This document shows positions 1 through 64,000 of a stretch of DNA of 64,000 nt, in pieces. Source of the stretch: Pseudomonadota bacterium (lineage in GTDB: Bacteria > CALINM01); assembly GCA_026418415.1 (NCBI GenBank), contig JAOABK010000001.1, forward strand, positions 7,080 through 71,079, read 5' to 3'. The notes under the pieces are model-generated. The model did no database searches and was not told the origin of the DNA. It saw only the letters and a list, made by a program, of their open reading frames with translations. Numbering within the stretch: the stretch's first letter is position 1; every line of letters begins with the position of its first letter. Both the position numbers and the translations under genes were made by a program.

Positions 1-63
1 ACAGCCTGTGGAATTTGTGCCGAAATGTGTCCAGACGTTGTTATAGAAGTATGGAAGGAGTAG
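1..63 (+). CDS. C-terminal fragment of a 4Fe-4S ferredoxin-type (delta) subunit of 2-oxoacid:ferredoxin oxidoreductase (partial, runs off window start)
   Basis: Frame 1 reads TACGICAEMCPDVVIEVWKE*, the second Cys motif of a 4Fe-4S ferredoxin. The stop lies 3 nt before the alpha-subunit gene. Confidence 0.5.
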   Translation, partial: TACGICAEMCPDVVIEVWKE

Positions 64-66
64 ATA

Positions 67-1119
67 ATGGAAAAGCTTTTTTTAAGGGGAAGTGAATCTC
101 TTGCTTTGGGTGCGATTGATGCATCTTTAAAATTTTACGCAGGTTATCCAATAACACCACAAAACGATATTCCTGAATTTCTTTCAAAGGAGCTTCCTAA
201 AGTTGGTGGTAAATTTGTTCAGGCGGAAAGTGAAGTTGCTAAAATTAATATGCTTCTTGGTGCGAGTGCATGTGGTATAAGAGTCATGACATCCTCTTCA
301 AGTCCTGGTATTTCATTAATGCAAGAGGGTATATCTTATCTCGCTGGTTCGGAGTTACCAGCAGTGATCGTTAATGTAATGAGGTGGGGGCCTGGTTTAG
401 GTGGTATAGGTGCATCTCAGGGAGACTATCATCAGGCTACTAAAGGTGGTGGACATGGTGATTATTTTGTTCCAGTATTTGCTCCCTATTCGGCTCAAGA
501 AATGTATGATCTTATAATAAAAGCCTTTGATGTAGCAGATGAATATAGAACTCCTGCAATGATACTTGTAGATGTTATGATTAGCCTTATGAAAGAAAAA
601 GTTTTAAGAAGATATGATAAGGGTATTAAAGTTAAAGAAAAGAAGTGGGCTTTTGGTAGTAAGAAAGAAGGTGATCAAAAGATTATTAAATCTCTGTATT
701 TAAAAGGCAATGATTTAGAAAGGCATAACTGGAAACTTTATGAAAAATACCAAAAAATGTGTCAAAAAGAAGTATTGTATGAAGCTTATTTATGTGATGA
801 TGCAGAGATTATTCTTATAGGTTTTGGTATGATTGCTCGTATTGGTAAGAGTGCTGTAGATCTTGCGAGGGAGAGGGGGATTAAAGCAGGTCTCTTTAGA
901 CCAATATCTCTAATACCTTTTCCCGAAAGAGAATTAGAAAATCTCTCAACTAAATGTGAGAATTTTTTGGTTGTTGAGATGAATACAGGACAGATGGTTC
1001 ATGATATTAAAAGAGTCGTTGGGAAAGATCATAATATTGGATTCTATGGTAAACCAAGTAGTTATGCACCGAATCCAGAAGAGCTATATTTGAAGATAAA
1101 GGAGTATTTAGAAAAATGA
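67..1119 (+). CDS. 2-oxoacid:ferredoxin oxidoreductase, alpha subunit (KorA/PorA/VorA family)
   Basis: 350 aa. Conserved OFOR alpha motifs are present (GYPITP, GGIGASQGDY). It is followed by the beta and gamma subunits, with an ATGA overlap to the next gene. Confidence 0.9.
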   Translation: MEKLFLRGSESLALGAIDASLKFYAGYPITPQNDIPEFLSKELPKVGGKFVQAESEVAKINMLLGASACGIRVMTSSSSPGISLMQEGISYLAGSELPAVIVNVMRWGPGLGGIGASQGDYHQATKGGGHGDYFVPVFAPYSAQEMYDLIIKAFDVADEYRTPAMILVDVMISLMKEKVLRRYDKGIKVKEKKWAFGSKKEGDQKIIKSLYLKGNDLERHNWKLYEKYQKMCQKEVLYEAYLCDDAEIILIGFGMIARIGKSAVDLARERGIKAGLFRPISLIPFPERELENLSTKCENFLVVEMNTGQMVHDIKRVVGKDHNIGFYGKPSSYAPNPEELYLKIKEYLEK

Positions 1120-1868
1120 AAGTAGTATATAAGAAGCCAGAAGTATTGAAAAATATTAATTTTCATTTTTGTCCAGGTTGTCAACATGGGCTTGTGCACA
1201 AAATTATAGCTGAGGCTATAGACAACTTTGGTATAAAAGATAGATGTTTAGCAGTAATTGGTGTAGGATGCGGGGTTTTTTTATATGACTATTTTGATGT
1301 AGATTCGCTTGAGGCACCTCATGGAAGAGGTCTTGCAGTAGCAACAGGAGTTAAAAGAGCAAGACCTGAAAGGATAGTTTTCACCTATCAAGGTGATGGA
1401 GACTTAGCTGCAATTGGACTTGCAGAAACGGTACACGCTGCAAACAGAGGTGAGAATGTGTCTGTATTTTTTGTTAATAATACGATTTATGGTATGACTG
1501 GTGGACAGATGGCTCCGACAACTTTATTAGGACAAATTACCACCACATCTCCCTATGGGAGAGAGTTTCAAAGAGAAGGTTATCCAATAAGAATGGCAGA
1601 AATGCTCGCTACCTTAGAGGGTGTGGCCTTTTCAGCAAGAGTAGCTCTTTGTACTCCAAAACAGTTAATGGATGCGAAAAAGGCAGTTAAAAAAGCATTT
1701 CAGATGCAGATAGAAGGATTGGGTTTTTCTTTTGTAGAAATACTATCTTCATGTCCTACTAATTGGAATATGCAGTCACTCGATGCAATTAAAAGGGTAG
1801 AAGAAGAGATGATACCCTTTTTTCCTCTTGGTATTTATAAAGAAAGGAGAGTGTCGGATGTCCTCTAA
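1116..1868 (+). CDS. 2-oxoacid:ferredoxin oxidoreductase, beta subunit (TPP-binding)
   Basis: 250 aa. N-terminal CPGCQHG Cys motif and the TPP-binding signature GDGD...N are present. The gene is translationally coupled to the alpha subunit. Confidence 0.9.
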   Translation: MKVVYKKPEVLKNINFHFCPGCQHGLVHKIIAEAIDNFGIKDRCLAVIGVGCGVFLYDYFDVDSLEAPHGRGLAVATGVKRARPERIVFTYQGDGDLAAIGLAETVHAANRGENVSVFFVNNTIYGMTGGQMAPTTLLGQITTTSPYGREFQREGYPIRMAEMLATLEGVAFSARVALCTPKQLMDAKKAVKKAFQMQIEGLGFSFVEILSSCPTNWNMQSLDAIKRVEEEMIPFFPLGIYKERRVSDVL

Positions 1869-2427
1869 ATATTATTTTGATTTTGTCTTTTCTGGTTTTG
1901 GTGGACAGGGAATTCTAATCGCAGGAAATCTCTTGTGTTATTCAGCAATACTTGAAAATAGAGAGGTTACCTTTTTCCCATCCTATGGTGTAGAGATGAG
2001 GGGTGGATCTGCAAACTGTTATGTGGTTCTTTCAGATAGTCAGATCGGTTCACCCATTCCTTCTCATCCAATGGGTAGTATAATTATGAGCACCCCTGCA
2101 TTAATAAGATTTTTACCCATCATCAAAAATAATGGTTTGGTACTTATAAACAGCGATATTATTTCAACTGACGATATTAACAGAAAAGACTTAGATATTA
2201 GATTAATTCCTGCGAACAAATTGTCTATAGATGTTATCGGTAATGAAAGATTGGCAAATATGGTGATGTTAGGATATCTTGTATCAGCAACAAAATGTGT
2301 TAAGATCGAGAGCCTTGTCAAATCAATAAAAGAAGTGGTAAGTGAAAAACATAAAAAGTTGATCCCTTTAAATGAGAAAGCAATCTTAGCAGGTGCTGAG
2401 TTGTTTGAAAAAGATAAGAGGTGCTGA
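1858..2427 (+). CDS. 2-oxoacid:ferredoxin oxidoreductase, gamma subunit
   Basis: Gamma-subunit motif FSGFGGQGIL is present. The track ORF starts at TTG 1828, but ATG 1858 preceded by AAAGGAGAG is the likelier start. Confidence 0.85.
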   Translation: MSSKYYFDFVFSGFGGQGILIAGNLLCYSAILENREVTFFPSYGVEMRGGSANCYVVLSDSQIGSPIPSHPMGSIIMSTPALIRFLPIIKNNGLVLINSDIISTDDINRKDLDIRLIPANKLSIDVIGNERLANMVMLGYLVSATKCVKIESLVKSIKEVVSEKHKKLIPLNEKAILAGAELFEKDKRC

Positions 2428-2429
2428 AG

Positions 2430-3014
2430 ATGAAAAAACAAGAAATTTTAAGTATAGGTAAGAAAATAAAAGAGATAAGAGAGAAGAAAAATTTAAGCTT
2501 AAAAGATTTATCTAATCGCACGGGTTATTCAGAGTCAGTTCTATCTCAAATAGAGAATCATTTTATTTCGCCACCATTAGGGGCACTTTTGAATATTGCG
2601 AAAGGATTAGAGATAAGTGTTGGACAACTTCTTGGCGAAAGTAAAGAAGAACCATTTGTTATTGTTAAAAGGGGAAGTGAAGTTTCTGTCTCGAGGGTTG
2701 CTTCTAAAGAGGGAGTTAGTTATGGATATACATATAAATCTTTAGGTATTGGAAAAAAAGATAGACATTTTGAACCTTTTTTAATAACATTAGAGCCCAC
2801 TTCAATAAAGCATGAGGGGCTTTCTAAACACGATGGACAGGAATTTATTTATGTGCTTAATGGCAAGATGGAAGTCCAGTTGCTTGATTTTTCTGAAGTT
2901 TTAGAAGCAGGGGATAGCATTTTTTATGATTCTACAATTCCTCATAGAGTTTCATGCCATGGAGATAAGCAGGCTGTAATACTGGCAGTAATCTGGAGTC
3001 CAGATGGTAAATAA
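2430..3014 (+). CDS. XRE-family HTH transcriptional regulator with C-terminal cupin domain
   Basis: N-terminal HTH (LSLKDLSNRTGYSESVLSQIEN) and a C-terminal cupin fold (GQEFIYVLNGKMEV...IPHR). ATG 2430 lies 9 nt downstream of an AGAGG. Confidence 0.75.
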   Translation: MKKQEILSIGKKIKEIREKKNLSLKDLSNRTGYSESVLSQIENHFISPPLGALLNIAKGLEISVGQLLGESKEEPFVIVKRGSEVSVSRVASKEGVSYGYTYKSLGIGKKDRHFEPFLITLEPTSIKHEGLSKHDGQEFIYVLNGKMEVQLLDFSEVLEAGDSIFYDSTIPHRVSCHGDKQAVILAVIWSPDGK

Positions 3015-4182
3015 CAATTCATTAGAGATTGAAAGGAGAATAGAAAATTTAAAGAAAATAATAGAAGAAAGAGATTTAAGTGCGGTTATTTTAATTCAAA
3101 ATGTTAGCCTTTATTATTATACAAACACAATACAATTAGGGGTTCTTGTTGTTGGTATAGATTTCGAACCAGTTTATTTTGTTAAGAGAGATTATGAGAG
3201 GGCGAAAGAAGAATCTCCAATAAAAAATATTTTTAAAATAAACAGTTTCAAAGAGATAACTAATTATCTTAATCTTGAATCAAAAAAAATTGGTCTTGAA
3301 TTAGATGTATTACCATATAACCAATATTTAAGGTTTAAAGAAGTTTGCAAAGACGCTATTTTTATAGATATCTCGATGGACTTAAGAAAATTAAGGATGG
3401 TTAAAAGCGATTATGAAATCAGTAAAATGAAACAAGCTGGTATATTATTAGAAGAAACTATTAAAGAGGTTAGTAGTTATATAAAAGAAGGGATTACTGA
3501 ATGGGATATTGCCTGTGAAATGGAGTATATAGCAAGAAAAAAAGGCCATATGGGACCTGTTAGGATGCGGGCTTTTAATCAGGAGATGTATTTTGGCCAT
3601 TTTCTGGCAGGAGAGAGTGCTTTTACTTTATCTTATGTTGATTCACCGACTGCTGGAAAGGGACAGGGTGGATTTTTTCCCCAAGGGGCAAGCAAAAAAA
3701 AATTAAAAGAAGGCGATATTTTAAGCATTGATTTTGTCTTTGTTTATGAAGGTTACATGGTAGATCAAACAAGAGTTTTTAGTATTGGTGAGCCTAATAA
3801 AGAAGTAAAGAGGATCATGAGGACAGCTAAGGATTTAAAAGAAATGTTAGAGCAAGATACAAGGCAAGGTATTACTTGTGATGATCTGTTCGAAAAAACA
3901 TATAATATTGTAAAAGAGAATAAGTTAGAAGATATTTTTATGGGTATTGGTGATAGAAAAACAAATTACATAGGCCATGGAATAGGTCTTGAGTTAGACG
4001 AATTACCTGTGATTACAAAGGGCGTAAGTGATAAATTAGATATAAATGTAGCTTTTGCTTATGAACCAAAATTCTTTCTTAAACCCTTTGGATTGATAGG
4101 TTTTGAAAATAGCTATGTGATGAAAGAAGAAGGCCCTTTACTCTTGACAAAATTTTCTGAAGATATTCAAATAATATTATGA
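3004..4182 (+). CDS. Xaa-Pro aminopeptidase / M24 family metallopeptidase
   Basis: 392 aa. Creatinase-like N-terminal domain and an M24 core with the metal-ligand motif HGIGLELDELP. Confidence 0.85.
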   Translation: MVNNNSLEIERRIENLKKIIEERDLSAVILIQNVSLYYYTNTIQLGVLVVGIDFEPVYFVKRDYERAKEESPIKNIFKINSFKEITNYLNLESKKIGLELDVLPYNQYLRFKEVCKDAIFIDISMDLRKLRMVKSDYEISKMKQAGILLEETIKEVSSYIKEGITEWDIACEMEYIARKKGHMGPVRMRAFNQEMYFGHFLAGESAFTLSYVDSPTAGKGQGGFFPQGASKKKLKEGDILSIDFVFVYEGYMVDQTRVFSIGEPNKEVKRIMRTAKDLKEMLEQDTRQGITCDDLFEKTYNIVKENKLEDIFMGIGDRKTNYIGHGIGLELDELPVITKGVSDKLDINVAFAYEPKFFLKPFGLIGFENSYVMKEEGPLLLTKFSEDIQIIL

Positions 4183-4763
4183 CTAAAATTTTATTTATTT
4201 TAATATTTGTCTTATTTTCAAATCCAACCTTTGCAGATATTTATAAATACGAAGATGAACAAGGAGTAATTCATTTTACCGATACGCCAACACATAGTGG
4301 TTTTAAACTCTATCTAAGAACAGGTTTTTTTAACGTAAAGGACTATAAAGACTATTTTAAAAAATATGACCATATAATTTTTAAATATTCAAAGGAATTT
4401 GGGGTAGAATATCCACTTGTTAAAGCTGTGATAAGAGCAGAATCAGGTTATAATCCAAAAGCGGTATCACCAAAAGGAGCCATGGGTTTAATGCAACTAA
4501 TGCCAGAAACTGCAAGTTTGTTTGAATGTGAGAATCCTTTTGATCCTGAGAGCAATATAAGAACAGGCATTAAATATCTAAGTTATCTCTTGAATTATTT
4601 TAAAGGAAATATGGATTTAGCTCTTGCTGCATATAATGCGGGTCCTAAAAATGTAATTAAGTATAATTATTCAATACCTCCGTTTAATGAGACAAGAATG
4701 TATGTTAGAAAAGTAAAAGAGTTTTATAGATTTTATTCTCAAGAAGCAAGTAAAATAAATTGA
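4179..4763 (+). CDS. Lytic transglycosylase (SLT domain) with N-terminal DUF4124-like domain, secreted
   Basis: Signal peptide. SLT catalytic region AESGYNPKAVSPKGAMGLMQLMPETA and AYNAGP. Confidence 0.8.
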   Translation: MTKILFILIFVLFSNPTFADIYKYEDEQGVIHFTDTPTHSGFKLYLRTGFFNVKDYKDYFKKYDHIIFKYSKEFGVEYPLVKAVIRAESGYNPKAVSPKGAMGLMQLMPETASLFECENPFDPESNIRTGIKYLSYLLNYFKGNMDLALAAYNAGPKNVIKYNYSIPPFNETRMYVRKVKEFYRFYSQEASKIN

Positions 4764-4778
4764 TTTTAACCTAAAACT

Positions 4779-5339
4779 ATGTTAAATCTACCCAATTTAG
4801 TTACTTTTATAAGAATCTTATCAATACCATTTGTTGTATACTTTCTTTATCAACCTACTAAGGAAAAGTGTTTTTATGGTGCTATTATATTTCTATTCGC
4901 AGCTCTTACTGATTGGGTTGATGGTTATATGGCAAGGCAGATGAAAGAGGTAACTAATTTAGGTAAATTTTTAGATCCCCTTGCGGATAAATTGTTGGTT
5001 ACTTCTGCATTAATATTACTTCTCTATCATCAATGGGTTCCAGTTTGGGCAGTGTTGGTAATAATGATTAGAGAGATTATAGTTATGGGGCTTAGAGATA
5101 TCGCTGCTGTTCAAGGAGTTGTAGTTCCTGCTTCATTTACCGGTAAGATAAAGACTTTCTTGCAGATGATAGCAATATTTTTTCTATTGTTACATTATAG
5201 ATATCATATTGGTGAACCCTATTACATGACCCTTGATTTTCATTCTATTGGATATGATTTACTAGTGATTGCAGTTATTGCAACTGCTTGGTCTGGAATA
5301 GATTATATAATTAAGCTAAGAAAGTTTCTCATATCATAA
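4779..5339 (+). CDS. pgsA: CDP-diacylglycerol--glycerol-3-phosphate 3-phosphatidyltransferase
   Basis: CDP-alcohol phosphatidyltransferase signature DWVDGYMAR...GKFLDPLADK with multiple TM helices. Confidence 0.85.
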   Translation: MLNLPNLVTFIRILSIPFVVYFLYQPTKEKCFYGAIIFLFAALTDWVDGYMARQMKEVTNLGKFLDPLADKLLVTSALILLLYHQWVPVWAVLVIMIREIIVMGLRDIAAVQGVVVPASFTGKIKTFLQMIAIFFLLLHYRYHIGEPYYMTLDFHSIGYDLLVIAVIATAWSGIDYIIKLRKFLIS

Positions 5340-5996
5340 ATTTTTGTAACAAATTCTAATAAAATTTTCTACTTTTTCAGCAAGCTTGTAACTGAATTTG
5401 TTGATGTTATTTAAAAATTCTTGCTCAAAATTTTTTGATGATGAGTCAGTGATTACCTTCATAATAACCGCTTCTTTTTTGTTTTTTAGGCAGGTTTTTA
5501 ATACTGCAGTTCCTTCCCAGTCTGCAATTTGTATACCCATACTATGAAGGTAATTCTTTTTTTCTTCACTATCTGCATTGCTATCAGCTGAACCGAGCAC
5601 TGCTAAAGGTATATTTAATATATTGGTTTTGCTTAAGAAAAAGTTGTTAACAGGGATAGAAGGAGTTCCTTCACGAAGGCTTTTAAAGTCGTATTCTATG
5701 CATAAAGAAGCCAATAATACATCACCAAGTTTAAATTTAGGACAAATACCACCACAACTGCCAGCATTTACAATAAAATCTATATCATAATTTTCGATTA
5801 AATGTTGGGTGCACGATGAAGCTCTTACCTTTCCTAAACCAGACAATGTGAGAAAAACTTCGATATCATCTATATTACCTTTAAATGTTTTGTAGGGTTC
5901 TTCTCTGATTAAAATATAGTTCTTATCGAGAAAAGGCTTTGCTTCTTTTTTTAGAGCGAAAATTAGTCCAATTCTTTTATTTTTTAAGTTGAGCAT
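5334..5996 (-). CDS. Purine nucleoside phosphorylase-family protein (MTA/SAH nucleosidase- or futalosine hydrolase-like)
   Basis: 220 aa with a PNP_UDP_1-like fold (IGLIFALKKEAKPF ... VNAGSCGGI). It overlaps the upstream radical SAM gene by 20 nt. Confidence 0.55.
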   Translation of the reverse strand: MLNLKNKRIGLIFALKKEAKPFLDKNYILIREEPYKTFKGNIDDIEVFLTLSGLGKVRASSCTQHLIENYDIDFIVNAGSCGGICPKFKLGDVLLASLCIEYDFKSLREGTPSIPVNNFFLSKTNILNIPLAVLGSADSNADSEEKKNYLHSMGIQIADWEGTAVLKTCLKNKKEAVIMKVITDSSSKNFEQEFLNNINKFSYKLAEKVENFIRICYKNL

Positions 5997-7029
5997 CCAT
6001 TAACTCTTTAAGTTTTTTGCTATTCATATTTAAGTTAAAAACATCATGCCATACATCTTCATTTTCCATACAAAGATAGACAAAAACATCACCTGAAAAG
6101 GAACGTATAATTTCATAAATTTTTTTGTAAATTTCAGTACGTTTTTTTCTAAAATATCTTTTCTTCCCATCAAGTCCTAAGATAAATTCATTATCAAATA
6201 TTTTTGTTTTGTATATTGATTTGGATATATCTTTTAAGCGAGGTATAAATCTAAGCGTTCCGAGGCTTATCCATTTTATAGATTTAGGATCTAAATTTTT
6301 AAAAATAAGCTCAACAATTTCTTTGTAATCCTGTTCCCAATCTTCGTATTCAATTATTGGATCAAAATGCAGGCTTATTGGATATCCTTTTGATATTACC
6401 ATTTTTGCTAAGTCTATTCGTTCTTCTATGGATGAGGTACCAATTTCTTCATATTTGTTAATTTTTTTGCTATTCATGGACCAAGAGAAAATTATATTTT
6501 TGTGCTTTGTTTCCAAAAAACAATCTAATATATTCTTCCCCTTTGTTTTCAATTCGAGATAAATATCGCTATTTTTATTGAAAAACTCTATTAGCTTTTC
6601 TGCATACACACTAGCCCCTAATTCATACATGCTGTCTGAAAATTCTCCTGTTCCAATTCTTTTTATTTTCTTTGTCTTGGCAATCTCATTTAATTCTTTT
6701 ATCATGTCCTCTGTGTTTAAGTAGATCTTAATGTGTCTATCTTTAAAATAGGCATTTAAAATGCAGTAAGTACAGTTATAAGGGCAGTTTTCAACAGGAG
6801 ATAATACATAATAACCACAACAGATATATTTAGGCGTGCCGGGACAGGGCATTAAAAACCTTCCTTTATTTAATGTAAATATTACTGCTCTGTCTATCTC
6901 TTGAGGGACTTCTTTTATATCATTGATTATATTAAATTTTAATCCCCTACTGTTTAAAAAGGGTTTAGCTTTATGTAATGCATCATATGTTACAAAATAT
7001 TTCATAGGATATCGAAAATTTTCTCCCAA
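5977..7029 (-). CDS. Radical SAM protein, spore-photoproduct-lyase (SPL/COG1533) family
   Basis: 350 aa with a CPYNCTYC (CX3CX2C) cluster motif and an SPL-like TIM barrel. Confidence 0.6.
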   Translation of the reverse strand: MGENFRYPMKYFVTYDALHKAKPFLNSRGLKFNIINDIKEVPQEIDRAVIFTLNKGRFLMPCPGTPKYICCGYYVLSPVENCPYNCTYCILNAYFKDRHIKIYLNTEDMIKELNEIAKTKKIKRIGTGEFSDSMYELGASVYAEKLIEFFNKNSDIYLELKTKGKNILDCFLETKHKNIIFSWSMNSKKINKYEEIGTSSIEERIDLAKMVISKGYPISLHFDPIIEYEDWEQDYKEIVELIFKNLDPKSIKWISLGTLRFIPRLKDISKSIYKTKIFDNEFILGLDGKKRYFRKKRTEIYKKIYEIIRSFSGDVFVYLCMENEDVWHDVFNLNMNSKKLKELMDAQLKK

Positions 7030-7883
7030 AGGTCTTTTTTTTCATCCACATTTTTTAAAAGTTTTCTAATCCTATCATTAAGTTCTACATAGTTCTTGAA
7101 GAAGATTTCTATTTTCAGGTTTTTTGATTCAAAAAATGGTGTTTCAACAAGGTTTATTTTGGATGGTAAATTTATTTTCTTTTTGTTTTGATCAAACAAT
7201 CTTTTGGTCTTAGTATATTGAGGCAAACTCAAAGCTCTTATCGTTTCTACTAACAAGTCTCTATTCTTGATTTTTTCTATATTAGAAAAGACTTCTTTAT
7301 CACTTATTTCATTTTTCTCTTGTAAAAATTGAAAAAACTCTCTTTGCTGACTCTGAGTAAGTTTAAGCTCATCTATGATTTTTAAAAACTTAAACAGCAG
7401 AGAAGGTTCTAAGTTATTTAGTTTTGATGCTAAATCTAAGGGAATTATACTTCTTGCAATCATATCTTGAGCTTCATCAGGCAATGATAAAATTTGCTCA
7501 TTTTTTATAAATTCTTCAACATCAAGATTTGGAACCAGTTCTTTAAGATCGAAATATAATATAAATTTTGATAATTGAATCTTTTCTATTGGGTTAAAAG
7601 AATTCTCTCTAAAAAAGATTTTTAGAATGTTAATAAAATCTATAGGGTTTTGGAACATTATACCAAATATTTTTTCCTTTGATTCTATAAATTTTTTAAG
7701 TACTCTAAAATTATTTAGAGGATAAAGTTTTTTTTCATATTCTAAAAACATGAATTTAGATTGGTCGTAATGTAAAGTTTCATAAAATACAAGGAACTTT
7801 TTTGATGGTATGATTCTTTTTTTAGGTATAGATTTGGGTTTCATAGAATTTACAAAGTTCTTTGAGTTTGTTGGATTCATCAA
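7002..7883 (-). CDS. Hypothetical protein
   Basis: 293-aa ORF with AT-rich codon usage consistent with its neighbours. It overlaps both flanking genes in an operon arrangement. I recognise no domain. Confidence 0.4.
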   Translation of the reverse strand: MMNPTNSKNFVNSMKPKSIPKKRIIPSKKFLVFYETLHYDQSKFMFLEYEKKLYPLNNFRVLKKFIESKEKIFGIMFQNPIDFINILKIFFRENSFNPIEKIQLSKFILYFDLKELVPNLDVEEFIKNEQILSLPDEAQDMIARSIIPLDLASKLNNLEPSLLFKFLKIIDELKLTQSQQREFFQFLQEKNEISDKEVFSNIEKIKNRDLLVETIRALSLPQYTKTKRLFDQNKKKINLPSKINLVETPFFESKNLKIEIFFKNYVELNDRIRKLLKNVDEKKDLWEKIFDIL

Positions 7884-8685
7884 GGAAACCTCTTTTTTGA
7901 AGGCCCTTTATATATATATAACATTTTTGCTTAAGTTCTGATAGAGCCAATATTTTTTGTTCCTTTGAGAGATTGTTGGTTTTCAGTAGTTTTTCTATGC
8001 TATATATTCTATATTTATCAAGGCATTTAATAGTTTTGGATAATTGATCTTGATGACCACCTCGTTTTATTACCAACTTTTTATCTATCAAAAATATAGG
8101 GTATTTTGATGATATTCTGAGCCATAAATCATAATCTTCACAAGCAGGCAAAGTTTCGTCAAAACCTCCGAATTGTAAAAAGAAATTTTTTTTCATCATT
8201 ACTGCTGATGGTGAAACGATACATAATTTTAAGGCTTTTTCAAATATATAACCCGATATTTTTTTGTGTTTTTTATGAGGATTAACCCTGATTCCGTTTC
8301 TAATCCATAATTCGTCCGTTTGGCATATATCCCAGTTATTTTTGATCATTTCCTTTATTTGAATACTAAGTTTGTTTTTCAACCATAAGTCATCGGAATC
8401 TAAAAAAGCAATATATTCGCCCTTAGCAATTTCAACACCTCTGTTTCTTGCAAAAGATGGTCCTCGGTTTTTTTCTCCTTTTAAATAAAGTATGTTAAAT
8501 TTTTCATATATTTGCATTATTTTCTTGATAGTTTTTTCTGTATTGTCATTCGAAGCATCGTCATAAACAATAAGTTCAATATTTTTAAATGTCTGATTTA
8601 TAACAGAAAGCATCGATTCTTTTATAAAATTTTCCCTGTTAAATACTGGTATTATAACAGATATTAGTGGATAATTTTTTTTCAT
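7822..8685 (-). CDS. Glycosyltransferase family 2
   Basis: GT2 motifs are present: ISVIIPVFN, YDDASND and FLDSDD (DxD). The start is placed at the internal ATG (MKKNYPL). Confidence 0.8.
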   Translation of the reverse strand: MKKNYPLISVIIPVFNRENFIKESMLSVINQTFKNIELIVYDDASNDNTEKTIKKIMQIYEKFNILYLKGEKNRGPSFARNRGVEIAKGEYIAFLDSDDLWLKNKLSIQIKEMIKNNWDICQTDELWIRNGIRVNPHKKHKKISGYIFEKALKLCIVSPSAVMMKKNFFLQFGGFDETLPACEDYDLWLRISSKYPIFLIDKKLVIKRGGHQDQLSKTIKCLDKYRIYSIEKLLKTNNLSKEQKILALSELKQKCYIYIKGLQKRGFLDESNKLKELCKFYETQIYT

Positions 8686-8755
8686 ATTTTTATAATAACA
8701 TAGATTAATTTTTTTGACCATTTACTTGCTCATCTTTGGGGGAGAGATACATAGT

Positions 8756-9736
8756 ATGCACATTCTTCTTACCGGTGCAACCGGTTTTATCGGTAGTCAT
8801 GTATTAGAGATGCTGCTTAGGGAAGATTATAAGGTATCATGCCTCGTTAGGAAAAAGAGTAATCTCAGATGGATAGAAAATAAAAAAGATAAAATAACTC
8901 TAAAAGAGGGAGATTTTTTATATCCAGAGACTCTCGAAAAAGTAATGTACGACATAGATGTAGTAATACATATTGCCGGACTTCCTCATTCTGTTGATTG
9001 GCATAAATATTATCTTGTGAATTTCATAGGTACTAAAAACATTTTGCAGGCAAGTTTAAAAAGTGGAAAGGTAAAAAAATTTATTTACTTTTCAGGTCAA
9101 TCAGCATGTGGACCAGTTTCAAAAGGAGAAATACGGGATGAGAACATGCAATGTAAACCAGTTTCTCATTCTGGGAAAAGCAAACTACTATCAGAAGAAG
9201 AGATTTTAAAGTTTAAGGATAAGATGGATATTTTAATACTTAGGCCTACAATTGTTTATGGGCCGAGAGATTTCTATTTATTGCCAATTTTTAAATTGGC
9301 AAAGAATGGAGTTTTTATAACCCTTGGTAATCCAAACAGGGTGATTAATCTATGTTATATTGATGATATTGTTGAAATGTTATCGTTGCTTTTAAAGAGA
9401 GGTTTTAAATCAGGAGATATTTTCTTTCTCGGAGGAGAAAACTATCCCATATATGAAGTTAGAGACCTATTCTCTAAGGTATTTGGAAAAAAACTAAAGA
9501 ATATTAGTATTCCTGATAAATTTTTACCTATTTTGGGTTTTTTTTCTGAAATCTTTGGTAGGGTTTTTAAAAAAGATTACATGTTAAACCTTGACTTAGC
9601 CAAGGAAATGATTCAAGACAATTGGGCAGTTAGTATTGAAAAAATAAGCCAATTCCTTAACTACACACCATACACATCTTTAAAAATCGGCTTGCATAAG
9701 ACCTATGAATGGTACAAAAAAAATGGGTACCTATGA
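8756..9736 (+). CDS. NAD-dependent epimerase/dehydratase (SDR family)
   Basis: Rossmann motif TGATGFIGSH at the N-terminus. Start is ATG 8756, downstream of GGGGGAGAG. Confidence 0.8.
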   Translation: MHILLTGATGFIGSHVLEMLLREDYKVSCLVRKKSNLRWIENKKDKITLKEGDFLYPETLEKVMYDIDVVIHIAGLPHSVDWHKYYLVNFIGTKNILQASLKSGKVKKFIYFSGQSACGPVSKGEIRDENMQCKPVSHSGKSKLLSEEEILKFKDKMDILILRPTIVYGPRDFYLLPIFKLAKNGVFITLGNPNRVINLCYIDDIVEMLSLLLKRGFKSGDIFFLGGENYPIYEVRDLFSKVFGKKLKNISIPDKFLPILGFFSEIFGRVFKKDYMLNLDLAKEMIQDNWAVSIEKISQFLNYTPYTSLKIGLHKTYEWYKKNGYL

Positions 9737-9831
9737 GCTCTTAAGTTTTTCTTTGGGGTTTTATATATTCCCATAATATTAGATAGTTTAAGTTCTTGAA
9801 GAAAAGTGAAGTTTTGTTTTAGTAAAGTTTC

Positions 9832-9859
9832 TTGTAAATAGTTATTTATATGTTATAAT
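9832..9859 (+). promoter_or_regulatory. Putative sigma70 promoter: TTGTAA-N16-TATAAT with TGn extension
   Basis: The -35 TTGTAA lies at 9832-9837 and the -10 TATAAT at 9854-9859, preceded by TGT. It sits about 30 nt upstream of GTG 9889, which has a GGAGGA ribosome-binding site. Confidence 0.4.
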
Positions 9860-9888
9860 ACAATTAAAAATATAAGCATGGAGGAATT

Positions 9889-10674
9889 GTGAAAAAAATA
9901 ATACTTCTTTTCCTTTTATTTTTTTCAATTGCAAAGTTTAGTTTCGCTTTTAGTAAGATGGAAGGTGGTGATTGTAAAAGTTGCCATAAAATTACAAAAG
10001 AAGAAGCAACAAAGATATTGAATCAGTTAGATCCTAACATTAAAGTTGAAAAAATAGGATATTCTGAAGTTAGTGGAGTTTTTGAGCTTTTTGTTAAAGA
10101 TAATAAATCTAAAATGGGTATCGTATACTTAGATTTTAGTAAAAAATATCTTATAATTGGTAATGTTATTGATATTGCTGGCAAGAAAAGTCTTACAGAA
10201 TCTGCTTTAGAAGAGCAAAGACAGATTGATGTTAGTAAAATTTCTGTGAAAGACGCATTAATTATGGGTAATAAGAATGGAACCAAAAAGGTTTATGTTT
10301 TTAGTGATCCAGAATGTCCATACTGTTTTAAATTGCATCAAGAGCTTGAAAAATTAATTAAAGAAGATAAACAACTTCTTGTATATATTATCTTGTTTGG
10401 TCTTGATATCCATCCTAATGCACAGTGGAAATCAGAATCTATTATTTGTAAGTCTAAAGAAAACATGGAAGAAGCAATAAAAATGTTAGAAAATAGTTAT
10501 GAGGGTAAAGAAATACAGAAAATAAATTGTGGTAAAAATTATGCCGATTCAAATAAAAAACAGGCAAATAGTTTTGGAATAAGTGGCACCCCTGCAATTG
10601 TTTTACCAAATGGTAAGGTTATTTCAGGTTATAGAACTAAGGATGATTTAAAGAAGATGTTAAATTCTAAATAG
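9889..10674 (+). CDS. DsbC/DsbG-like periplasmic thiol:disulfide interchange protein with N-terminal CxxCH motif
   Basis: GTG start, signal peptide, and a thioredoxin fold with CPYC active site (SDPECPYCFK). A CKSCH motif follows the signal peptide. Confidence 0.75.
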   Translation: MKKIILLFLLFFSIAKFSFAFSKMEGGDCKSCHKITKEEATKILNQLDPNIKVEKIGYSEVSGVFELFVKDNKSKMGIVYLDFSKKYLIIGNVIDIAGKKSLTESALEEQRQIDVSKISVKDALIMGNKNGTKKVYVFSDPECPYCFKLHQELEKLIKEDKQLLVYIILFGLDIHPNAQWKSESIICKSKENMEEAIKMLENSYEGKEIQKINCGKNYADSNKKQANSFGISGTPAIVLPNGKVISGYRTKDDLKKMLNSK

Positions 10675-10714
10675 AAGGTGCTTTAACTGGGTTTAGTTTA
10701 GATAATGATTTATA

Positions 10715-10787
10715 TGGAGATGAGGGGAGTCGAACCCCCGACCCCCGCATTGCGAACGCGGTGCTCTCCCAACTGAGCTACATCCCC
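10715..10787 (-). tRNA. tRNA-Ala (anticodon CGC)
   Basis: The reverse complement folds as a 73-nt cloverleaf: GGGGATG/CATCTCC acceptor stem with G3:U70, T-loop TTCGACT, and anticodon loop TTCGCAA. CCA is not encoded. Confidence 0.85.
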
Positions 10788-10819
10788 TATAAGTTTTATA
10801 TGATACATGATTACTATAT

Positions 10820-11647
10820 TTATTTCAACACATTGTCAATTTTAGACTTGAAATGTTTTATCTTTGAAGAATTTTTATTAGTGAGGGCCAATTCATAAGC
10901 AGATTTATAATAGTATAAAGCTTTGTCTTGCTGACTTTCCATTAAATAAATATTTCCTAAAAATTCTAAGTCCCAATATATATAATCTAATAGGTTAAGA
11001 GATCTGTCGATATGTAATGCTTCATCAATAAGAGAAATCGCACCCTTGATGTTTTTGTCTTTTAAATCAATTAAAGATAATATTTTTAGTGTGAAGGATT
11101 TTTCTATTAAAAGATTTTTTTTGTTCGAGATTTTTAATGAATCCTTAGCAAAATTTTTGGCTAAGGTTAAATTGTTATTTTTTAAATGATTTAGAGATTT
11201 TATAATGTTTATGCCCGTTAAAACCTCTTCTGGATAATTTATATCTTCCTTTAATAGGGAATTTAGAAGATTAGTGTTTTGAGTTATGTAAGCAATGAGG
11301 ATTTCATAATATTTAATATAGGGGATCATATTAGGGGATTCCCTGATTGATATCTCCCTTGCAGTATCTAAATTTTTTTGTGCATTATCAAAACTACCGG
11401 TTCTAATTTCATAATTTGTTTTAAGCAGGTATGCTCTTATCTTTAAATCAGGAATATTTGTGGCTATTGATAGGTTTATTGATGTTTCTATAAGTTCTTT
11501 TAAATCAAAATCTTCACTGGCAAGACTCTTTTCAGTCTTTTCTATGACTCTTTCAGTTTCCTTTACAATATTAGCTTTTGGTAATTCTGTTTTTTGTGCA
11601 CAACCAAATGTTAAGTAAATAATGATGGAAAAAATAATTAGTCTCAT
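10820..11647 (-). CDS. TPR-like repeat lipoprotein
   Basis: Lipobox LTFGC and alpha-helical repeat composition. It overlaps mlaD by 4 nt. Confidence 0.5.
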   Translation of the reverse strand: MRLIIFSIIIYLTFGCAQKTELPKANIVKETERVIEKTEKSLASEDFDLKELIETSINLSIATNIPDLKIRAYLLKTNYEIRTGSFDNAQKNLDTAREISIRESPNMIPYIKYYEILIAYITQNTNLLNSLLKEDINYPEEVLTGINIIKSLNHLKNNNLTLAKNFAKDSLKISNKKNLLIEKSFTLKILSLIDLKDKNIKGAISLIDEALHIDRSLNLLDYIYWDLEFLGNIYLMESQQDKALYYYKSAYELALTNKNSSKIKHFKSKIDNVLK

Positions 11648-12648
11648 TTATCCTTACCCTCGTTTATTTGGGGTAATAAAAATGCCGGTGGTATAAGTGA
11701 AGGAGGTGTTTTAGGTGGGATGTTACCTTTTATAAACCAGCTTTTCTTAATTGATTCTGTAATATCATCGACATTATCAGCAATAATTTCAGCTTTATCA
11801 AGCATAGTTCCTATACGAGGCGATTGCCTTGAAATATCTTTAGCTATTTTGTTTATTTCTTCTAAAGATCTTTGTGTTTCATCAAGTATAAGTGGAATCT
11901 TATTATTAATTGTTTTTGTAAGGCTCTCAATTTCTTGTAGAGAATTGTCCACAGATTTTGTAAGTTTTGGTAATTCTTCTGATGTTTTGTTTATGTTTTT
12001 CAATGCCTCTTCAAGCTCTTTTAAAGATCTTTTAGCTTCTATAATTCTTTTTTGTAGTTCTTCATTAGTAGTTCTAAGCTCTTCTGTTAAGTGAGCGGTA
12101 TTTTTCAAAATTTTTGTTACATCACCCTGTGGATTTACAATATATTCAACGAAGTTTTTTACATCTAAAGCGACTGGCTTTAGTTCTTCTACCATTTCTT
12201 TTGCTATATCTTCTAATCCCTTTGTTTTCGCGAAAGTTATTTGGTCTCCATCTTTAAGCTCTGGCTTATCCATTGAACCAAAAGTAATTTCAATTATTGT
12301 TTCTCCTATATATCCCTCTTTTTTTATAGTCGCCGTTGAATCTTGCCTTATCCATTTTAGGTACCTTTTTTTAATTTCCATTTCAACACGAACGTGGGCA
12401 GTTTCATCTAATGTTATGTTTGATACACGACCTATTCTAAATCCAGCAAGTTTAACTGGCATATTGACTGAAAGTTCAAAAGCAGTATCGTGTATAAAAT
12501 ATAAGTGAACTGTTTTTGCAAAAATATCTTTAATCTTTCCAAGTTGATAAATAACAATAAGTAGAATTGTTAAAGATATAGTGATAAATACGAAAACTTT
12601 TTTACCAATATGTTTGAATCTTGGATCTATATCCTGTATGGTAGCCAT
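11644..12648 (-). CDS. MlaD-like MCE-domain protein with C-terminal coiled coil
   Basis: N-terminal TM helix followed by an MCE domain (VNMPVKLAGFRIGRVSNITLD) and a long coiled-coil tail. Confidence 0.8.
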   Translation of the reverse strand: MATIQDIDPRFKHIGKKVFVFITISLTILLIVIYQLGKIKDIFAKTVHLYFIHDTAFELSVNMPVKLAGFRIGRVSNITLDETAHVRVEMEIKKRYLKWIRQDSTATIKKEGYIGETIIEITFGSMDKPELKDGDQITFAKTKGLEDIAKEMVEELKPVALDVKNFVEYIVNPQGDVTKILKNTAHLTEELRTTNEELQKRIIEAKRSLKELEEALKNINKTSEELPKLTKSVDNSLQEIESLTKTINNKIPLILDETQRSLEEINKIAKDISRQSPRIGTMLDKAEIIADNVDDITESIKKSWFIKGNIPPKTPPSLIPPAFLLPQINEGKDK

Positions 12649-12657
12649 ATAATAACC

Positions 12658-13311
12658 TTATTTTAAACTTATAATTTTGTCAAATTTAAAATCCTCGGGA
12701 ATATGGGTTTTTTGCCTAAATGTCATAATTGTTATTCTATCTTTATTAGTATTATGAAAGTCAATGATTTGTTTAAGGTAAAAGTCTCTATATTCTCTAT
12801 TAGAATCATCTATAATATGTGAATAATACACCAAGTTTGCATCAGATAAAAAAGCCCTTGCTAAAAGACCACATCTTTTTTCATGATTTGTTAAATAGGC
12901 AGGAAGTTTATTGTAAGAAGATTCTATACCTAATTGCTTTAATATTTCATATGCTTTGTTGAACAAAATATTTTCAGATAAATTTGAATGATATAGTAGG
13001 GGTAGATAAATGTTTTCTATAAGTTTCAAATTACTTATTAAAGGTAAGTGTGGTGATACATGAATCTGTGTTTTTAGAATTTGAATAATTTCTGACTCAT
13101 GAAGGTCTTTGAATTCAATATTTTTTATGCTTGCATAACCTTCATATTCCCTATTGATGAAGAAAAGAAAGTAAAGTAATGCGAAGTCGTAAAGGTCTCT
13201 TGTAATAATTATTCCTATTTTCTCACCGCTATTTATTGTTAAATTTAGTATTGGCATTTTTTCGTTTTCGTGTATTATAGTGCAATCTCGAAATTCGTAA
13301 ATTATTCCCAT
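12658..13311 (-). CDS. MlaF-like ABC ATPase homolog with degenerate catalytic motifs
   Basis: It aligns to MlaF across its length, but every catalytic motif is altered: Walker A GPSGxGKT to ITRDLYDF; signature LSGG to LTNHEKR; Walker B DEP to SHIIDD; H-loop SHD to TFRQ. Confidence 0.6.
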   Translation of the reverse strand: MGIIYEFRDCTIIHENEKMPILNLTINSGEKIGIIITRDLYDFALLYFLFFINREYEGYASIKNIEFKDLHESEIIQILKTQIHVSPHLPLISNLKLIENIYLPLLYHSNLSENILFNKAYEILKQLGIESSYNKLPAYLTNHEKRCGLLARAFLSDANLVYYSHIIDDSNREYRDFYLKQIIDFHNTNKDRITIMTFRQKTHIPEDFKFDKIISLK

Positions 13312-14087
13312 AACACAACCAACATATCAAGGAAAATGTTTATTATAAAAACATAATAGAAACACTTAAGTACTGCTTTAGTTGTTAGCTGAGGGATTTC
13401 TGTAACACTTTTTTTAATCACAAGTCCATAAAAACAACAAATGGTAGATATGATTAACCCAAAAAACATTGCTTTCAATAGAAGTAGGACTAAATCAAAA
13501 GGTGAGATTCTATAAAAAAAGGTATTAAAAAAATCTTCTGTAGCGATATTTGTAAAAAGATAAAGGGAAATACCACCGCTTAGAATAGACATGAAAGTAG
13601 CGATAATTGTTAGACATAGTAGAGAAATTATAAAGCTTGCAATTCTACTAAATATTAGTGAGTAAATATAATTTATTCCTAAGCTTCGAAGTGTTAAAAA
13701 CTCATTATTTATTTTCATTAAATTTAATTCAGAGGTTATAGCGGAACCACTTCTTGTTATTGTTACTATTGCCATTAAAAGGGGAATGGTCTCACGAACT
13801 AATCCAATATTAATAATATTTGTTATAGTGGACAAATCGCCTATACCTGTTATAAAGGATGCAATTTGTGTAACTACCACCATACCCATGAATATGCCAA
13901 TATATATAGTTATGGGTATTGCTTGAATACCTGTAAAGTAAATCTGTTTTTTGCTTACATTTATAAATAGATTGATGCCTCTTGGAAAATTTGTGAAAAA
14001 ACCCTCTAAACAAATATATAGGAATGAAGCTAAATTATAAGTAGTTCCAAATATTCTTTCAAAAAGGAAGTCAAGTATTCTTTTCAT
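13302..14087 (-). CDS. MlaE-family ABC transporter permease
   Basis: 261 aa and polytopic. It carries the conserved MlaE/Ttg2B region (GIQAIPI..., TRSGSAITSELNLMKINNE). Confidence 0.8.
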   Translation of the reverse strand: MKRILDFLFERIFGTTYNLASFLYICLEGFFTNFPRGINLFINVSKKQIYFTGIQAIPITIYIGIFMGMVVVTQIASFITGIGDLSTITNIINIGLVRETIPLLMAIVTITRSGSAITSELNLMKINNEFLTLRSLGINYIYSLIFSRIASFIISLLCLTIIATFMSILSGGISLYLFTNIATEDFFNTFFYRISPFDLVLLLLKAMFFGLIISTICCFYGLVIKKSVTEIPQLTTKAVLKCFYYVFIINIFLDMLVVLWE

Positions 14088-14091
14088 TTCT

Positions 14092-15810
14092 CTATTTGCG
14101 TTTTATTCTAATTAATTTTTCAAAATCTTTTAAGTGCCTCGAATTTACTATGTCGTCACATGTTAACCATGCTCTTCTTGCCTGTCCTATACCATAGATC
14201 ATCATATTTAACTGTATTGAATTGTGAGAGTCGGTTCCTATACAGAACTTAACACCGTATTCTTTGGCAATTCTTGCGTTTATATCATTTAAATCAAGCC
14301 TGTCGAAATATGCATTAATTTCAAGGTATGTGTTAGTCTTTGATGCCCCTTTGCACATTTCTATAATATTCACATTATAGGGATCTCTTGAATTAATTAT
14401 TCTTCCAGTAGGATGAGCTATCATAGTTACATAAGGATTTTCCATGGCACTTAAAACTCTTTTTGTTATCTTTTTTTCATCATCTTTGAATCCAGAATGG
14501 ATTGAAGCAATAACAAAGTCTAATTTTTTCAAAATTTCATCAGAATAATCAAGAGAACCGTCGTGTTTTATATCTACTTCAGAACCTTTAAATATTTTGA
14601 AAGGCGCTAATTCTTTATTTAACTTATCTATTTCTTCCATTTGTTTATAAAGCCTTTCTATTTCAAGTCCCTTGGCAATTTTTAAACTCTGGGAATGATC
14701 TGTTATTACTATATATTCATAACCTTTTTTAATTGCTGACTCTGCCATAGCTCTTATAGTTTCACCACCGTCACTATATGTAGAATGAACATGGACATCT
14801 CCCTTAATATCTTTGTATCCAATAAGCTCTGGTAATTCATTTTTTTGAGCAAGTTCAATTTCGCCATTATCTTCTCTCATTTCTGGTGGTATCCAAACTA
14901 ACCCTAAGGTTCTGTAGACAATATCTTCATCTGGACAGGGGATTAATTTGTCACCTTCAAAAACTCCATATTCATTTATTTTTAAACCTTTATCTTTGGC
15001 AATACCCCTTAATTTAACATTATGATTTTTTGAGCCGGTAAAATACTGGAGGCAAGCACCAAAGGAAATATCATCGACTACCCTAAGATCTGCTTGTATT
15101 CCTGATGTCAGCAAGACGGAACTCTTTGTTTCCCCTTCTGAAAGTATTTCTTTAACCAGAGGAAGCTTCGTAAAACTTTTTATTATTCTTGCTGGATTTT
15201 CGCCTGAAGCGAGGATATCAATATCCCCTATGGTCTCTTTCATTCTTCTGAAACTACCAGCTACTTCTGCTCTTATAACCCCTTCGATTTTTTTAACGTC
15301 TTCGAGTAGCTTGGATATGTCTTCATAGATTAGTCCTATGGGATGTCTAAAGGTTTGTTCTTTAAATCTAAGTAATCCTTTAAGAATATTTTCCTCCTTT
15401 TTTGGGCCAAAGTTAGGTAAATTTCTTAGCATTTTATCTTCACAGGCTTTGATTAATTCGTCAAAATTTGTAATATGTAATGTTTTGTAAAGGGTTCTCA
15501 AAGTAACTGGACCTATGTATGGAACAGATAGGAGCTCTAATAAACCCTCTGGTATTTTAGAACGATATTCTTCATAAGCGCTTATTTTCCCCTTATCTAA
15601 ATATTCACCAACCTTTTGAATTATGCTTTCTCCTATGCCCTTTATCTCAGACAATTTGCCAGATTTATATAAATTTTCTATATCTTCTGGTAGTCCGTAG
15701 ATAATTTGTGATGCTCTTTTATATGCCCTTGCTCGAAAGGGGTTTTCACCGAGAAATTCCAGCATATCTCCCATTTCGTCAAAGATCTTTGCTATCTCTT
15801 TATTTTTCAT
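14092..15810 (-). CDS. DNA polymerase X family protein with C-terminal PHP domain
   Basis: Pol beta-like HhH and palm domains (GIGESI, GSFRRMKETIGDIDIL) plus a PHP domain (HVHSTYSDG ... HP). Confidence 0.85.
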   Translation of the reverse strand: MKNKEIAKIFDEMGDMLEFLGENPFRARAYKRASQIIYGLPEDIENLYKSGKLSEIKGIGESIIQKVGEYLDKGKISAYEEYRSKIPEGLLELLSVPYIGPVTLRTLYKTLHITNFDELIKACEDKMLRNLPNFGPKKEENILKGLLRFKEQTFRHPIGLIYEDISKLLEDVKKIEGVIRAEVAGSFRRMKETIGDIDILASGENPARIIKSFTKLPLVKEILSEGETKSSVLLTSGIQADLRVVDDISFGACLQYFTGSKNHNVKLRGIAKDKGLKINEYGVFEGDKLIPCPDEDIVYRTLGLVWIPPEMREDNGEIELAQKNELPELIGYKDIKGDVHVHSTYSDGGETIRAMAESAIKKGYEYIVITDHSQSLKIAKGLEIERLYKQMEEIDKLNKELAPFKIFKGSEVDIKHDGSLDYSDEILKKLDFVIASIHSGFKDDEKKITKRVLSAMENPYVTMIAHPTGRIINSRDPYNVNIIEMCKGASKTNTYLEINAYFDRLDLNDINARIAKEYGVKFCIGTDSHNSIQLNMMIYGIGQARRAWLTCDDIVNSRHLKDFEKLIRIKRK

Positions 15811-16836
15811 TTAGCTTTCTTTTTTTAAGTAAAGTCTTTGTTCTGGTAGAGGTATCTCAATCTTTTCTTCCTTAAATCTTTTAAAAATTCTTTTTCTCAT
15901 CTCATGGATTACAGGGAATTGGTCAGTAAACTCTTTCACATGAATAACTACTGTAAAATCTAAAGAGCTGGGACCAAATCCCGGGAACAATCTTACTGTT
16001 GGTAATGGATCTTCTAAAACACCAGAAATTTCTTTTGTTGCTTTCATAGCTTCTTCTAATAATACTCTTTCAACCTTTTCTGGATCAGAACTATAACTTA
16101 CACTTACAGGTATAAAACATGCCATCCTTTTTTCTGGAAGATAGTAATTTGTGACAACACTTTGGGCTAATTTGCTGTTTGGTATCACAACCATATTGTT
16201 AGGAAGCATTCTTATTCTTGTTGTTCTCCAGGTGATGTCTTCAACATAGCCTTCTTGTCCAGTTTCAAGCCTAATGAAATCACCAACCCTAATTGAGCGT
16301 TCTACTAAAATGTGAATCCCAGCAAAAAGGTTTGCTAAAGTGTCCTGTAATGCAAGAGCCACCGCTAAACCGCCAACTCCTAAAGCTGTTATAATGGGTG
16401 TAATAGATATTCCAAGAAAACTTAAGATCATTACAAAGCCTATTACAATTATAGTACCCTTTAAGATGCCGTAAAATAAGCCAGTAGTTGGGAGAGGAAG
16501 ATTTGACTCTATTATGTAGTTTTTATATATCTTGCCAGCTAAATTTGCTACCGCTATAGTAATTGAGAAAATTATTATTACATTAATGATTTTGCTTGTT
16601 AAAGAAGAATATTTCACAGGTATTTCTGCTAAACTAATTGCTATGTAAATTCCAATAGCAATGCACCAGTAAATAGAAGGAGTTTTAATTGATTTAATAA
16701 TTATATCATCAATTTTTGTTTCTGTTCTTGAAGCCCAAAGGTGTAAGAACTTGAAAGATATACTTCTTATTATTAATAAAATTATTATGGAAATGATTCC
16801 TATCGAAATGGGTAAAAAAATTTTCAGATCTTCCAT
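15811..16836 (-). CDS. Mechanosensitive ion channel MscS family
   Basis: TM3 and beta domain signature DTLANLFAGIHILVERSIRVGDFI...GYVEDITWRTTRIR. Confidence 0.85.
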   Translation of the reverse strand: MEDLKIFLPISIGIISIIILLIIRSISFKFLHLWASRTETKIDDIIIKSIKTPSIYWCIAIGIYIAISLAEIPVKYSSLTSKIINVIIIFSITIAVANLAGKIYKNYIIESNLPLPTTGLFYGILKGTIIVIGFVMILSFLGISITPIITALGVGGLAVALALQDTLANLFAGIHILVERSIRVGDFIRLETGQEGYVEDITWRTTRIRMLPNNMVVIPNSKLAQSVVTNYYLPEKRMACFIPVSVSYSSDPEKVERVLLEEAMKATKEISGVLEDPLPTVRLFPGFGPSSLDFTVVIHVKEFTDQFPVIHEMRKRIFKRFKEEKIEIPLPEQRLYLKKES

Positions 16837-16905
16837 TGCCTATCACCCCTATAATTTTAGAGTATATATGAACAAATATGGCAAAGCAATACATTTGAAT
16901 CAAAA

Positions 16906-17967
16906 TTATTTAAGATTAAATGCAGGTATTTGCTGGGTCAGGCAGTGTATTGAGCCTAAACCAATTATAATATCAGAACAATCTATTCCAATAACCTTTT
17001 TATTTTTAAAAACTTTTTTAAGGATTTCCAAAGCCCTTTCATCATTTTTTGATTTAAAAGTGGGAACTAAAACTGAGTTATTAGTAATATAGAAATTAGC
17101 ATAGCTTGCTGGAACACGTTCATTTCTATAATATTGTGGTTCTGGCATTGGCAGTGTTATGATTTTAAAAAAGTTACCATTTAGGTCAGTAAAGCTTTTT
17201 AATTTTTGTAAATTTTCCTTTAATATATCGTAATTTTCATCCTTTGTATTATCCTCTATAACAGTAACTATAGTATCTGATGATACAAAACGGGCAATAT
17301 CATCAATGTGACCATCAGTATCATCACCTACTATACCTTCTTTAAGCCATAAAATCTTATCAACTCCTAAATAAAGTTTTAAATGATTTTCTATCTCTTC
17401 TTTTGATAAATGGGGGTTTCTATTTGGATTTAAGAGACACTGTTCAGTGGTCAGTAATACCCCATTACCATTTACATCTATAGAGCCACCTTCTAAAACC
17501 ATGTCAATTTTAAATGTTTCAACTTTAAGAAAATCAGTCATTAACTCTGGAATTTTTTCATCAAGGTCGTGGGGGTATTTCCCACCCCATGAATTAAACT
17601 TCCAGCATGTTCCTGCAATTTTATTTGTTTTCCTGTTTAAAACAAATATTGCTCCATGGTCTCTACACCAGGCATCATTAGTTGGATAATGATGTATAAA
17701 TATTTTTCTAAAATCCACTTTTTTAGCTTTAAGTCTTTCAATAAGATCCTGTTCCATATCTTTGTCATTAACATTAATGTGCACATATTCATCCTGTGAA
17801 ATGTGATAAATAATTTCAGCATAAGCGTCTCTTACTGAATCCATCCGCTCAAAAAAGGTTAGAGGATTGTGTGGATATGAAAGCCAAGTTCCATAATGGG
17901 GATACCATTCAGGAGGCATTATATAACCTAACTCTTTTGGATATTTTATGTCATTCTTTCTCATCAA
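16906..17967 (-). CDS. aguA: Agmatine deiminase
   Basis: Agmatine deiminase-family motifs MPPEWYPHYGTWLSYP and ICWDQ. It overlaps the upstream gene. Confidence 0.75.
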   Translation of the reverse strand: MMRKNDIKYPKELGYIMPPEWYPHYGTWLSYPHNPLTFFERMDSVRDAYAEIIYHISQDEYVHINVNDKDMEQDLIERLKAKKVDFRKIFIHHYPTNDAWCRDHGAIFVLNRKTNKIAGTCWKFNSWGGKYPHDLDEKIPELMTDFLKVETFKIDMVLEGGSIDVNGNGVLLTTEQCLLNPNRNPHLSKEEIENHLKLYLGVDKILWLKEGIVGDDTDGHIDDIARFVSSDTIVTVIEDNTKDENYDILKENLQKLKSFTDLNGNFFKIITLPMPEPQYYRNERVPASYANFYITNNSVLVPTFKSKNDERALEILKKVFKNKKVIGIDCSDIIIGLGSIHCLTQQIPAFNLK

Positions 17968-18856
17968 TAAACCTTTTTAAAATACCTTGATAACTATCTA
18001 TCCGTCTATCTCTAAAAAAGGGCCATATTGTTCGTTTTTCTTCAATCATTGATAAATCGATTTCAGCGGATATGAGTGCTTCTTTATTAACTGGGGCTTT
18101 CTTTATTATTTCTCCATAGGGATCACATATAAAACTACTTCCCCAGAACTCTATCCCTTCATTTAATTCTGGGAATTTTTCATATCCTGTTCGATTGATC
18201 GAGGCTACGAAAACACCATTTGCTATAGCATGTGATCTTTGGATTATCTCCCAAGAATTATATTGCTTTTTGCCAAGTTTCTTTTTTTCAGAAGGTAACC
18301 ATCCAATGGCAGTTGGATAAAAAAGTATTTTTGCACCCATAAGAGATGTTATTCTTGCAGATTCAGGATACCATTGGTCCCAACAAATTAAAACACCAAT
18401 AGGCGCATATTTTGTTTTAAAAACTTTATATCCTAAATCACCTGGGGTAAAATAAAACTTTTCATTAAAATGAGGATCATCAGGAATATGCATTTTCCTG
18501 TATAAACCAATTATACTACCATCAGCATCAAAAACGATAGCTGTATTATGATATATGCCTTCCGTTCTTTTTTCAAAAAGAGAAGCTATGATAACAACTT
18601 TATTTTTCCTGGAGAGCTTTGATAATACTTTTATGTGTTCATTTTTTTCATTAATCTCTTCTGCCCATTTAAAAAATTCTGTATTCTGGATTTGACAGAA
18701 ATATAGGCTTGAGAAAAGCTCTTGTGTACTGATAATATTGGCGCCAGCATCACATAATTGTTCGATAGAGTTTAATGTTTTTTTGAAATTAACCTCTCTA
18801 TCTTCTACACAAGATGATTGTATTAAACCTATTTTTAGAATGTTTTTGTTACCCAT
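17951..18856 (-). CDS. aguB: N-carbamoylputrescine amidase (CN-hydrolase superfamily)
   Basis: Nitrilase-superfamily Glu/Lys/Cys triad region (KIGLIQ ... VLICWDQWYPE). It is adjacent to aguA. Confidence 0.7.
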   Translation of the reverse strand: MGNKNILKIGLIQSSCVEDREVNFKKTLNSIEQLCDAGANIISTQELFSSLYFCQIQNTEFFKWAEEINEKNEHIKVLSKLSRKNKVVIIASLFEKRTEGIYHNTAIVFDADGSIIGLYRKMHIPDDPHFNEKFYFTPGDLGYKVFKTKYAPIGVLICWDQWYPESARITSLMGAKILFYPTAIGWLPSEKKKLGKKQYNSWEIIQRSHAIANGVFVASINRTGYEKFPELNEGIEFWGSSFICDPYGEIIKKAPVNKEALISAEIDLSMIEEKRTIWPFFRDRRIDSYQGILKRFIDEKE

Positions 18857-18907
18857 AAAGTTTAATATATTAGCAGAATAATTTCTTATTTTAAAGTTGA
18901 AAAAGAA

Positions 18908-18935
18908 AGAGGGTCTATTAGGACCCTCTTTTTAG
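18908..18935 (-). terminator. Rho-independent terminator hairpin (bidirectional-looking)
   Basis: AGAGGGTC-tattag-GACCCTCT stem-loop followed by a T-run. It lies between the stop of the GltB-like gene and aguB. Confidence 0.5.
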
Positions 18936-18941
18936 ATATAT

Positions 18942-20582
18942 TTAGCTTTTCAAAATTCTTTTTGCGCTTTCATCAAGGGCATCTGTAATAAATGGTAATC
19001 CAGTTTCTCTTGCAGTTTCACGATTTGCTGCAACAATATCATCTCTTGAAATCTCGCTAAGAGAGAATTTTCTTGCACCTGCTAATAACTGCTGTAATCC
19101 AGCAGAAAGTTTATCCATTAAAGTCCACATTGCAATAGCACCAAAGGGTATGTTTTTCATCTCCTTTTTACCAACTTTTTTCTCTACATCATAATAGGAT
19201 GCAAATATTTCTTCTGGTTTTTCCCCAATTGCAGTAACCGAGGCTGGAAGTTTATCCCAGTTTCCATTGACTTCTGCTCTTCTCTCTGGTTTAAGAACAC
19301 CTTCAATGTTTGAACCGAGGAATCCAGGAATCATAGGGGCTCTTCCCATACATACAAGTTTTACAAAAGGTGCACCTAATGCAATTGCTTTAAAGATATG
19401 GTCTTCTCTTGCGAACCCACCAGCAAAAGCCATATCGACAACGTTTTTACCATTTGTTTTAAGGATTGATGCATATTCGTATGCCTTTGAATGGAGTAGT
19501 ATTGATGGCACACCCCATGTTTCCATCATATTCCAGGGGCTCATGCCAGTACCACCACCTGAGCCATCAATGGTAAGTAAATCTAAACCAGCTTCTGAAG
19601 CAAACTTAATTGACATAGCAAGGGCTTCCATACCATAGGAGCCTGTTTTTAAAGTAATTCTTTTATATCCCAATTTGCGAAGTCTTTTGACCTCTTTGTT
19701 GAAGGCATCCTGTACTTCTGCAACGTCACTTAGATTTGTATAACCAAGTCTACTATGTCTTGCAAAGGAGCGAATTGCTTTATGTTTAAATGCTTCCTGT
19801 ACCTCTGGAAGTGTTGGATCGGGGTCAACGACATATCCTCTTTTTTTCAAGAACAAGGCATATTCTAAATCTGTTACTTGAATTTCACCGCCAATGTCTT
19901 TTGCTCCCTGTCCCCATTTAAGTTCTATTATTACTTTATCACCGTATTTGTCTATAACATATTCAGCAACTCCATTTCTTGTATCTTCAACATTCATTTG
20001 AACGATAATTGCGCCATAACCATCAAAATAACGTAAAAATGTTTCAATTCTGCGATCTAATTCAGGAGCTTTAACAACTTTACCATTTTTAAATTCTGCT
20101 TTCTTATCAACCCCAACCACGTTTTCTCCTACTACTATAGGAAATCCAACTAATGCTGCACCAACAGCAAATGACTCCCAGTACCTTGCAGCAACAAAAG
20201 TGGAGCCTAAAGCCCCAGTCATTACTGGGATTCTTGCCTTTGTCTTTACTTTATTTCCGAAAGTTGTTTCTATGGAAACATTAGGAAAGATACAATCATC
20301 TGGAGTATTTGAAAGCCCTTTTGGAATTCCCTTAGCTCCATAGCAATATCCTTGGATTCTGATGGCATTGTAATTAACACCTATTGCAGTTGTGTTAGCA
20401 CTACCAGCAGTTACATAACCAAAGTCTCTTGGATAGAGAAGTTTTCTCCCCACAAGGCTTGAAAGCCAAGTTTCACATTTACCCGCGCAATCTGCTCTAC
20501 ATAAAGTACAAAGTCCTGATTCTGAGGGATTTCCACGGTTTGTTGTACCTAAAACATCATTTGTTTTTGGCCACTGTATCAT
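18942..20582 (-). CDS. Glutamate synthase domain-2-like FMN/Fe-S oxidoreductase (archaeal-type GltB)
   Basis: N-terminal Cys cluster CTLCRADCAGKC and the FMN-binding GltS domain (VMTGALG, GSGGGTG). Confidence 0.75.
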   Translation of the reverse strand: MIQWPKTNDVLGTTNRGNPSESGLCTLCRADCAGKCETWLSSLVGRKLLYPRDFGYVTAGSANTTAIGVNYNAIRIQGYCYGAKGIPKGLSNTPDDCIFPNVSIETTFGNKVKTKARIPVMTGALGSTFVAARYWESFAVGAALVGFPIVVGENVVGVDKKAEFKNGKVVKAPELDRRIETFLRYFDGYGAIIVQMNVEDTRNGVAEYVIDKYGDKVIIELKWGQGAKDIGGEIQVTDLEYALFLKKRGYVVDPDPTLPEVQEAFKHKAIRSFARHSRLGYTNLSDVAEVQDAFNKEVKRLRKLGYKRITLKTGSYGMEALAMSIKFASEAGLDLLTIDGSGGGTGMSPWNMMETWGVPSILLHSKAYEYASILKTNGKNVVDMAFAGGFAREDHIFKAIALGAPFVKLVCMGRAPMIPGFLGSNIEGVLKPERRAEVNGNWDKLPASVTAIGEKPEEIFASYYDVEKKVGKKEMKNIPFGAIAMWTLMDKLSAGLQQLLAGARKFSLSEISRDDIVAANRETARETGLPFITDALDESAKRILKS

Positions 20583-20652
20583 TTTTGCCTCCCCTATTAT
20601 TTTTTTAGACTATGTATTATATAATAAATAGAATCAATGTAAACTGAAAAAT

Positions 20653-20681
20653 TTGCTTTGTACTTAAAAATCTTTTATAAT
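20653..20681 (+). promoter_or_regulatory. Putative sigma70 promoter for miaB (TTGCTT-N17-TATAAT)
   Basis: -35 at 20653-20658 and -10 at 20676-20681, in the divergent intergenic region upstream of ATG 20692. Confidence 0.35.
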
Positions 20682-20691
20682 CAAAAGGGTT

Positions 20692-22017
20692 ATGGAAAGT
20701 TTTTATATTGAGACTTATGGTTGTCAAATGAATGAAGCTGATAGTGAATATATGGCTTCTATTCTAATGTCCTTAGGCTTTGAAAGGGCTGAGAATCTAA
20801 ATAAAGCTGATATTATACTTGTTAACACGTGTAGTATTAGGGAAAAGGCAGAAAAAAAAGTATTAAGTTTTGTTGGTAGAGTAAGACCCTTTAAAGAACA
20901 GAAAAATATAATTTTAGGTGTCTGTGGTTGTGTAGCAAAACAAGAGGGCGAAAAACTTTTGGGAAAAGCCCCTTATATCGATATGATTTTTGGTCCCTAT
21001 CAGATAAATAAATTACCCGAACTCTTAAGTAGAGTTAAAAGTTTAAAAAAGCCTGTTATAGCCCTCGATGATGAAGCTTGTTTTCAAAGAGATGTTAATG
21101 CTCTTGTTTATCCAGGAGTTAGAGCCTTTATCCCTATAATGCAAGGGTGTAATAACTTTTGTTCATATTGTATAGTACCTTATGTGCGAGGTAGAGAAGT
21201 AAGCAGGGAAGAAGAAGAAATTTTGTATGAGGTTAAGAGATTAGCAAAATTAGGTGTAAAAGAGGTAATGCTATTGGGGCAAAATGTGAATTCCTATGCT
21301 TTGGATAGAGGAGTAAAAGATGGTTTTGTTAGTCTAATAGAGAAAGTGTCTAAAGTAGAAGGGATTGAGAGAATTAGATTTACCACTTCACATCCAAAGG
21401 ATTTAACAGATAGTTTGATTAATGCCTTTGGCTATATAGATAAATTGTGTCCTCATATACATCTTCCCGTTCAATCAGGTTCAAATAAAGTTTTATCTCT
21501 CATGAATAGAAGATATTCGAGAGAAGAATATCTTGAAAAAGTTTATAAATTAAGAAAAGTATGCCCTGAAATATCAATTACCACTGATATCATTGTTGGA
21601 TTTCCAGGCGAAGATGATAGAGATTTTGAAGACACTTTGGATTTATATAAGCAAGTAAATTTTGACAGTGCCTTTTCTTTTAAATTTTCTCCAAGGCCGG
21701 GGACAAAGGCATCTAATATGACAAATATAGTTCCCGAAGAGATTAAACAATCGAGACTTGAAATACTTCAAGAATTACAAAAAAGTATAACCTATGATAA
21801 AAATAAAATGCTAGAAAATAAAATATTGCCTGTTCTTATTGAAAGTAAAAGCAAGAAAAATGAGGGTGAGTTTGTTGGTAGAACACCCTGCTTTAGGGTT
21901 ACAAATATTATTTGTAATAATGTTAAATCATTGGATATGATCGGTCAAATAGTAGATGTAAAAATACTAAAGGGATTGAAAAATTCTCTCAAAGCACAAT
22001 TAGTAAATGGAGATTAG
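20692..22017 (+). CDS. miaB: tRNA-2-methylthio-N6-dimethylallyladenosine synthase (radical SAM methylthiotransferase)
   Basis: MTTase N-terminal domain (YIETYGCQMNEADSE) and radical SAM core CSYCIVP, with a TRAM domain. Confidence 0.9.
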   Translation: MESFYIETYGCQMNEADSEYMASILMSLGFERAENLNKADIILVNTCSIREKAEKKVLSFVGRVRPFKEQKNIILGVCGCVAKQEGEKLLGKAPYIDMIFGPYQINKLPELLSRVKSLKKPVIALDDEACFQRDVNALVYPGVRAFIPIMQGCNNFCSYCIVPYVRGREVSREEEEILYEVKRLAKLGVKEVMLLGQNVNSYALDRGVKDGFVSLIEKVSKVEGIERIRFTTSHPKDLTDSLINAFGYIDKLCPHIHLPVQSGSNKVLSLMNRRYSREEYLEKVYKLRKVCPEISITTDIIVGFPGEDDRDFEDTLDLYKQVNFDSAFSFKFSPRPGTKASNMTNIVPEEIKQSRLEILQELQKSITYDKNKMLENKILPVLIESKSKKNEGEFVGRTPCFRVTNIICNNVKSLDMIGQIVDVKILKGLKNSLKAQLVNGD

Positions 22018-22503
22018 ATGGATGAATTAGTTGAGGTAAGAGTTTTAACACTTCTGTTTGATAATGCTAATCAAACACCTGTTCTACTACTAAAAGAAAA
22101 AAAGGGTAGTAGAGTTCTTCCCATATGGATAGGTGTTTTTGAAGCTCAGTCTATATTGATGGCATTAAAAGGGATAATGTTACACAGACCCCTTACCCAT
22201 GATTTATGTTTAGATATAATTAGTTCTCTTGGTGGAAAATTAAAAAAAGTAGTGATTAACAAAATTGAGAAAGGAACATTCTATGCAGAGCTTATATTGG
22301 AATATAAGAGAAATAAAGTAGTTGTTGATGCAAGACCAAGCGATTCTGTTGCAATGGCTTTAAGAAATAATGTGCCCATATATGTAAACAAAACAGTGAT
22401 TGAGATAGCATCAATTCCTGATGAAGAACACTTAGATGAAAAAAAATGGGAAAATATACTTGAAAATATACCCGATGAAGCTTTTGGAAAATATAGTATG
22501 TAG
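22018..22503 (+). CDS. Bifunctional nuclease (BFN/DUF151) family protein
   Basis: 161 aa with the DUF151 core (PVLLLKE...RVLPIWIG..EA..I ... RPSDSVAMALR). Confidence 0.7.
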   Translation: MDELVEVRVLTLLFDNANQTPVLLLKEKKGSRVLPIWIGVFEAQSILMALKGIMLHRPLTHDLCLDIISSLGGKLKKVVINKIEKGTFYAELILEYKRNKVVVDARPSDSVAMALRNNVPIYVNKTVIEIASIPDEEHLDEKKWENILENIPDEAFGKYSM

Positions 22504-22510
22504 ATAGGAA

Positions 22511-24328
22511 ATGAAAAAAAATAAAATTCTCATTATTGATGATTCTCATGAAACATGTAGGGAATTGGCACAGTTTTTATTTGAGCAGGGCTTCGATGTT
22601 ATTGAAGCTAATTCCTTTGATGATGCAAAAAAAATCATTCAAGATACAAGATTCGATATAATCTTTTTTAGCCAACAACAGGTTTTAGATTCTATTTCTG
22701 AAAATTTAAATCAAATAAGGATACATTCTAAAGATGCAGATATAATATTTGTAGGTTCTTATGAAATGCTTAATCTGGTAAAAGATAATTTGAAAAAAGG
22801 AATTAGCGACTTTGTCTTAAAACCCTATAACAATGAAGAAGTAATGTTTGTTCTTAATAGGCTTATTAAAAAAAAGGGGATAGAAAAGAAATTAGATTTT
22901 TTTCTTTATGAGAATATAGAACTAATAGAACTAATAAGTCTATATAGGAGTCTTTTAAGATTAGTAATTATCTTAGAATTGGATAGTTTGAAAGATCAAA
23001 TTTTAGAGGAAATTCTTAACTTTACTTTTGCTAAGGTAGCAGTAATGTATACCCTGAATGATGCAAATGATGATTTTCTCTTTTATGATAGACATAGAGG
23101 ATCAATTCAATTTCATAATCTTGAAAATAAAATTCAAAAGAAAACTTTAGAAGGTGCAGATTCATCATTTTTTTTCAGCAAAGATCAGCTAAATCTGCCA
23201 ATAAGGACAGAAGAAAGATTGTATTGTTTAATTAAAGTTATTGAGCCACAATTCAAAGATGGTTTTAGAGAGAAGGAATTCAATAAAGCGCTGCATTTTT
23301 GCGAATTTTTACCCTATGCATTTGAAAATGCTATGAGGTTTGAGGCTCTTAGAAAATGTAATGTAAAAGATTACGAAACTAATGCATACTATTGGGATAT
23401 TTTCAAAGATTTTGTAAATAAAGAGATCTTTAAAGCAATAAGATACGATAGAAGGCTCTCCTTGTTAGGCATAAGAATAGAAAATCTTGATGAAGTTAGA
23501 AGATATCATTCTGAGAAAGTAATAAAGAAGACTGTACTCGATATCATTTCAAGTATTAATAATATTATCAGAGAATCTGATTGGTTTGTTGAGAAAAAAG
23601 TTGGAGATTATTTAGTTTTCCTTACAGAAACAGATTATTTTGGTGCATTGATGACTATTCCAAGGATAAAAAAAGCACTCACAGGCAGATGTATAATAAG
23701 AGGAGCCCAAAGAGTAGATGAATTGTATTTGAATATTGCAGCTGTCGGTTTACCATTACATGGTGTTAGTTTAGAGAGTCTTTTAGAGAGTTTGAATATA
23801 AAGTTGAATATTAGTAAAGATAGCTTAGCTTATAAACTTGAGATACACAAACTTAGTTTTGAAGAGGTTTGTTTGGGATTACTTAATATTAACATCAGTG
23901 ATCAAATAAAAAATGATAGATTATATGTATGGCAGAATAGAAATAATAAATTTTTTTATGAAAATCTTTTGTTTCTTCTTGATGAACTAAAAATTCATCC
24001 TTCAAGAAGAGGTGTTTTTTATGTTGGTTTTTTTGATGGTAAAAATGTGGTAACGTTGATTAAAAACAGAAATCTACAAAACCTGTCAACGAAAATATAT
24101 TTCTTTTGTAATGAAAATAAGGATGATTTAGATTATCCTGGGATTATTGCTGTAGGATCTAAAAAAGTAAATATTACTGATTTCTACTTTATTTTGTCTT
24201 TAAATGAACATTATACTTATATGTTATTGAGCAATGGTGAGAAGTTTTTTGAAAGTAGCGACTTTTTATTAGTGCAAGAACTAATATCTAAATTGCAATC
24301 AGAATATCATTTACAATGGCAATTATAG
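22511..24328 (+). CDS. Response regulator with receiver domain and degenerate GGDEF-like domain
   Basis: CheY-like receiver at the N-terminus. The central region follows the GGDEF layout, but the GG(D/E)EF site reads GDYLVFL, so cyclase activity is unlikely. Confidence 0.55.
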   Translation: MKKNKILIIDDSHETCRELAQFLFEQGFDVIEANSFDDAKKIIQDTRFDIIFFSQQQVLDSISENLNQIRIHSKDADIIFVGSYEMLNLVKDNLKKGISDFVLKPYNNEEVMFVLNRLIKKKGIEKKLDFFLYENIELIELISLYRSLLRLVIILELDSLKDQILEEILNFTFAKVAVMYTLNDANDDFLFYDRHRGSIQFHNLENKIQKKTLEGADSSFFFSKDQLNLPIRTEERLYCLIKVIEPQFKDGFREKEFNKALHFCEFLPYAFENAMRFEALRKCNVKDYETNAYYWDIFKDFVNKEIFKAIRYDRRLSLLGIRIENLDEVRRYHSEKVIKKTVLDIISSINNIIRESDWFVEKKVGDYLVFLTETDYFGALMTIPRIKKALTGRCIIRGAQRVDELYLNIAAVGLPLHGVSLESLLESLNIKLNISKDSLAYKLEIHKLSFEEVCLGLLNINISDQIKNDRLYVWQNRNNKFFYENLLFLLDELKIHPSRRGVFYVGFFDGKNVVTLIKNRNLQNLSTKIYFFCNENKDDLDYPGIIAVGSKKVNITDFYFILSLNEHYTYMLLSNGEKFFESSDFLLVQELISKLQSEYHLQWQL

Positions 24329-24329
24329 G

Positions 24330-25766
24330 ATGAGAAAAATAAAAGTTTTGATAGCTGAGTGGGAACAAAAAAATTTAGAAGATATTCTAAATCTTCTTGA
24401 TAAGGAAAATTACGAAGTAATAAAAGCTTCTGATGGAGTTGAGGCTTTGCAACTGGCTTTGCAGAATGTGCCAGATTTCATTATGCTTTCTCTTGATTTA
24501 CCCCTTATTGATGGTGTTAAGTTGAGTCAAATCTTAAGGACAAATCCAAGAACAGAAGGGATACCAATTTTTTACATGAACGATAAAGCTATTCAGCTTT
24601 CTCATTTTAGAAGAAATATAGATTATTTTATAATTAAGCCATTCAATAAAGATGAATTGAAAAAGATACTTTCAACTGTCAGAAAAAAAATCTTGAATGT
24701 TTATGATAAAAGATTTGAGGAAGAATTTGCCGGAAATCTTAAACAGATGGGATTACCAGATCTTATACAAATTTTGACCATTAATAAAAGAACTGGTAAT
24801 TTATATATATATGAAACACAAAAAAAAGATAATATACTTGGCGTTGTTGTTTTAAATGAAGGAAGAATAATTAATGCGAAATCTGGTAACACTAAAAAAA
24901 CAAAGGCTTTTTATAGGATCCTAAATTTAAAGGAAGGGTATTTTAGTTTTATTCCCGGTGAACCATCCATGGCAGAAGAAATTTTTGAGGGTTCAGATTC
25001 TCTAATAATGGAGGGCCTAAGACAGATTGATGAATTTATTGAATTACGTAATAAAATTCCAAAAGATGCAAAGATTCATTTAAAGATCAAAAGCACACAA
25101 TTACCTAATAATTTGAGACCTATAACGAAAGAAGTTTTAACAGCTATTGAAATATTTCCCGATATAAATGACCTAATAGACAATGTGGATGCTACAGATT
25201 ATGAAATTCTAAAGATTCTAAATGCTCTATGGGAAAAAGGCATAATTAAATTTGAAACTGCTAAAAGAGAAGAAACTTTTGTTAAAACCAGTTTTTCTTC
25301 AGACGTGATTATTGAGCTCAAAAGGAAATTGGCTAAAACTTTTTTTGATATAAGGTGGACAAATAATATTTATCTCCTATTTTTTATGAATGATAATACA
25401 CCAGCCCCAAATCTGCTAAAATTCTTAAATTGTATTAATTTTGAATCAAATAGAGATAATGTTCTTGATTTACTGAATTCAAGAAGCAAAATGGGGTATA
25501 TGGGAAAGGTTAAGTTAGTGGAAAGCTTATTATTGCATCTTTTTTATTTTTCTGGAATAGCGCCAACTATACCTCTTTGGGAATCGGTTTTAAAAAATTC
25601 GGTAGGAGCAGTTGTTATAGGTAAAAGGGATATATTTAGAGAGATAATTGGTTATTTAGGAAGGCGATATGTTGTTATTGAAGAAAAGGATTTGAATAAT
25701 ATTGAATATGTTACGAAAAGTATAGAAAAAATATTTGAATCCTTTATTATTATGGAGGAAAAATGA
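24330..25766 (+). CDS. Response regulator receiver + DUF4388 (PatA-like) domain protein
   Basis: Receiver domain (VLIAEWEQ..., IIKPF) followed by a DUF4388 signature (GNLKQMGLPDLIQILTINKRTGNLYI). Confidence 0.6.
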   Translation: MRKIKVLIAEWEQKNLEDILNLLDKENYEVIKASDGVEALQLALQNVPDFIMLSLDLPLIDGVKLSQILRTNPRTEGIPIFYMNDKAIQLSHFRRNIDYFIIKPFNKDELKKILSTVRKKILNVYDKRFEEEFAGNLKQMGLPDLIQILTINKRTGNLYIYETQKKDNILGVVVLNEGRIINAKSGNTKKTKAFYRILNLKEGYFSFIPGEPSMAEEIFEGSDSLIMEGLRQIDEFIELRNKIPKDAKIHLKIKSTQLPNNLRPITKEVLTAIEIFPDINDLIDNVDATDYEILKILNALWEKGIIKFETAKREETFVKTSFSSDVIIELKRKLAKTFFDIRWTNNIYLLFFMNDNTPAPNLLKFLNCINFESNRDNVLDLLNSRSKMGYMGKVKLVESLLLHLFYFSGIAPTIPLWESVLKNSVGAVVIGKRDIFREIIGYLGRRYVVIEEKDLNNIEYVTKSIEKIFESFIIMEEK

Positions 25767-26410
25767 TAGATTTACATACCCATACAATTTATTCTGATGG
25801 AGAATTGATCCCCTTTGAGTTAGTAAGAAGGGCAGAAAATATCGGTTATAAATATATTGCATTGACAGATCATATGGATTTTTCTTCTTTTGAGTTTGTT
25901 ATTCCCAAGCTTGTGAAAGCTGCAAAGAAATTAAATGAGGTCAGTAAAACTACTGTAATTCCTGGATGTGAAATAACCCATATTCCGCCTTCACTTATGA
26001 AAGAAGCAGTAAGAGAAGCAAGGAAACTGGGGGCAAAAATAGTGATCGGTCATGGAGAAAGTCCAGTCGAACCAGTTCTTGTAGGAACAAACCGATCTGC
26101 AATAGATGCTAAAGTTGATATATTAGCACATCCAGGCTTAATAACCGAAGAGGATGTAAAAAGAGCTATAAAGAATAATGTAATTTTAGAAATTACCGCA
26201 AGAGGTGGACATAATATTACAAATGGTCATGTTGCTAAATTAGCAAAAAAATATGGTGCTTTAGTTACGGTTAACACAGATGCCCATAGTCCAAGAGATT
26301 TAATAACCTTCGATTTTGCTAAAATAGTTGCAATCGGAGCAGGATTTGATGAAAATGATTTTTATAAAGCCTATAACTTGGTTGAAAAGTGGTTATCAAC
26401 AAAGTTCTAA
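25763..26410 (+). CDS. PHP-domain metal-dependent phosphoesterase
   Basis: PHP metal-ligand motifs DLHTHTIYSDG, TDH and NTDAHS. ATGA overlap with the upstream gene. Confidence 0.7.
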   Translation: MIDLHTHTIYSDGELIPFELVRRAENIGYKYIALTDHMDFSSFEFVIPKLVKAAKKLNEVSKTTVIPGCEITHIPPSLMKEAVREARKLGAKIVIGHGESPVEPVLVGTNRSAIDAKVDILAHPGLITEEDVKRAIKNNVILEITARGGHNITNGHVAKLAKKYGALVTVNTDAHSPRDLITFDFAKIVAIGAGFDENDFYKAYNLVEKWLSTKF

Positions 26411-27033
26411 CTACAGATAAATTACCAGAATTTATTCAATATTTCTTTACTTCCAAGTACATAGCCTATTGGTTGGGAATAAAAATTACTCAGATAGATG
26501 AGATTAGAGAATATGCAATTGAGAACATACTTGATATTGAAAATAAATTTTTAAGAATAATTTTTGCTGATTACCAAGTTAAGGAGTTAGAAAATAATCT
26601 TGATGATAGATTAAAGGTGGAAGATATTGCTGATTTTGTAAGATTTATAATTGATTATTATGATGATATTGAGGATTTTTTAGCCGAGAGAGAAGAGAGT
26701 TTTTATGTAGAATTTGTATTTCAAGTCCCTTTTATTTGGAATAGCAGGTTTTCAAAAGAGGAAAGGGAAACTTTTTTTTCAGATCCCAAAGCAAAGTATT
26801 ATGCAACAATTAGAAATAATTATATTGGCAGGATGATTTTGATAAAGAGCAGTTTGGATATTATAGATACCAATAATGATGAGTGTTTAGTGCAGTTTTA
26901 CTTTGAAGATCAAGGAGATTTAGATCTCCTCCTTTTATTTCCTAAGTTTCTAAAAAAATACTGGGTTACTATAATTGATAGAATAGTAAAATCAAGCGGA
27001 TATTCAATACCCTTCGAGATAAGCGATTGCTGA
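26389..27033 (+). CDS. Hypothetical protein
   Basis: 214-aa ORF with no recognisable motifs. The true start may be internal. Confidence 0.35.
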   Translation: MVINKVLTTDKLPEFIQYFFTSKYIAYWLGIKITQIDEIREYAIENILDIENKFLRIIFADYQVKELENNLDDRLKVEDIADFVRFIIDYYDDIEDFLAEREESFYVEFVFQVPFIWNSRFSKEERETFFSDPKAKYYATIRNNYIGRMILIKSSLDIIDTNNDECLVQFYFEDQGDLDLLLLFPKFLKKYWVTIIDRIVKSSGYSIPFEISDC

Positions 27034-27912
27034 AAGTGCTGCTGTGCATCCATCGCCAACAGCAGTAGCAATTTGTTTATAGGGTTTTAATACACAATCT
27101 CCAGCTGCAAAGATCCAAGGTATGCTTGTCTGATTTTTGTTATTTACCTTTATGTATCCATTTTCGTCAAGATCTACAATATTTTTTAAGAATTCAGTTT
27201 TTGGTGTATACCCAACAAAAATAAAAAGACCATCGAGTGGTAAAAAGGTAGTCTCACCAGTAATTTTATTTTTTATATTAACGCCCCTTAATGATTCTTG
27301 ACCTTCTATTGAATCTATTATAGTATTCCAAATTATCTCTATTTTTTTGTGTTCAAATACTCTTTCTTGTAAACATTTCTCAGCCCTTAATCTATCTCTT
27401 CGATGAATTAAATATACTTTTTGAGCAAAATTTGTAAGAAACAGAGCTTCTTCTACTGCTGTATTACCACCACCGACAACAGCAACAACTTGATCTCTAA
27501 AAAAAGCACCATCGCAGGTTGCACAGTATGATATGCCTCTGCCTGTCAATTCTTCTTCTTTAGGTAAATTTAGTTTAGATGGAGTTGCTCCAGTTGCAAT
27601 AATTAAAGCTTTGCATTTGTATTCACTATTTTCAGTTATTATTTTTTTATTGTCTAAATCTATTAATTTAACACTATCGAATATAATTTCTGTACCAAAT
27701 TTCTTTGCCTGTTCTTCCATAAGCATTGCAAGTTCTGGGCCCATAATGCCTTTAGGAAAACCAGGATAGTTTTCTATTTCTGTAGTTATTATTATCTGTC
27801 CACCAATCGCTTTTTCTTCAATTACAAGGGTGCTATGCCTTGCTCTACTTGTGTAGATTGCTGATGTGAGTCCAGCAGGACCACCGCCAATAATAATGAT
27901 ATCTTTTTCCAT
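27004..27912 (-). CDS. trxB: Thioredoxin-disulfide reductase
   Basis: FAD motif IIGGGPAG, redox-active CATC, and NADPH motif GGGNTA. Confidence 0.9.
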   Translation of the reverse strand: MEKDIIIIGGGPAGLTSAIYTSRARHSTLVIEEKAIGGQIIITTEIENYPGFPKGIMGPELAMLMEEQAKKFGTEIIFDSVKLIDLDNKKIITENSEYKCKALIIATGATPSKLNLPKEEELTGRGISYCATCDGAFFRDQVVAVVGGGNTAVEEALFLTNFAQKVYLIHRRDRLRAEKCLQERVFEHKKIEIIWNTIIDSIEGQESLRGVNIKNKITGETTFLPLDGLFIFVGYTPKTEFLKNIVDLDENGYIKVNNKNQTSIPWIFAAGDCVLKPYKQIATAVGDGCTAALSAIAYLEGY

Positions 27913-27966
27913 AATTTACTCCAAAAAAATTTTTGCAAAAGTCACAAATCATTATATACTTATTGC

Positions 27967-28776
27967 ATGTGGCAGGCAACACTTGAGTATGCTAATGATA
28001 ATGAAAAAGATAACATATTGAATTGTTTATATCTTTTTAACATAAAAGGGATATGGGAAAAAGAGGGAAAACTTATAGTCTATTTTGAAGATAAAGAGGA
28101 ACTCGATTCATTTAAAGAGAGTTTACAAGATAGGAAATTATTTTTTAGACGTGTTAAGGATAACTTAAAATGGAATTCTTTGTGGAAAAAGTTTCATAGA
28201 CCTGTTTCAATAAGACCATTTTTTATAACACCCACATTTTTTAAAGGAAGGAAACCAAAGGGGTTGAGAAAGATATTAGTAAAGCCCTCTTTTGCCTTTG
28301 GTACAGGTAGTCATGCTACTACAAAGATATGTATATATTTTTTAGTGAAATATGTAAAAAAGGGAATGAAGGTAATTGATATGGGAACTGGAACTGGTAT
28401 ACTTGCTATTATCTCAGAAAAACTCGGTGCAGAGGAAGTGTATGCAACTGACATTGATCCTATCGCTTTAAAAGAGGCTAAAGATAATATAAAAAGGAAT
28501 CGTTGCAAAAAGATAGTTTTAGGAAATGAAATAGATAATTTAAATAATTTTTTTGATTTATGTGTTGCCAACATTGTTTTGGATGAATTATTAAAATTAA
28601 AAGAACTTTTTAAAAAAATATTAAAAGAAAAAGGAATTTTAATACTATCTGGTATTTTAGAGGAGCAAATAGAAGAATTATTAGAAAAATATAGCGATAG
28701 TTTCAGACTTATTAATCGTAAAAAAAAGAGGGACAGAAATTTTAATTGGTTTGGCTTAGTATTTGAAAAAATATGA
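27967..28776 (+). CDS. prmA: Ribosomal protein L11 methyltransferase
   Basis: PrmA core FGTGSHATT...DMGTGTGILAI...DIDP. Confidence 0.8.
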   Translation: MWQATLEYANDNEKDNILNCLYLFNIKGIWEKEGKLIVYFEDKEELDSFKESLQDRKLFFRRVKDNLKWNSLWKKFHRPVSIRPFFITPTFFKGRKPKGLRKILVKPSFAFGTGSHATTKICIYFLVKYVKKGMKVIDMGTGTGILAIISEKLGAEEVYATDIDPIALKEAKDNIKRNRCKKIVLGNEIDNLNNFFDLCVANIVLDELLKLKELFKKILKEKGILILSGILEEQIEELLEKYSDSFRLINRKKKRDRNFNWFGLVFEKI

Positions 28777-29510
28777 CAATTCCAAGAATATTTTTAAAAA
28801 GATTGCTAATTGAAGATGATACATTAGAAATAGACAATAAAAATTTTCACTATCTTGTGAGGATAATGAGGTTAAAAAGAAATGATAAGTTTTATTGTGT
28901 GGATGAAACTGGTAGAGAATTCATGGGTGTGATTTTGGAAATTGGAAAAGAAAAGTTGGTTGCTAAATTTAATTTTTTAAAGACTTTGCCTGAAAATGAT
29001 TATGTTGTAAATTTATATTTTGGTATGTTGAAGGGTGATAAAAATGAATTGGTTGTTAACATCGCTTCTTCTCTTGGAGTTTCAAGGATAATTCCTGTTA
29101 TTATGGAAAGAACAGTTGTTAAATTAGATGAAAAAAAGGCTTATATAAAAAAAGAAAGGCTTCAAAAAGTTGCTATTGAATCGGCAAGGACTTCTTATCT
29201 AAATAAAAAACCTATAATAGAAGATATTAAAAACTTAAAAGATCTAATTTTCGATAAGAATTCGCTAAAAATTTTATTTTCAGAAAAGGTAGGGATACCA
29301 GACTTTATAGAATATAAAGAAAAGATAATAAATGCGACGAATTTGACATTTTTTTTTGGTCCTGAGGGTGGTATTAGTGATGGAGAGTATGAATTTCTTC
29401 TAAAAAATGATTTTATGCCACTTTCATTAGGTAGTAGAGTAGTAAAAGCTGAAATTGCGATTTTATATTCGATTTCCGTTATAAGATTTCTAAAAGCAGG
29501 TAAATTATAG
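28773..29510 (+). CDS. rsmE: 16S rRNA (uracil1498-N3)-methyltransferase, RsmE family
   Basis: SPOUT-class RsmE layout (PUA-like N-terminus, GPEGG motif). ATGA overlap with prmA. Confidence 0.75.
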   Translation: MTIPRIFLKRLLIEDDTLEIDNKNFHYLVRIMRLKRNDKFYCVDETGREFMGVILEIGKEKLVAKFNFLKTLPENDYVVNLYFGMLKGDKNELVVNIASSLGVSRIIPVIMERTVVKLDEKKAYIKKERLQKVAIESARTSYLNKKPIIEDIKNLKDLIFDKNSLKILFSEKVGIPDFIEYKEKIINATNLTFFFGPEGGISDGEYEFLLKNDFMPLSLGSRVVKAEIAILYSISVIRFLKAGKL

Positions 29511-30214
29511 TGGAAAGATTGCTTGATTATTTAGTTGATCAATTTCAAAAATTTTACCAATATATTTTTAAGAAAATCGATCTCACGGAACTCGAAGATT
29601 TAAATTTTACCGTTGTAGATTTAGAAACAACAGGTTTTCAATATCCACCAATTGATAGAATAATTGAAATTGGTGCTGTAAGAATTGAGAATTTACAAAT
29701 AAAAGATACTTTTTCAACTTTAGTGAATCCTTTAAAAAAAATACCCCAAATAGCAACTGAAGTAACTGGAATTACTGATGATGATGTCTTAAATGCTCCA
29801 ACTATTGGAAAAGCATTAAAAGAATTTTTTCGTTTTTCAACGGATACTGTAATTGTTGCCTATAACATTTCTTTTGATTATCACTTTATTCAAGAAACTT
29901 CTAAATTGAGTATGGGATATGTGCCAGAAGCGAGAACTTTATGTGCCTTTGAATTATCAAAAAAAATTCTCTATTTTTTAGAAAGATATGATTTGGATGT
30001 TGTAGCAGAATATTTTAACATAAAAATAGAGAACAGACACAGAGCATTGGGAGATGCTATAGCAACCGCAAAGATCTTTTTAATTTTAATAGACATACTT
30101 AAGAAAATCGGAATCACAAAATACGGAGAAGCAAAATTATTTGAAAAAGCTAACTTAACTCCACCGAAAATAAGAGAGTTATTGGAACATTATAGAAGGC
30201 TTGGTATTATTTAA
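29510..30214 (+). CDS. DnaQ-like 3'-5' exonuclease (DNA polymerase III epsilon family)
   Basis: Exo I motif VVDLETTG, Exo II AYNISFD and Exo III HRALGDA. Confidence 0.75.
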   Translation: MERLLDYLVDQFQKFYQYIFKKIDLTELEDLNFTVVDLETTGFQYPPIDRIIEIGAVRIENLQIKDTFSTLVNPLKKIPQIATEVTGITDDDVLNAPTIGKALKEFFRFSTDTVIVAYNISFDYHFIQETSKLSMGYVPEARTLCAFELSKKILYFLERYDLDVVAEYFNIKIENRHRALGDAIATAKIFLILIDILKKIGITKYGEAKLFEKANLTPPKIRELLEHYRRLGII

Positions 30215-31914
30215 TGAAGATTCAATAGTTCTTCAATTGTTATATTGTATTGTTTAATTTTTCTCCAGAGAGTAATTCTACTATACCCAAGGATTTTTGA
30301 TGCTTCATTCCTATCAAGATTTGTCTCTCTTAAAACTTTTATTATTTGATCACGTTCTTGTTGTATTGACTTAATTTTTTGATTTTTATTAACTATATCT
30401 CTAATTGTTTCAGGAAGCATTTCCAGTCCGATTTCTCTTTTTGTAGAGCTTGCTGTAAAATATATGTGTTCTACAACATTTTTTAATTCCTGTACATTTC
30501 CTTCCCAGGGATATTGATATAATATTGCCAAAGCAGAATCATTAATTTTAGATAGGTTTTTTTCCTTTCCCTTCTTACGACATTCAGAGAGAAAATATTC
30601 AACTAATCCTTGGATATCATCTTTCCTTTCTAAAAGAGTAGGTAAATTAATTTTCAGACTTGAAATAATTTCATATAAATCCTTGTTAAATAAACCTTTA
30701 TCTAATAAAAACTTGAGATCCTTTGAAGTTATAGCTACTAATTGAAAAGAGACTTTGTGTGGTGTATTGCTACCAAGTCTAAAATTTATTCCATTTTTTA
30801 AAACTGTTAAAAGCTTATTTTGGTTTTCTAAAGAAAGGTCACATATATCATCTATAATTAATATTCCATTATTCGCTTTTTCTATTAATCCTTGCTTTGT
30901 ATCAAATGCACCTTCGAAAGCATCCTTTTCATAACCAAAAAGTTCCTGAGAAATTTGCTCTGAAGTTAGCCCTTTTGTGTTTAGAGTGAATAAAGGTATA
31001 TCTGGGTTTTTATAAAAAATTCTTAGTTTTGATGCCAAAAACTTTTTTCCAGTTCCAGTTTGACCTGATATAAGAAAAGGCTTATTTGAAAAGCCTGCAA
31101 CAGCAAGGAGGCTAATCACTTCTTTCATGGAATCACTTTCAGTTATAACATCTTCTAATGGATATTCTTTTTTTAGTTTTTCAAAATCTAAAATCTTTTT
31201 TACAACGGCAATTCCACCCAAGAGTTGACCAGTTAATTCTTTCATGAGTTTAATTTGTGCTTTAACTAATATTGGAGTTGAATTTTTTCTAATTATGATT
31301 GAATATATCTCGTCTCTATCTTTGTTATTTTTGTAACAATAATCAAAGGGACAGTTATATCCTTCCGGTATATGACATATTTTAGGACAAGGTTGCCCTA
31401 TCAGTTCTATATTTGAATAACCAGTAATATTTTCCATTGATTTATTAGATTTAAAAATTTTAAAATTTTCATCTACAAAAACTATCCCTTCATCTATAAT
31501 ATCCATGGCATTTTCAAAAAAACTTAGTAATTTATTTGTTTGTTGAATTGAATCATTCGTTTCGAATTCATTGGTTTCTAATGATGGGGAGAGAGTTATT
31601 AAAGCACCCCTTGAATGATCGAATTCAAATGGGGAGATGCTATAATCAATAGATTTAGCTTCTCCTAAATCATCATAGTAGTTTATATTTTTCTTCTCAA
31701 AGTTTGTATTATGTTCAAAAACTGACAGAAAAGGGCAATCTTTGAAACATAGATCACAGGTTATTGCATTATAACAATACTCTCCTATTATTTCTTCAAT
31801 AGGTTTATTAAGAAAGTAACTTAGCCATTTATTTGCATAAACTATTTTGTGAGCATAGTCTATAATTAGTGCTGGTTTATTTATATTTTCTAATGTTTTA
31901 ATCTCTTTTTCCAT
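30211..31914 (-). CDS. Sigma54-dependent transcriptional activator (bEBP) with Cys-rich PAS sensor domains and Fis-type HTH
   Basis: AAA+ core with Walker A GQTGTGKK. The GAFTGA-region reads ELFGYEKDAFEGAF. C-terminal HTH (ASKILGYSRITLWRKI) and N-terminal Cys clusters (CYNAITCDLCFKDC). Confidence 0.8.
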   Translation of the reverse strand: MEKEIKTLENINKPALIIDYAHKIVYANKWLSYFLNKPIEEIIGEYCYNAITCDLCFKDCPFLSVFEHNTNFEKKNINYYDDLGEAKSIDYSISPFEFDHSRGALITLSPSLETNEFETNDSIQQTNKLLSFFENAMDIIDEGIVFVDENFKIFKSNKSMENITGYSNIELIGQPCPKICHIPEGYNCPFDYCYKNNKDRDEIYSIIIRKNSTPILVKAQIKLMKELTGQLLGGIAVVKKILDFEKLKKEYPLEDVITESDSMKEVISLLAVAGFSNKPFLISGQTGTGKKFLASKLRIFYKNPDIPLFTLNTKGLTSEQISQELFGYEKDAFEGAFDTKQGLIEKANNGILIIDDICDLSLENQNKLLTVLKNGINFRLGSNTPHKVSFQLVAITSKDLKFLLDKGLFNKDLYEIISSLKINLPTLLERKDDIQGLVEYFLSECRKKGKEKNLSKINDSALAILYQYPWEGNVQELKNVVEHIYFTASSTKREIGLEMLPETIRDIVNKNQKIKSIQQERDQIIKVLRETNLDRNEASKILGYSRITLWRKIKQYNITIEELLNLH

Positions 31915-31970
31915 AGTTTTAAATAATTATACATGTATTTTTTAATGTTGCAATAGTAAATTATTAAATC

Positions 31971-32156
31971 TTATATTTTTTTATCTTTTTTTGCATTTTC
32001 TTTATAAAAGCTAAATATTATACAAGCTGATCTAAATTTGCAATAGGTATTTGGAGTAGGGCACACAGGTTTTTCTTTTTCTATTAATTTACCAGACTTT
32101 GTGCATGTATAAAAATTGTCATCTTCTTTAATTTCTAATGCTAAGTTTTCTTTCAT
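31971..32156 (-). CDS. Small cysteine-rich protein (61 aa), translationally coupled to yedF-like gene
   Basis: Four Cys (YTCTKSG...PVCPTPNTYCKFRSAC). The start overlaps the yedF stop (ATGA). Confidence 0.4.
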   Translation of the reverse strand: MKENLALEIKEDDNFYTCTKSGKLIEKEKPVCPTPNTYCKFRSACIIFSFYKENAKKDKKI

Positions 32157-32725
32157 ATTATCACTCCATTGTTTTCAATCATTTCGATTAATTTATACAT
32201 GTTTCCTATTTTACCAACTGCTAATTTGTCTTTGATATTAAAATAGTCAAGACATGTACCACAGCTTAATATTTCTACACCTTTACATTCTAAGTTTTTT
32301 AATTCATCTAAAACTGGAGAATTAAAAATAGTTAAATGAACACCACTGTTAACAAAAAAAATTGTTTCTGGTAATTTTTCAGAATCATTTAGCGTATGAA
32401 AAAAGGTTTTTATAAGTATTTCTCCTAATTTTTTATCTCCCTCTCCAAAATAGTTCTTTGTAACTATTAATTTAAGTTGTAACTCTTTTTTTGAAGTGTA
32501 GGTAGATACATTCATTTTTTTTATTAATAAGTGGTAATTCTCTCCTATTTTGGTAACTTCAAATTTAATGCCCTTTGTAATTAAAAATCTTTCTATATTT
32601 TCTTTTGAGACTTCAGAGTTTGTAATTATTTCTAATTCATTGAAATCTTCTGTCTCAATGGCTTTTTTTGTAAGTATAACTGGCTCTGGACAGGGTTTGT
32701 TTCTCACATCAACTATCTTTTTCAC
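32153..32725 (-). CDS. yedF: YedF-like selenium/sulfur metabolism protein (TusA-like N-domain + DsrE-like C-domain)
   Basis: TusA-type CPxP motif (NKPCPEPV) at the N-terminus and a DsrE/DsrF-like C-terminal half. Confidence 0.65.
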   Translation of the reverse strand: MKKIVDVRNKPCPEPVILTKKAIETEDFNELEIITNSEVSKENIERFLITKGIKFEVTKIGENYHLLIKKMNVSTYTSKKELQLKLIVTKNYFGEGDKKLGEILIKTFFHTLNDSEKLPETIFFVNSGVHLTIFNSPVLDELKNLECKGVEILSCGTCLDYFNIKDKLAVGKIGNMYKLIEMIENNGVII

Positions 32726-33122
32726 TTTTAGCTCCCATTGATGAGTGGAATATCTTAATGCAAGTGTCTTCTACTACTGTAATATTATTATTTTCGAGTA
32801 GCTCTTTTGCTTCCTTATTTTTAATTCCCAGTTGCATCCAGAAACATTTTATACCTAATTTTACTGCTTCTTCTGCTATTGGTAAGATATCTTCTGATTT
32901 TCTGAAAACATCTACTATGTCTATATTTTCAGTTATTGATAACAAGCTTGGATAACACTTTTCATCAAGAATTGAATCATATTTAGGATTTACTGGTATT
33001 ATTTTGTAGCCAACTGATTTTAGATATTTTGCCACTTGATAAGAAGGTTTGCTCGGATCATCAGAACAGCCAACAATGGCTATTGTTTTTGCATTTTTTA
33101 GTATATCTTGTAGACTATTCAT
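32709..33122 (-). CDS. CoA-binding domain protein (YccU-like)
   Basis: 137 aa with Rossmann-like IAIVGCSDDPSKPSY...KIIPVNP. Confidence 0.6.
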   Translation of the reverse strand: MNSLQDILKNAKTIAIVGCSDDPSKPSYQVAKYLKSVGYKIIPVNPKYDSILDEKCYPSLLSITENIDIVDVFRKSEDILPIAEEAVKLGIKCFWMQLGIKNKEAKELLENNNITVVEDTCIKIFHSSMGAKSEKDS

Positions 33123-33399
33123 TAAATATCTCCGTCATGGCTTTGACTAATTTTGCTACTTTTTCGTTTGAAACATAATACTGTCTTTTTACACCAATTT
33201 TTTCAGCCTTTATCAAATGTTTATTCTTCAAAATAGCCAAATGCTGAGATACTGTTGCTTGGGGAAGTCCTAAACAATCCCATATATCTTTAACGCAACT
33301 TTTTCTTTGTAATAATCCTGATAAAATAGTTAGTCTAATAGGATGGCTAATTACTTTTAGAATTTCTGCTAATTCTTCAAACTTTTTATAATCTTCCAT
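33115..33399 (-). CDS. ArsR/SmtB family transcriptional regulator
   Basis: Winged HTH motif ISHPIRLTIL...CVKDI...LPQATVSQHL. Confidence 0.8.
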   Translation of the reverse strand: MEDYKKFEELAEILKVISHPIRLTILSGLLQRKSCVKDIWDCLGLPQATVSQHLAILKNKHLIKAEKIGVKRQYYVSNEKVAKLVKAMTEIFNE

Positions 33400-33459
33400 T
33401 TAAGCCTCCATTTTTAATTATATGAATATTATTATATTCAATTTAGATGAGAAAGTCAA

Positions 33460-34161
33460 TTAATATAATCTCTGTCTTGTTTGTTCAGCTATTTCTTGTA
33501 GGGCTTTTATATTTAAGATAATTATTTTGTTTTTTACTGTATCTAAGATTTTCATATCTTTGAATTTTTTTAAGGTTCTTGACAGTGTTTCGTTAACGGT
33601 GCCTATTTTTTTTGCAATCTCGGTTTTTTTTAGAACCAGTTCAAATTCTATAATCTCCCCTCTTTTTACTCCCCTAATTGCTGATTCTTTTAACAAAAAT
33701 TCTGCAAGCCTCACATCAACTGTCTTAAGAGAAACATCATTAATTAGATCAATTACTTTTTTTAACATGATTGAAAGACTTATGATTAAGTTTAGACTTA
33801 ACTTTGGATTCTTTTCTAGAGTTTCTAAAAAAATATCTTTGTCAAAAAATGCTACTACGCTATCTAATATTGTCTCAGCAAAAGCTGGATAGGTGTTACC
33901 AATGAAGATTGCTGCCTCTGCAAAAGTATTGTGAGGGTTTATTATATGAAGAATCTGTTCTCTACTATCAGGTGAAATTCTGTATATTTTAACCATGCCT
34001 GATAATAAAACATAGAAACCCTTAGCAATATCTCCTTCAGAAAAAATCAAACTTTTCTTTGGATATTTTTTAATTTTTGCTGTTTTCACAAGCTCTTTTA
34101 AGTCTTCTTCATTGAGCCCAGAAAAGATCAAGCATTTTTTAAATTCTGCTATATAGTCCAT
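33460..34161 (-). CDS. Crp/Fnr family transcriptional regulator
   Basis: cNMP-binding beta-roll (IFSEGD...GFYVLLSGMVKIYR) and a C-terminal HTH (KTEIAKKIGTVNETLSRTLKK). Confidence 0.85.
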   Translation of the reverse strand: MDYIAEFKKCLIFSGLNEEDLKELVKTAKIKKYPKKSLIFSEGDIAKGFYVLLSGMVKIYRISPDSREQILHIINPHNTFAEAAIFIGNTYPAFAETILDSVVAFFDKDIFLETLEKNPKLSLNLIISLSIMLKKVIDLINDVSLKTVDVRLAEFLLKESAIRGVKRGEIIEFELVLKKTEIAKKIGTVNETLSRTLKKFKDMKILDTVKNKIIILNIKALQEIAEQTRQRLY

Positions 34162-34170
34162 TAATTTTCC

Positions 34171-34542
34171 TCAGGCATAACTTATATTTTCTAAAATCAT
34201 AAATAGAGCATTTATTTGTAATGGATCAGATTTATTTATTACAGATAACACTTTTCCCATTTTAAAGTGTTTGTGTAATTCTTCTGATGTTTTTGAGCTA
34301 ACTACAATTATTTTATAAAAAGGTATACCTGCTTTTTCAGCATGATCAATAACTTTTTTACCATCAATAGTTGACATCTCCCAGTCTACTATTAAAAGGT
34401 CGAAAACTTTATCAAATTCTTTAAAGGCTTCTAAGGGGTCGTTAAAGGTTTTTATATTAAAGCAGGGATAGTGTTTTTCTATCTCATTCTTTATAAGATT
34501 AAGAAAAGAAACGTTATCGTCTATTATAATTATAGTCTTCAT
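34171..34542 (-). CDS. Single-domain CheY-like response regulator
   Basis: 123 aa with receiver aspartates (IIIIDD, LLIVDWEM). Confidence 0.7.
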   Translation of the reverse strand: MKTIIIIDDNVSFLNLIKNEIEKHYPCFNIKTFNDPLEAFKEFDKVFDLLIVDWEMSTIDGKKVIDHAEKAGIPFYKIIVVSSKTSEELHKHFKMGKVLSVINKSDPLQINALFMILENISYA

Positions 34543-35300
34543 TTTATTAATTTTTTCTTCATAAGTTTTATTGAAAGAATAAAGAAAATGATACCATGAA
34601 AAAAAGGATAGATCCCCTCTAAAATTATCTTTAAGTTTAAATTGTATTCTAACGCTCTTAAAGAAATCATGGAATAGGTGAGAGGAAAGATTATTTTACT
34701 AATATAGACTATGAAATCAGGAAAGTTAGTGATAGGAAAAAATGTGCCAGAGAAAAAAATCATAGGGGTATAGTATAGGAAGATAGGGTAGTTAAAGGAT
34801 TCGATGGTTGATACAATTGAAGTGAACAACATACCAAGAGAAGAAAAAGTAAAAGAAAGAATTGAAATAATTAATAAATAAAAAAATAAGTTCTTTAAGG
34901 GGACCAATCCCAGAAAAATTAGAAAAATTAATACCATGAAGCCACTTATTATGCCTCTTGTTGCTCCCCACATAATTTCACCCATTACGACCTCTTCTAT
35001 ACTAACAGGTGTTGCTATAATTGCGTCAAAGGTTTTTTGAAATATCATTTTCACGAAACTTGAATAGGTGGTATAAAAAAAGGATGAACTTAAGGTTGCC
35101 ATTGCGACAATTGCTGGTATTATAAACTTTTTGTAAGGCATCCCATTTATATCTCTTACAAAATTTCCTAATCCAAATCCAAAGGTTATTAGATAAAAAA
35201 TAGGTTCTAGTAGGGGTAAAAAAAAGTTTACCCAGAAAAGCTTTTTAAAAACGTCTCTGTTTCTTTTCCATACAGGTATCCAGCCAGTTAAAATTATCAC
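34539..35300 (-). CDS. ABC-2 type transporter permease
   Basis: 253 aa with six predicted TM helices. ATGA overlap with the ATPase gene. Confidence 0.7.
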   Translation of the reverse strand: MIILTGWIPVWKRNRDVFKKLFWVNFFLPLLEPIFYLITFGFGLGNFVRDINGMPYKKFIIPAIVAMATLSSSFFYTTYSSFVKMIFQKTFDAIIATPVSIEEVVMGEIMWGATRGIISGFMVLIFLIFLGLVPLKNLFFYLLIISILSFTFSSLGMLFTSIVSTIESFNYPIFLYYTPMIFFSGTFFPITNFPDFIVYISKIIFPLTYSMISLRALEYNLNLKIILEGIYPFFHGIIFFILSIKLMKKKLIK

Positions 35301-36205
35301 TCCTTTAACTCCTTTCCTGTAAGATAGATGAAAAGATCTTCTAAGTTTGTTGGTCTAACGGTAAATTTTATGTTTTCACAAATATCTGTAAGCATTTCTA
35401 AGGCTTCTTTTTTATTATCTGTATGAATATAAATCCTATCTTTGAAAAAGATCTTTTTCCCCTTTATTTCATTTAATTTAACATCTTCGCAGTTATATAT
35501 TTCTATGGTTTCTGTTCCTATATGTTTGATTATAAGCTCCTTCGGATTTCCCCATGTGATAATTTTACCTGCATCCATTATGTAAATCCTATCACAAAGC
35601 TTTTCTGCTTCTTCCATGTAATGGGTTGTTAATATAATAGTTTTACCATTTTTTTTTAAATCTTCAATCATCTCCCATATTTTCCTTCGAGCTTGAGGAT
35701 CTAAGCCAGTAGTTGGCTCATCGAGTATTATTAATTCTGGATCGTTTATTAAACTTCTTGCAATGATAAGTTTTCTTTTCATGCCACCAGATAAATCGGT
35801 TACCTTTTCGTCTCTTTTGTTTTGTAAACCAACAAAGTTAAGTAAATTTTGAATCCTTTTTTCTGCCTCATCTCTCTTTATCCCAAAATATCTCGAGAAA
35901 ACAAGTAGATTTTCGTAAACAGTAAAGTCAGGATCGAAGTTGTTGTCTTGAGGAACTAATCCTATTAATGCTTTGATTTTCTTCTGATCTTTTTCAGTGT
36001 CTAATCCAAAGACTTTTAACTTTCCAGAAGTTTTGAAAGATGTACAGGTAATGAGTTTTATAAGGGTTGTTTTACCTGCTCCGTTGGGTCCTAAAAAACC
36101 TACAATTTCACCTTCCTTAACAAAGAAATTTATGTTATCGAGAGCCTTAAAACTATCATAGTTTTTAGATATATTAAAGCCTTCAATAATTATTTGGGTT
36201 GTCAT
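35297..36205 (-). CDS. ABC transporter ATP-binding protein (ABC-2/drug-exporter type)
   Basis: Intact Walker A GPNGAGKTT, signature LSGGMKRK and Walker B IILDEPTTGLD. Confidence 0.9.
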   Translation of the reverse strand: MTTQIIIEGFNISKNYDSFKALDNINFFVKEGEIVGFLGPNGAGKTTLIKLITCTSFKTSGKLKVFGLDTEKDQKKIKALIGLVPQDNNFDPDFTVYENLLVFSRYFGIKRDEAEKRIQNLLNFVGLQNKRDEKVTDLSGGMKRKLIIARSLINDPELIILDEPTTGLDPQARRKIWEMIEDLKKNGKTIILTTHYMEEAEKLCDRIYIMDAGKIITWGNPKELIIKHIGTETIEIYNCEDVKLNEIKGKKIFFKDRIYIHTDNKKEALEMLTDICENIKFTVRPTNLEDLFIYLTGKELKE

Positions 36206-36218
36206 CCTTTTATTATAT

Positions 36219-37475
36219 CTATTTATTGAGGGTTTTCAAAATTTTTGCTTTGTATGATTTTGGTAAATAGGCTTTAATAGAAAAACCTGTCTGATCATAC
36301 TGTAATTTTTCAAGTCTTCCATATGATTTTATAATATCTATTATATTTGATTTATCAAAGGCAAAATGTTCATCTAATAACTCCCAATCTTCTTCTAAAG
36401 ATTGAGAAATTTTTTTTATTAGGTCCTTTAAACCTATCTTCTTAGATGCAGAAATAAAAACGTATGGTTCTGAGATATTTTGTTCAATTTTGAAAATTTT
36501 TAGAGTGTCTTCACTAATCTTATCAATCTTATTAAAAGCTACTATAATTGGCTGATTAGCTCCAAGTTCTTTAAGAATTTTGTTAACTTCATTATATTGT
36601 TCTTCCCAGTTTTTGTTGCTCAAATCAACGACATGGATAAGTAAATCAGAATTTACAATTTCTTCTAAAGTAGATTTAAAAGCTTCTATTAAAAAAACTG
36701 GGAGCTTTTTTATAAAGCCTACTGTGTCTGTTAACAAGAAAGGATGCATCTCAGGATAAACTATTTTCCTTGTCGTTGGATCAAGAGTGGCAAATAATTT
36801 ATCTTCTGCTAAGACAGATGAATCTGTTAAAGCATTTAGAAGTGTTGACTTTCCTGCATTTGTATAACCCACTAAAGAAATTACAGGTATTTCATTTTTC
36901 TTCCTTGCGATTCTTTTTTCAAACCTACTCTTTTCAATTCTTTCAATCCTTTCTTTAATCTTTTGAATAAGTAATCTTATTTTTCTTCTGTCTGTTTCTA
37001 ATTTTGTTTCTCCAGGGCCTCTTGTACCTATTCCACCTCCCAATCTTGAAAGAGCAAAACCTCTTCCTTTAAGCCTTGGAAGAATGTAGTTTAATTGTGC
37101 TAATTGTACTTGAAGTTTTCCTTCTCTTGATTTTGCTCTTTGAGCAAAAATATCAAGAATTAATCCAGTTCTATCGACAAGTTTTTTCTCAAAGAAATCT
37201 TCTAAATTTCTTTGTTGTGCTGGAGTGAGCTCTGCATCAATTATAATCAGATCACAATCAGAGGATAAATGTTTTATCTCTTCTGCTTTTCCCTTCCCAA
37301 TAAGCAGAGCAGGATTATATTGTCTAATCTCTACTATTACTTTCCCTTCAACTACTGCACCAGCAGTAGTAGCAAGATGATATAACTCTTCTAAAGATTC
37401 CTCAGCTTGAATTATCGAATCTTTTTTATCTTTTATACCTATTAAAAAGGCTTTTTCTTTATTGTTTTTTATAAT
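36219..37475 (-). CDS. hflX: GTPase HflX (start codon uncertain/non-canonical)
   Basis: GTPase domain [14 protein letters not shown] and NKID, plus the HflX N-domain ([22 protein letters not shown]). The track ORF is truncated at TTG 37043. The reading frame stays open up to the stop at 37515-37517 with no ATG, GTG or TTG. Confidence 0.7.
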
Positions 37476-37692
37476 CCTTCTCTCCGGGTTTAAGTATGAA
37501 TTCTTTTGGAGGAATTATTTTTGAAAGTGCATGTTTATATACTAAAACCAGTTCTAACTGGGTTTGTAACATTATGCAGAAATTGTCAAAACCTTTAATT
37601 ACCCCAACAATTTTTTTTCCATCAAGCATTTCAAGCACCACATTAATTTTTTCTTTTCTCAACTGATTTAAAAACAAATCTTGAATGTTCAT
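37459..37692 (-). CDS. hfq: RNA chaperone Hfq
   Basis: Sm1/Sm2 motifs: [35 protein letters not shown] ... YKHAL. Confidence 0.85.
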
Positions 37693-37736
37693 AAAACCTC
37701 CCCCAATAAAAAAGTAAAAAAGATAATAAAAATTTA

Positions 37737-38663
37737 TTAATTGTTATGCAAGAATTTTTTAGCTTTTTCAAGAAAAATTTTTAACTGCTTCGGTGATTCT
37801 GCATTAATAAACTGCACATTTTTTTCTTTTTTGAACCAAATTTTTTGCCTTTTTGCATATTCTTTGGTAGATTTAATTGTCATATTTATGGCCTCGTCGA
37901 AAGATATTTTACCTTCTATATGCATTACTGCCTCTTTATATCCAATGCTTTTTAATGGTTTAATATTTAATCCATAGAGTTCTATAATTTTTTTTGTTTC
38001 TTCTATAATACCTTCATTGAAAATTTTTTTAGTCCTTTCTTCAATCCTTTTAAGAAGAATGTCTTTTTCAAGATGGGGAATTAAAATAGTAAAGTTATAA
38101 GGTGATATGTGAAAGCCGTATTTTTTATGAATATCGCTCATCTTTTCTCCAGTAGCTGTATAAAATTCAAGAGCTCTTACAATTCTAATTTTATCATTAG
38201 GGTGAATTTTTTCAGCAAATTCAGGGTCAATTTTTAAAAGTTCATCATAAAGTTTTTCAAGCCCCCATTCAATTAATCTTTTTTCCCATAATTTTCGAGC
38301 TTCTTTAATTAATGAGTCATTCTGTTCAAATAGTCCATACAAAAAGCATCTTATATAAAGTCCAGTACCACCAACAATTATGGGAATCTTATTTCTTGAA
38401 TAAATCTCAGTTACTTTTTTTTCTGCTAATTTTTTAAAGATGTAGGCATTAAAATCTTCATTGGGTTCTAAGATATCAATCAAATGATGGGGTATTTTAT
38501 CTCTATATTCTTTTGGAGGCTTTGCTGATCCGATGTCAAAATATTTGTAAACTTGAATTGAATCTGCATTTATAATCTCACCACCAAGTTCATTTGCAAG
38601 GTAGAAGGCAATATCACTTTTACCTGTTGCAGTTTGTCCAGCAATAATAATTATTTTCCGCAT
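37737..38663 (-). CDS. miaA: tRNA dimethylallyltransferase
   Basis: P-loop GQTATGKS and IPT-family core (PHHLIDI). Confidence 0.9.
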   Translation of the reverse strand: MRKIIIIAGQTATGKSDIAFYLANELGGEIINADSIQVYKYFDIGSAKPPKEYRDKIPHHLIDILEPNEDFNAYIFKKLAEKKVTEIYSRNKIPIIVGGTGLYIRCFLYGLFEQNDSLIKEARKLWEKRLIEWGLEKLYDELLKIDPEFAEKIHPNDKIRIVRALEFYTATGEKMSDIHKKYGFHISPYNFTILIPHLEKDILLKRIEERTKKIFNEGIIEETKKIIELYGLNIKPLKSIGYKEAVMHIEGKISFDEAINMTIKSTKEYAKRQKIWFKKEKNVQFINAESPKQLKIFLEKAKKFLHNN

Positions 38664-38665
38664 AT

Positions 38666-40333
38666 TTAATTCTTTCTACCAAATTTTTTTTCTAATTCAT
38701 CAAGTGTTATAGAGATGATGAAATTTCTGCCATGGGGGCAGAATGTTTCAATATCCTTATCTGTAAGTGATTGGAGTAGATATTCTATTTCCTCAATATT
38801 TAATTTTGTCGTTTTTTTAATGGCTTCTTTGCATGCTGAGATAGAAGACATTTTTTTTATAAAATCTTCTTCTCTTTTGAAAATATTTATATCATCAATG
38901 ATGCTGATAATTAAATCAATTGCAGTTTCAAAGGATAAAAAAGATGGTATTGCTGTTATAGCCAAACTCATTGGTCCGCTTTGTTCAAAGGAGTAGCCAA
39001 ATTTTTCAAGAAAATTTCTATGGGTTTCATAAATATGCATTTTACTTTCACTAATGTTTATAATGTAGGGAATTATTTTCTGAGAGTTTTTCCCCCCTTC
39101 TTTATAACTTTCTATAATTTTATTAAATATTAACCTTTCATGAGCAGCATGTTGGTCGATTATATATAGAGTTTTTTCTTTTTCTACTAATACATATCCA
39201 TTACAAAATGTGCCAATTATTTTACACTCATCATACTTATTTATTTCTTTAGAATAAAGATAAGGTAGAAAATCTTCTTTTTTTTCTTCAATTTTATATT
39301 CAGAAATATCTTTATTGATTTTTGGCAGTTCTTCTTTATTAACTTCAGGTACATAAAAGATCTCTTTTTTGCTTGCTTTCTCTAAAAGTTCTCTTAAAAG
39401 ATTATAGATATCATTGTATCTGTGAAATTTAACCTCTTTTTTTGTCGGATGGACATTTACATCAACTTCATTTGGTGGTATTTCAAGAAAAATAGCAACA
39501 AAGGGACTTCTTTTTCTTTGTTCTCCATAATAATCATTTAGGACTTTATAAAATAGCCTATCCTTTACGAATCTTCTATTTACAGAGAATATGTGAAAGT
39601 TTGACAAAGGTAAGTCTGGATAGGATATGTATACTTTTGCAGAATATTCATTATTTTGAATTTTGTAAGAATTTAATTTTCCGTATAGCGAGGGAAATAT
39701 TTGAAATATTCTTGTTTCAATAGAATCTGTTGAGTTTAAAAGTAGCAAAATTTTATTATTATCAGAAAAAATAATTTCAATCTCTGGATATAAAATTGCA
39801 ATACCTTCAATGTATTCCAATATTAGAGACTTTTCCCATAAAGCACTTTTTAAAAATTTCTTTCTTGCAGGTATATTTGCGAATAAATTTTTAACAATTA
39901 TATAAGTTCCATTACTTGTACCAACTTCTCTAATTATTGGTGAGCTACCATATGACGATTTTAATTCATATCCCTGCAATTCTTCCTTTGTTTTTGTTAA
40001 AATTGTTAATTCAGAAACTGCTGAAATACTATATAAAGCCTCACCTCTAAAGCCCAAGCTTGTTATATTGTAAAGATCTTCAACTCTTGATATTTTGCTG
40101 GTTGCGTGTTTATGTAAACATTTTTCCAAGTCATCTCTATCCATCCCTATACCATTGTCTTTTACCCAAATGGTTTTTTTACCTCCCTCTTCAATCCCAA
40201 TCTCAATTCTGGTTGAATTAGCATCGATTGAGTTTTCAACAAGTTCTTTAACAACCGATAGAGGCCTTTCTACTACTTCGCCAGCTGATATGGCAGAAGC
40301 GATTTCTTCATTTAAAAGTATTATTTTTCCCAT
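38666..40333 (-). CDS. mutL: DNA mismatch repair protein MutL
   Basis: GHKL ATPase motifs (ELVENSIDA, DNGIGM) and a C-terminal dimerisation domain. Start placed at the internal ATG (MGKIILL). Confidence 0.9.
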   Translation of the reverse strand: MGKIILLNEEIASAISAGEVVERPLSVVKELVENSIDANSTRIEIGIEEGGKKTIWVKDNGIGMDRDDLEKCLHKHATSKISRVEDLYNITSLGFRGEALYSISAVSELTILTKTKEELQGYELKSSYGSSPIIREVGTSNGTYIIVKNLFANIPARKKFLKSALWEKSLILEYIEGIAILYPEIEIIFSDNNKILLLLNSTDSIETRIFQIFPSLYGKLNSYKIQNNEYSAKVYISYPDLPLSNFHIFSVNRRFVKDRLFYKVLNDYYGEQRKRSPFVAIFLEIPPNEVDVNVHPTKKEVKFHRYNDIYNLLRELLEKASKKEIFYVPEVNKEELPKINKDISEYKIEEKKEDFLPYLYSKEINKYDECKIIGTFCNGYVLVEKEKTLYIIDQHAAHERLIFNKIIESYKEGGKNSQKIIPYIINISESKMHIYETHRNFLEKFGYSFEQSGPMSLAITAIPSFLSFETAIDLIISIIDDINIFKREEDFIKKMSSISACKEAIKKTTKLNIEEIEYLLQSLTDKDIETFCPHGRNFIISITLDELEKKFGRKN

Positions 40334-40334
40334 G

Positions 40335-42008
40335 TTACTCCCAGTTTTCCCAAGTTTTTTTTGCTCGATTGTATAGATAAAGACAAGACAAGACACTTAT
40401 AAATAATAAAAATGCGTAACTAATTATAAAGTTTAAGTAACTAATAGTTTGGGCAAAAAGTTTATTTTTCAGATAACTATAAACTGGACCTGCTTGGATA
40501 ACAATGCTGAGTCCAATATATAGCATGCTAAAGAGCATGTAGGTTATTCCACCGTAACTAAAGGAAATCTCTGTTACATTAGAAAATTTAAAATGGGGGT
40601 AAATAATACTAAATGATAAACCAAAGAATGTTAAGACAGCAGTCATTGTTAGCACATTAATAACCGTGAACAAATACATAAAACTATCAACATTTAAAAG
40701 TTTATTTGAAAATAGGGAAAGTAAAATTCCAAATATCAAAAGTGGTATAAAATATAATAAGAATTTAGATAAAAAGATTTGATGCATTTCTATGGGGAAG
40801 CTTTTTACTATCCACATTACCTTGCCTTCTTGTGAAAAGCTTGGAAATACAAAACGATTAATAAGTGAGGCAAGTATGAATTCAAGAATTCCGATATTGA
40901 AAAAGGCTACCATATTCATAGTTATTGCATGTTTTATAGGTAAGCTTTTTACACTGAAAAGATATACAAAAACAAGACCTACCAGTAGTAAGAGTTGACT
41001 CCATTGTCCTGTATCTCTTGCTATTTCTTTTAAATCTTTAAGAAAAAACTGTCTTATTCCATTAGAAAAGGGAATTATTTTAGCAATTATATCTAATTTA
41101 CTGCCTTTTATTTCTTTTTTTATAAAATCAGATTTTGCCCTTGAAAAAGAATAGGTATAAATTTTATTAGAGATGATAATAAAAATAAGAAAACATAATA
41201 TTGTAAATAAAAATAACATTAAAAGATAAATTAAATATTGATTTGCATTTTTATCAAAGGTTAATGCTGAAAAGCCCTTTGTAATCCAAGTGGAAGGAAG
41301 AAAAGGATATTCTGGTGTTTCAAGTCCCTTCAAGAATTTCATAAATTCTTGATCTGGTATTGGTCGGAATAGTCTTTCAGGTCTTATTAATCTGATTACT
41401 ATGAATATAAATGCAATAAAAATTGCAGAAATACTCCAAAGTATTTGGTGGGCTCTCTTTGCAGGAAAGTAATTAACTATGAAAAGGGTAATTAAACAAC
41501 CGAGTGCTGAGAGAGATAAAAATAAAAAGAGATATAGCAAGAATATTAAAAAAAGGTTGTACTTTGAAAAACTGAAACTTTCAAAAAGAGCATAGTAAAA
41601 TGGAATCATGGCGAAAATCACCATCCATGAGCTCGTTATAGTAGTTTGTAAATATCTTGATATTATTAATCTCTTATTGTTTAAAGGATATGAAAGTAGT
41701 AATTCTAAATCTTCGGAAACATAAAAGTAGTATATTGAATTTGTTAAATTACTAAAAAAAAGCATAGAGAGAAAAGTCAGATTCATAATATTAACAAGCT
41801 GGATTGTTAGATGTTTTGATAAAAATTCTACTTCTATTTTAAGGTAATTAAAAATTTTCAAAAAAAATCTATACTCTCCAAAGAAAAAAAGTATAGCCAA
41901 AAAAAGTAAGATGAAGATCTTTAGTCGTTTGTCAGAACTTTTGTTAAGGAAATTATTTTTAAGCATTAATAATCTATATTTGTAATTCATAAGTATTATT
42001 TTATTCAT
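40335..42008 (-). CDS. Polytopic integral membrane protein of unknown function (possible ABC-exporter-like permease)
   Basis: 557 aa with more than ten hydrophobic helices. No catalytic motif recognised. Confidence 0.4.
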   Translation of the reverse strand: MNKIILMNYKYRLLMLKNNFLNKSSDKRLKIFILLFLAILFFFGEYRFFLKIFNYLKIEVEFLSKHLTIQLVNIMNLTFLSMLFFSNLTNSIYYFYVSEDLELLLSYPLNNKRLIISRYLQTTITSSWMVIFAMIPFYYALFESFSFSKYNLFLIFLLYLFLFLSLSALGCLITLFIVNYFPAKRAHQILWSISAIFIAFIFIVIRLIRPERLFRPIPDQEFMKFLKGLETPEYPFLPSTWITKGFSALTFDKNANQYLIYLLMLFLFTILCFLIFIIISNKIYTYSFSRAKSDFIKKEIKGSKLDIIAKIIPFSNGIRQFFLKDLKEIARDTGQWSQLLLLVGLVFVYLFSVKSLPIKHAITMNMVAFFNIGILEFILASLINRFVFPSFSQEGKVMWIVKSFPIEMHQIFLSKFLLYFIPLLIFGILLSLFSNKLLNVDSFMYLFTVINVLTMTAVLTFFGLSFSIIYPHFKFSNVTEISFSYGGITYMLFSMLYIGLSIVIQAGPVYSYLKNKLFAQTISYLNFIISYAFLLFISVLSCLYLYNRAKKTWENWE

Positions 42009-42075
42009 TTATATTTTTTTTAAAAACAAAATAAAAGTTTATTTTTTATAGAAAATTTCAAGTATAATTCTAAAA

Positions 42076-43212
42076 ATGAGATTTTTTGATAATATAATTG
42101 AAGGAATCTTTCTCTCAAGAAGAAATAGATTTGTCATAGAATGCCTGATTAATGGTATAAAAACAGAAGCTTATTTACCTAATCCTGGCAGATTGGTAGA
42201 GTTGTTATACAGAGGTGTAAAAATTTATTTGACTAAAGATCTTAATTTGGGAAAATTGAGATTTACTGTTATTGGTGTTAAGAAAGGCGATGACAATGTT
42301 ATGTTACATACCCATGTTTCAAACAAAGTTTTCAAGTATTTATTGGAAAAAAAGTTGTTAAGAGATTTAAAGGATTTTAAAATTCTTCACGAAGAATATA
42401 AGTATAATAACTCGCGATTCGATTTTTTATTGGAAGGTAAGTGTGATAAGAAGGTTGTCGAGGTTAAAACTTGTACACTCTATTACGATAATATAGCAAT
42501 GTTTCCAGATGCAGAGACTAAAAGAGGAACTAAACATCTAATTGAATTATCAAAAGTAAATGGTGCTATCGTTTTTTTAGTTCAATCAAAAAATGTTGAT
42601 TATTTTTTGCCTGAATTTAATATCGATTTTCAATTTGCAAATACTTTAATGAAATTAAAAGATAAAATCTTTGTTAAGGCATATGCAATAGAATGGAATA
42701 ATGATTTTTCTCTAAATCAAAATATTAAAGAATTAAAAATACCCTGGAGAATATTAGAGAATCATTTGGTTGATAGTGGCAGTTACTTCTTGATATTCAA
42801 GCTTAATGAAAACAAAAACATAAAAATTGGTGAAAGAGGTGATATCTTTTTTAAGGAAGGTTACTATATCTATGTTGGTTCTGGTAAAAAAAATTTAAAA
42901 AAAAGAATAGAAAGGCATAGAAGGATAAAAAAGAAAAAATTTTGGCACGTAGATTACTTCAGAGAAAATGCAATTTATTTAACATCAATAATTTTTAGAA
43001 CTCAGAAAGATTTAGAGTGTGAGCTTGCGAAAAAATTATTACAAGTTGCAGATTGGTCTATTAATGGTTTTGGTGCTTCAGATTGTGGGTGTGATACTCA
43101 TATGTTTGGGTTTTATAATAATCCCCTTGATTATGAGAATTTTAGGCAAGTGGTATTTCATTACAGAATAGGTATATTAAAGGAAGAGATTAATAATGGA
43201 CTTGAAATGTAG
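42076..43212 (+). CDS. sfsA: SfsA-family nuclease-like protein fused to C-terminal DUF123 (GIY-YIG-like) domain
   Basis: The N-terminal ~230 aa align to SfsA (RFVIECLING...AYLPNPGRL; FPDAETKRGTKHLIEL). The C-terminal ~140 aa carry the DUF123 signature GYYIYVGSGKKNLKKRIERHRR...FWHVDYF. Confidence 0.65.
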   Translation: MRFFDNIIEGIFLSRRNRFVIECLINGIKTEAYLPNPGRLVELLYRGVKIYLTKDLNLGKLRFTVIGVKKGDDNVMLHTHVSNKVFKYLLEKKLLRDLKDFKILHEEYKYNNSRFDFLLEGKCDKKVVEVKTCTLYYDNIAMFPDAETKRGTKHLIELSKVNGAIVFLVQSKNVDYFLPEFNIDFQFANTLMKLKDKIFVKAYAIEWNNDFSLNQNIKELKIPWRILENHLVDSGSYFLIFKLNENKNIKIGERGDIFFKEGYYIYVGSGKKNLKKRIERHRRIKKKKFWHVDYFRENAIYLTSIIFRTQKDLECELAKKLLQVADWSINGFGASDCGCDTHMFGFYNNPLDYENFRQVVFHYRIGILKEEINNGLEM

Positions 43213-43236
43213 TGGTTTTTAATATAATCTTACATC

Positions 43237-44367
43237 ATGAAAACAGCTTTTATTTATACTGATGAGCTTGCAAAATTTAAATATAGTGATACCCATCCAC
43301 TAAAACCTTTTAGATTAAAACTTACTTATGAGCTTATAAAAGCCTATGGCCTCGATGACATTGATAATTCAATATTTAAAAAACCAAAAATAGTTAATGA
43401 AGAGATTTTATTGAAGGTACATACTCACGACTATCTTGATGTATTGAAGACCTTAAATTCTGGCATTGATGTTCCTTACGCATCACATTTTGGTTTAGGT
43501 TATGGAGATAATCCGATATTTAATGGTATGTATGATTGGTCTATGTTGGTTACAAGTGCAACTGTTGAGGCTGCAAATATAATATTAAGTAATGAAGCCA
43601 ACATCGCTTTTAACATTTCTGGAGGTCTTCACCATGCATTACCTAATAAAGCATCGGGTTTTTGTTATATCAATGATATTGCTGTAGCAATAAAATATTT
43701 AATTGATCAGGGGAAAAGGGTCGTATATCTTGATATTGATGCCCATCATGGAGATGGTGTTCAGCATATTTTTTATGATACAAATCGAGTTTTGAAGATT
43801 TCAATACACGAGACTGGTTATTACCTTTTTCCAGGCACAGGGTTTGTAGAAGAGATGGGAGAAAAAGAGGGATATGGATACTCAGTAAATGTTCCATTAC
43901 CACCTTATAGTGATGATGAGGTTTTTCATTACGCATTTGATAAAGTAGTTCCAGAGTGTATTGATAGATTTAAACCAGATATTATTGTTACACAATTAGG
44001 AGTAGATACGCTTTATGACGACCCACTTGCCCATCTTAACTATTCGATTTATGGGTTTTCATCTGCAGTAGAAAAGATAAAAAATTTGGGGATACCCTGG
44101 ATTGCACTTGGTGGTGGTGGATATGACATTGCAAGTGTAGCAAAGGCATGGACTGTAGCATGGGCTGTCATGAACAATAAGGACTTGAACAAGAACATAC
44201 CTGAAGATTTCATGAAAACTTATGGGAAATATGGGTTTGAGAATGATGATCTTTTTGGTCCAAGATATGAATTAGTAGAAGAACAAAAAAAGAAAGTATT
44301 GGAGATTTTAGATAGAGAGATAACTTTTATCCATAAAAAGATTATGCCCCTGATTAAGGATAGATAA
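43237..44367 (+). CDS. Histone deacetylase-family protein (AcuC / acetylpolyamine amidohydrolase-like)
   Basis: HDAC motifs GGLHHA, GFCYINDIA, DIDAHHGDG and the GGGGY loop. Confidence 0.8.
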   Translation: MKTAFIYTDELAKFKYSDTHPLKPFRLKLTYELIKAYGLDDIDNSIFKKPKIVNEEILLKVHTHDYLDVLKTLNSGIDVPYASHFGLGYGDNPIFNGMYDWSMLVTSATVEAANIILSNEANIAFNISGGLHHALPNKASGFCYINDIAVAIKYLIDQGKRVVYLDIDAHHGDGVQHIFYDTNRVLKISIHETGYYLFPGTGFVEEMGEKEGYGYSVNVPLPPYSDDEVFHYAFDKVVPECIDRFKPDIIVTQLGVDTLYDDPLAHLNYSIYGFSSAVEKIKNLGIPWIALGGGGYDIASVAKAWTVAWAVMNNKDLNKNIPEDFMKTYGKYGFENDDLFGPRYELVEEQKKKVLEILDREITFIHKKIMPLIKDR

Positions 44368-45407
44368 TGAGTAAAAATCTCATGCCCTTCGAAGGAAACT
44401 TAATGACGACGGGAATGGGGATACTGCCTCACAAAGATTTGGACAGAGCTCTTAAAATATCAATGTCTGTTGATATTCCCTTTTGGCCACAGTTACCAAA
44501 AATGAGTTTTTTTGAAGATATGTATGTTCAAGCCTCTGAAAATTTTCCTGGAATTATACTTGAGCCTGAAAACCTTAATATATATTTTGATACCGCAAAG
44601 TTCTACTCTCAATTGGAGAATACTCTATTAAATTTTGAAAATCCTGATTTTTTTAAAATGTCTCCTCAATATTCTGCAACCTATCATGCCTTTCTGGGAT
44701 TTGACCTTTCAAAATATGCTTCTATAAGAGGACAGTTGGAAGGCCCAGTAAGTTTTGGTCTAAAAGTATTAGATGAAAATAAGAAACCAATAATATTCAA
44801 TGAAGAAGTTAGATCAATTCTGTTTGATTTCATGGCGAGAAAAGCTAATGTACAACTGCAAGAGCTAAAAGATAAAAATCCAAGAGCTTTCTTATTTATA
44901 GATGAGCCTGGTTTACAATATATATTTAGTAGTGTTTCAGGTTATACAAATGATATGGCAAAGAGAGATTTTGAAATTTTCTTTAATCAGATAGAGCATC
45001 CAAGAGGTATACATCTTTGTGGAAATCCCGATTGGGATTTTCTGCTCAATCTTGATATAGATATTCTTTCTTTTAATGCTTATAACTGTGGAGAAATATT
45101 TGTAAAATATAAGGCGAGCATAAAAAGATTTCTTAAAAGAGGGGGCATAATAGGTTGGGGATTAGTTCCAGCAAATTATGAAGAGTTTCAAAAGGAAAAC
45201 AAAGAGCATCTTATTCATCATATTGAAAATTTGTGGGGGGAACTGGTTAAAGAAGGTTTTGATTTGAAAGAGGTGTTGACTAAAAGTATCCTAATGCCAG
45301 CGACATGTGCACTTTTAAATCCCGATGAATTTAAAACTGTAGAAGAAGCTTATAATTGGCTTAATAATCTATCCCATAAATTAAGAGAGAAATATAAAAT
45401 TGTGTGA
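44367..45407 (+). CDS. MetE-C-terminal/UroD-like TIM-barrel protein (putative Zn-dependent methyltransferase)
   Basis: MTTGMGILP resembles the MetE TTTIGSFP motif, and IHLCGN plus ATCA suggest His/Cys Zn ligands. 1-nt overlap with the upstream HDAC-like gene. Confidence 0.4.
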   Translation: MSKNLMPFEGNLMTTGMGILPHKDLDRALKISMSVDIPFWPQLPKMSFFEDMYVQASENFPGIILEPENLNIYFDTAKFYSQLENTLLNFENPDFFKMSPQYSATYHAFLGFDLSKYASIRGQLEGPVSFGLKVLDENKKPIIFNEEVRSILFDFMARKANVQLQELKDKNPRAFLFIDEPGLQYIFSSVSGYTNDMAKRDFEIFFNQIEHPRGIHLCGNPDWDFLLNLDIDILSFNAYNCGEIFVKYKASIKRFLKRGGIIGWGLVPANYEEFQKENKEHLIHHIENLWGELVKEGFDLKEVLTKSILMPATCALLNPDEFKTVEEAYNWLNNLSHKLREKYKIV

Positions 45408-45506
45408 TTTTTTACGATAAATTTACATTTTTATAATTTTTTTTTAAATTTGTTTTCAGTTTAAGGTAGGGATTTGATTAAACGTTATATAAACAAATTT
45501 TATCTC

Positions 45507-45536
45507 TTGAATTATATTTTTTTAAAATAGTATACT
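45507..45536 (+). promoter_or_regulatory. Putative sigma70 promoter (TTGAAT-N18-TATACT) for the cytochrome/porin operon
   Basis: -35 at 45507-45512 and -10 at 45531-45536, ~20 nt upstream of the AAAGGA ribosome-binding site and ATG 45558. Confidence 0.35.
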
Positions 45537-45557
45537 TACACAAAAAGGCTAAAGGAT

Positions 45558-46559
45558 ATGAAAATACAAAACTTTTTTTTCTTAATAATCTTTTCAGTAA
45601 TTTTGAGTTGCAGTTATTTGACGGAATCAAAGCCATTATTGAAACAATCTGAGATTGAGAAATTAATCGCTGGAAGAATTGATGCAGAATATATTGGGAC
45701 AGATAATTGTTTAAAAAACTGCCATGAAAAGGGAAATGAACACAAAAAGTTGGCAGATTATTTTAAGAAAAGTGTTCATGCAGAACAAATTAATATAGAT
45801 ACACACCTTCCTCTTGTTAATTGTGAAACATGCCATGGACCTGGTAGCATTGCTGTTGAAAACATAAAGGAAGTCAATGGAAAAAAACAGTGCGACTTTG
45901 ATAGTCTAATTAATATAAAGAAGTTGCCAGCTGAGGCAAAAAATCTAATATGTCTTAAATGTCATACAAAAGCCTCTTCACCTAATCTTGCTATGTGGAG
46001 AGGTTCTAAACATGATTTAGCTGGGGTTTCATGTAGTGATTGTCACAAACTACACAAATCCCCTTTGCAAAAAGTTGAGCATAACCAGCAGATTGAGCTA
46101 TGTTTGGGATGTCATAAGAAAATAAAGGTAGAGATTTCAAGTTTATCAAAGCATCCATTTCATGAAAGAAAAATTATCTGTACAGATTGTCACAACCCCC
46201 ATGGAAGCTTTACAAATAATCTTTTAAAAAAGGAGTCTCTTAGAGAAACTTGTGCTAATTGCCATACTGAAAAAGCTGGTCCCTATATTTTTGAGCATGC
46301 TGATTTGATGGATGATTGTAGTAACTGTCACGTTCCACATGGTTCGGTTAATGATAATCTTCTAAAAGTCAAAGAACCTATATTATGTTTAAGATGTCAT
46401 GAAGGTCATCATTCTTTTAGAAGTACTGCATTAAGCCCTGTCAATAAATTAAAATACTATAATAGATGTACTGACTGTCATCTATCAATTCACGGGACAG
46501 ACACTCCTTCTGGTTCAGCCACAACGTTGCCAAAGAATCAAGGGAGGATGTTAAGGTAG
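45558..46559 (+). CDS. Decaheme c-type cytochrome, MtrA/DmsE/PioA-like (periplasmic/lipoprotein)
   Basis: 333 aa with signal peptide and possible lipobox ILSC. Exactly 10 CxxCH motifs: CLKNCH, CETCH, CLKCH, CSDCH, CLGCH, CTDCH, CANCH, CSNCH, CLRCH, CTDCH. Confidence 0.85.
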   Translation: MKIQNFFFLIIFSVILSCSYLTESKPLLKQSEIEKLIAGRIDAEYIGTDNCLKNCHEKGNEHKKLADYFKKSVHAEQINIDTHLPLVNCETCHGPGSIAVENIKEVNGKKQCDFDSLINIKKLPAEAKNLICLKCHTKASSPNLAMWRGSKHDLAGVSCSDCHKLHKSPLQKVEHNQQIELCLGCHKKIKVEISSLSKHPFHERKIICTDCHNPHGSFTNNLLKKESLRETCANCHTEKAGPYIFEHADLMDDCSNCHVPHGSVNDNLLKVKEPILCLRCHEGHHSFRSTALSPVNKLKYYNRCTDCHLSIHGTDTPSGSATTLPKNQGRMLR

Positions 46560-46565
46560 GGATTT

Positions 46566-48443
46566 ATGAAAAAAAATATCATTCTGGTTTTTTTAATATT
46601 TTTTACATCAAATGTAGTATTAGCAGAAGATATTGTTTATAGAGAGTTTTATTTTGAAACTGGATACAAATTTTATTCAGTAGACGGTGCTGTTGACTTA
46701 GTCAATGAATATAAAGCTTCTCGTTCTTCGCCTTATTTCTCATTAACTTATAAAGATCTCTCTCCAAACGATAAAATAATGTTCGATGCATTAATTAATG
46801 AAAAAGATAATAGAAATATTGATTTACACTATATACACAAGGATTTGCTTAATATTGAATTTAGTAATCGCTCATTAGTACATAATTTAGATCACAAATT
46901 ACTTTTATATCACCCTGAAAAATATGATTTAAATCCTTCCACAAATTACAGGCTTGATTTTTTAAAAAACTATTTCTCTACAAAATATAAACCCTTTAAT
47001 TATCCCTTTCATTTAAAACTGATAATTGAAGATATTGAAAGAGATGGGACGGTACAAAAAATATTTTATGGAGCGAGAAGTTTGGACTTGAATATACTTT
47101 CTTTACCTCCAAACCTAAGAAACAACATCTTTTCGAGGGATAGGCAAATAGGTTTTGAAACAGAAAGAATTATAGCAACAATCGATGGAATTTTAGGAGG
47201 AGTTGGATTAGTTTTTGATCTCACATCTGAAAATTTTACTAACAAACATCATAATTCTCTTGATTATTTATTAAATTATCCAACAATAAATAAAAATGCT
47301 TATGAGTTGAAATTATATAGTAATCTTACCGGTCAGTTGAGTTGGGCTCTTGCTTTAAATCGCAGGGATGCAAAAAATCATAATAGAGATGAAATAGGAA
47401 GAGAAGGGGCAAGTGTAACCCAAACAGATACTGTAGCTACAGTTACTTATTATCCAAAGAAAAATTTAAAATTTACTTTAAAAGTTGGTTACTTAGATAG
47501 GGATCAGGATAATCCAGATACCGTGAGGTTTTTAAATAATGATATAGTTGGTATTAAGGATGCGGTGTCCTATTCTAAGAAAACGGCTGATTTTTCAGCA
47601 TGGTATGAAATATCATCCAAAGCAATTTTAAAATTAAATTTAAAAAGAAAGGAAATAGAAAGAAGCTTCAATTATTTTACACTACCGGAGTATTCTCATA
47701 CAAATACAGGTGTCTTGTCTTTAGAAGGCAGGTTAAATAAAAATTTTTCTTATAAACTTATACAGAAGGTCGAAAATAATCATAATCCATCATATAAAAA
47801 AATGCCCGAGATGCTTTACTCCACAGCAGTTAATCTTAACTATGATTTTAATATATTTTCAGGTATTTACTTACAAAGTGAGTATTTAATGTCAGAAAAT
47901 AATTCTGATATTGGATATTTTCGTAGAAGTAGGGAACACAAACACTTCTTGAACTGTTGGATTAATATAAGCGATGATTTAAATTTAAATTTATATGGTT
48001 ATTATAACAGTGAAAAATTCATATCAAATATTCAGTATGGTAGTTCAAACCCAACGTTTTTTTTAGATAAAGATGTTCCATACTCTTTTACGCTTTACCA
48101 AACAGGGCTAAATATTAGTAAGATTATAAATAAAAAACACAATTTATATGGAGACGTTAGTTATGTTCGTGGATATGGTACTTATTATCCCCATCTCTTT
48201 ATAGGAACAGTTACTAATCCAGGACCACCATTAGTAACTTATAATTTCAATACTTTAGGTTTAGATAGTTTGGCTTCTACGGATTTTTATCAATATGGAA
48301 TTTTATTGGGAAATAGTTATTCAATTGGAAAAAGATCAAGGGTTAGATTAGAAGCAAGCTTGAAGGATCATGTAGATAAAACCAATTATCCTAAAGAGGG
48401 AACTGTTAAGATGGTTTTTGTATCCTGGGAAATGAAATGGTAA
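46566..48443 (+). CDS. Outer-membrane beta-barrel protein, MtrB/PioB-like porin partner of the decaheme cytochrome
   Basis: 625 aa with signal peptide (VVLA-ED), alternating hydrophobic/Tyr-rich strand patterns, and a C-terminal OMP signature ...VFVSWEMKW. It begins 7 nt after the cytochrome stop. Confidence 0.7.
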   Translation: MKKNIILVFLIFFTSNVVLAEDIVYREFYFETGYKFYSVDGAVDLVNEYKASRSSPYFSLTYKDLSPNDKIMFDALINEKDNRNIDLHYIHKDLLNIEFSNRSLVHNLDHKLLLYHPEKYDLNPSTNYRLDFLKNYFSTKYKPFNYPFHLKLIIEDIERDGTVQKIFYGARSLDLNILSLPPNLRNNIFSRDRQIGFETERIIATIDGILGGVGLVFDLTSENFTNKHHNSLDYLLNYPTINKNAYELKLYSNLTGQLSWALALNRRDAKNHNRDEIGREGASVTQTDTVATVTYYPKKNLKFTLKVGYLDRDQDNPDTVRFLNNDIVGIKDAVSYSKKTADFSAWYEISSKAILKLNLKRKEIERSFNYFTLPEYSHTNTGVLSLEGRLNKNFSYKLIQKVENNHNPSYKKMPEMLYSTAVNLNYDFNIFSGIYLQSEYLMSENNSDIGYFRRSREHKHFLNCWINISDDLNLNLYGYYNSEKFISNIQYGSSNPTFFLDKDVPYSFTLYQTGLNISKIINKKHNLYGDVSYVRGYGTYYPHLFIGTVTNPGPPLVTYNFNTLGLDSLASTDFYQYGILLGNSYSIGKRSRVRLEASLKDHVDKTNYPKEGTVKMVFVSWEMKW

Positions 48444-49357
48444 AGAGATTTATCTTATTGATGATAATTTTTTTATTTATTATAGGCGATAGGTCCTATT
48501 CTAAGGAGAGAGTTGTTGCTGTAATTTTAGCATCTAATTTAGAAAAGTTTAAAATAGCCTATAATGAATTACAAAGAACGCTACAAGAACATAAAAAGGA
48601 TAGTTATGTTCAGATTGTTTTATCAACACCTAACCCTGATCCTGCTTCATGGGCAAATGCTTTAAAGAGGGCGGAAGGTATGGAAGTAGATTTAATTATT
48701 GCTTTTGGCGCTCCTCTTGCTTATACGGCTTTGAAGGAAAGAATATCAGTGCCTCTTTTGTATGTTGATGTCTATGAAAAGGGTATTCTCGATGCTTTTA
48801 AATCAAAACAGATGACTGGGATTTATAATGTTATTCCAATAACAACAGTTTTGAAGAATTTGTTAGCGTTAAAGAGTTTTAAAACCTTACATGTTCTATA
48901 TTGTCCTTTAGAGAAAGAGAGCGAAATACAAGCAGGAAAAATTAAAGAGTTAGCAGAATACGAAGGTATAAAAGTATCCCTACATCCTTTAAAAAGTGCT
49001 CAATCAGTTTATGATATAAGTATAAACAATACCGATGCAATTTTTTTAACATCATCTGTAATTTTAGAGATGGGTGCTAATAAGATAGCTCAGTTTGCAA
49101 TAGAAAAAGAGGTTCCTTTAGTTGGTGTTTCAGAGACTGTAACAAATGCAGGTGGACTTATGTGTGTTGCACCGGATGCTAAAATACAGGGTAGGTTAAT
49201 TTCAAATTTTTTGTTAAACTATATTGAAAAGGGTATTTTAACTAAGAGCGAACAGATTAAGGAAGTTAATTTTATACTAAATATGAAGACTGCAAAAAGA
49301 ATTAATATTACAATACCTTTTACAGTTTTAAATAACGTAACAAAGGTAATAAAATGA
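48437..49357 (+). CDS. Periplasmic substrate-binding protein (ABC_sub_bind / PF04392-like)
   Basis: Signal peptide and PBP-fold motifs (DLIIAFGAPLAYTA, VPLVGVSETVTNAGGLMCVAPD). The start overlaps the barrel stop by 7 nt. Confidence 0.65.
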   Translation: MVKRFILLMIIFLFIIGDRSYSKERVVAVILASNLEKFKIAYNELQRTLQEHKKDSYVQIVLSTPNPDPASWANALKRAEGMEVDLIIAFGAPLAYTALKERISVPLLYVDVYEKGILDAFKSKQMTGIYNVIPITTVLKNLLALKSFKTLHVLYCPLEKESEIQAGKIKELAEYEGIKVSLHPLKSAQSVYDISINNTDAIFLTSSVILEMGANKIAQFAIEKEVPLVGVSETVTNAGGLMCVAPDAKIQGRLISNFLLNYIEKGILTKSEQIKEVNFILNMKTAKRINITIPFTVLNNVTKVIK

Positions 49358-51408
49358 AAGAAAAGAGCATAAAAACACCATTATACACAACAGTATTTAT
49401 CTCAATAGCATTAGCTTCACTAATTACAGCAATAGTCATTACAATCAATTTTTATAGTGATTATAAAAATAATGTATATAAAACCATTCGAAATATAGGT
49501 AATAAATTTAGTGATGATTTGCAGAAGATGATTGCCTTTGGTTTAACTATTTATGATATACCTAATTTCCAAAATGATTTAAATGAGAAATTGAATGAGG
49601 AACCAAGTATAGCATATATAATTATAACTGAGATGGATGGAACAATTTTAGCAACCAATTCAAATACACAATTAAATCAAAAGTTTTTAAGTAAAGATAT
49701 GGAAGATGTTAATGTTAATAATGAGAGGGCTTTGAATTTTCAAATAAAGGTAAAAGATCCGGAAAGACAAAATGAATTAAGATACTTGATAAACATTGGT
49801 TTGAAAAAGGGTTTTTTAAGTAAAAAAATTTACGGTTCTTTAATGATGGTGCTTGCTGTATCATTTACCACTATTTTCACAGTTTTCTTTGTTTTTAAGA
49901 GAATTATTAATAAAAGAATTGTAGAACCATTAAAAGAACTTAAAGATGCTACAGAAAAGGTTACTAATGGAGAACTATCTGTTAGTCTAACCCCTGTTTT
50001 TAATGATGAAATTGGACTTGTAACAGACAACTTCTCTGCGATGGTTAAAGAAATCAAAGAGATACTGAATAAAATTAAGGATAGTATAGAAAAGCTCAGA
50101 AATATAGGCGATAGAACTGGAGAAATAAGTCAAACCGTTAGAGATGGTTCTTTTAAACAAAAAGAGGGCATAGACAACATAAGAAAGATTTACTCTGATA
50201 TAGAAGATAGAATAAAAGCCCTCAAAAACAAGGTAAATTCACTGAATGATTTTCTTGAGCTTACTACTTCTACATTTTTGGAATTATCTGCTTCTTCTGA
50301 AGAGATTTCAAAGCTTATGGAGGAACTTCTTAGTGTAGTAGTTAAAGTAGAAGAGGCTTATAATAAACTTAGAAATATAAACATAAAACTTGATGAAGGA
50401 GCAGTTCTTTTAGAAAGGGAAGTAGAAAATATTCTTTCCTTTGTAAATCAATTAGACGCTTCGGTCAGAATAACTCTTCAGAACATTAATGAAACTTCAA
50501 GGATGGCTGAAAAAATAAATAAATTGGCAGAAGAGAGTAAATGGGCAACAAAAAGTTCAATTGAAAGTGTCAATAAAATGGCTGAAGTAACATTAGAGAC
50601 TAAAAATGCCTTCGGAATATTAAGAAACAATATAAACAAAATAACAGCAATTTTAGATGTTATAAATGAGGTTGCTGAACAGACAAATATGTTGGCTCTT
50701 AATGCTGCAATTATTGCAACTCAGAGTGATGAAAGTGGAAGAGCATTTGCTATAGTCGCTGATGAAATAAAAAATTTGTCTCGAAGAACACAAAAATCTA
50801 CCCTTGAGATATCGAGTCTTATTTCAGATATTATGAATCAAACTGAAAATGTATATTTTAAGGTTCAAGAAAGCGTTAATGAAGGTAATGTAGTTCTGGA
50901 ACAATCAAGGAATATCGAAGAAAAGGTTGCTCAAATTATTGATTTAGTATATAAACTAACAGAAAGTATGGGACAGGTTCTAAAGGCATCAAACGAACAA
51001 TCTGAAGGGAGTTCAGCTTTAAGAAGGGGTGTAGAAGATTTAAAAAATATTTCTAAAACATTAATAAATGTAAAAGATGAAGCGGTTAAGGTGGGTAACA
51101 CTATTAATGAATTATTTGATTTTATAGTTAACGTTACTAATAAAGTAAACAACTCGGTAAGAGAACAAAATGCATCAATAGGGAGTGTTAAAGGTTCCTT
51201 TGTTGAATTAAGTAATTTTTCAAAGGATTTAGTTGAACATATAGATAAAGAGGAAAAGGAGATAAAAATCTCAGAAAAAGCTCTTGAAGATGTATTGAAT
51301 TTATCCGAAGAAAATGCGATTAAGAGTAAAAACTTAGAAGAAAAGTTGTTAGAAATAAAAGAACAAATTTCTCTTTTCAAGGATTTGACAAACAAATTCA
51401 GACTTTAA
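49354..51408 (+). CDS. Methyl-accepting chemotaxis protein
   Basis: Two TM helices flank a ~130-aa periplasmic domain, followed by HAMP and the highly conserved MCP signalling region (EQTNMLALNAAIIATQSDESGRAFAIVADEIKNLSRRT). ATGA overlap with the binding-protein gene. Confidence 0.85.
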   Translation: MKEKSIKTPLYTTVFISIALASLITAIVITINFYSDYKNNVYKTIRNIGNKFSDDLQKMIAFGLTIYDIPNFQNDLNEKLNEEPSIAYIIITEMDGTILATNSNTQLNQKFLSKDMEDVNVNNERALNFQIKVKDPERQNELRYLINIGLKKGFLSKKIYGSLMMVLAVSFTTIFTVFFVFKRIINKRIVEPLKELKDATEKVTNGELSVSLTPVFNDEIGLVTDNFSAMVKEIKEILNKIKDSIEKLRNIGDRTGEISQTVRDGSFKQKEGIDNIRKIYSDIEDRIKALKNKVNSLNDFLELTTSTFLELSASSEEISKLMEELLSVVVKVEEAYNKLRNINIKLDEGAVLLEREVENILSFVNQLDASVRITLQNINETSRMAEKINKLAEESKWATKSSIESVNKMAEVTLETKNAFGILRNNINKITAILDVINEVAEQTNMLALNAAIIATQSDESGRAFAIVADEIKNLSRRTQKSTLEISSLISDIMNQTENVYFKVQESVNEGNVVLEQSRNIEEKVAQIIDLVYKLTESMGQVLKASNEQSEGSSALRRGVEDLKNISKTLINVKDEAVKVGNTINELFDFIVNVTNKVNNSVREQNASIGSVKGSFVELSNFSKDLVEHIDKEEKEIKISEKALEDVLNLSEENAIKSKNLEEKLLEIKEQISLFKDLTNKFRL

Positions 51409-51527
51409 TAAATTTGGTAATAATTAAAAGATTACCGAGCTATTTAATATCAAGTTTATTTTTTTTTTATCTTCATCTATAATAATTAAGCTATATTTTT
51501 AAAAATCACTCCTATAGGAGGGGTAAT

Positions 51528-54023
51528 TTGGAAAGCTTAAATTTTGTGGGAAAAGTTGTTGAAGTTAATATCGAAGAAGAGGTTAAACAATCCTATCTCG
51601 ACTATGCTATGAGTGTTATTGTTGGAAGAGCTCTTCCCGACGCTAGGGATGGACTGAAGCCTGTTCATAGAAGAATACTTTATGCCATGTATGACATGGG
51701 AAATGAATGGAATAAACCTTATAAAAAATCAGCACGTATAGTTGGAGATGTTATAGGTAAATATCATCCCCATGGTGATCAAGCAGTTTATGATGCAATA
51801 GTTAGAATGGCTCAAGACTTTTCAATGAGAATGCCACTTATTGATGGGCAAGGTAATTTTGGGTCTATTGATGGAGATCCACCTGCTGCTATGCGTTATA
51901 CAGAAGTCAGGATGAAACAGCTCTCTTCAGAATTACTTGCAGATATAGATAAAGATACTGTGGATTTTGTTCCTAATTATGATGGATCTTTAAAAGAACC
52001 AGTTGTTTTACCCGCTAAATTTCCTAATTTACTTGTCAATGGTGCTTCAGGAATAGCAGTCGGAATGGCTACTAATATTCCCACTCACAATCTTGTTGAA
52101 TGTATTGATGCTACAATTTATTGTATTGATAATCCTGATTGCTCAATTGAAGATATCATAAAAATAATGCCAGGCCCCGATTTTCCAACATACGGAATTA
52201 TTTATGACAATGGTGATATATTTAATGCCTATAAAACAGGGCGAGGTACAATAAAAATTAGGGGTAAAATTGAGGAAGAAGCCCTAAAGGGAGATAAGAC
52301 AGCTCTTGTAATAACAGAGTTACCCTATCAGGTTAACAAGGCTGAATTAATAAAAAAAATAGCTGAATTAGCGAGAGATAAAAAAATAGAAGGGATATCA
52401 GACATAAGAGACGAGTCTGATAAAGATGGTATACGTGTTGTGATTGAATTAAAAAGAAATGTGCCGGGTTTAATAATTAAAAACCAGCTTTTTAAATATA
52501 CACAACTTGAACAGTCTTTTGGTATTAATATGATTGCCCTTGTTAAGGGACAACCTAAGCTACTAAATCTAAAAGAACTTATATTTGTTTTCATTGAACA
52601 TAGAAAAGAAGTTGTTACAAGAAGAACACTATTTGATTTAAATGATGCAAAAAAAAGAGCTCATATACTTGAAGGTCTGAAAATAGCCATAGATAATTTA
52701 GACTTAACGATAAAATTGATTAGAGAATCTAAATCACCAAAAGAGGCCAAAACAGCCTTAATGACAAATTTGAGTCTCAGTGAAGAACAGGCTCAAGCAA
52801 TACTTGACATGAAGCTTCAAAGACTAACGAACATGGAAAGGGAAAAGATTATTGAAGATTATGAAAAAATAATAAAGTTGATAGCAGAATTAGAAGGCAT
52901 ACTAAAAGATGAAAGGAAAATTTATGATATTATTAAAAAAGAGTTAGAAGAGATAAAAAATAAATATGGTGATAAAAGAAGAACAATAATAGAAGCACAA
53001 CAAATTGAACTTGACAAAGAAGATTTGATCCCCGAAGAACAGGTTGTAGTAACGATTACCCATAGGGGATTTATAAAAAGAACACCAGTAAATGAATATA
53101 AGAAACAAAAAAGAGGTGGCAAAGGGAAAATCGGGTTAACACTAAAGGAAGGGGATTTTATAAGAGATCTTTTCATAGCCTCAACCCATGATTATATTCT
53201 TGCTTTTACTAACTTAGGAAGAATGTACGTAAGCAAAACCTATGAATTTCCTGAAGCAGATAGGACCTCCTATGGAAAAATTATTACTAACTATTTCCCT
53301 TTGAAAGAGAACGAAAAGGTAATTAACTTAGTTTCAGTTAGTACTTTTGATACTGATAAAGAAATATTTTTTGCTACAGAAAAGGGAATTGTAAAAAAGA
53401 CCGCACTGAGCTTATTTAAAAATGTAAGAAAGACTGGAATTAATGCTATAAACATACATGATGATGATTTTCTTGTGTCTGCTGCTATAGTAGGAATTGA
53501 TGAAGATATAATACTCTCCACTAAAAATGGAAAGAGTATAAGATTTGGAGTCGAGCAAGTAAGAAGCATGGGAAGAACTGCTGCTGGAGTTAAGGGAATT
53601 GAGTTGAGTGAAGGAGATAAGGTTGTCTCTATGGATGTTATAACCAAGGATGATGATAGCTCACTTTTAACTGTGACAACTTTAGGGTATGGCAAAAGAA
53701 CTAAGATCAAAGAGTATAGAGTTCAAAATAGAGGGGGAAAAGGTATTTTGACTGTCAGACTGACAGAAAAAAATGGAAATGTTATGGGAGTTTTACACGT
53801 AAAAGATGATGATGAGATATTGCTCATTTCAAGTAGTGGAAAAATTGTAAGATTGTCGGTCAAAAGTAGCATACCTGAATATGCAAGAAATAGCCAGGGT
53901 GTAAAACTAATAGATTTACAGGGCGATGAGAGGATAGTGAGCATTGGTAAGATAATAGAGAAGGAAGAAATCGAAGAAAATGAGACAGAAGGGGAAAATG
54001 GCGATGAAAATAAACTATTATAA
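51528..54023 (+). CDS. gyrA: DNA gyrase subunit A
   Basis: Active-site region [26 protein letters not shown] and C-terminal beta-pinwheel repeats. Probable TTG start after GGAGGGG. Confidence 0.95.
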
Positions 54024-54921
54024 GTTAGCATTTATATTGTTATTCTGTTTTTTTCTTTTTAGTTGTGCTGAGAGAAAAGCTAAAAATTCTTATAAAATGG
54101 CAGAGGAATTGTTAAAGAATAATAATTATAAAGAAGCGGTTGCTAAGTATGTAGAAGTTTTAAAGTATGATAAACCAATTCCTGAAGTTGAAGATTCCTA
54201 TTACAAAATAGGTGTTATTTATTCTAAATATTTAGACGATCCTAATTCAGCCATCTATTACTTTGAGCAAATGTTTACCAAGTTTCCAAAGTCATCACGT
54301 ATTCCAGAAGTAAAGAAGGATATTGCTTATACATATCTGTATAAGTTAAATCAGCCAGAAAAGGCTCTTACTCATTTAGAATATATCGAACAGAACCATA
54401 AAAATTATCCTCAATTAGATGAAGTCGTGTATCATAAGTCTAAATCATTGATTTCTCTAAAAAAATATGATGAAGCAATGAAAACAGTTGAAAATTTCAA
54501 TACTGTTTTCCCAAATTCTAAGTTTAATGAAGAAGTTGATTATCAGAAGGGACTTATAAAATTTAATCAGGGTAGATACAAAGAAGCAATTGAAAATTAT
54601 AATAATTATATTCAAAAATATCCAAATGGTTCTTTTAAAGCCTTAGCTAAATTTGATATAGGAGTTTCTCAAGAGAATTTAGGTAACTACAAGGAGGCAT
54701 TAGAAACTTTCAAAAGCATAGGTTCTGAGTATCCTAACCAGGAAGCATTAAAAATTAAAATTCAAAAATTAGAAGAGAGATTAAAGAAAAAAAGTAAAGC
54801 ACCCGTAACAAGAACCCCTAAATCTCTAAAAAAATCAAGGGAGCAGACAAAATCATCTGTTAAAAGAACAACAAAAAAATCCACTAAAAAAACAAAAAGT
54901 AGCAAAAATAGTGAAAATTAG
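54004..54921 (+). CDS. TPR-repeat outer-membrane lipoprotein (BamD/YbgF-like) with Lys/Ser/Thr-rich C-terminal tail
   Basis: Lipobox LFSC and TPR-like repeats ([12 protein letters not shown]..., [13 protein letters not shown]). The basic tail reads [44 protein letters not shown]. It overlaps the gyrA 3' end by 20 nt. Confidence 0.55.
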
Positions 54922-55324
54922 TGTTATAAGTATTGGTAATAAAATTGTCGAACGAGATTTAAAAGAATATTCCAACGAGTTAATTAAAAGAATTAAACCC
55001 TTTGCAAAGATAGAAGAAATATATTTTAAAGAAACAAAACAACTTTTTGAAAATATAGAAAACCTAACAAATGTAATTATACTTGATGTTGATGGCAAAC
55101 AATTAAATTCCAAAGAATTTTCAGAATTACTGAAGAAGGATCTAACTTTTATTATCGGTCCACATAATGGTTTTAGTGAGCAAGAAAGGAGGCATCTTTT
55201 AAATAAGTTTAAATCCCTATCATTATCAAAACTAACTTTTCCCCATCGATTATGCAAAATATTACTCTTAGAGCAAATATATAGAGGGTTTTGCATACTT
55301 TCAAATCATCCCTATGCCAAGTAG
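54911..55324 (+). CDS. rlmH: 23S rRNA (pseudouridine1915-N3)-methyltransferase
   Basis: SPOUT RlmH motifs (IIGPHNGFSEQ, LSLSKLTFPHRL, NHPY) with a GTG start. Confidence 0.8.
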   Translation: MKISVISIGNKIVERDLKEYSNELIKRIKPFAKIEEIYFKETKQLFENIENLTNVIILDVDGKQLNSKEFSELLKKDLTFIIGPHNGFSEQERRHLLNKFKSLSLSKLTFPHRLCKILLLEQIYRGFCILSNHPYAK

Positions 55325-55645
55325 TTATATAAAAATCTAATTTTTATAATTCAGATATTGAATCGCTTTATTTTCTAATTTTTTATTTCAATAATTTTGC
55401 TTTTCAGGGTATAAATTTTAAAAATTTTATTAAAACGTTAAAATTATAAAAATTTAATTGACAAATTTTAATTATAGAAGTAGGATTGCGATTAGAAATG
55501 TTTAATATAATAAAAAAGATATCTCAACCCTTTTTAGTATCTGTTAAATTTTTACCGTTTTTTAACAATAATATTGATCAAGCTGCTTTTTTTAGTTTTC
55601 AAATTTTACAAAAAATTAAATTCAACGTATTTAGTGAGGAAAAAT

Positions 55646-58600
55646 GTGAAACCTAAAAGTTTAAAATTTTTATTTTTATTTTTTTTTATAGTTTTCTTTG
55701 TTAAAACTGCCTTTAGTGTTGATCCACCACATGATAGATTTAGCTGTAATAATTGTCATGGAAACAATTTGATCTCAACTAAAAATGGTGGACTGGATTT
55801 AAGCCGGATGTGTTTAGACTGTCATAAGCCCGGTGGCTATGGAAAGCCTGTAAACACAAAACCTGCAAACCCCTATGGTACAGCTGATTTAATTATACAA
55901 AGGCACAAAGGAACGGAGCATGCCTTTTTAGGTGGTGACAACAATCCTTTAGCGAAAGCGGTTAGCCCCTCTGGTGACGAGTTTTATGGTCATAATGTAA
56001 CTGGAGTTATAACATGCGCTTCCTGTCACAATCCCCATGTTCAAAATAATGAAGATGGAAAGTTTTTACGAGTGAAATTAGGTAAAACAGACGAACTATG
56101 TTTAAGATGTCATGTAGATATGAACCAAAAACCTAATGGATACTCCCATCCAGTGAACGTTTCTCTCAATAAAGATGGTTTCTTTGTTCTGCCTCAGTTT
56201 AGTTCCTTAAGAAAGGTTTATGAGAAAAAGGAAAATAATTTAACCTGTACAGTATGCCATAAAACACATAATGGTTTTTCAAAAATAACATCTTATGGTC
56301 ATTCTGGTGATGGCTTTCTTGGAAGAACTGAAATTGATGAATGGTTGTGTTTACAGTGTCATAAAAAACCTGTTCATGGAAATTCAAAGGGGAGGCCAGA
56401 GCCTTTATGCAAAGATTGCCACACAATGCATAACCCAGGGAATAACATCAAATTGATAAAAAATAGTATAAACTTTAACGGTAATACAAAGGAAGTTAAT
56501 TTTAAAAACAATTCTTTAGCGACTGACTTTTATAATTTAGAGGGCAGTGGTGTTTGTCAGGTTTGTCATAGAAACACAAAATACTTTAAAAACTATACTG
56601 CATCTAAGTTTATAGTTACAGGAACATCCATTCACAACCCAGATAATCTAATTTGTACAGAATGTCATTCCCATGGGAATTTGGTTAATTTTCAAGCTCC
56701 AAAGGCTAAAGAAAAGCCAAATTTTGAAAAAGATGCTTTTAAAGGATGTGCGGGATGTCATGGTTTTCCACCTACATTAAATTCTTTAGGTAATAATGGA
56801 CTTGCAAGAAATGAAGGTGGAACGGGTTCTATGAATGTTGGTGCTCATATAAAACATGCAACAGAAACTGGTTATTCATTTGCTTGTAATACATGCCATA
56901 AGGGTGGAATGCCATTAACACCAATATACGATAAGAAGATTCAAATTGGTTTCGAGCTTTTTAATGGGCTTTTAAAAGGAGGTTTTTTTGAGGGAAGGAG
57001 CTCTATTAAAAATGGTTATAGTTTTTCAAGTGGTAATGGGGAAACAAATGTCTCTAATGGTAGCACAAGCAAATGCACAAACATATACTGCCATAGCAAT
57101 GCGAATCCTATCGACAAAGCAACAGTTTACAAAGAGATAGGGTGGAATAATAAAAATATTTCATGTAGGGATTGTCATAATGATATTACATATCCCGATG
57201 GTCTAAGTAGTTATCATAAAAAACATTTACAAAGTGGCTATAACTATAAATGCGAGGATTGTCATAAAGAAACAGTAATAGGAAATAATGAAATTAAGAA
57301 TAAGACCAAGCATGTAAATAGTATAAAAGACGTTGTATTTAAGCTAACAGGCGATTATGGTGTTGATAAGTCTTGTACTGTTTATTGTCATAGCGATGGA
57401 AAGGGAGGCCAACCCGAACAACAGGTTAGATGGAATATTAGTTTAACAATATCCTGCGATTCATGTCATAGAGGCAGGCTTAATGATTTTAAACAAATGA
57501 CTTCTTTTGGTCATAATAGGTTGGTGAGTAAAAACTGGATTAGAAAATATCCTTGCTATTATTGCCATGATGATACTGTTGATGAAAATGGAAATATAAA
57601 AAGTTATACAAAACATATAAACCAGATTAAAGATGTCAAAATGAGTTCTAAATGGGCAATCCCAGGAAGACCAGAACCAGCATACATAACATCTACAAAG
57701 GTTTGTACTAATGTATATTGCCACAGTGATGGGACTACAAATCCAGAAGCAGTTAAACCATTTTCATGGAATGAGGGAAGGGCTAATTGTGATACCTGTC
57801 ATGGACATCCGAGAGGTACTTGTAATAATGCAGGTTGTCATGATGGCATAGCGAGAGAATTAAAGATAGATTGGAAACCCGAGGACATATGGAAATCTTC
57901 TGTGCCAATGTATCCAAATGAAGGAGCTGGAAAGCCAAGAGCTAACTCTCATGCAAGACATATAGAAACTAATTTTACCTGTGATAAATGTCACGCAACT
58001 ACAATAATTGGTGGAGATTGTTTAAGTTGTCATAAAAATGGTATCCCTCCTGGAAGCATGACAGAGGCACCTCATCTTAATGCGAATTATCATGTAAATG
58101 GTAGGAAGGACGTTGTATTCAAAGATGGTGGTGTTTATAACCCTATAACTAAGACATGTTCGAATACTAATTGTCATACTGGTGGTAGCGATCCACAGTG
58201 GGGTGGATCAGTTAATAGCGCTGTTATATGCCTTAGCTGTCATGGAACAACAGGTGGCGATATTGATAATTTTGATGCCTTCGATGGTACTCAAGCTAAG
58301 ATAAACCTAACACAATGGGCTGTCGCAGGACACGGAAGAAAAGCATCTCATGGCAATTATCCTTCAGGAAATCCTCCCGCAAATTTTCCGGGAAATCCCT
58401 GTTGGTATTGTCATGATAATACAGTGCTTCACAAGAAAGCTGATAATCCCTATAGGTTAAAATTACATAATCAGTTTGAAAGAAGGTTTGATAAAGAGTG
58501 TGTTTACTGTCATATGGAGAAGAAAGAAGAAGAGTGTTTAAAGTGCCATAATAGCGTGGAATCACTTGCACCACAGATGAATTCAGCATCTGTTGTAGCA

Positions 58601-60904
58601 AAACATTCAAATAATATATATCTTAATGGATGTCTTAACTTACAATGCCATCCTAATGATGACAAAATTCACAAAACAGGTTCTGGCTTCTGGAATTACA
58701 CCTTGAAGGTACAGATTAAAAAACAGTATGTGTTTATGGGTGTATGTCTTAAATGCCATGATGATGATAGTGAGGGGCAATGTGAATCCTGTCATGCAAT
58801 TGATAATAAGCATAAGTTGGGTTATGATCCTGGTACTGGATTTATAAAACCACAAAAAGCAAAAGCTGCTGGTACTCACTATGGTTATAAGCATTATCTA
58901 CAGGGTTCTACTAAGGGAGGAAAATTTTGTTGGGATTGTCATGATCCTCATGGTGATACAAATATTTATATGATACACGATAAAGTAGCTGTTGAAACAG
59001 ATGGTATATTCGGAAAACCAGTTCAAAGAGCGAGTGTTGTATTTACAAGAAAACAAAGTGGCAGTGATTATGTGAAAATAAACGCACCCTATAATGGTAT
59101 TTGCAATGTTTGTCACAGCTATGGAAGCCAGCATTACAGAAAAGATGCTGGAGATGGACACCAGTTAGGAAGGGTTTGTACAGAATGTCATAATCACAGA
59201 TTTACCGATAGTCATTCTTCAGGACAACAATGTAATACCTGTCATTTAAACAAACCTATACCAAGACACTCATCCTTCGGACTACCAAGAGATTGCACAA
59301 AATGCCACAATGGTACTATTGGAAGAAGAACAAATGTTATGGCACAGTTAAAAGGAAATTCTCACCATATTCAGAATGTAAACGTAACAAACAGACATTG
59401 TTATGCTTGTCATTGGGAAGCAACCCCTGAAGGGATTGTGAATAATGATTATCATGAAGGCTACAATACTAAAACCCATTCTTCAAGGAAGGATGCAAAA
59501 GTAGATCTTGTTGTTTGGGGACCCAATAAAAGACCAACGGTTTATAAACTCTATTCTTCCGCGGTAGTATTCGTTGCAATTAGTAGTATTGGAACTCCAA
59601 GAGAAAGGGAGCAGGTAGGGAATATTTCTCAGCATTGTTTGAGCTGTCATAGTGATAAAAATAATGATACACAGCCATTTAATGATTGTAAAACACCCAA
59701 TCAATATGCATGGGATAGAAGCAGTATCGAAAGTAGATTTAAGAATAAAGAAACAACTAAATGGGGTAAGTATAATACTTCAGGGGCAGCAAAGAAGGAT
59801 ATAAATAAAGCACTATCTGCCCATGGAAATGCAAAAGCAAATGCTGGAGGCTTTGATCCAGCAAATGGCTTGGATGGAACGATTCCTAATACAAGAAATG
59901 GAAATGCAAACGTGGAATGCTTTGATTGTCATAATTCTCATGGTTCATTAGTAGGTGGAAACACTTCGAGTTATATATCCTTTAATGGAACAAAAAATGG
60001 AGGTATTTTAAAAGATACAACAGCAGGAAGAAGTGGTTATCCAATAACATATAGAGCACAGGGTAAGAGTGATGGTATTAATCCCTATTCTGTTCAAGCA
60101 GGACAATGCTTTGATTGTCACATGACGGAAAATGGTGGAGTTACAACACCTTGGGGGTACAAGTCAACCTTTGGAGCAACTCAACCTATTATGGGATATT
60201 ATGATTCAATCAAATTTGGTGAAGGAGATTCTGGTGCGAAGAAGAGATTTAGTTTTAGAAATCCCCTTAATATAAAGGGAGGGCATTTTAAAGCAAGTTC
60301 TAATCTTGTTAATACACCAGATAAACAAATAGAAGGATTGTGTACTAATTGCCATGATCCCCATGGTGTAAGCCCATCCTTTGGTGAAGATAGATTTTAC
60401 GCAGTTCCATTGCTCAAAGGGACATGGCTCACATCTCCTTATAAAGAAGATATTCCACCAACTCATGGCCCAACAGGTGGTAGTTATTTATATGATAGTC
60501 CTCAAAATCATACTAATCTTGATTCAACTTCTGTATTTCCAAATGGTAAAGCAGATGAACCAGAAGAAAAGTTTGCAGGTCTATGTCTTAAGTGCCATCC
60601 AAAAAACAAACTAACTGATGGAGTAAATCAGAATACTGCATGGAAGAGCCTTGATAGGGTTCATGAGACTGTGAAAGGTTGGGGAAAGAATACTAAGCAT
60701 AATTTTGTATGCTCAAAGTGTCATGCACCTCATACAAGCTTATTACCCAGACTCATGGTAACTAACTGTATTGATTATAACCACAGAGGAATGGTAGCTT
60801 CTGGTGGGTATCCAAATGGTGGTCGAGGTGGTAGTTATCCACAATGTCATCCTCAAGATGGGAGCTGGCCTAAGAGTTATTGGAACTGGAAGACTCCATG
60901 GTAA
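55646..60904 (+). CDS. Giant secreted multiheme c-type cytochrome (~1,753 aa, ~36 CxxCH + 6 CX3-4CH motifs)
   Basis: GTG 55646 follows GAGGA, with a Sec signal peptide (FFVKTAFS|VDPP). I counted 36 canonical CxxCH plus six C-x(3,4)-CH variants (e.g. CTNIYCH, CTVYCH, CTNVYCH). The track ORF starts further upstream at 55574. Confidence 0.85.
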   Translation: MKPKSLKFLFLFFFIVFFVKTAFSVDPPHDRFSCNNCHGNNLISTKNGGLDLSRMCLDCHKPGGYGKPVNTKPANPYGTADLIIQRHKGTEHAFLGGDNNPLAKAVSPSGDEFYGHNVTGVITCASCHNPHVQNNEDGKFLRVKLGKTDELCLRCHVDMNQKPNGYSHPVNVSLNKDGFFVLPQFSSLRKVYEKKENNLTCTVCHKTHNGFSKITSYGHSGDGFLGRTEIDEWLCLQCHKKPVHGNSKGRPEPLCKDCHTMHNPGNNIKLIKNSINFNGNTKEVNFKNNSLATDFYNLEGSGVCQVCHRNTKYFKNYTASKFIVTGTSIHNPDNLICTECHSHGNLVNFQAPKAKEKPNFEKDAFKGCAGCHGFPPTLNSLGNNGLARNEGGTGSMNVGAHIKHATETGYSFACNTCHKGGMPLTPIYDKKIQIGFELFNGLLKGGFFEGRSSIKNGYSFSSGNGETNVSNGSTSKCTNIYCHSNANPIDKATVYKEIGWNNKNISCRDCHNDITYPDGLSSYHKKHLQSGYNYKCEDCHKETVIGNNEIKNKTKHVNSIKDVVFKLTGDYGVDKSCTVYCHSDGKGGQPEQQVRWNISLTISCDSCHRGRLNDFKQMTSFGHNRLVSKNWIRKYPCYYCHDDTVDENGNIKSYTKHINQIKDVKMSSKWAIPGRPEPAYITSTKVCTNVYCHSDGTTNPEAVKPFSWNEGRANCDTCHGHPRGTCNNAGCHDGIARELKIDWKPEDIWKSSVPMYPNEGAGKPRANSHARHIETNFTCDKCHATTIIGGDCLSCHKNGIPPGSMTEAPHLNANYHVNGRKDVVFKDGGVYNPITKTCSNTNCHTGGSDPQWGGSVNSAVICLSCHGTTGGDIDNFDAFDGTQAKINLTQWAVAGHGRKASHGNYPSGNPPANFPGNPCWYCHDNTVLHKKADNPYRLKLHNQFERRFDKECVYCHMEKKEEECLKCHNSVESLAPQMNSASVVAKHSNNIYLNGCLNLQCHPNDDKIHKTGSGFWNYTLKVQIKKQYVFMGVCLKCHDDDSEGQCESCHAIDNKHKLGYDPGTGFIKPQKAKAAGTHYGYKHYLQGSTKGGKFCWDCHDPHGDTNIYMIHDKVAVETDGIFGKPVQRASVVFTRKQSGSDYVKINAPYNGICNVCHSYGSQHYRKDAGDGHQLGRVCTECHNHRFTDSHSSGQQCNTCHLNKPIPRHSSFGLPRDCTKCHNGTIGRRTNVMAQLKGNSHHIQNVNVTNRHCYACHWEATPEGIVNNDYHEGYNTKTHSSRKDAKVDLVVWGPNKRPTVYKLYSSAVVFVAISSIGTPREREQVGNISQHCLSCHSDKNNDTQPFNDCKTPNQYAWDRSSIESRFKNKETTKWGKYNTSGAAKKDINKALSAHGNAKANAGGFDPANGLDGTIPNTRNGNANVECFDCHNSHGSLVGGNTSSYISFNGTKNGGILKDTTAGRSGYPITYRAQGKSDGINPYSVQAGQCFDCHMTENGGVTTPWGYKSTFGATQPIMGYYDSIKFGEGDSGAKKRFSFRNPLNIKGGHFKASSNLVNTPDKQIEGLCTNCHDPHGVSPSFGEDRFYAVPLLKGTWLTSPYKEDIPPTHGPTGGSYLYDSPQNHTNLDSTSVFPNGKADEPEEKFAGLCLKCHPKNKLTDGVNQNTAWKSLDRVHETVKGWGKNTKHNFVCSKCHAPHTSLLPRLMVTNCIDYNHRGMVASGGYPNGGRGGSYPQCHPQDGSWPKSYWNWKTPW

Positions 60905-60917
60905 AGGAGACAGACTA

Positions 60918-63900
60918 ATGATTAAACGTTTGAACATAGCAGTTCTACTAATTTTATTTTTAACCAGTTCACTTTTTGCTTCTGGTGGTGAACAGATATG
61001 TAAAAAATTAGATATAAATAATGTTGCATATCCCACTGCTTCGGTCAGGGATTTTGAAGGCAACATAATAGTTGCAGGATATAAGAGCATATCAATGAGT
61101 GATGAATCTTTTTATATTGCTAAGATAAGTTCTGATTGTTCTGGCATTTTATGGAGTTATGAAGAAAATCCTTCCAACCAATCAGATAGATTAGTTTCAG
61201 TAACAACAGATTTTGAGGGTAATGTAATAGCAGTGGGATATATATTATATGGTTCAAACTTTGATATAAAGATTTTAAAATTGAATAAAGAAACGGGAAG
61301 TATTGTTTGGACTGAAAGGTATAATGGTTTAGCAAATCTTGATGATTTTCCAGTGGCTGTTAAAGTCGATAGCGTAGGAAATGTTTATGTTGCTGGATAT
61401 TCAAGGAATACATCGGGAAACGATGATTTTCTGTTAATAAAATATTCGAAAAATGGTGGTCTTCCATTGTGGGTTCAAACTTTTAATAGCGCTTATAACA
61501 AGGATGATAGAGCCACATCTCTTGATATAAAGTCTGACAGTGTTATCATCGCAGGATATTCAGATAACGGATCAGATCTTGATATGCTTCTTATAAAATA
61601 TGCCCTAACGGGAGAATTGCTTTGGAGTAGAAGATACATAGGTAATGCTAACAACGAAGATAGAGCAGTAGGAGTTAAAATTGACGATAATGGAGATGTA
61701 TTATTAACTGGATTTACAACCAATAGCAATGGAAATAAAGATATCTATATTGGGAAATACTTCAAAGATACAGGAGTTCCAATATGGGAGAAAATTTACA
61801 ATGGTGGTTATGATGACGAACCTTACTCTATAGCAATTGGGGAGGGTAATAATGTTTATCTTACAGGTTATACATGGACTATTGAACATCACACACAACT
61901 AACCACAATGAAAATATCCTCTTTAAATGGTGAGATTATTTGGCAAAGAAATTTTTCCCTATCAGAGGATATAACGTCAGTGGGGATTGATATTACTGTT
62001 GAGAATGAAGAAGATGTTTATGTAACAGGATATTTGGTTAGGGGTACAAACTATAATATTCTTACTTTAAAATATCACAAAATTTTGGGTAATCAAGTAT
62101 GGTCTGTAGAATATGATGGTGATGCAGGTAAAAATGATAGACCTATTGGTATTTTTATAGGTTTAGATGGTAAGGTAATTGTAGCTGGGTGGTCAGAAAC
62201 AGGTATTAATGAACCTCATTTTTTAATCCTTAAGTATGAGCCGGGTAGCATAAATGCACCAACTAATTTAACTGCAGAAGTACTTTCTAACTCACAAGTT
62301 AGATTAAGTTGGAGTGATAACTCTAACAATGAAGATTCATTCAAAATTGAAAGAAAAACTGGTGATTTAGGTAATTGGCAAGAAATTGCATCTCTATCAG
62401 CAAATACAATAAACTATATAGATAACTCAGTCTCTGCAAATACAAAATATTATTATAGAGTAAGAGCCTACAGCACTACCTTTGGTTATTCTCATTATAG
62501 TAATGAAACCAAAGTCATTACAACCGTTATAACCTTTGAACAACCAACTTGGGTGTATACGTATAATGGCTCTGGGAATAATGATGATTATGCTAATGCT
62601 ATAGCTATAGGTCCAGATAGTAATCCCGTTATTGCAGGATTTAGCTTTTCTTCAATCTCTGGCTTTGATTATGTAACTATGAAGTTGAATAGAAGCAATG
62701 GGGCTTTAATCTGGTCAAGGTCCTATGATGACCCCGAAAATGATACAGATATAGCAACATGTATAGATGTTGATAATAACAATGATGTTATTGTTTCTGG
62801 TTTTGCTTCTCTATTTAATCCTAATGTTGGATACAATACAAACGATATAATGACAATAAAGTATTCGTCAAATGGAGCTTTGCTGTGGAGTGATGCTTTT
62901 AGTGGTCCAGGCAATAATGATGATAGATCAGTTGCAATATCTGTTTCTAAAGATGCTTCGGGCAATCCCTTTATTCTTGGTTATGGTAAAAACGCATCAG
63001 GGAATGACGACATTTATCTTATAAAATATAATGCTTCTGGAACAAGACAGTGGTCAAAAATTTACAATGGCGGTGGAGATGACTACCCATCTTCATTTGT
63101 GATAGATAAGAATGGCGATGTTATTATAGCAGGTTATGTTACAAGAGGTGGTAACTTTGATTGGTATGTTAGTAAGTATAAAAACAGTGATGGTACCATC
63201 TTATGGACCTATTTTTATGATGAAGTCGGGCTTGAAGATAAGGCGCTCTCAATTACAGCGGATAAAAATGGTGATATATTTGTAACTGGTTTTATATCAA
63301 AGTCTGGTAGTATTAAAGATATTCAGTTGATAAAACTTTCTGGCGGTAGTGGTGGGCTTTTGTGGCAGAAAAAGTTTAACAGAAACTCAGGGGATAATGA
63401 GGCAATAAAGGTTTTAATAGACCCAGTTGATGGTGATATAGTTATTGCGGGTTCAATAACAAGCATAGAAGGAGATAAGGATATATATACTGCGAAGTTT
63501 AAAAATAGCGATGGTTCATTAATTTGGGAAAGGACGGTTTCAAGACTTTCAATAAACGATATTTTGGCTGATGCAGTTGTTGATATTAGCGGTAATGTCT
63601 GTCTTGGAGGTAATTCTGGACAATGGGAAGGACAGGATATCGTGGCAATAAAGTTTGATCATGAAGGAAATCTTTTAGGTGCTTCATTATATAACGGTGT
63701 GGCCAATAGACAGGATGGTGTTGAGAAAATAGCAGTTAATAGATTTGGAGAAACATTCTTAGTTGGTTATACCACTACTGCTAATGGCGACACAGATTTT
63801 CTTATATTCAAATGCGGTTTAGATCCTATTCAAGTTCCAACACCTTTAAGTGTAACAGCTTCATATAATTCTTTGGTCATTAATTGGGTAGATAATTCTT

Positions 63901-64000
63901 TTTCTGAGCTGGGTTATCGAATTGAGAGAAAAACAGGGCCATGCTCAAGCAATGATAATTTTCAAGTTATTACACAAACACCTCCTAATGTAACATCCTA
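60918..64000 (+). CDS. Large secreted beta-propeller (SBBP-repeat) / fibronectin-III surface protein, 3'-partial (runs off window)
   Basis: Not in the ORF track because no stop is reached. ATG 60918 follows AAGGAGA, with signal peptide MIKRLNIAVLLILFLTSSLFASG. More than 20 repeats of ...GN(V/I)Y(V/L)(T/A)GY... D(I/F)(L/Y)LIKY...G...W and at least two FN3-like modules (LSWSDNS..YYYRVRAY). Confidence 0.7.
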   Translation, partial: MIKRLNIAVLLILFLTSSLFASGGEQICKKLDINNVAYPTASVRDFEGNIIVAGYKSISMSDESFYIAKISSDCSGILWSYEENPSNQSDRLVSVTTDFEGNVIAVGYILYGSNFDIKILKLNKETGSIVWTERYNGLANLDDFPVAVKVDSVGNVYVAGYSRNTSGNDDFLLIKYSKNGGLPLWVQTFNSAYNKDDRATSLDIKSDSVIIAGYSDNGSDLDMLLIKYALTGELLWSRRYIGNANNEDRAVGVKIDDNGDVLLTGFTTNSNGNKDIYIGKYFKDTGVPIWEKIYNGGYDDEPYSIAIGEGNNVYLTGYTWTIEHHTQLTTMKISSLNGEIIWQRNFSLSEDITSVGIDITVENEEDVYVTGYLVRGTNYNILTLKYHKILGNQVWSVEYDGDAGKNDRPIGIFIGLDGKVIVAGWSETGINEPHFLILKYEPGSINAPTNLTAEVLSNSQVRLSWSDNSNNEDSFKIERKTGDLGNWQEIASLSANTINYIDNSVSANTKYYYRVRAYSTTFGYSHYSNETKVITTVITFEQPTWVYTYNGSGNNDDYANAIAIGPDSNPVIAGFSFSSISGFDYVTMKLNRSNGALIWSRSYDDPENDTDIATCIDVDNNNDVIVSGFASLFNPNVGYNTNDIMTIKYSSNGALLWSDAFSGPGNNDDRSVAISVSKDASGNPFILGYGKNASGNDDIYLIKYNASGTRQWSKIYNGGGDDYPSSFVIDKNGDVIIAGYVTRGGNFDWYVSKYKNSDGTILWTYFYDEVGLEDKALSITADKNGDIFVTGFISKSGSIKDIQLIKLSGGSGGLLWQKKFNRNSGDNEAIKVLIDPVDGDIVIAGSITSIEGDKDIYTAKFKNSDGSLIWERTVSRLSINDILADAVVDISGNVCLGGNSGQWEGQDIVAIKFDHEGNLLGASLYNGVANRQDGVEKIAVNRFGETFLVGYTTTANGDTDFLIFKCGLDPIQVPTPLSVTASYNSLVINWVDNSFSELGYRIERKTGPCSSNDNFQVITQTPPNVTS

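Follow-up and report, generated by a model that had tools for sequence, protein, structure and literature searches.

Heme motifs with more than two residues between the cysteines have been described in several c-type cytochromes. CX3CH and CX4CH are listed among the known heme motifs (PMC11492766), and the four heme motifs of the tetraheme cytochrome c3 of Desulfovibrio include two CXXXXCH besides CXXCH (PMC10454114). In the M. acetivorans cytochrome MmcA, mass spectrometry revealed heme mass shifts on CXXXCH as well as CXXXXCH peptides (PMC11024163). MmcA is matured by a single general CcmABCEF system (System I), also in a heterologous host (PMC9084895), and a review names only CXXCK and CX15CH as motifs that require dedicated factors (PMC3601427).

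The widened motif is also the hallmark of a domain family, NCBIfam TIGR01904 and Pfam PF09698, with many members in metal-respiring and subsurface bacteria. Existing catalogues already cover the motif, the domain family and their presence in giant Geobacter-type cytochromes, and a specialist will therefore not be surprised by another case. Geobacter, Desulfuromonadia and Nitrospirae contain numerous homologs of the protein described here, many of which NCBI, UniRef or JGI already list as “CxxxxCH/CxxCH domain c-type cytochrome”. Judged by its profile matches, the cytochrome is an ordinary further member of this family. Its six CX3-4CH motifs are very probably covalent heme c sites, four of them within the known module, which would be matured by the general biogenesis system; this reading draws on the conservation of the motifs and on the analogy with cytochrome c3 and MmcA.

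Six CX3-4CH motifs in a giant cytochrome

The gene lies in a window of 64 kb (the whole stretch of DNA that was analysed) from a genome with 31% GC, and the closest sequenced relative, an unclassified “Deltaproteobacteria” MAG, shares 73% identity in the cytochrome. The mechanical open reading frame spans 55574..60904 (+) and begins with a TTG at 55574; the true start is likely the GTG at 55646, as suggested by a GAGGA ribosome-binding site upstream. By inspection, the N-terminus that follows this GTG is basic, then hydrophobic, and ends in a signal-like AFS/VD, while the equivalent N-termini of orthologs end in ...FS/ADPPHD and ...FA/LDPPHD. Two orthologs (P0001 and P0002) measure 1753 aa each. 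The export signal would allow heme to be attached outside the cytoplasm, a general criterion for c-type cytochromes, and the protein is envisaged as a Sec-exported carrier of about 42 hemes that probably serves long-range electron transfer in an extracellular or periplasmic location. The features are compiled in Table 1.

Table 1. Features of the cytochrome locus. Amino acid positions of the six sites (501, 601, 711, 750, 862, 1020) follow the numbering of the open reading frame beginning at 55574.
Feature	Position	Strand	Remarks
Giant c-type cytochrome gene	55646..60904	+	~1752 aa, 42 predicted heme sites
Sec-type signal peptide (putative), (M)KPKSLKFLFLFFFIVFFVKTAFS / VD	55646..55717	+	by inspection
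Three-heme module 1, aa 428-536, CNTCH ... CTNIYCH ... CRDCH	56855..57181	+	module HMM 55.6 bits
CTNIYCH, CX4CH, aa 501	57074..57094	+	middle heme motif, module 1
Three-heme module 2, aa 548-633, CEDCH ... CTVYCH ... CDSCH	57215..57472	+	module HMM 56.8 bits
CTVYCH, CX3CH, aa 601	57374..57391	+	middle heme motif, module 2
Three-heme module 3, aa 652-745, CYYCH ... CTNVYCH ... CDTCH	57527..57808	+	module HMM 66.9 bits
CTNVYCH, CX4CH, aa 711	57704..57724	+	middle heme motif, module 3
CNNAGCH, CX4CH, aa 750	57821..57841	+	outside module
Three-heme module 4, aa 810-892, CLSCH ... CSNTNCH ... CLSCH	58001..58249	+	module HMM 36.4 bits
CSNTNCH, CX4CH, aa 862	58157..58177	+	middle heme motif, module 4
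CLNLQCH, CX4CH, aa 1020	58631..58651	+	perhaps degenerate fifth module
Giant beta-propeller-repeat protein gene	60918..64000	+	1027 aa visible, runs past window end; PQQ_2, SBBP, DUF5122

The motif count of the cytochrome comprises 36 CxxCH, one CxxxCH and five CxxxxCH, whereas CX1CH and CX5-8CH do not occur anywhere in the protein; 84 of the 87 cysteines fall within these heme motifs and three outside. The six non-CxxCH motifs reported in the initial annotation are all present and in frame in the open reading frame. Four of the sites had been placed correctly, and the second (57373) and the fifth (58156) were one base off. The surroundings had been described as a K/T-rich strand before and an S/D-G turn after each site, which holds in part: a T/K/S-rich stretch precedes four to five of the six sites rather than all of them, and a turn of the form x-D/G-G follows four, the other two being without it.

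A protein with 87 cysteines and 99 histidines might generate such motifs merely by its composition, and shuffles that preserve the CxxCH blocks (n = 20000) indeed yield a mean of 1.5 CX3-4CH of any kind when overlaps with the blocks are counted. Yet these shuffle motifs borrow a Cys or His from a CxxCH block, whereas all six observed sites are free of such overlap, and independent CX3-4CH motifs arise with a mean of 0.009 and a maximum of two per shuffle, as opposed to the six observed. Full shuffling produces about 0.24 motifs per spacing and no more than four CX3-4CH in any of 5000 shuffles. Given that the six sites are also kept across phyla, a chance origin is excluded.

The three-heme module and its family

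Four of the six sites form the central motif of a module of approximately 90-110 aa, which is present in four copies and occupies the middle third of the cytochrome. Whole-protein self-BLAST returned the identity match alone, and segments were therefore compared with one another: BLAST among the modules gave E-values of 6e-16, 2e-11 and 5e-9, the four modules align directly, and a module HMM detects exactly four domains in the protein. The expectation that a domain with a distinctive loop for heme attachment had been duplicated, for which an internal-repeat search had been proposed, was thus confirmed by all three approaches. That all six sites reside in one repeated module proved too broad; it applies to sites 501, 601, 711 and 862, does not apply to site 750, and is weakly supported for site 1020, the segment of which matches the other modules with E-values of 0.01-0.04.

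The module reads HxxH ... CxxCH ... H-x-N/D ... beta-hairpin, followed by (T/S)-C-(S/T)-N-x-Y-C-H-S-(D/N)-G ... W ... CxxCH. Among 523 modules, the upstream HxxH is found in 409 and the Trp ahead of the last CxxCH in 508, and the modal number of non-proximal histidines is three (294 modules). An AlphaFold model of moderate confidence (pLDDT 62.9) shows the first Cys of each of the four module sites at the end of a beta-hairpin; the model of a single module is poor (pLDDT 54.0). From first Cys to first Cys, the next CxxCH follows at 30, 27, 28 and 24 residues for sites 501, 601, 711 and 862, respectively. The corresponding distances of 53 (site 750) and 38 residues (site 1020) put the remaining two sites outside the family's spacing of about 20-30 residues. 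Site 750 pairs closely with the preceding CDTCH in a conserved CxxCH-GH-x(3-5)-C-x(2 or 4)-CH arrangement, while site 1020 may represent a degenerate fifth module, CLKCH...CLNLQCH...CLKCH. Both would be conserved heme sites in contexts other than the module.

The profile scores assign the same four sites to the catalogued TIGR01904/PF09698 “Geobacter CxxxxCH...CXXCH” domain. The whole cytochrome scores 82.4 bits against TIGR01904 (five stretches; cut-off 27) and 58.3 bits against PF09698 (three stretches; cut-off 21.7). Taken alone, the segments around sites 501, 601, 711 and 862 reach 29.2, 36.3, 40.5 and 43.1 bits with TIGR01904, all above the cut-off, and with PF09698 the first three likewise exceed it (32.4, 38.5 and 41.6 bits), the segment of site 862 remaining below at 15.4 bits. 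The segment of site 750 stays below both cut-offs (11.3 and 15.3 bits, respectively), and that of site 1020 matches neither profile.

The main value of these assignments lies in annotation, since counting CxxCH only would give 36 hemes rather than about 42 and would also overlook the three-heme module that organises the middle third of the protein. Searched with the full-length sequence, the PDB returned no structure, Foldseek found no PDB match for a 521-aa AlphaFold model, and the literature surveyed contains no biochemically characterised TIGR01904 member. For these reasons, both the maturation of CX3-7CH loops and the tuning of heme packing by such loops could usefully be studied with a purified module.

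Heme attachment and maturation

Conservation of the six sites concerns the motif residues rather than the loop length. Cys, Cys and His are retained at all six in orthologs down to approximately 33-45% identity, and the spacing at orthologous sites of close relatives amounts to 2, 3, 4 or 6-7 residues. Site 711 keeps C-x-N-x-Y-C-H-S-D-G-T-T in nearly all of 14 aligned homologs, with T for Ser in P0011 and D for Asn in P0014 as exceptions. At site 601 more distant orthologs carry CX4CH or CX2CH, at site 862 two homologs have CX6CH or CX7CH, and at site 1020, where the three residues are likewise conserved, some orthologs show CX3CH. Across 98 homologs, 579 CX4CH and 86 CX3CH stand against three CX1CH and ten CX5CH. 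The 703 modules of 99 proteins follow the motif pattern (2,4,2) in 495 cases, (2,3,2) in 57 and (2,2,2) in 42, the rare patterns being (2,5,2) in six, (2,7,2) in three and (2,6,2) in two.

At each site, the two cysteines would be linked to the heme vinyls by thioether bonds, with the next His as proximal iron ligand, as in the CxxCH motif. With one or two residues more, only the Cys-Cys loop would be wider, comparable to the two CXXXXCH of cytochrome c3, and three non-proximal histidines per module would suffice for bis-His ligation of three hemes. Conceivably, the extra Cys pairs might instead be structural disulfides or metal sites, leaving a protein with 36 hemes only: the heme counts of the family are predicted ones, and in principle the wider loop would also suit a CxxxxC motif with a redox or metal-binding role. 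This we regard as very improbable, as a His follows the second Cys at all six sites and in the 579 CX4CH of the homologs, Cys, Cys and His are conserved together around a variable spacer with canonical CxxCH at some orthologous positions, and the number of additional histidines per module is right for three hemes. Moreover, heme has been proven on CX4CH/CX3CH in cytochrome c3 and MmcA (PMC10454114, PMC11024163).

As to the maturation of these heme sites, we infer that the CX3-4CH motifs are handled by the general system for cytochrome c biogenesis of the organism, with no lyase specific to them, the loop length being evolutionarily plastic (CX2, CX3, CX4, rarely CX5-7). The initial annotation had raised the prospect of a dedicated maturation system, against which speak the lack of a linked lyase motif in the window, the variable orthologous spacing and the MmcA precedent. 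In the form that the CX3-4CH sites require their own heme-lyase paralog, located at some other place in the genome, this hypothesis appears unlikely. In its favour, Geobacter-type genomes possess several ResB/ResC paralogs, and the window covers only 64 kb of the genome; precedents exist in NrfEFG or NrfI for CXXCK and CcsA1 for CX15CH (dedicated factors: PMC3601427). However, the motif of WWD-type heme lyases (CcsA/CcmC/CcmF), W-x(1-4)-W-x-WD, occurs in no frame of the 64-kb window, and only one of 66 homologous genome loci (L024) has such a motif within 10 kb of the homolog. Known dedicated lyases tend to adjoin their substrate genes, and a linked WWD lyase as in NrfA/NrfEFG or MccA/CcsA1 was not found in the window. 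That one and the same orthologous site may have CX2, CX3 or CX4 in close relatives, with flips up to 6-7 residues, also argues for a tolerant general lyase. According to Allen and colleagues (2009), E. coli Ccm reportedly matures CX3CH and CX4CH variants; the tolerance precedents cited here concern System I only, and Geobacter relatives use System II. In MmcA both CX3CH and CX4CH carry heme with the general Ccm system alone (PMC11024163, PMC9084895).

Twenty other genes of the window, scanned with Pfam, have housekeeping, signalling and transport functions and include one further multiheme cytochrome (45558-46559) but no cytochrome biogenesis gene. In 41 of 66 genome loci the cytochrome homolog is directly followed by a gene for a beta-propeller-repeat protein, and the pair spans Geobacter, Desulfuromonadia, Desulfobulbia and Nitrospirae MAGs. 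It is a tentative idea that cytochrome and beta-propeller protein constitute a two-gene surface electron-transfer machine and that the resident lyase accepts a continuum of Cys spacings. If so, the tandem three-heme modules would form the wire of an uncharacterised cell-surface machine, and the drift of the middle-heme loop through CX2, CX3, CX4 and CX6-7 would reflect a spacing continuum accepted by what is probably a System II lyase, which would go beyond what has been demonstrated experimentally for System II.

Comparison with other multiheme cytochromes

MmcA resembles the cytochrome in mixing CXXCH, CXXXCH and CXXXXCH, with covalent heme on all of them (PMC11024163). Yet MmcA is heptaheme, archaeal and Rnf-attached, and the likeness drawn here pertains to motif types. 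Cytochrome c3 (class III, PF02085) likewise mixes CXXXXCH with CXXCH and packs bis-His low-spin hemes in a small domain, whereas the module holds three hemes rather than four and is arranged in tandem within a protein of about 1750 aa. The segment of site 501 aligns with PF02085 at profile positions 43-84, the CX4CH...CXXCH stretch, with 20.4 bits. As this best score falls short of the Pfam threshold of 22.9, the module was rejected as a cytochrome c3; PF02085 is not among the Pfam matches of the whole cytochrome, and c3 structures gave very weak matches only in the PDB search with the module profile (E 0.5-5).

The best match of the module profile to a solved structure is cytochrome c554 of Nitrosomonas europaea (1bvb, 1ft5; E 1.2e-5), with which all three heme motifs align in order. 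Where the module has its widened middle motif, c554 carries a canonical CxxCH, and its function in the hydroxylamine oxidation chain is unrelated. The similarity is remote and confined to the superfamily level.

With PF09698 (GSu_C4xC__C2xCH) and TIGR01904 the cytochrome shares the family-wide consensus (T/S)-C-S/T-N-x-Y-C-H-S-D/N-G, then W...CxxCH, as well as the presence of several domain copies per protein, four according to HMM, BLAST and alignment. It differs in that the copy at 57374 is CX3CH rather than CX4CH, a variant common to the two closest orthologs, and in that two more CX4CH sites, those at 57821 and 58631, are not captured by the domain model. Finally, the c7-like profile PF14522 (PpcA, GSU1996-like) scores 121.2 bits over nine stretches of the cytochrome (threshold 24.8). 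Its best stretch, aa 547-633, coincides with module 2, which points to the module as a c7-like three-heme unit repeated head-to-tail. While all three hemes of c7 domains are attached at CxxCH, the middle heme of the module would be held by a CX3-4CH loop after a beta-hairpin.

Non-canonical heme motifs in the giant cytochrome

In addition to 36 canonical CxxCH motifs, the translated cytochrome contains one CxxxCH and five CxxxxCH motifs, while motif counting detected no CX1CH or CX5-8CH motifs. The 42 predicted heme sites account for 84 of the 87 cysteines. All six CX3-4CH sites of the initial annotation were recovered in the translation; four of its coordinates were exact, and two (57373 and 58156) were one base off.

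Features of the cytochrome gene and its surroundings (residues refer to the first Cys, counted from TTG 55574; TIGR01904 scores are for short segments scored alone, cut-off 27 bits)
Feature	Position	Strand	Residue	TIGR01904 (bits)	Remarks
Second cytochrome, 333 aa	45558-46559	+			Lipoprotein-like signal (…ILSC), 9 CxxCH, one CX3CH (CLKNCH at 45708)
625-aa protein	46566-48443	+			Signal peptide, C-terminal ...SWEMKW
ABC-type substrate-binding-like protein, then HAMP/MCP chemoreceptor	48437-51408	+			Between the two cytochrome loci
Long ORF, cytochrome	55574-60904	+			Contains all six sites
CTNIYCH	57074-57094	+	501	29.2	
CTVYCH	57374-57391	+	601	36.3	This lineage has CX3; most homologs have CX4 and three have CX2
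CTNVYCH	57704-57724	+	711	40.5	
CDTCH-GHPRGT-CNNAGCH	57788-57841	+			Two heme motifs just six residues apart, between modules 3 and 4
CNNAGCH	57821-57841	+	750	11.3	Below cut-off; CX4 or CX2 in orthologs
CSNTNCH	58157-58177	+	862	43.1	CX4; CX7 (CSNTSTTGCH) and CX6 (CSGTGSGCH) in two homologs, P0009 and P0010
CLNLQCH	58631-58651	+	1020	no hit	CX4 or CX3 in orthologs
Giant beta-propeller-repeat protein	60918-64000	+			Runs past window end; Pfam PQQ_2, SBBP, DUF5122

The mechanically listed start codon, TTG 55574, is probably wrong, and translation probably starts at GTG 55646. The latter is preferred because it is preceded by a GAGGA ribosome-binding site, yields a proper signal peptide and gives a protein of approximately 1752 aa, in agreement with the closest orthologs (1753 aa). 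Read from this codon, the N-terminus is typically signal-peptide-like (KPKSLKFLFLFFFIVFFVKTAFS, then VD), i.e., the cytochrome carries a predicted export signal.

The six sites exceed chance expectation. A count of six was never reached in 5000 full shuffles, which gave about 0.24 motifs per spacing class. Under a fairer null model, where the 36 CxxCH blocks were kept intact and only motifs borrowing no Cys or His from these blocks were counted, 20000 trials averaged 0.009 independent CX3-4CH motifs and never gave more than 2, compared to the 6 observed. Together, 98 homologs harbour 579 CX4CH and 86 CX3CH, yet only 3 CX1CH and 10 CX5CH motifs.

A repeated three-heme module of a known domain family

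The segments of approximately 110 aa that surround the sites resemble one another, most strongly 601 and 711 (E = 6e-16), followed by 601 and 862 (E = 2e-11) and 501 and 711 (E = 5e-9). The segment around site 1020 reaches only E about 0.01-0.04 against the others, and that around site 750 matches only because it overlaps the 711 segment. Direct alignment of four units reveals three invariant motifs, C..CH, C(3-4)CH and C..CH, and a module HMM built from 44 diverse instances finds exactly four domains in the cytochrome (aa 428-536, 548-633, 652-745 and 810-892). Therefore, the repeated unit is a module of three hemes spanning about 90-110 aa, wherein the non-canonical motif provides the middle heme. 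Accordingly, the duplicated domain initially proposed for all six sites holds for 501, 601, 711 and 862, but not for 750 and only weakly for 1020.

Among 523 regex-defined module instances from 99 proteins, 409 carry an upstream HxxH, 486 have a first linker containing His (commonly H-x-N/D) and 508 possess a Trp before the last CxxCH. Non-proximal His residues most commonly number three per module, which would be the number required for bis-His ligation of its three hemes. In an AlphaFold2 model of aa 385-905 (pLDDT only 62.9) each of the four modules shows a two-stranded beta-hairpin that leads into the opening Cys of its CX3-4CH motif, and thus the strand postulated before each site is seen in the model at the four module sites.

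The feature is the already known TIGR01904 / PF09698 domain. The whole cytochrome scores 82.4 bits with TIGR01904 “CxxxxCH/CxxCH domain c-type cytochrome” (cut-off 27) and 58.3 bits with PF09698 “Geobacter CxxxxCH...CXXCH motif” (cut-off 21.7). The c7-like model PF14522 likewise matches the protein, and its best match coincides exactly with module 2. The motif pair involving site 750 lies outside the TIGR01904 model; homologs preserve this arrangement in the form CxxCH-GH-x(3-5)-C-x(2 or 4)-CH.

Heme attachment, loop length and maturation

The motifs are non-random, co-conserved, embedded in a repeated module and part of a curated heme-domain family. Each CX3-4CH site would bind heme c like CxxCH, through two thioethers and the proximal His, and the one or two extra residues would only widen the Cys-Cys loop. 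Accepted heme motifs include CX3CH and CX4CH (PMC11492766), cytochrome c3 contains two CXXXXCH motifs (PMC10454114), and CXXXCH and CXXXXCH peptides of MmcA from M. acetivorans carry a +615 Da heme adduct (PMC11024163).

The 98 homologs were retrieved in a protein search (E ≤ 1e-10), with identities of 83% and 73% for the two closest, and a collection of 5.8 billion proteins holds none at ≥90% (best 83%). Many of the homologs are named “CxxxxCH/CxxCH domain c-type cytochrome” or “predicted CxxxxCH...CXXCH cytochrome family protein”. Homologous genome loci occur in Geobacter, Geobacteraceae, Desulfuromonadaceae, Desulfobulbia, Nitrospirae and Thermodesulfovibrionia MAGs, the nearest (73%) belonging to an unclassified “Deltaproteobacteria” MAG. 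The GC content of the window, 31%, appears much lower than in the homolog-bearing Geobacter and Nitrospirae relatives.

In an alignment with the 14 top-ranking homologs, both Cys and the His of each of the six sites are kept wherever the proteins align, down to approximately 33-45% identity, but the Cys spacing at the same site differs. The CX6 and CX7 variants at site 862 imply that the middle-heme loop tolerates still longer insertions. The Cys-Cys spacings of 703 module instances comprise 495 (2,4,2), 57 (2,3,2), 42 (2,2,2), 6 (2,5,2), 2 (2,6,2) and 3 (2,7,2) patterns, proportions that lean towards (2,3-4,2) because the module HMM was built from such modules. The consensus around CX4CH is (T/S)-C-S-N-V/I-Y-C-H-S-N/D-G, which the cytochrome fits. 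This loop-length plasticity at orthologous sites is a mildly new point.

The idea that the variant motifs need a dedicated maturation system is reasonable, since CXXCK and CX15CH are documented to have lyases of their own (PMC3601427). The evidence goes against it, and the proposal was not borne out: all frames of the 64-kb window lack a CcsA/CcmC/CcmF-type WWD motif, Pfam scans of 20 other window genes revealed no cytochrome biogenesis gene, and a WWD protein lies within 10 kb of the cytochrome homolog in only 1 of 66 loci (L024). Moreover, CcmABCEF suffices to make holo-MmcA, whose hemes include those at CX3CH and CX4CH; a heterologous host supplied with these genes alone produces it (PMC9084895). 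Motif-specific enzymes are also hard to reconcile with a loop length that switches at orthologous sites. The Ccm system of E. coli is said, in work by Allen et al. from 2009, to mature CX3CH and CX4CH variants. The MmcA precedent concerns Ccm; Geobacter relatives use System II.

Gene neighbourhood and relation to known cytochromes

The upstream genes encode gyrA, a TPR protein and an RlmH-type methyltransferase; on the downstream side, the beta-propeller gene begins 14 bases past the cytochrome stop codon. Of 66 genome loci from several phyla, 41 have a beta-propeller homolog (25-68% identity) directly after that of the cytochrome; the one in locus L001 (15265-23142) is 2625 aa long. Cytochrome and beta-propeller genes thus constitute a conserved pair, another mildly new point. 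The CLKNCH motif of the 333-aa cytochrome indicates that CX3CH is used by another cytochrome of the same genome. The 625-aa protein that follows it lacks Pfam hits and may be an outer-membrane beta-barrel; if so, the two would constitute a porin-cytochrome pair. The substrate-binding-like protein and the chemoreceptor may form a sensing pair, for which no link to the CX3-4CH motifs was seen.

Beta-propeller proteins adjoining outer-surface multiheme cytochromes have precedent, e.g., in Desulfovibrio ferrophilus (PMC5815863), and a “cytochromome” survey of Desulfuromonadia describes very large multiheme cytochromes as mostly predicted extracellular and uncharacterised. The module profile found no solved member of the family in the PDB, and no matches were obtained for the full-length cytochrome against the PDB by sequence or for the AlphaFold2 model (aa 385-905) by Foldseek. 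The site-501 segment falls just short of the class III cytochrome c3 model (20.4 vs 22.9 bits) over its CX4CH...CXXCH stretch, and among PDB entries the module profile best matches cytochrome c554 of Nitrosomonas (E = 1.2e-5), an alignment that pairs all three heme motifs in order.

Follow-up and report, generated by a model that had tools for sequence, protein, structure and literature searches.

A gene for a giant multihaem c-type cytochrome of a Pseudomonadota bacterium is followed by an open reading frame (ORF) that runs off the edge of the 64,000-nt stretch of DNA analysed here (contig JAOABK010000001.1; the window). The question raised by this locus is whether the ORF is a gene and, if so, what its product does next to such a cytochrome. 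A preliminary description of the DNA had proposed a large secreted protein of SBBP beta-propeller repeats and FN3 modules, acting as an extracellular scaffold or adhesin that positions the cytochrome on mineral or cell surfaces.

The ORF starts 13 nt past the cytochrome stop codon, as described before: the stop codon TAA was located at 60902-60904 and the ATG at 60918-60920. From this ATG the frame remained open for 1027 codons up to the end of the window, so that the earlier reading of more than 3 kb without a stop was correct. The probability of such an open run by chance is about 1e-38 at this base composition. The good ribosome-binding site (RBS) reported there was found as AGGAG 8 nt before the ATG, and a signal peptide was likewise recognised. 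The N-terminus, MIKRLNIAVLLILFLTSSLFA followed by SGG, was judged by eye to be a type-I signal peptide in which the lipobox cysteine is absent, and the AlphaFold model placed a helix at residues 2-15 and, after it, a linker of low pLDDT. The same signal-peptide N-terminus is present in the ortholog of locus L001. We conclude that the ORF is a genuine gene and that the window holds about the first 40% of a very large secreted protein (39% of the length expected). That only this portion lies in the window, and that the propeller part and the FN3 part occur as separate ORFs in loci L003, L004, L022 and L062, could be taken to mean that the gene is decaying or truncated and meets a stop or frameshift shortly past the window. 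This is extremely unlikely in view of the 1027 open codons, the gap-free alignment at 68% identity to the L001 ortholog, and the intact RBS and signal peptide. The features of the locus are listed in Table 1.

Table 1. Positions of the features at the cytochrome-partner locus, numbered from the first nucleotide of the window.
Feature	Position	Strand	Remarks
Best sigma-70-like promoter match, TTGACA-17-TAGGAT	55458..55486	+	Candidate operon promoter
Multihaem c-type cytochrome, 1752 aa, probable GTG start	55646..60904	+	RBS GAGG at 55636-55639
Cys1348 codon TGT (..PFND-C-KTPNQYAWD..)	59687..59689	+	Proposed disulfide partner of the partner-tail cysteine
RBS AGGAG	60905..60909	+	8 nt upstream of ATG
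ATG and Sec-type signal peptide without lipobox, aa 1-21 (MIKRLNIAVLLILFLTSSLFA)	60918..60980	+	
Propeller 1, eight SBBP/delta-60 blades, aa 26-440	60993..62237	+	32 strands, period about 53 aa
FN3 domain 1, aa 447-535	62256..62522	+	7 strands, profile and model
Propeller 2, eight SBBP/delta-60 blades, aa 545-965	62550..63812	+	32 strands
FN3 domain 2, N-terminal part, aa ~975-1027, truncated at the window edge	63840..64000	+	

The fragment encoded in the window consists of the signal peptide, an eight-bladed propeller, an FN3 domain, a second eight-bladed propeller and the start of a second FN3 domain. Two sets of 32 strands were found in its AlphaFold2 model (mean pLDDT 87.6) and give the two eight-bladed propellers, with ring closure deduced from the strand count; the leading PDB matches were propellers as well. 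The Pfam scan for SBBP (PF06739) gave 32.1 bits against a gathering threshold of 20.5 and confirmed the propeller content, and orthologs reached 54-61 bits; the delta-60 repeat of NCBIfam (TIGR02608) scored 102.3 bits against a curated cut-off of 76.5. Pfam matches to PQQ_2 (PF13360, 55.3 bits against 27.6) and to DUF5122 were both placed in propeller 2. The FN3 content is indicated by a seven-strand sandwich modelled by AlphaFold at aa 449-534 (FN3 domain 1) and by the Pfam fn3 score of the L001 ortholog (164.5 bits), but in the fragment itself PF00041 reached only 22.8 bits at aa 447-532, slightly below its cut-off of 25. The domain scans and the model thus support the large secreted SBBP-propeller/FN3 protein proposed earlier. 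The "dozens" of repeats of that proposal come down to 16 in the window, arranged as the two propellers, and the interspersion with FN3 modules, true in so far as one FN3 domain follows each propeller, was overstated for a window with two of them. The fragment lacks CxxCH motifs, and neither it nor any of the orthologs scanned gave a score for a cytochrome family.

The ~53-60-residue blade repeat (D..GN.YV.GY......D....KY...G...W) is shared with other SBBP/delta-60 proteins, including LipL53-family lipoproteins of Leptospira and T9SS-sorted proteins of Bacteroidota. Read together with its ortholog, the window protein differs from these in its tandem eight-bladed propellers, a long FN3 stalk that includes a DUF2341/LamG module, a tail with a Cys, and an obligate association with a giant cytochrome. 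Assignment to the LipL53-family lipoproteins (NF047494) was rejected at 108.9 bits against the 400 required, with no cleavage-site Cys or lipobox. A T9SS-sorted SBBP surface protein was rejected as well on the evidence of the orthologs, as the T9SS C-terminal domain PF18962 did not score in the full-length protein of L001 or in those of L016, L037 and L070. With no hydrophobic C-terminal anchor in the 40-residue tails compared either, none of these three known types of sorting signal (T9SS domain, lipobox, hydrophobic anchor) was seen. An exact-sequence look-up with the cytochrome, read from the GTG at 55646, gave no match, and the window's own protein did not turn up in the protein search. 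The genome scan yielded only a 68%-identical relative, and the best metagenome hit was 58% identical. Relatives at 25-30% identity number in the hundreds and are mostly T9SS-sorted proteins of Bacteroidota and Ignavibacteria. In the Foldseek comparison the entire propeller-plus-FN3 model was matched by the ectodomains of the ROS1 and Sevenless receptors (E 1e-13 to 1e-11). These animal proteins have YWTD-type propellers and 8-11% identity, and the likeness is architectural and indicates no functional homology.

PQQ dehydrogenases, cd1 nitrite reductase, tetrathionate hydrolase and CylK are enzyme analogues of such propellers; CylK is soluble and carries an additional N-terminal domain. It seems very improbable to us that the window protein is a redox or other enzyme whose eight-bladed propellers hold a cofactor or substrate and pass electrons to or from the cytochrome. 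PQQ dehydrogenases likewise have eight blades, and the closest solved propeller fold was that of CylK, the Friedel-Crafts alkylating enzyme of Cylindrospermum (PDB 7ROO/7FH6; Foldseek E 2e-20), with tetrathionate hydrolase and the quinoprotein dehydrogenases (a weak match, E ~1e-7) ranking lower. However, the identity to CylK is 19%, and the FN3 domains and cytochrome context of the window protein are both foreign to CylK. No catalytic family scored, neither a PQQ dehydrogenase nor a CylK-type N-terminal domain; the invariant or near-invariant residues listed fall on the repeating positions of the blade motif (G, W, D, Y), as for a scaffold, and at locus L037 lectin-type domains take the place of the head. 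The PQQ-dependent dehydrogenases were also rejected as a family, there being no match in Pfam or NCBIfam and no pair of neighbouring Cys residues in the fragment.

The C-terminal 60% of the gene product lies outside the window and its architecture was read from orthologs. The L001 ortholog has 2625 aa. Beyond the part equivalent to the window it contains 14 further FN3 domains, a DUF2341/LamG-like module of lectin type and a short Cys-containing tail. After the second FN3 domain the order is five more FN3 domains, the lectin-type module, eight FN3 domains and the tail. A profile seeded on FN3 domain 1 of the window found 15 copies in this protein. Judging by the ortholog, most of the FN3 array of the window protein would be outside the window. 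The tail has ~25 residues and ends in the pattern ..TP-x-aromatic-x3-4-D-x-C-x. Among the loci compared, partner proteins ranged from 1.9 to 4.5 thousand aa and included recent exact duplications of FN3 domains. The cytochromes kept a steady length of 1.6-1.8 thousand aa. Because the partner varies in length and the cytochrome does not, the FN3 array is better read as a stalk than as a ruler.

The cytochrome in question has a signal peptide and GSu_C4xC__C2xCH domains (Pfam/NCBIfam), with 36 CxxCH, five CxxxxCH and one CxxxCH motifs (~42 haems). It is 73% identical to the cytochrome of L001 and 53% to the Pelobacteraceae one. Its only cysteine outside the haem motifs and a C-X25-CH pair is Cys1348 (..NDCKTPNQYAWD..). 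Between rlmH and the cytochrome gene lies an AT-rich spacer of 320 nt; the candidate promoter in Table 1 is the best match within it. Promoter-like matches numbered 49 with 40.8 expected, near chance level in this AT-rich DNA, and matches in the promoter/terminator scan were likewise at chance level. The 13-nt gap between cytochrome and partner contained no terminator-like site, and the only Rfam hit was a single tRNA distant from the locus. The short gap, the RBS and the lack of a terminator in the gap argue that the two genes may form an operon.

As to the pairing with the giant cytochrome, it proved not to be accidental. The partner lies downstream on the same strand in 48 of 49 orthologous cytochrome loci with sufficient downstream sequence (the exception being L044), counted among those of loci L001-L084 that have Cys, Tyr or Phe at the position of Cys1348, whereas none of the 10 paralogous cytochrome loci in this set, with Gly or Thr at that position, has it. 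A metagenome search from the cytochrome side found the partner directly downstream in 45 of 66 informative loci. Gene order and strand are identical in L001, L002 (Pelobacteraceae), L003 and L004, with a short gap or none. Two cultured Desulfuromonadia have the pair. Geobacter sp. DSM 9736 (LT896716.1, both genes near 1.52-1.54 Mb) encodes a 1710-aa cytochrome and, after 10 nt, a 4034-aa SBBP/fn3/DUF2341/Laminin_G_3 protein; Citrifermentans pelophilum encodes a 1618-aa cytochrome followed by a 4508-aa partner. The loci span GC contents of 0.36 to 0.66, which shows the pair to be maintained in divergent genomes, and cytochrome and partner have been duplicated in tandem as whole units. In all-against-all ORF clustering of the 84 loci, the recurrent downstream neighbour was a small CarboxypepD_reg protein, in some cases together with a NosD-like beta-helix protein. 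No other neighbour was recurrent, and the NHL-repeat protein, small cytochrome and minor pilins of the L001 area were absent from the recurrent clusters. Such partners are at present annotated only as "fibronectin type III domain-containing" or "SBBP repeat-containing". The module of giant CxxxxCH cytochrome and propeller/FN3 partner is defined here and is not a curated family. It is recognised by an adjacent partner on the same strand, a cytochrome of the Cys/Tyr-signature clade and the tail ..TP-x-aromatic..D-x-C; at the window the partner is 13 nt downstream, the cytochrome has the Cys1348 signature, and the tail is known from the 68%-identical ortholog.

The position of Cys1348 co-varies with the tail of the partner. 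Cys in the cytochrome occurs together with a Cys tail in 14 non-redundant loci, and Tyr together with a Cys-less tail in four (L070, L072, L073 and L075). A Tyr cytochrome with a Cys-tail partner did not occur among the loci compared. The residue is Cys with Cys-tail partners, Tyr or Phe with Cys-less tails, and Gly, Ser, Thr or another non-Cys residue in the partnerless paralogs. L037 has a paralogous cytochrome in which the Cys is retained; the partner behind it has Laminin_G_3 domains instead of propellers and still ends in the Cys tail. The tail is also preserved in L010, L036 and L080, although the last domain there is not FN3. At L016 the cytochrome bears the Cys and the partner ORF ends without the tail, possibly as a split ORF. 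The ~25-residue tail motif is itself conserved; the last 105 partner residues, at 37% against 32-35% in adjacent stalk segments, show a slight excess of conservation that makes no strong argument. Cysteine parity in full-length partners, examined for an unpaired Cys, was mixed between odd and even with no consistent pattern. The Cys/Cys co-variation traces to about three independent evolutionary events, and with so few of them shared ancestry could have produced it. These comparisons of residues suggest a disulfide tether between Cys1348 and the near-terminal Cys of the partner, and point to direct physical attachment of the partner to the cytochrome.

The same observations bear on two further explanations. 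The partner might be a BamB-like secretion, folding or assembly factor that holds the 42-haem chain and is absent from the final structure. The tight coupling behind the cytochrome, the conserved pairing and the PQQ_2/BamB-family match at 55 bits are compatible with such a role, but it is quite unlikely: at 2,000-4,500 aa with at least 15 FN3 domains the protein would be an implausibly costly chaperone, and the L037 partner keeps the tail and dispenses with the propellers. BamB itself (TIGR03300) was rejected at 25 bits against an equivalog cut-off of 285, and in size and architecture, being a single eight-bladed lipoprotein of ~380 aa, it is unlike the partner. A general adhesin or biofilm-matrix protein, useful on insoluble electron acceptors and merely co-regulated with the cytochrome without touching it, is less remote, though we consider it unlikely. 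Many bacterial surface proteins unlinked to cytochromes contain SBBP propellers, FN3 and LamG-type modules, the relatives at 25-30% identity are mostly of the T9SS-sorted type, and the head domains are interchangeable, as L037 shows. Such a protein would leave unexplained the near-obligate adjacency (48 of 49 loci in the cytochrome clade against none of 10 in the paralogs) and the tandem duplication of the modules as units, and the Cys/Cys-tail co-variation is hard to account for without contact.

We give an even chance to the reading in which the window holds the 5' ~40% of a gene whose product, of ~2,600 aa, is secreted, modular and non-catalytic and serves as the co-expressed, dedicated partner of the ~42-haem cytochrome. 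The partner is probably the dedicated tether or scaffold of the cytochrome, because its relatives directly follow the same ~42-haem cytochrome in dozens of bacteria. The scaffold or adhesin function proposed earlier is well motivated by these comparisons, and like a location at the cell surface, mineral binding and co-transcription it is an inference. The C-terminal tail would join the two proteins, probably by a disulfide that links its cysteine to C1348, the FN3 array would form a stalk of variable length, and the N-terminal double propeller with the LamG-like module would act as a binding head. The head would hold the complex to an extracellular target such as matrix polysaccharide, the cell surface, another cell or a mineral. 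In this way the partner would keep the cytochrome tethered or organised outside the cell without carrying electrons itself, since the fragment has no CxxCH and no cytochrome family scored. It is possible, if rather doubtful, that cytochrome and partner form a covalent, disulfide-linked two-protein appendage, a class of dedicated tether that would keep the giant electron carrier at a set distance, in the matrix or on a target surface, with interchangeable heads of SBBP propellers or LamG lectin-type domains and an evolvable stalk; if true, this class would be previously undescribed.

Related arrangements are found in other extracellular cytochrome systems. In methane-oxidising archaea, giant multihaem cytochromes are fused to S-layer-type domains. 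There too a very large cytochrome is combined with a non-redox surface scaffold; unlike that fusion in a single polypeptide of the archaeal envelope, the pair described here consists of two polypeptides, possibly joined by a disulfide, in a diderm bacterium. Geobacter and its relatives have giant cytochromes with CxxxxCH/CxxCH domains as well as outer-surface cytochromes anchored to matrix or polysaccharide, and the cytochromes of G. sulfurreducens require anchoring in the matrix. The upstream gene of the window belongs, like extracellular cytochromes of Geobacter, to the GSu_C4xC__C2xCH family, and members of Geobacteraceae, Pelobacteraceae and Citrifermentans carry the pair; no G. sulfurreducens protein was among the 120 cytochrome homologs listed. 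An attachment role has been proposed for the FN3 domain of OmpB, the outer-surface multicopper oxidase of Geobacter (PMC5566968). The words "propeller" and "fibronectin" are both absent from a 2024 survey of Desulfuromonadia cytochromes (PMC11492766), and no account of a cytochrome paired with a propeller-FN3 protein was found in the full-text literature searched, which covers few papers from subscription journals.

The module to which the locus belongs is widespread and tightly conserved; it comprises two genes, in some loci joined by a small third one of CarboxypepD_reg type. The pair is also present in two organisms in culture, Geobacter sp. DSM 9736 and C. pelophilum. The comparative data lead to a falsifiable hypothesis, in which one named cysteine of each protein would form a disulfide and the head would be swappable. 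Retention and positioning of large extracellular cytochromes are poorly understood, a question that touches mineral respiration, electroactive biofilms and corrosion. If true, the proposed attachment would show, for one metal-respiring lineage, how very large cytochromes of the outer surface stay in place.

The reading frame that opens 13 nt past the stop codon of the giant multihaem cytochrome gene was confirmed to stay open up to the window's final base. Frame read-out gave 1027 open codons, and the probability of a stop-free run of this length is about 1e-38 given the local base composition. As the preliminary description had stated, the frame was missing from the mechanical ORF list; this was only because it runs past the window end. 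The ribosome-binding site and signal peptide described earlier were likewise recovered. Judged by eye, the N-terminus (MIKRLNIAVLLILFLTSSLFA, then SGG) divides into n-, h- and c-regions as Sec signal peptides do and has no lipobox cysteine, and in the structure model residues 2-15 were helical, followed by a low-confidence linker. Scanned for terminators, the 13 nt that separate the cytochrome gene from this gene, hereafter the partner, contained no such hairpin. A 115-aa antisense ORF straddling the junction is probably a chance ORF of AT-rich DNA; similar antisense ORFs within both genes form cross-locus clusters solely through conservation of the sense strand.

Coordinates of features in the window and in the compared loci
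Feature	Sequence	Nucleotides	Strand	Residues	Details
333-aa cytochrome, 625-aa protein behind it	window	45558-48443	+		
gyrA	window	51528-54023			
Cytochrome, mechanical start	window	55574			TTG
Cytochrome, GAGG	window	55636-55639			
Cytochrome, preferred start	window	55646			GTG
Cytochrome, C1348 codon	window	59687-59689		1348	
Cytochrome, C-X25-CH	window	60767-60850		1708-1735	
Cytochrome, stop	window	60902-60904			TAA
Antisense ORF	window	60743-61090	-		
Partner, ribosome-binding site	window	60905-60909			AGGAG
Partner, start	window	60918			ATG
Partner, propeller 1	window			26-440	32 strands, eight 4-stranded blades (AlphaFold2)
Partner, FN3 1	window			449-534	7-strand sandwich (AlphaFold2)
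Partner, propeller 2	window			545-965	32 strands (AlphaFold2)
Partner, further sandwich	window			after 965	start of domain (AlphaFold2)
NHL-repeat protein, 296-aa cytochrome	L001	2912-4685			ahead of pair
Partner, DUF2341/LamG-like	L001			~1535-1860	
Partner, duplicated two-FN3 unit	L001			2050-2228, 2243-2421	exact tandem copies
CarboxypepD_reg-type protein	L001	17830-18597			
Minor-pilin genes	L001	19795-22189			behind pair
Paralogous cytochrome, 1782-aa protein	L037	10001-17601			
126-aa ORF	L044	1558-1938			right after cytochrome

The window fragment of the partner matched SBBP in Pfam at 32.1 bits (cut-off 20.5), together with the DUF5122 and PQQ_2 propeller repeats, and the NCBIfam delta-60 repeat domain at 102.3 bits (cut-off 76.5). 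The FN3 content described earlier scored 22.8 bits at residues 447-532, slightly under the Pfam cut-off of 25, and appeared as a sandwich in an all-beta AlphaFold2 model built from a 40-sequence alignment (A1; mean pLDDT 87.6). Blade anchors of the form ..GN-hydrophobic-Y-V-x-G-Y.. recurred with a period of about 53 residues, eight at residues 35-445 and eight at 560-960. Strand layout and repeat spacing indicate two 8-bladed propellers in the window with one FN3 domain behind each, so that the "dozens" of SBBP repeats reported before come down to 16. The domain scores and the model uphold the earlier identification, and the partner is almost certainly a secreted-type SBBP propeller/FN3 protein.

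The closest PDB fold to the model was the CylK propeller (E 2e-20, 19% identity), followed by the ROS1 and Sevenless ectodomains and then by generic propellers. The likeness to ROS1 and Sevenless is one of architecture only; by its repeats the window protein belongs to the SBBP/delta-60 propeller proteins. NCBIfam equivalog scores for LipL53-type lipoprotein and BamB were far under cut-off, and no PQQ dehydrogenase family scored. No T9SS sorting domain scored in the orthologs scanned. Taken alone, the partner gene looks unremarkable and falls within a known repeat family.

A genome search gave a sole match, a MAG labelled Deltaproteobacteria (L001), in which the cytochrome is 73% identical to that of the window. 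Its partner aligned with all 1027 residues of the window fragment at 68% identity with zero gaps; that the gene is truncated in the window's genome is extremely improbable. The L001 partner is 2625 aa long and comprises, in order, the signal peptide, a propeller, FN3, a propeller, six FN3 domains, a DUF2341/LamG-like module, eight FN3 domains and a tail of about 25 residues ending in TTPSWTSGDDVCE. A C-x-G-x-x-C loop is present in the majority of these FN3 domains. The exact duplication of a two-FN3 unit indicates that the stalk was recently lengthened. The L001 pair is flanked by genes for an NHL-repeat protein, a 296-aa cytochrome and minor pilins (GspH/FimT-like, PilW, PilX), none of which was among the recurrent neighbour clusters in cross-locus clustering.

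The mechanical ORF of the window cytochrome begins upstream of the most probable start, a GTG that gives a clean signal peptide and a length of 1752 aa, in keeping with 1753-aa orthologs. Its cysteines total 87, with 84 in 36 CxxCH, five CxxxxCH and one CxxxCH motifs. Two more form an invariant C...CH pair near the C-terminus, with a spacer that varies in length (X25 here, longer in the Pelobacteraceae ortholog). MccA has a long-loop haem site, CX15CH. By analogy, C-X25-CH may likewise bind haem, as an unconventional site with a long loop, and the total would then be 43 haems. The single leftover cysteine is C1348 (..PFND-C-KTPNQYAWD..).

The best full-coverage relatives of the window protein in the protein search were 34-37% identical and came from Pelobacteraceae and Geobacteraceae MAGs. 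On all contigs examined (L002, of Pelobacteraceae, and the further partner contigs L003 and L004), a giant GSu_C4xC__C2xCH cytochrome lay directly upstream of the partner. A search from the cytochrome side, with an alignment (A2) of the C-terminal 553 residues, gave 80 metagenome loci. Partners were called by phmmer with the window propellers against all six-frame ORFs, on the same strand and starting -400 to +1500 nt from the end of the cytochrome match. They were found in 45 of the 66 metagenome loci having at least 1.2 kb downstream. Partnerless cytochromes branched outside the partner-bearing clade on a rough cytochrome tree, and those at the two of 21 partnerless loci inspected differed in size and architecture. 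Across L001-L084, the partner was present in 48/49 loci where the signature residue (C1348 in the window) is Cys, Tyr or Phe, versus 0/10 with Gly or Thr. The lone exception, L044, has a small ORF inserted and just 2.2 kb of downstream sequence; the 126-aa ORF there looks, by impression, like a four-helix-bundle protein.

A protein search with the cytochrome located the pair in two cultured species: Geobacter sp. DSM 9736 (a 1710-aa cytochrome, 10 nt, then a 4034-aa SBBP/fn3/DUF2341/Laminin_G_3 protein) and Citrifermentans pelophilum (1618 aa, then a 4508-aa partner). The GC content of the loci ranged from 0.36 to 0.66. At least two complete modules stood head to tail on one contig at L015 and L081 (PJEL010000237.1), L024 and L025 (Ga0209212_1002511), L012, L016, L023 and L029, which indicates that the pair duplicates as a unit. 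The pairing proposed earlier is near-obligate, the gene being tightly coupled to the cytochrome gene, and its product is very probably a dedicated partner of the cytochrome. An independent adhesin merely co-regulated with the cytochrome is a rather unlikely alternative beside this distribution.

The only other recurrent neighbour was a secreted CarboxypepD_reg-type (transthyretin-like) protein of about 260-300 aa just behind the partner, seen at L001 and likewise at L010, L036, L046, L064 and L069. Its gene was sometimes followed by one for a CarboxypepD_reg and NosD-like beta-helix protein of about 700 aa. It also occurred near some partnerless paralogous cytochromes. The protein may be a third component, and its gene is expected just past the window edge.

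Tails of full-length partners conformed to ..S-x-Y-S...TP-x-[YFW]-x3-4-[DN]-x-C-x, where the Cys lies 1-4 residues from the C-terminus. In 14 non-redundant loci such a Cys tail goes with Cys at the cytochrome position. One clade, with four complete loci (L070, L072, L073, L075), has Tyr in the cytochrome and Cys-free tails ending in GDNV[ENGA]P. Tyr and a Cys tail were never seen in the same locus. Where a paralog lacks a partner, this position is occupied by Gly, Ser, Thr or some other residue than Cys. L016 is the exception: its partner ORF terminates with no such tail and is possibly split. The Fisher probability for the 2x2 table (14, 1, 0, 4) was about 0.001 with phylogeny ignored; since the rough tree holds only about three independent events, the co-variation is a lead, not proof. 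Cysteine counts of the partners showed no consistent odd or even pattern and were hence uninformative. At L037, a paralogous cytochrome retaining the lone Cys has behind it a protein of 1782 aa. In the head of this protein the propellers give way to two Laminin_G_3 domains, accompanied by DUF2341 and by MopE-like Cu-binding motifs, but the terminal FN3 and the Cys tail are kept. Across the loci the head is interchangeable, the stalk variable and the tail conserved.

We propose, at about even confidence, that the partner is a tether or scaffold for the cytochrome. It would be exported, as suggested by the Sec signal and by our estimate that at least 15 FN3 domains of about 3.5-4 nm far exceed the width of the periplasm. 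The tail would bind the cytochrome, and the bond would then probably be a disulfide to C1348, a link that we put forward tentatively. The FN3 array would act as a spacer, and the double propeller and LamG-like module would bind some extracellular target. The partner itself would not carry electrons, since haem-binding motifs are absent from the window fragment, and neither it nor the orthologs scanned scored for any cytochrome family. Partner length differed among genomes, between 1.9 and 4.5 thousand aa, whereas cytochromes kept to 1.6-1.8 thousand aa. These lengths speak for a tether and against a sheath matched one-to-one to the haem chain, and the span of partner lengths suggests that the stalk evolves fast in length. 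An assembly or secretion factor seems improbable and an enzyme still more so; the surface location and scaffold or adhesin function suggested by the preliminary description are plausible.

The window has a GC content of 31%, and its GyrA was 72-91% identical to MAG contigs and 58-60% identical to the nearest named relatives, Thermodesulfobacteriota MAGs, indicating an uncultured, unusually AT-rich host lineage. A lipoprotein-like cytochrome of 333 aa (..VILSC..; nine CxxCH, NrfB/DmsE-type Pfam matches), encoded 7 kb ahead of the giant one, directly precedes a 625-aa protein with a signal peptide, no Pfam match, strand-like alternation and the end ..EMKW. The two together resemble a porin-cytochrome outer-membrane conduit. 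Genes for an ABC substrate-binding protein and a methyl-accepting chemotaxis protein follow.

It is established that cytochromes of Geobacter need anchoring in the matrix. In methane-oxidising archaea, giant cytochromes are fused to S-layer-type domains, and the shared idea is the combination of a giant cytochrome with a surface scaffold. A search of the full-text literature, mostly without subscription journals, found no description of the cytochrome/propeller-FN3 pairing, and the words propeller and fibronectin are both absent from a 2024 survey of Desulfuromonadia cytochromes (PMC11492766). The conserved module of cytochrome and partner, marked by the Cys/Cys-tail signature, seems to be a variant, so far undescribed, of how cell surfaces are organised for extracellular electron transfer, and two cultured species make it testable.
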